This document shows, in pieces, positions 1 through 9,176 of a DNA stretch of 9,176 nt. Both the position numbers and the translations under genes were made by a program. Origin of the DNA: Candidatus Heimdallarchaeota archaeon (GTDB lineage Archaea > Asgardarchaeota > Heimdallarchaeia > Heimdallarchaeales > Kariarchaeaceae); NCBI GenBank assembly GCA_030149205.1, contig JASBSB010000002.1:1-9176 (forward strand), read 5' to 3'. Each line of letters begins with the position of its first letter. Position 1 is the stretch's first letter. The notes beneath the pieces were generated by a model. It worked only from the letters and a program-made list of their open reading frames with translations, was not told where the DNA came from and did no database searches.

Positions 1-140
1 GCACTAGTCAGCTCTGACCCCCTCCTATATATCTAGTTCGATTCTAGCCGAATCTCAAGCGAGGATCTCTCTCTTCTGAAAATCTTTCATCCATTGAGCC
101 TGAGGGCTCAATGCTTGTTCCAGGAGTTTTGGGACAAGCT
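1..140. mobile_element. Probable end of an insertion sequence (IS) interrupting the downstream gene
   Basis: Hand-counted GC is 66/140 (47%) for 1-140 against 14/60 (23%) for 141-200, with a sharp switch at 140/141. Read inward on the minus strand the end is AGCTTGTCCCAAAACTCC, which loosely resembles IS5/IS1182-type terminal inverted repeats. It abuts TTAA and fuses onto the middle of a protein-coding frame. No transposase is visible in the window. Confidence 0.45.
92..139. repeat. Two back-to-back hairpins
   Basis: CATTGAGCC-tgag-GGCTCAATG (92-113) is a perfect 9-bp stem. GCTTGTTCCA-ggagttt-TGGGACAAGC (113-139) is a 10-bp stem with one G:T pair. The second hairpin ends at the GC/AT junction. 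Confidence 0.8.
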
Positions 141-141
141 T

Positions 142-666
142 AAAAATATACTTGATGAAAATAATTACACCATTGAGTTTGCTTTACTAAATAATGACGA
201 AGGTGACACAATCCCCTATATGTTTGATTTGGTTGATGATAACTCCATTGACCAGTACTCAATTGACGAACTTAATAGTGGGATTTTATCAAGGGGTAAA
301 ATTACAGGAAAAATATTAAATTTACCCTTAGAAAGTGATTTAATAAACATAATTGAGTTTCATTTTCATGATAGTACAGATAATATAAATCGATCTCATG
401 AACCAATTATTTTCTTGTGTGAACTTCCAAACATAAAATTATTAAAAATACTTTCAAATTACGATAATAAAAATATTGGATTTATATTTAAACAAGGTTC
501 TATCCTCTCACATTTTTCCATTCTATTAAGAGAGAAAAATATTCCAGCAATTATTTGTGAAAACCAACTAAATATAAAAAATGAAACTATAGTGACTATT
601 GATGCGTTAAGTAATAATACAAAACAAGAGGATAGAATTAAATATGAAAACCTATCCATTAATTAG
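142..666 (+). pseudogene. 5'-truncated PEP-utilizing enzyme (dikinase-like) with C-terminal phospho-His swivel (mobile) domain
   Basis: GSILSHFSILLREKNIPAII matches the PEP-utilizer mobile-domain signature (G.LSH.AI..RE..IPAV); the His codon is at 511-513. SGILSRGKITGKI and IVTIDA match the start and end of that domain. IEFALL...PYMFD resembles the end of the PPDK/PEP-synthase ATP-grasp domain. The ORF-track start at 94 (TTG) lies in the foreign GC-rich segment, so the true N-terminus is missing. Confidence 0.7.
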
Positions 667-722
667 GCAATTTCCAAATTTTTACTAGATATCTTCATAA
701 ATTTTAACTCTACATTTAAGAT

Positions 723-1583
723 ATGGGAAAGGATGAGGCTAATCTTTCGGATAAACTTAAAAGTTTGAGTTATCATATAACAAAAGCATGTAATTTTCGT
801 TGTAGGTTTTGTTATGCTCATTTTTATAAGGTTCCAACAAGATTAAATAAGGAAAAAATGCTCCAAATAATACAATTATTAATGGAAAGTGGGACGGAAA
901 AGATCACATTCGCTGGTGGTGAGCCTACATTAGTACCATTTTTACCAGAATTAGTCAACTTTGCATCTGATATTGGTATGACAACTGTGATTATAACAAA
1001 TGGGAGTAAAATAAATCAACAATATTTAGATTTAATGAAAAATAAATTAGATTGGGTTGGGTTAAGTATTGATTCAGGGAAAGAAGATATTAATTTAAAA
1101 TTAGGTAGAGGTGATGGAGAACATGTAAAGAAAACAATACAAACCTCAAAATTACTTAGAGAAAATGGAATAATCGTAAAAATTAATACAGTAGTTACTT
1201 CTCTTACTTGGAATGAAGATATGAATTGGCTTATTGAGGAAACAAGACCTAAAAGATGGAAAGTTTTTCAAATGTTACCTATTAAGGGTGAAAATGATAA
1301 TGCCAACGATTTAAAAATTAATGACCAACAATTTAAGCATTTCAAACATCTAAACTCAAAAAGTAAACCTGTTATAGAATCTAACAATGATATGAAAGGA
1401 GGATATGTAATGATTGACCCTGAAGGACGTTTCTTTAATAATGATACCGGTGAACTAACACATGGGCCACCTATACTTAAAGTTGGTGTTGAAGAAGCCT
1501 TCAAATTTTCTAGGTTTTCATATGATAAGTTTTTAGGGAGAGGTGGAAATTATAAATGGAAATTTAAAGTTTTAAATAAATAA
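723..1583 (+). CDS. pVip: Viperin-family radical SAM enzyme (prokaryotic viperin; predicted ddhNTP synthase, antiviral)
   Basis: The CX3CX2C motif (CNFRCRFC, 789-812) is preceded by YH. Also present are FAGGEP, ITNGS, DWVGLSIDS, GRG, KINTVV, RWKVFQ, ESNNDMKGGYVMIDPEGRF and a C-terminal FLGRGGNYKW. These parallel vertebrate viperin motifs (NYHF, KINSV, RWKVFQ, ESN..M..SY..LD...RF, FLKRGGKYIW). Confidence 0.93.
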   Translation: MGKDEANLSDKLKSLSYHITKACNFRCRFCYAHFYKVPTRLNKEKMLQIIQLLMESGTEKITFAGGEPTLVPFLPELVNFASDIGMTTVIITNGSKINQQYLDLMKNKLDWVGLSIDSGKEDINLKLGRGDGEHVKKTIQTSKLLRENGIIVKINTVVTSLTWNEDMNWLIEETRPKRWKVFQMLPIKGENDNANDLKINDQQFKHFKHLNSKSKPVIESNNDMKGGYVMIDPEGRFFNNDTGELTHGPPILKVGVEEAFKFSRFSYDKFLGRGGNYKWKFKVLNK

Positions 1584-1662
1584 TTAAAATATAACTACCA
1601 AATTAACCTACATGGAGTCCCTGATAATCCATAAAAAAATAATTTATTGTATAAAAATAAAG

Positions 1663-1692
1663 TCGAAACTGCGATATTAGGATTAGTTTCGA
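1663..1692. repeat. 8-bp inverted repeat with 14-bp spacer in the viperin/SDR intergenic region
   Basis: TCGAAACT (1663-1670) and AGTTTCGA (1685-1692). Confidence 0.5.
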
Positions 1693-1921
1693 ACTAAATA
1701 ATTTAATTCTATACTATTTTCGGGCAATGCTGGCAAATAATTATACAAAGATAAACTAATTTTTTTCAACAAGACAATAATTAAGTTGTAGGGAGACTCT
1801 TTCCCAATATTTATTTTCATTTTACTTGATTAACTTCCTTAGATCGAATAATTTGAAGTAAACTTTCATTCATTTCTAGGGGTTACATTAAATTCATTAA
1901 CAACCACCCCTAAATCACTCT

Positions 1922-3067
1922 GTGAAGACTGTATTAGTTGTGGGAGGATCGAGATTCATCGGTAAACACCTTGTTGACAGACTTTCTCAGCAGGGACACA
2001 AACTGACTGTTCTCAACAGAGGCAGTGTCCCCAAGGAAGAATTCCTTCCAGAAGGTGCTGAACACCTTGTGGTTGATCGAAATAACCGAGCTGAGATGAA
2101 ATCTGCATTAGCTGAAAGGAAATTTGATGTGGTGTATGATGTCTGCTGTATCACAAGAGAACATGCTGAGATCATTGTAGACGTCCTGAAAGGCAATGTC
2201 GGTAGGCATGTGCATGTGTCCACAGGTTCTGTGTATGATCAATCAGTAATACCTGATGAGGTACCTATAACTGAAGATTTTCCAATTGGGCCAATAAAGG
2301 AAGGAGAGCATCCATACATGATTAACAAGCGGGGAGCAGAAGAGGTACTGCTTACTGCTTATCAGGAACACGGATATCCTGTGATAATGGTTCGACCTAC
2401 CTTTGTCTATGGTCCTGACAATTATGTCTACCGTGAGGCTTATTTCTTTGACAGAATAAGCAGGAACCGACCAATTTTCCTTCCTGAAAACGGAGATGGA
2501 ACTCAAGATTTGGTATATGTCGATGATCTAGTAGACCTTATGATTGAATTAGGTGAGGGTAAGGCAGAAAAGGTGCTAGGAGAGGCATTTAACGGCAGTA
2601 GGGGTACGCTCATCTCAGGAAATATGCTTGTCAACCTCATCTCAAGCATCCTAGAAAAGAAAGCAGACATCAGATATATTGACATGAATACATTAAAGGA
2701 GTTGGAATGGCCACAGGACTACATGCTGTACCCATACATGCCCAGAGGAGTCTTAGGTTTCTCAAGTGAAAAATCAGCAAAATTACTGGGATTCTCACAT
2801 AAGCACACATACAGAGCTGGATTGGAAGAGACTTACAAATGGTACGTTGAACAACAGAAGCCAGAACCAGATTGGAATGTTGAAGACATACTTCTCTCGT
2901 ATTTGAATGATAAAGCAAACGGTTCAGAGAATCTTGAGGGGACGAAGATCAAACTCAAAGAAGCTATTGAGAGGACTAAAGAAAATGTAGTTGCTAAAAC
3001 TAAAGAAACAAGGGATAGGGAGGAGAAAAATCGTAAGATTGCTCTTGAAAGTTCGAAACTACCCTAG
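1922..3067 (+). CDS. NAD-dependent epimerase/dehydratase family protein (extended/atypical SDR)
   Basis: It has an N-terminal Rossmann motif (VLVVGGSRFIG), TVLNRG, HVSTGSVY (catalytic Ser/Thr region), YMINK (YxxxK), RPTFVYGP, DLVYVDDL and GEAFN. The start is GTG and there is a charged C-terminal tail of about 60 aa. Confidence 0.88.
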   Translation: MKTVLVVGGSRFIGKHLVDRLSQQGHKLTVLNRGSVPKEEFLPEGAEHLVVDRNNRAEMKSALAERKFDVVYDVCCITREHAEIIVDVLKGNVGRHVHVSTGSVYDQSVIPDEVPITEDFPIGPIKEGEHPYMINKRGAEEVLLTAYQEHGYPVIMVRPTFVYGPDNYVYREAYFFDRISRNRPIFLPENGDGTQDLVYVDDLVDLMIELGEGKAEKVLGEAFNGSRGTLISGNMLVNLISSILEKKADIRYIDMNTLKELEWPQDYMLYPYMPRGVLGFSSEKSAKLLGFSHKHTYRAGLEETYKWYVEQQKPEPDWNVEDILLSYLNDKANGSENLEGTKIKLKEAIERTKENVVAKTKETRDREEKNRKIALESSKLP

Positions 3068-3168
3068 ACAGATTACAAGAAGGTTAGAAGTTTAATTTGT
3101 AATTTATATTTATCAGTGGTCGATCAATTTGTCATCAATATTGAAATGGTGGGAGTAGGGATTAATAA

Positions 3169-3807
3169 TTATTTGTGCCTCTTTCCAACCTCTATCCTGA
3201 TAAATTCTGGTAAGTAATTCGGGGTACAGTTTCTTGGAACAACCTCATCAACATAAAGACCTAACTGTTTACCAAAGTCAATGCAACGATCACGATAGTC
3301 TTCCTCAAATATTCCAATCTGGGCTGCTGTAAAGTTCATTGCCCACTGAACCTCTGGAGATTCATCCGCGATTTTCTCCTCGATCTCAGACAAAAGCTCA
3401 TCTTCATTCTTCAATGGGTTCTTACCAGTCCAGCGTAATCGAGCCTGATAGTACCAAAATAGTCTTCTAAGGACAGGGGAGGGATCATCCTGCCAGGTAA
3501 GCATCATGCTAGTGTTCTTCTTTGTCTTCATTAGTTTATTAGCCAACAACCAGTCTGTCAGTTTGTTCCGGTCATCGATGTCATGGATTTGTATATCCTT
3601 TGCAAATTTGTCAACGAATTCCTGAGAAAGGTTTTTCTCCATTATCAAGATTGCTAAAAGACGAGGTGACACCTGTTCTGATTCCCAGAGCTCCATGGCA
3701 AGCGACTGATCTGTTTTTATTTCCTTTGCAATCTTTCGGATCTCACCAAGTGGGGAGTTTTCCTTGAGTTTTCCAATTATTTCTTCTGCTTTTGTACCTC
3801 TAGCCAT
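3169..3807 (-). CDS. DNA alkylation repair protein (AlkD-like HEAT-repeat family)
   Basis: LGEIRKIAKEIKTDQSLAMELW...RLLAILI matches the AlkD-like N-terminus. RRLFWYYQARLRW and VQWAMNF...QIGI...R.RCI..G..LGLY.D..VP.NCT..YLPEFI are typical of this all-helical family. Confidence 0.8.
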   Translation of the reverse strand: MARGTKAEEIIGKLKENSPLGEIRKIAKEIKTDQSLAMELWESEQVSPRLLAILIMEKNLSQEFVDKFAKDIQIHDIDDRNKLTDWLLANKLMKTKKNTSMMLTWQDDPSPVLRRLFWYYQARLRWTGKNPLKNEDELLSEIEEKIADESPEVQWAMNFTAAQIGIFEEDYRDRCIDFGKQLGLYVDEVVPRNCTPNYLPEFIRIEVGKRHK

Positions 3808-3831
3808 ATATCATTTTATGGGCATACAGCT

Positions 3832-3837
3832 CTTAAG
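3832..3837 (-). promoter_or_regulatory. Possible TATA-like element for the AlkD-like gene (leaderless geometry)
   Basis: CTTAAG lies 25-30 nt upstream of the ATG at 3807, and no SD is seen. Confidence 0.3.
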
Positions 3838-3972
3838 TGTATAGAATGATGGGAAGTTGTTTTATATTTTTGCTATATTTAGATTCATCAATTTCTCAAT
3901 TATGTGTTCAAAATTTTTTATCAATCAGGAATATTTGGTTTAGTATGTAGCAACTCATATTCTAATATAACA

Positions 3973-3990
3973 CGCGAAACCTTTTTATTT
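3973..3990 (+). promoter_or_regulatory. Archaeal-type BRE plus TATA promoter for herA-nurA
   Basis: CGCGAAA-cc-TTTTTATTT, with BRE-like CGAAA at 3975-3979 and TATA at 3982-3989, lies about 30-40 nt upstream of ATG 4019/4022. Confidence 0.6.
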
Positions 3991-4010
3991 GAGATATGAG
4001 AGGAAAAATT

Positions 4011-4015
4011 GGAGG
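4011..4015 (+). promoter_or_regulatory. Shine-Dalgarno (GGAGG) for herA
   Basis: GGAGG lies 6 nt before ATG 4022, which favours 4022 (or 4019) over the TTG at 3989. Confidence 0.6.
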
Positions 4016-4021
4016 AGAATG

Positions 4022-5962
4022 ATGCAGGAGTTTTTTAAATCTGCAACCTATCAAAATCACCCAATTAGGGTGCTTATTGATTTTTTAGCCAATGAGAACA
4101 GTCTTGAACAGGCAAAGCAGTACAATTTACAGAGATTTGTCGGCTACGCACTCAGCATTGGTTACGACAGCGTCACTATGATCACGTCTGACCCTTACAA
4201 GGTAAATGTGGGGGGAGTACCAAGGAACTCCTTCCTGATTATGGTACCAGATGACTTTGATGGAATACCACCACACTTTACACTTTTGCGGGTATTAGAG
4301 ACCACTGAGACTCCGCTTTCTCGTGAGGTGCAACAGACCTATTTCGAGTTACAGAAGAGATCTATGCCTGAGCTTGATATCTTTACCCAGTCTGAGCTTC
4401 AGTGGAGTGCATTGAAGGTGGAGGTTTTGGGTATGTTTTATCCAGGACAACAGACAAATGAGCTTGAGTTCTCATCTGATCTCAACAACTATCTATCAGC
4501 CCATAAGTATAGAATTTACTCACCAACCGAGGAGATTCTGGATCTGATCATTAACTCACAGGTTCAGAAGAGTGACCAGTTTCAGATTGGTAAGCTCAGG
4601 TTGACAGAGAACAACCTAAGAAAGAGGGATCAGAAGGAGATAGATGTCCCAGCCTATGTTGCCCCATCTGATTTCATGGGAACCCGTACTGCCCTGTTTG
4701 GAAAAACAAGACTTGGTAAGAGCAACACCATCAAGGTGATTATACAGAGCCTCATTGAGACAACAAAAAACAATAGAAATGTTGGACAGCTGATATTTGA
4801 TGTCAATGGAGAGTATGCAAATGATAACCCACAAAACAGGTCTCTCCCCTCGATTTTTCCTGATGTCTGTGAGGTTTACGCATTGACAAAGAAAAAGAAC
4901 ACTGAGTCAAAATTTCTGAAGTTGAATTTTTATGAGGTACCAGACAAATCACATGAGATTGTGAGTGAGCTGTTGAACAACGACAGAAAAACATCCTCTA
5001 GCTACGTGAAGAGCTTTATCACTGCAAACATTCCCAGCATTGAAGAATACAGAGAGCTGCAGAGGGGGGACAAGGTCAGGGCAAAGAGAAAGATTCTGTT
5101 CTACTGGGCGATTCTCAAAAAGTCAGGGTTTGATATTGATGAGATTGAACTGATTAAGAACACAGAGATAGAGTTTGACCCAAAATTCAACAAAGCAGTG
5201 AAGGAGGAACTCTATGGAGATGAGGAAGCACCGACAATTCACACACTGAGTGATCTTGTCTCATTCCTTGATAAACTTGCGGCATATATCAGAACCAACG
5301 GTCAGGAGAACCTAAAGAGCACAGGAAGCAAATCATTTCTTCTGGACAGCGATGATACTGCCTTGTTGGAGTTTCTGAATCCTAGGTCAGGAATCGGAAC
5401 GAGGTACCTACAGCCATATAAAGCATATCACGCAAAAAACGCAGGAGACTTTGTTAAAGAGGTAATTGAGAGTTTAAACAAAGGAAACACCGTGATAATT
5501 GATCTGGGTAATGCCCACCCCCTTCTCATGCAGTACTACTCAGAGTATCTCTCTCGTTCAATTTTTTCACATCAGGTGACGCTCTTCTCAGAGGATCAGC
5601 TTGGCGACAAATACATCCAACTGTATTTCGAGGAAGCACACAACCTCTTTCCAAATACAGAGACGAGCACAGTGGACATCTTTCGAAGAATCGCAAAAGA
5701 AGGGGCAAAGTACAACCTTGGAATGGTTTACTCAACACAGAGTGTCAGCACCATTCATCCAGACCTTCTAGCTCAGACAGAGAACTTCTTTGTAGCTCAC
5801 ATGTCATCTGAGCAGGAGACCAACGCACTTGGAAGGCTAAACGTGGAGTTTGTATCATCCAAAAATGACATTCTCAGACTTAAACGAAAGGGATTCATCA
5901 GAATGCTCACTAGGTCTCACAGGTTTGTTATACCGGTTCAAATAAGGAAATTCGGGGAGTAA
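4022..5962 (+). CDS. herA: HerA/FtsK-family ATPase (DUF87 helicase HerA-like, N-terminal HAS-barrel-like region)
   Basis: Walker A is GKTRLGKS (4700-4723). It also has LIFDVNGEY, VIIDL, Walker B LYFEEAH, RIAKEGAKY and YSTQS...LLAQTENFFVAH. The ORF track starts at 3989; the start is refined here by the SD. Confidence 0.9.
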   Translation: MQEFFKSATYQNHPIRVLIDFLANENSLEQAKQYNLQRFVGYALSIGYDSVTMITSDPYKVNVGGVPRNSFLIMVPDDFDGIPPHFTLLRVLETTETPLSREVQQTYFELQKRSMPELDIFTQSELQWSALKVEVLGMFYPGQQTNELEFSSDLNNYLSAHKYRIYSPTEEILDLIINSQVQKSDQFQIGKLRLTENNLRKRDQKEIDVPAYVAPSDFMGTRTALFGKTRLGKSNTIKVIIQSLIETTKNNRNVGQLIFDVNGEYANDNPQNRSLPSIFPDVCEVYALTKKKNTESKFLKLNFYEVPDKSHEIVSELLNNDRKTSSSYVKSFITANIPSIEEYRELQRGDKVRAKRKILFYWAILKKSGFDIDEIELIKNTEIEFDPKFNKAVKEELYGDEEAPTIHTLSDLVSFLDKLAAYIRTNGQENLKSTGSKSFLLDSDDTALLEFLNPRSGIGTRYLQPYKAYHAKNAGDFVKEVIESLNKGNTVIIDLGNAHPLLMQYYSEYLSRSIFSHQVTLFSEDQLGDKYIQLYFEEAHNLFPNTETSTVDIFRRIAKEGAKYNLGMVYSTQSVSTIHPDLLAQTENFFVAHMSSEQETNALGRLNVEFVSSKNDILRLKRKGFIRMLTRSHRFVIPVQIRKFGE

Positions 5963-5965
5963 GAG

Positions 5966-7291
5966 ATGCCATATCATAGCACTGGAAGGTTACCCGGAGA
6001 ACGAGCAAGCAAGCTTGGACACCTGGAGGTCATCAAGAGTGAACTGGTAAATGAGCTGATAGATTCCTTTGAATCTATCGAGGATCCACCCACAGCAGAA
6101 ATTGAAGGGGTGTCCTCTGAGAACTACACTTATTCCCCCATAAGCGATATTGTTGGTGATGCAAAGCCTCTCAATGTGGTCTTTGGAATAGATGGATCGA
6201 AACAGACAATCAAAGGCAGTCACAACAAGAGAAAGGAGATGTCATTCATCAAAACAGCCCTATTGAGAATTGATAAGTATGCACTGAACAAGATCAACAA
6301 AAGAAACCCTCATCCCAAACAGATAAAGGATGCACTGGAGAACTCAGCAGTGTATCATTCCACAGTCATCCCACTAAGAAATGTCAAACCTAGAACAATC
6401 GGGCTCTACAATGGGATCAGGCATATCATTTATGACTCAATCCGAGACAAGAGCCTTGACGATGAGATATACACCACCCTCAGATGGTTGATTTTTGAGA
6501 TGTGGGATGGAAAGGGAAAGGCAGAATCTGAAAAGTTCGACTGTCCATTCTGTAGAAAGGTCGAAGGAGTCTTAAGACAGGACAAGGAAAAAGGTGTATG
6601 TAAGAACTGCAACAAAGAGCTCTTGCTATCTGATTACCTTGCTTTTCATCTCGAGATGAGTGAAGATTTTGCCTCTGAGACTGTCGCATCATCATACATG
6701 CTCATCCATGAGACACTACTCCTATTCACTGCTGTCAGACACTTCTGGGAGAATGACAGGGATTACCTGAATGAGTGTCTGTTCGTTAAAGATGGGGGAC
6801 TCTATCTAAGAGCACACTACTCAAAGCTGGTTGCACCTATCAGAAGGTTCCTGCAATATGCAAAGGAAACCAATGTTCCCATCTTCATGATAGGACAGGA
6901 AAAAACTGGAATCTTCGTTGAATTTCTTGAATACTTTTCCAAAAAGATGGAAGATAACACCGTCTTTTTGCCAAAGGATGATTTCATCCAAGAGAAGATT
7001 CTCTCCAAACCAAATCTTAGTGGCCCTTATGGTAAGACTGGTAATTTCGGAGCAAAGCTGCTGGTTAAACTGAAGACTCATAATTTGGTTCTCAGTATTC
7101 CAACTGGAACTTTCACAAAAAATCCTGAACTAACTGATTTAATAGGGCTGGACAGAATACTTGCCACCATCCCAGAGCTGCTAAGCTTTAGGTATGAGAA
7201 TGGATTGCTCCCAATTGAGCTTGCTAATGGTATTGCCTCGCTCTCCACATATCCTTCTGCTAGAATCCTACAGCTGTTTTCAAATTTGTAA
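5966..7291 (+). CDS. nurA: NurA-family (RNase H-fold) nuclease with inserted Zn ribbon
   Basis: It has VFGIDGS and LFVKDGGL acidic NurA motifs, IGQEKTG, and a C-terminal LPIELAN..ASL. CPFC-x15-CKNC lies at 6542-6610. The gene starts 3 nt after the herA stop, indicating an operon. Confidence 0.82.
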   Translation: MPYHSTGRLPGERASKLGHLEVIKSELVNELIDSFESIEDPPTAEIEGVSSENYTYSPISDIVGDAKPLNVVFGIDGSKQTIKGSHNKRKEMSFIKTALLRIDKYALNKINKRNPHPKQIKDALENSAVYHSTVIPLRNVKPRTIGLYNGIRHIIYDSIRDKSLDDEIYTTLRWLIFEMWDGKGKAESEKFDCPFCRKVEGVLRQDKEKGVCKNCNKELLLSDYLAFHLEMSEDFASETVASSYMLIHETLLLFTAVRHFWENDRDYLNECLFVKDGGLYLRAHYSKLVAPIRRFLQYAKETNVPIFMIGQEKTGIFVEFLEYFSKKMEDNTVFLPKDDFIQEKILSKPNLSGPYGKTGNFGAKLLVKLKTHNLVLSIPTGTFTKNPELTDLIGLDRILATIPELLSFRYENGLLPIELANGIASLSTYPSARILQLFSNL

Positions 7292-7463
7292 TTTAGCTCC
7301 TTTTAAATTTACAGCATCCCATGAGATAAAAGGTGTCTATCACTAAAGTTCAAGTTACTTTTTTCTGGGTTAAATTTACCAAATAGCCAAGAAAATTGTC
7401 TTATTGCCGTTTAATTACAGTTTAATCATATCTTAGTTTTGATTTTTTTGTGCATTTTTACCG

Positions 7464-7476
7464 CCCCCCCCCCCCC
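7464..7476. repeat. Homopolymer C13 tract
   Basis: Thirteen consecutive C in an otherwise very AT-rich intergenic region, ending 4 nt upstream of TATTTAAA. Confidence 0.9.
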
Positions 7477-7480
7477 GAGA

Positions 7481-7488
7481 TATTTAAA
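7481..7488 (+). promoter_or_regulatory. TATA box for the secreted protease-toxin gene
   Basis: TATTTAAA lies 25-32 nt upstream of ATG 7513, which fits archaeal leaderless or short-leader geometry. Confidence 0.55.
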
Positions 7489-7512
7489 GGTGATAAAAGT
7501 ATACCACCCCAC

Positions 7513-8568
7513 ATGAAGGTAAAAACACTCTTCATGCTCATTTTACTTATAGGGATGATGCTTCCCTATGGAAGCGTCGGACAAGGTATCCATGTCCCCA
7601 CTGTCTCTGGCAAGGCAGTTGGGGTCCTGGTTTCAGATGGATCCGTCCCACAGTTGGCATATCAAACATTCCATAACAATTTACCCAGTGGAGTTCAGAT
7701 CCAAACATTCACCACACTCTATCAGGCATTGGGTGCAAACATCCCACTTTTTATCTTTGCTCATGGTGACAAATCTGGGCTGACCTTAAACGGTGTGCAT
7801 CACTCCTACACTGAGCTCATCTCACTGAAGACAACAAGTCAACTTGTGTATCTGGTTGCCTGTGACAGCCTTTCTATCAGAAATCTCTCTGGGGGGCAAT
7901 TGTTTGATGGATTCAATGGGAAGGTTGATGCAGTTGTTGCTGGGTTATTAGCTGCTGTGGTTGTCATGAAGATCATTCATGATTTTTCACTTATCTTTTC
8001 TGTCATGTACAAGGTCATAAACAGGATTATGGCATTACAGTCTGGGGCTGTTGCTAAATATCTTGCGATCAGTGAGTCCGGGTATCAAATAGCCTATAAG
8101 AAGGAATTTAGATCTGCAAGTGTCTGGGGTGTTACTTATTATGCAGAACACTACCTATGGTTTAACTTTGACAACGGACAATGCAATACATATTTTAATC
8201 CTTTCGCTTGGGGTTTAATATTAGCCTTATTTCGAAGTTTTCTTATTTCACAATTAGTTAGAGCTGGCATAGCCGCTGTTCTTGCTGGAAATTTAGCCTC
8301 TCTTTTAGCGACTTATATTGGATTACATATTGCATTAATTTTAATAGGAATGAACAACAGGAGATTAAGAGACTGTAAGTTTGGATTTGGTGCACAAACA
8401 TTACCTTTAGTCTCTTTAAATTTTCATTCTGATTTCGGTTACAATGATGGGGGAATTGATGGTGATCAATATATCATGCATACTTTACCCACAGACGCGC
8501 TTTATGCAGAAGCCTTATTTGGAGCATTGTATCTGTTTCCAAGTGGATGGATCCCAGTAATGAGGTGA
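7513..8568 (+). CDS. Secreted 351-aa protein: signal peptide, caspase/CHAT/gingipain-like (clan CD) cysteine peptidase domain and hydrophobic C-terminal domain (putative polymorphic toxin)
   Basis: MKVKTLFMLILLIGMMLPYGSVG is a Sec-type signal peptide. LFIFAHG (His codon 7762) and VYLVACDS (Cys codon 7861) each follow a hydrophobic strand, and are followed by GFNGKVDAVVA, like the CHAT G...V.D..A motif. The C-terminal ~165 aa contain a long hydrophobic helical hairpin. The ORF-track GTG start at 7450 runs through the poly-C tract and promoter and is rejected. Confidence 0.6.
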   Translation: MKVKTLFMLILLIGMMLPYGSVGQGIHVPTVSGKAVGVLVSDGSVPQLAYQTFHNNLPSGVQIQTFTTLYQALGANIPLFIFAHGDKSGLTLNGVHHSYTELISLKTTSQLVYLVACDSLSIRNLSGGQLFDGFNGKVDAVVAGLLAAVVVMKIIHDFSLIFSVMYKVINRIMALQSGAVAKYLAISESGYQIAYKKEFRSASVWGVTYYAEHYLWFNFDNGQCNTYFNPFAWGLILALFRSFLISQLVRAGIAAVLAGNLASLLATYIGLHIALILIGMNNRRLRDCKFGFGAQTLPLVSLNFHSDFGYNDGGIDGDQYIMHTLPTDALYAEALFGALYLFPSGWIPVMR

Positions 8569-8572
8569 TTAC

Positions 8573-8965
8573 ATGAAATTTAAAAATCATAGAATTTTAA
8601 ATATTTATTTTTTTCTGATCCTATGGAACCTTGGGTTTACATTAATGTATTTCTTCGATACCACAAGTGATTCATATAATTGGCAAAATGGACTGCTATT
8701 TATTTTTCTAAGCCTTTTGATGTATTTTGTTAATTTTATTTTGCAGAATACAGAGGAGCAAAAGTATTACAGTGGAATAAATCTGGAATCCTTAATTTTC
8801 AGTGGTCTATGCTTAATATTTGCTGTACTATCCTACCTGCTTTATCACCCCAAAATATTTTATTCGATAGTTCTTTTTGTATTTTCTTCATTGTTTTTGA
8901 TACTCGCTATATTTATGAAAAACATATTGAGACCTAAAAATAAAATAAGCAACACCACAATATAA
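8573..8965 (+). CDS. Small 4-TM membrane protein (putative immunity protein)
   Basis: Four hydrophobic segments of about 21 aa and a basic C-terminal tail. It starts 4 nt after the upstream stop. GC is 48/180 (27%) over 8581-8760. The ORF is real with good confidence; the immunity role is inferred. Confidence 0.6.
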   Translation: MKFKNHRILNIYFFLILWNLGFTLMYFFDTTSDSYNWQNGLLFIFLSLLMYFVNFILQNTEEQKYYSGINLESLIFSGLCLIFAVLSYLLYHPKIFYSIVLFVFSSLFLILAIFMKNILRPKNKISNTTI

Positions 8966-8970
8966 ACTAA

Positions 8971-8976
8971 TTTTTT
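8971..8976 (+). terminator. Possible archaeal oligo-T terminator
   Basis: T6 run 5 nt after the TAA of 8573-8965, in the 13-bp gap between convergent genes. Confidence 0.25.
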
Positions 8977-8978
8977 AA

Positions 8979-9170
8979 TCAAGTCAAAGCTTCAGTAGAT
9001 GCTTTTAACAACTTAAGTAGTTGGTTGAATGTTAAAACCGTCTTACCCTCCTCAACCTGCTCTAACTTTTCTGGTTTAACTCCAATTTTCTTTGCTGCCT
9101 TATCTATATCCCACCCCATTTTAAGACGACTCCATGTCAATATTTTTGGATTAACTACAGAGTCTATCAT
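8979..9170 (-). pseudogene. XRE-family HTH, resembling the N-terminus of HTH-ImmA/IrrE (M78) metallopeptidase fusions; apparently truncated
   Basis: VNPKILTWSR...GWDIDKAAKKIGVKPEKLEQVEEGKTVLTFNQLLKL matches the VNP..L.WAR...G....AA...G.....L...E.G...PT..QL.KL pattern. The expected Y..P...F.L..PP continuation and the HEXXH domain are absent. GTAGGT just upstream may be an SD. Confidence 0.6.
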
Positions 9171-9176
9171 ACCTAC

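What the first reader, a model, noticed from the sequence alone, without database searches (positions are those of the whole stretch)
142..1583. Viperin paired with a dikinase-like phospho-His swivel protein: possible new viperin accessory phosphotransferase
Seen: the swivel-domain gene ends 56 bp before viperin on the same strand, and both share a very low GC (about 23-30% in sampled lines), suggesting one acquired cassette. The swivel domain is C-terminal with no TIM-barrel PEP-binding domain after it. Established: vertebrate RSAD2 sits beside the kinase CMPK2, some prokaryotic viperins neighbour nucleotide kinases, and ATP-grasp plus His-swivel enzymes without the barrel (e.g. rifampin phosphotransferase) phosphorylate small molecules. 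I do not know of this pairing being described. Inference: the intact enzyme could supply the NTP substrate or (re)phosphorylate ddh-nucleotides.
Basis: partly seen in the sequence, partly recalled or inferred. Interest (0 to 1): 0.75.

Follow-up and report, generated by a model that had tools for sequence, protein, structure and literature searches.

The report
Viperin with transferase-dikinase helper pair
The antiviral enzyme viperin is here the last gene of a three-gene cassette, with an NMNAT-like nucleotidyltransferase and an unusual two-ATP-site phospho-histidine dikinase (cut in two by a jumping gene in this genome); the trio recurs, sometimes as fused genes, in distant microbes and I found no paper describing it.

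Summary
A His-swivel ORF ends at 666, 56 bp before a bona fide viperin (723-1583), and both are very AT-rich.

The swivel ORF is only the last 174 codons of a roughly 635-aa gene. Bases 1-141 are the end of a multicopy IS. The missing 462 codons lie on another contig (C12), against the other IS end and in frame.

So the unit is NTase, dikinase, viperin.

The dikinase family is rare: 164 clusters among 1.84 billion representative proteins. Its middle domain is a second PPDK-type ATP-grasp fold, not a rifampin-type binding domain.

- In 25 of 26 informative loci the NTase sits next to the dikinase.
- Viperin is adjacent in 8 of 27 loci, spread over at least four separate clades of the dikinase tree.
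- Sister loci carry a MoaA-like radical SAM enzyme, or a DHH pyrophosphatase plus a membrane protein.
- Fusions link the parts: viperin-NTase, NTase-dikinase, dikinase-DHH and DHH-NTase.

The functional link is strongly supported. The chemistry (nucleotide supply, or a new ddh-nucleotide conjugate) is inferred. No searchable paper describes the trio. In this genome the dikinase is inactivated.

The parts
1..141 (.). Right end of a ~1084-bp IS element (IS4/IS5-type DDE transposase), which also forms the contig end
   Evidence: Bases 1-141 recur about 10 times in the genome at 90-100% identity, mostly at contig ends. Full copies lie at C2:371997-373080 and C2:2725-3812. The ends are inverted repeats, AAGCTTGTCCCAAAA... 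The 271-aa ORF matches PF01609 DDE_Tnp_1 at 40 bits. Contigs of the source run confirm the junction at 141/142.
142..666 (+). 3' fragment (174 codons plus stop) of the dikinase-like gene: the end of the second ATP-grasp-like domain, a linker and the C-terminal phospho-His swivel domain
   Evidence: PF00391 at 30.3 bits. It aligns to columns 462-631 of the family profile. It abuts the C12-encoded N-terminal half at the same alignment column. The rest of the gene is G000:C12:142-1529, minus strand (L022).
511..513 (+). Codon of the predicted phospho-carrier histidine (His585 of the reconstructed 635-aa protein, motif GSILSHFS)
   Evidence: This His is invariant in all 14 homologues (H590 of P0004). 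Its position was mapped.
667..722 (+). 56-nt AT-rich spacer (21% GC) between the dikinase stop and the viperin start
723..1583 (+). Viperin (pVip), 286 aa, apparently intact: CNFRCRFC cluster motif and AGGEPT SAM motif
   Evidence: NF038283 at 293.9 bits (cut-off 180), PADLOC pVip at 283 bits, PF04055 at 89.8 bits. It is 65-66% identical to the viperins of the Heimdallarchaeota LC_3 cassette (L023) and of the metagenomic locus L066.

Best explanation
The window holds the distal end of a horizontally acquired, AT-rich three-gene viperin cassette. The first gene is an NMNAT-like HIGH-motif nucleotidyltransferase (G000:C12:1526-2071/2131, minus strand). The second is a 635-aa dikinase built as ATP-grasp 1, a second ATP-grasp-like domain and a C-terminal phospho-His swivel (C12:142-1529 plus window 142-666). 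The third is viperin (723-1583). In this genome an IS element has cut the dikinase gene in two; the transferase and viperin look intact. Shown: the transferase-dikinase pair is a conserved module, and viperin is one of its recurrent, sometimes fused, partners. Inferred mechanism: ATP-grasp 1 uses ATP to charge His585. The swivel domain carries the phosphoryl (or pyrophosphoryl) group to a nucleoside or nucleotide held in the second ATP-grasp-like domain. The NMNAT-like enzyme joins a nucleoside 5'-phosphate to an NTP and releases pyrophosphate, which sister systems remove with a DHH/DHHA2 pyrophosphatase-like enzyme. Viperin performs the radical 3'-deoxy-3',4'-didehydro step on the nucleotide moiety, before or after coupling. 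The output would be an antiviral nucleotide analogue, either more ddhNTP or a ddh-nucleotide conjugate.
For: IS split:
- Bases 1-141 are a multicopy IS end.
- The only other PPDK_N fragment in the genome abuts the opposite IS end on C12.
- The two halves meet at one alignment column of 14 homologues. With the 6-bp AAAAAT duplicate removed, the length matches P0004 and P0005 exactly.
- 58 of 59 family-invariant residues are kept.

Transferase:
- It overlaps the dikinase start by 4 bp and has the GRFQPFHNGH and ISATSIR motifs.
- Its nearest solved relatives are archaeal NMNATs.

Context census:
- The transferase is next to the dikinase in 25 of 26 informative loci.
- Viperin scoring above the NF038283 cut-off is adjacent in 8 of 27 dikinase-ascertained loci.
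- These eight have varied gene orders and fall in at least four well-supported clades of the dikinase tree.
- I predicted viperin for two members of unknown context from their tree position, and both have it.

Fusions:
- Viperin-NTase: P0065-P0071 and P0073.
- NTase-dikinase: P0080, P0202, P0206.
- Dikinase-DHH/DHHA2: P0193, P0213, P0254.
- DHH-NTase: P0077, P0095.
- The two viperin-NTase fusions I looked up are both followed by a dikinase gene.

Structure:
- The full model matches rifampin phosphotransferase and PEP synthase over ATP-grasp 1.
- The middle domain alone matches HpeI 9goj_A (Z 17.1, 242 residues, rmsd 4.1) and the RPH ATP-binding domain (Z 14.6).
- Motif-level sequence echoes support an internal duplication.

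Background rarity of viperin: 0 of 14 control genomes score above the cut-off.
Against: No biochemical data exist for any member, so the substrate of each enzyme and the order of steps are inference. Most known pVips work alone or with P-loop NMP kinases, so the pair is not required for viperin chemistry. More loci pair the module with a DHH enzyme and a membrane protein (10) than with viperin (8), so the core function is not viperin-specific. The second ATP-grasp-like domain has lost the QxRP motif and may not bind a nucleotide. In this genome the dikinase is broken, so the cassette may be non-functional here. The C12-IS-C5 join is inferred from sequence continuity; no single contig spans it.
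Confidence: 0.7

Rival explanations
1. Substrate supply only. The dikinase is a functional analogue of CMPK2-type kinases. It turns NMP or NDP into the NTP that viperin consumes, or re-phosphorylates ddhNMP or ddhNDP. The end product is ordinary ddhNTP.
For: P-loop NMP kinases are the known viperin partners (12% of bacterial and 5% of archaeal viperins, bioRxiv 10.1101/2023.09.13.557418). A second nucleotide-type ATP-grasp domain fits phosphate transfer between two nucleotides. In L039 a thymidylate-kinase-like gene sits beside the dikinase where the transferase usually is.
Against: It does not explain the nearly invariant NMNAT-like transferase, its fusion to viperin, or the pyrophosphatase-like partner. 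No His-swivel enzyme is known to phosphorylate nucleotides.
Confidence: 0.25
2. Signal or other small-molecule module. The transferase, dikinase and DHH enzyme make or turn over a nucleotide-derived messenger or metabolite sensed by the membrane protein (TM plus DUF5919). Viperin loci are a secondary recruitment, and the product need not be an antiviral chain terminator (for example a nucleoside-antibiotic-type metabolite).
For: DHH plus TM/DUF5919 loci are the most common type. Partners also include HIT-like, MazG-like, methyltransferase, FAD-oxidoreductase and B12-radical-SAM enzymes, as in biosynthetic clusters.
Against: Neighbours are typical of defence islands and mobile elements: AbiEii, BrnA antitoxin, giant UvrD/SLFN-type and DEAD helicases, relaxases, and a HerA-like ATPase here. 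The adjacent radical SAM proteins score as true viperins, not merely viperin-like.
Confidence: 0.15
3. Chance neighbours: an unrelated PEP-synthase-like pseudogene fragment happens to lie upstream of a solitary viperin.
For: The gene is truncated in the window, and many pVips are single-gene systems.
Against: The same trio recurs across archaea and bacteria at 27-47% dikinase identity, and there are several independent fusion types.
Confidence: 0.02

Closest known systems
Prokaryotic viperins (pVips) with neighbouring nucleotide kinases; vertebrate RSAD2-CMPK2
   Same: A true viperin (NF038283) genetically linked to an ATP-dependent phosphotransfer enzyme, in a defence-type neighbourhood. The logic of an accessory enzyme acting on the nucleotide pool may be shared.
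   Different: The partner is not a P-loop NMP kinase. It is a His-swivel dikinase plus an NMNAT-like nucleotidyltransferase. The transferase, not a kinase, is the domain fused to viperin. No paper in the searchable corpus mentions this partner.
Rifampin phosphotransferase (RPH; PDB 5fbs, 5hv1) and other barrel-less small-molecule dikinases (HpeI, PDB 9goj)
   Same: An N-terminal PPDK-type ATP-grasp, a C-terminal phospho-His swivel domain and no TIM-barrel PEP domain. These are the best structural matches.
   Different: RPH's large rifampin-binding domain is replaced by a second ATP-grasp-like domain, so the acceptor is probably nucleotide-like. The protein is about 635 aa against 867 aa for RPH. 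Sequence similarity is confined to ATP-grasp 1.
PEP synthase / pyruvate phosphate dikinase
   Same: PPDK_N and PEP-utilizers domains, with the invariant GGK, RSS, DIEW and QxRP motifs and the swivel His.
   Different: There is no PEP/pyruvate TIM barrel (PF02896 not found), the swivel is at the C-terminus, and the ATP-grasp is duplicated.
Archaeal NMN adenylyltransferase (NadM; PDB 1f9a, 1ej2) and NadR (NMNAT plus ribosylnicotinamide kinase)
   Same: The transferase has the GRFQPFHxGH, NPF(T/S)xxER and ISxTxxR motifs and the length of archaeal NMNAT. A kinase-type enzyme paired with an NMNAT-type enzyme recalls the two-step NadR logic (phosphorylate, then adenylylate).
   Different: Scores are well below the NMNAT cut-offs (61.8 against 127 bits). 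The family has its own invariant residues and an insert, and it lies in defence-type rather than NAD-biosynthesis context.

Membership tests
Viperin / pVip (NCBIfam NF038283) | Whole-protein score above the curated cut-off of 180 bits | tested here: met
   293.9 bits; PADLOC pVip 283 bits.
Viperin / pVip (NCBIfam NF038283) | Radical SAM CxxxCxxC cluster motif and GGE SAM-binding motif | tested here: met
   CNFRCRFC at aa 23-30 and AGGEPT at aa 64-69.
Viperin / pVip (NCBIfam NF038283) | Converts an NTP to 3'-deoxy-3',4'-didehydro-NTP and protects against viruses | not testable with these tools
   Needs expression, LC-MS and plaque assays.
PEP synthase / PPDK | PPDK_N ATP-grasp nucleotide-binding domain | tested here: met
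   PF01326 at 85.3 bits on the C12-encoded half.
PEP synthase / PPDK | Phospho-His swivel domain with the catalytic His | tested here: met
   PF00391 at 30.3 bits. The His is invariant in 14 homologues and present in this gene.
PEP synthase / PPDK | C-terminal PEP/pyruvate-binding TIM barrel (PF02896) | tested here: not met
   The gene ends about 50 residues after the swivel His. PF02896 is absent from this gene and from all close homologues.
Rifampin phosphotransferase (RPH) | Order ATP-grasp, substrate domain, C-terminal His domain, without a TIM barrel | tested here: met
   Model of P0004 and its PDB matches.
Rifampin phosphotransferase (RPH) | RPH-type rifampin-binding middle domain | tested here: not met
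   The middle domain folds as a PPDK-type ATP-grasp: 9goj_A Z 17.1, and 5hv1_A residues 1-319 Z 14.6. It does not align to the RPH rifampin-binding region.
NMN adenylyltransferase (NadM; NF002243, TIGR01527) | HxGH and ISxTxxR nucleotidyltransferase motifs | tested here: met
   FHNGH and ISATSIR in the C12 gene; both are conserved across 12 homologues.
NMN adenylyltransferase (NadM; NF002243, TIGR01527) | Score above the curated family cut-off | tested here: not met
   61.8 against 127 bits, and 53.3 against 181.2 bits.
IS4/IS5-type insertion sequence | DDE transposase ORF between terminal inverted repeats, in several copies | tested here: met
   PF01609 at 40 bits; inverted ends and about 10 copies.
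IS4/IS5-type insertion sequence | Target-site duplication | tested here: inconclusive
   A 6-bp AAAAAT flanks this insertion, but no duplication is evident at the internal copy in C2.

The most novel reading that the evidence does not exclude
The triad makes a new kind of antiviral nucleotide: a 3'-deoxy-3',4'-didehydro nucleotide joined through a pyrophosphate bridge to a second moiety (an NAD-like or cap-like ddh-dinucleotide), rather than a plain ddhNTP. The dikinase would then be the first His-swivel enzyme that shuttles phosphate between two nucleotide-binding ATP-grasp sites. The same transferase-dikinase core, combined with other modifying enzymes (MoaA-like and B12 radical SAM enzymes, methyltransferase, HIT, MazG), would define a wider toolkit for making modified nucleotides in prokaryotic immunity.
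Probability: 0.25. Interest if true: 0.9.

Novelty: new variant of a known kind. Interest (0 to 1): 0.72.

Why it matters
Viperin is one of the few immune enzymes shared by bacteria, archaea and animals, and its only described genetic partners are P-loop nucleotide kinases and TPR proteins. A second, evolutionarily independent and repeatedly fused partner set suggests that some viperin systems do more than make ddhNTP. They may secure their substrate by an unprecedented dikinase route, or convert the product into a new antiviral molecule. The closest relative of this cassette is in an Asgard (Heimdall-group) archaeon, the lineage from which eukaryotic viperin is thought to derive. The dikinase also shows a domain architecture not represented among solved structures. 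Intact members are available for direct testing.

Tried and rejected
- Rfam and tRNA scans of the window found nothing.
A 5-sequence alignment worked.
- The viral-contig scan found only ATP-grasp-only relatives and no full-length family member. This is a pattern-limited search and does not prove absence.
- Forty relatives of the genome (same genus, family and order) had only ordinary PEP-synthase-type paralogues, and no full-length member was found in those searched.
- Complex prediction of viperin with the transferase gave no verdict, with a score of 0.00.
- In the sequencing-run search only the probable source run holds the stretch, and no RNA holder is listed, so nothing can be said on expression. 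Contigs of that run show no intact, IS-free allele, but contigs drop rare variants.
- Literature searches for viperin with cytidylyltransferase, PEP-utilizing, phosphoenolpyruvate synthase, dikinase, or adenylyltransferase plus phage returned nothing relevant. A search for DUF5919 returned no paper.
- The Atlas look-up of the TM/DUF5919 protein gave only unnamed clusters.
- I considered a 2-bp TA target duplication for the IS and rejected it: it would put the two gene halves out of frame, whereas the 6-bp model restores the exact length of the homologues.

Full report
**1. The observation**

The window is a whole 9176-bp contig (C5) of a 3.3-Mb, 12-contig archaeal genome. The archaeal SSU model scores 1198 bits.

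The frame carrying the swivel domain ends with a stop at 664-666. A 286-aa ORF starts at 723, leaving a 56-nt spacer on the same strand.

The downstream ORF is a true viperin:
- NF038283 scores 293.9 bits, against a cut-off of 180.
- PADLOC pVip scores 283 bits.
- It has the CNFRCRFC and AGGEPT motifs.

The upstream ORF matches the PEP-utilizers mobile domain at 30.3 bits (cut-off 23.1) and ends about 50 residues after it, so there is no TIM barrel.

GC is 25.9% for the fragment and 29.7% for viperin. The genome mean is 35.5% and the rest of the contig is about 40%.

**2.

Bases 1-141 recur about ten times in the genome at 90-100% identity, mostly at contig ends. Full copies define a 1084-bp element with inverted ends (AAGCTTGTCCCAAAA..). 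It carries a 271-aa DDE transposase ORF, PF01609 at 40 bits.

A genome-wide search for PPDK_N found four ordinary PEP-synthase-type genes. It also found one fragment at the start of contig C12, which begins with the opposite IS end.

That fragment (C12:142-1529, minus strand, 462 codons, PF01326 at 85.3 bits) starts with a normal N-terminus (MIKLIKNF...GNKADWL) and runs into the IS.

In an alignment with 14 full-length homologues, the C12 half ends and the window half begins at the same column:
- A 6-bp AAAAAT is present on both sides.
- With one copy removed, the sequence reads ...NEFKNILDENNY... and has exactly the length of the two closest homologues.
- The reconstructed 635-aa protein keeps 58 of 59 family-invariant residues, including the swivel His (His585, window 511-513).

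The insertion therefore looks recent. An independent assembly of the probable source run confirms the IS-gene junction, and no IS-free allele was seen. The C12-IS-C5 join itself is inferred, because no single contig spans it.

Upstream on C12, overlapping the dikinase start by 4 bp, lies a HIGH-motif nucleotidyltransferase of roughly 181-201 aa. It has the GRFQPFHNGH and ISATSIR motifs. Its nearest families and solved structures are archaeal NMN adenylyltransferases, but its scores are below their cut-offs.

The unit is therefore transferase, then dikinase, then viperin. It is 3.4 kb at 28.6% GC, in the lowest 0.7% of genome windows. None of 40 relatives searched has a full-length dikinase homologue. 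The closest cassette is in Heimdallarchaeota LC_3, with 47% identity for the dikinase, 51% for the transferase and 65% for viperin.

**3. The dikinase family**

A word-based search found about 16 clusters of 611-649 aa. A profile of the family-specific middle domain, run against 1.84 billion representatives, found only 164 clusters at E <= 1e-10, so the family is rare.

An AlphaFold model of P0004 (pLDDT 83.7) matches rifampin phosphotransferase, PEP synthase and HpeI through the first ATP-grasp.

The middle domain was modelled alone (pLDDT 78.6) and is itself a PPDK-type ATP-grasp:
- HpeI 9goj_A: Z 17.1, 242 residues, rmsd 4.1.
- RPH ATP-binding domain: Z 14.6.
- PPDK: Z 9.3.
- Generic ATP-grasp ligases follow at Z 6-8.

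Profile-profile comparison of the two domains is weak (E 1.3e-3). It does align VAIRSS with RYGIRS, IIQ with IIQE, and GxGExLVSG with KGHFxxKG. The HMMs of each domain also cross-hit the other.

The architecture is ATP-grasp, ATP-grasp-like, His-swivel. This differs from PEPS and PPDK (swivel followed by a TIM barrel) and from RPH (a rifampin-binding domain).

**4. Gene context**

I examined 27 distinct dikinase-ascertained loci.

- The transferase lies directly upstream, or is fused, or lies within 3 kb, in 25 of 26 informative loci. In L039 a thymidylate-kinase-like gene takes its place.
- A viperin scoring above the NF038283 cut-off is adjacent in 8 loci: this genome, L023, L066, L068, L025, L035, L037 and L048. 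Their orders vary: downstream, convergent, upstream with overlap, 1 kb away, and fused.
- Two loci have a MoaA-like radical SAM gene in the same position (L030, L046).
- Ten loci carry a DHH/DHHA2 enzyme resembling family II pyrophosphatase. Eight loci carry a membrane protein with a DUF5919 domain just upstream of the transferase: six of these ten plus two truncated contigs.
- Other loci carry HIT-like, MazG-like, FAD-oxidoreductase, methyltransferase, TPR or B12-radical-SAM genes.

On a maximum-likelihood tree of the dikinases, the viperin-linked members fall in at least four well-supported clades, interleaved with the DHH type. From the tree I predicted viperin next to two members whose context was unknown (P0005, P0014). 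Both have one, each at 240 bits.

Fusions tie the parts together:
- Viperin-transferase: seven close clusters plus the divergent P0073.
- Transferase-dikinase: P0080, P0202, P0206.
- Dikinase-DHH/DHHA2: P0193, P0213, P0254.
- DHH-transferase: P0077, P0095.
- Methyltransferase-dikinase: P0323.

The two viperin-transferase fusions I looked up are each followed by a dikinase gene.

Viperin is rare: 0 of 14 control genomes score above the cut-off. Adjacency in 30% of loci is therefore far beyond chance.

Neighbouring genes are of the defence-island or mobile-element kind: AbiEii, BrnA, giant helicases, relaxases, and a HerA-like ATPase in this window.

**5. How it probably works**

Shown: a conserved genetic and physical (fusion) link among viperin, the NMNAT-like transferase and the dikinase. 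The catalytic motifs of all three are intact, apart from the IS.

Inferred:
- ATP-grasp 1 charges His585 from ATP.
- The swivel domain delivers phosphate to a nucleoside or nucleotide in the second ATP-grasp-like domain.
- The transferase joins a 5'-phosphorylated nucleoside to an NTP and releases PPi. The pyrophosphatase-like partner of sister systems fits this step.
- Viperin dehydrates the ribose.

Two versions remain open. The first is substrate supply or recycling, ending in ddhNTP. The second is product diversification to a pyrophosphate-bridged ddh-nucleotide.

A third possibility is that the core pair makes a signal or metabolite unrelated to chain termination. It cannot be excluded, because the DHH and membrane-protein loci are the most common type.

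**6. Known or new**

Papers on viperin evolution and archaeal immunity describe only P-loop NMP kinases (12% of bacterial and 5% of archaeal viperins) and TPR proteins as partners. The Asgard defence paper does not mention neighbours. No paper in the corpus combines viperin with dikinase, PEP-utilizing, phosphoenolpyruvate synthase, or adenylyltransferase plus phage.

Earlier notes of this scan describe other viperin-like enzymes with different transferases, and unrelated PPDK_N-transferase pairs beside glutamate dehydrogenase. None describes this family.

I rate it a new variant of a known kind: a viperin system with an undescribed two-enzyme accessory module, whose dikinase has a new domain architecture. 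In this particular genome the module is broken by an IS. A second viperin is encoded at C11:15843-16631.

Noticed in passing
window 3989-7291: A HerA/DUF87-type ATPase of 657 aa (PF01935 at 59 bits; weak matches to anti-phage HerA models) is followed 3 bp later by a 441-aa protein with no family match. This may be a defence or repair pair.
   Followed up: no
window 9043-9176: The last ~134-181 bp of the contig recur at the ends of contigs C6 and C11 (97-100% identity). The 9-kb contig is therefore bounded by repeats on both sides and its place in the chromosome is unresolved.
   Followed up: partly
G000:C11:15843-16631 (L089): The same genome has a second viperin (NF038283 at 303.9 bits). Earlier notes say it sits in a viperin-kinase-helicase operon, so the genome keeps a viperin locus apart from this IS-hit cassette.
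   Followed up: partly
G000:C2:371997-373080 and about 10 other sites: The IS has a markedly higher GC than the 35% genome (bases 1-141 are 47% GC). Its copies are 90-100% identical and account for most contig breaks, which suggests a recent burst of transposition.
   Followed up: partly
L024:1964-2854, L032:6506-7375, L044:4388-5311, L045:5895-6701, L026:3074-4501: A recurrent protein of about 270-300 aa has N-terminal membrane helices and a C-terminal DUF5919 domain (fused to DUF4062 in L026). It sits just upstream of the transferase in the DHH-type sister systems, in the position viperin occupies in L037. Its function is unknown.
   Followed up: partly
L030:4549-5421 and L046:2472-3428: MoaA-like radical SAM proteins (97-109 bits on archaeal MoaA, below cut-off, and not viperin) take the viperin position next to the transferase-dikinase pair. 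They may be a different nucleotide-modifying radical enzyme.
   Followed up: no
L094:1611-3509: In one metagenomic locus the dikinase is encoded as two ORFs (339 and 276 aa), split inside the second ATP-grasp-like domain. This is either a natural split or a frameshift.
   Followed up: no
G000:C12:3551-3745 and 4739-4915 (L022): Two paralogous small CxxC...CxxC zinc-ribbon proteins of about 60 aa lie in the AT-rich, ORF-poor stretch upstream of the cassette.
   Followed up: no
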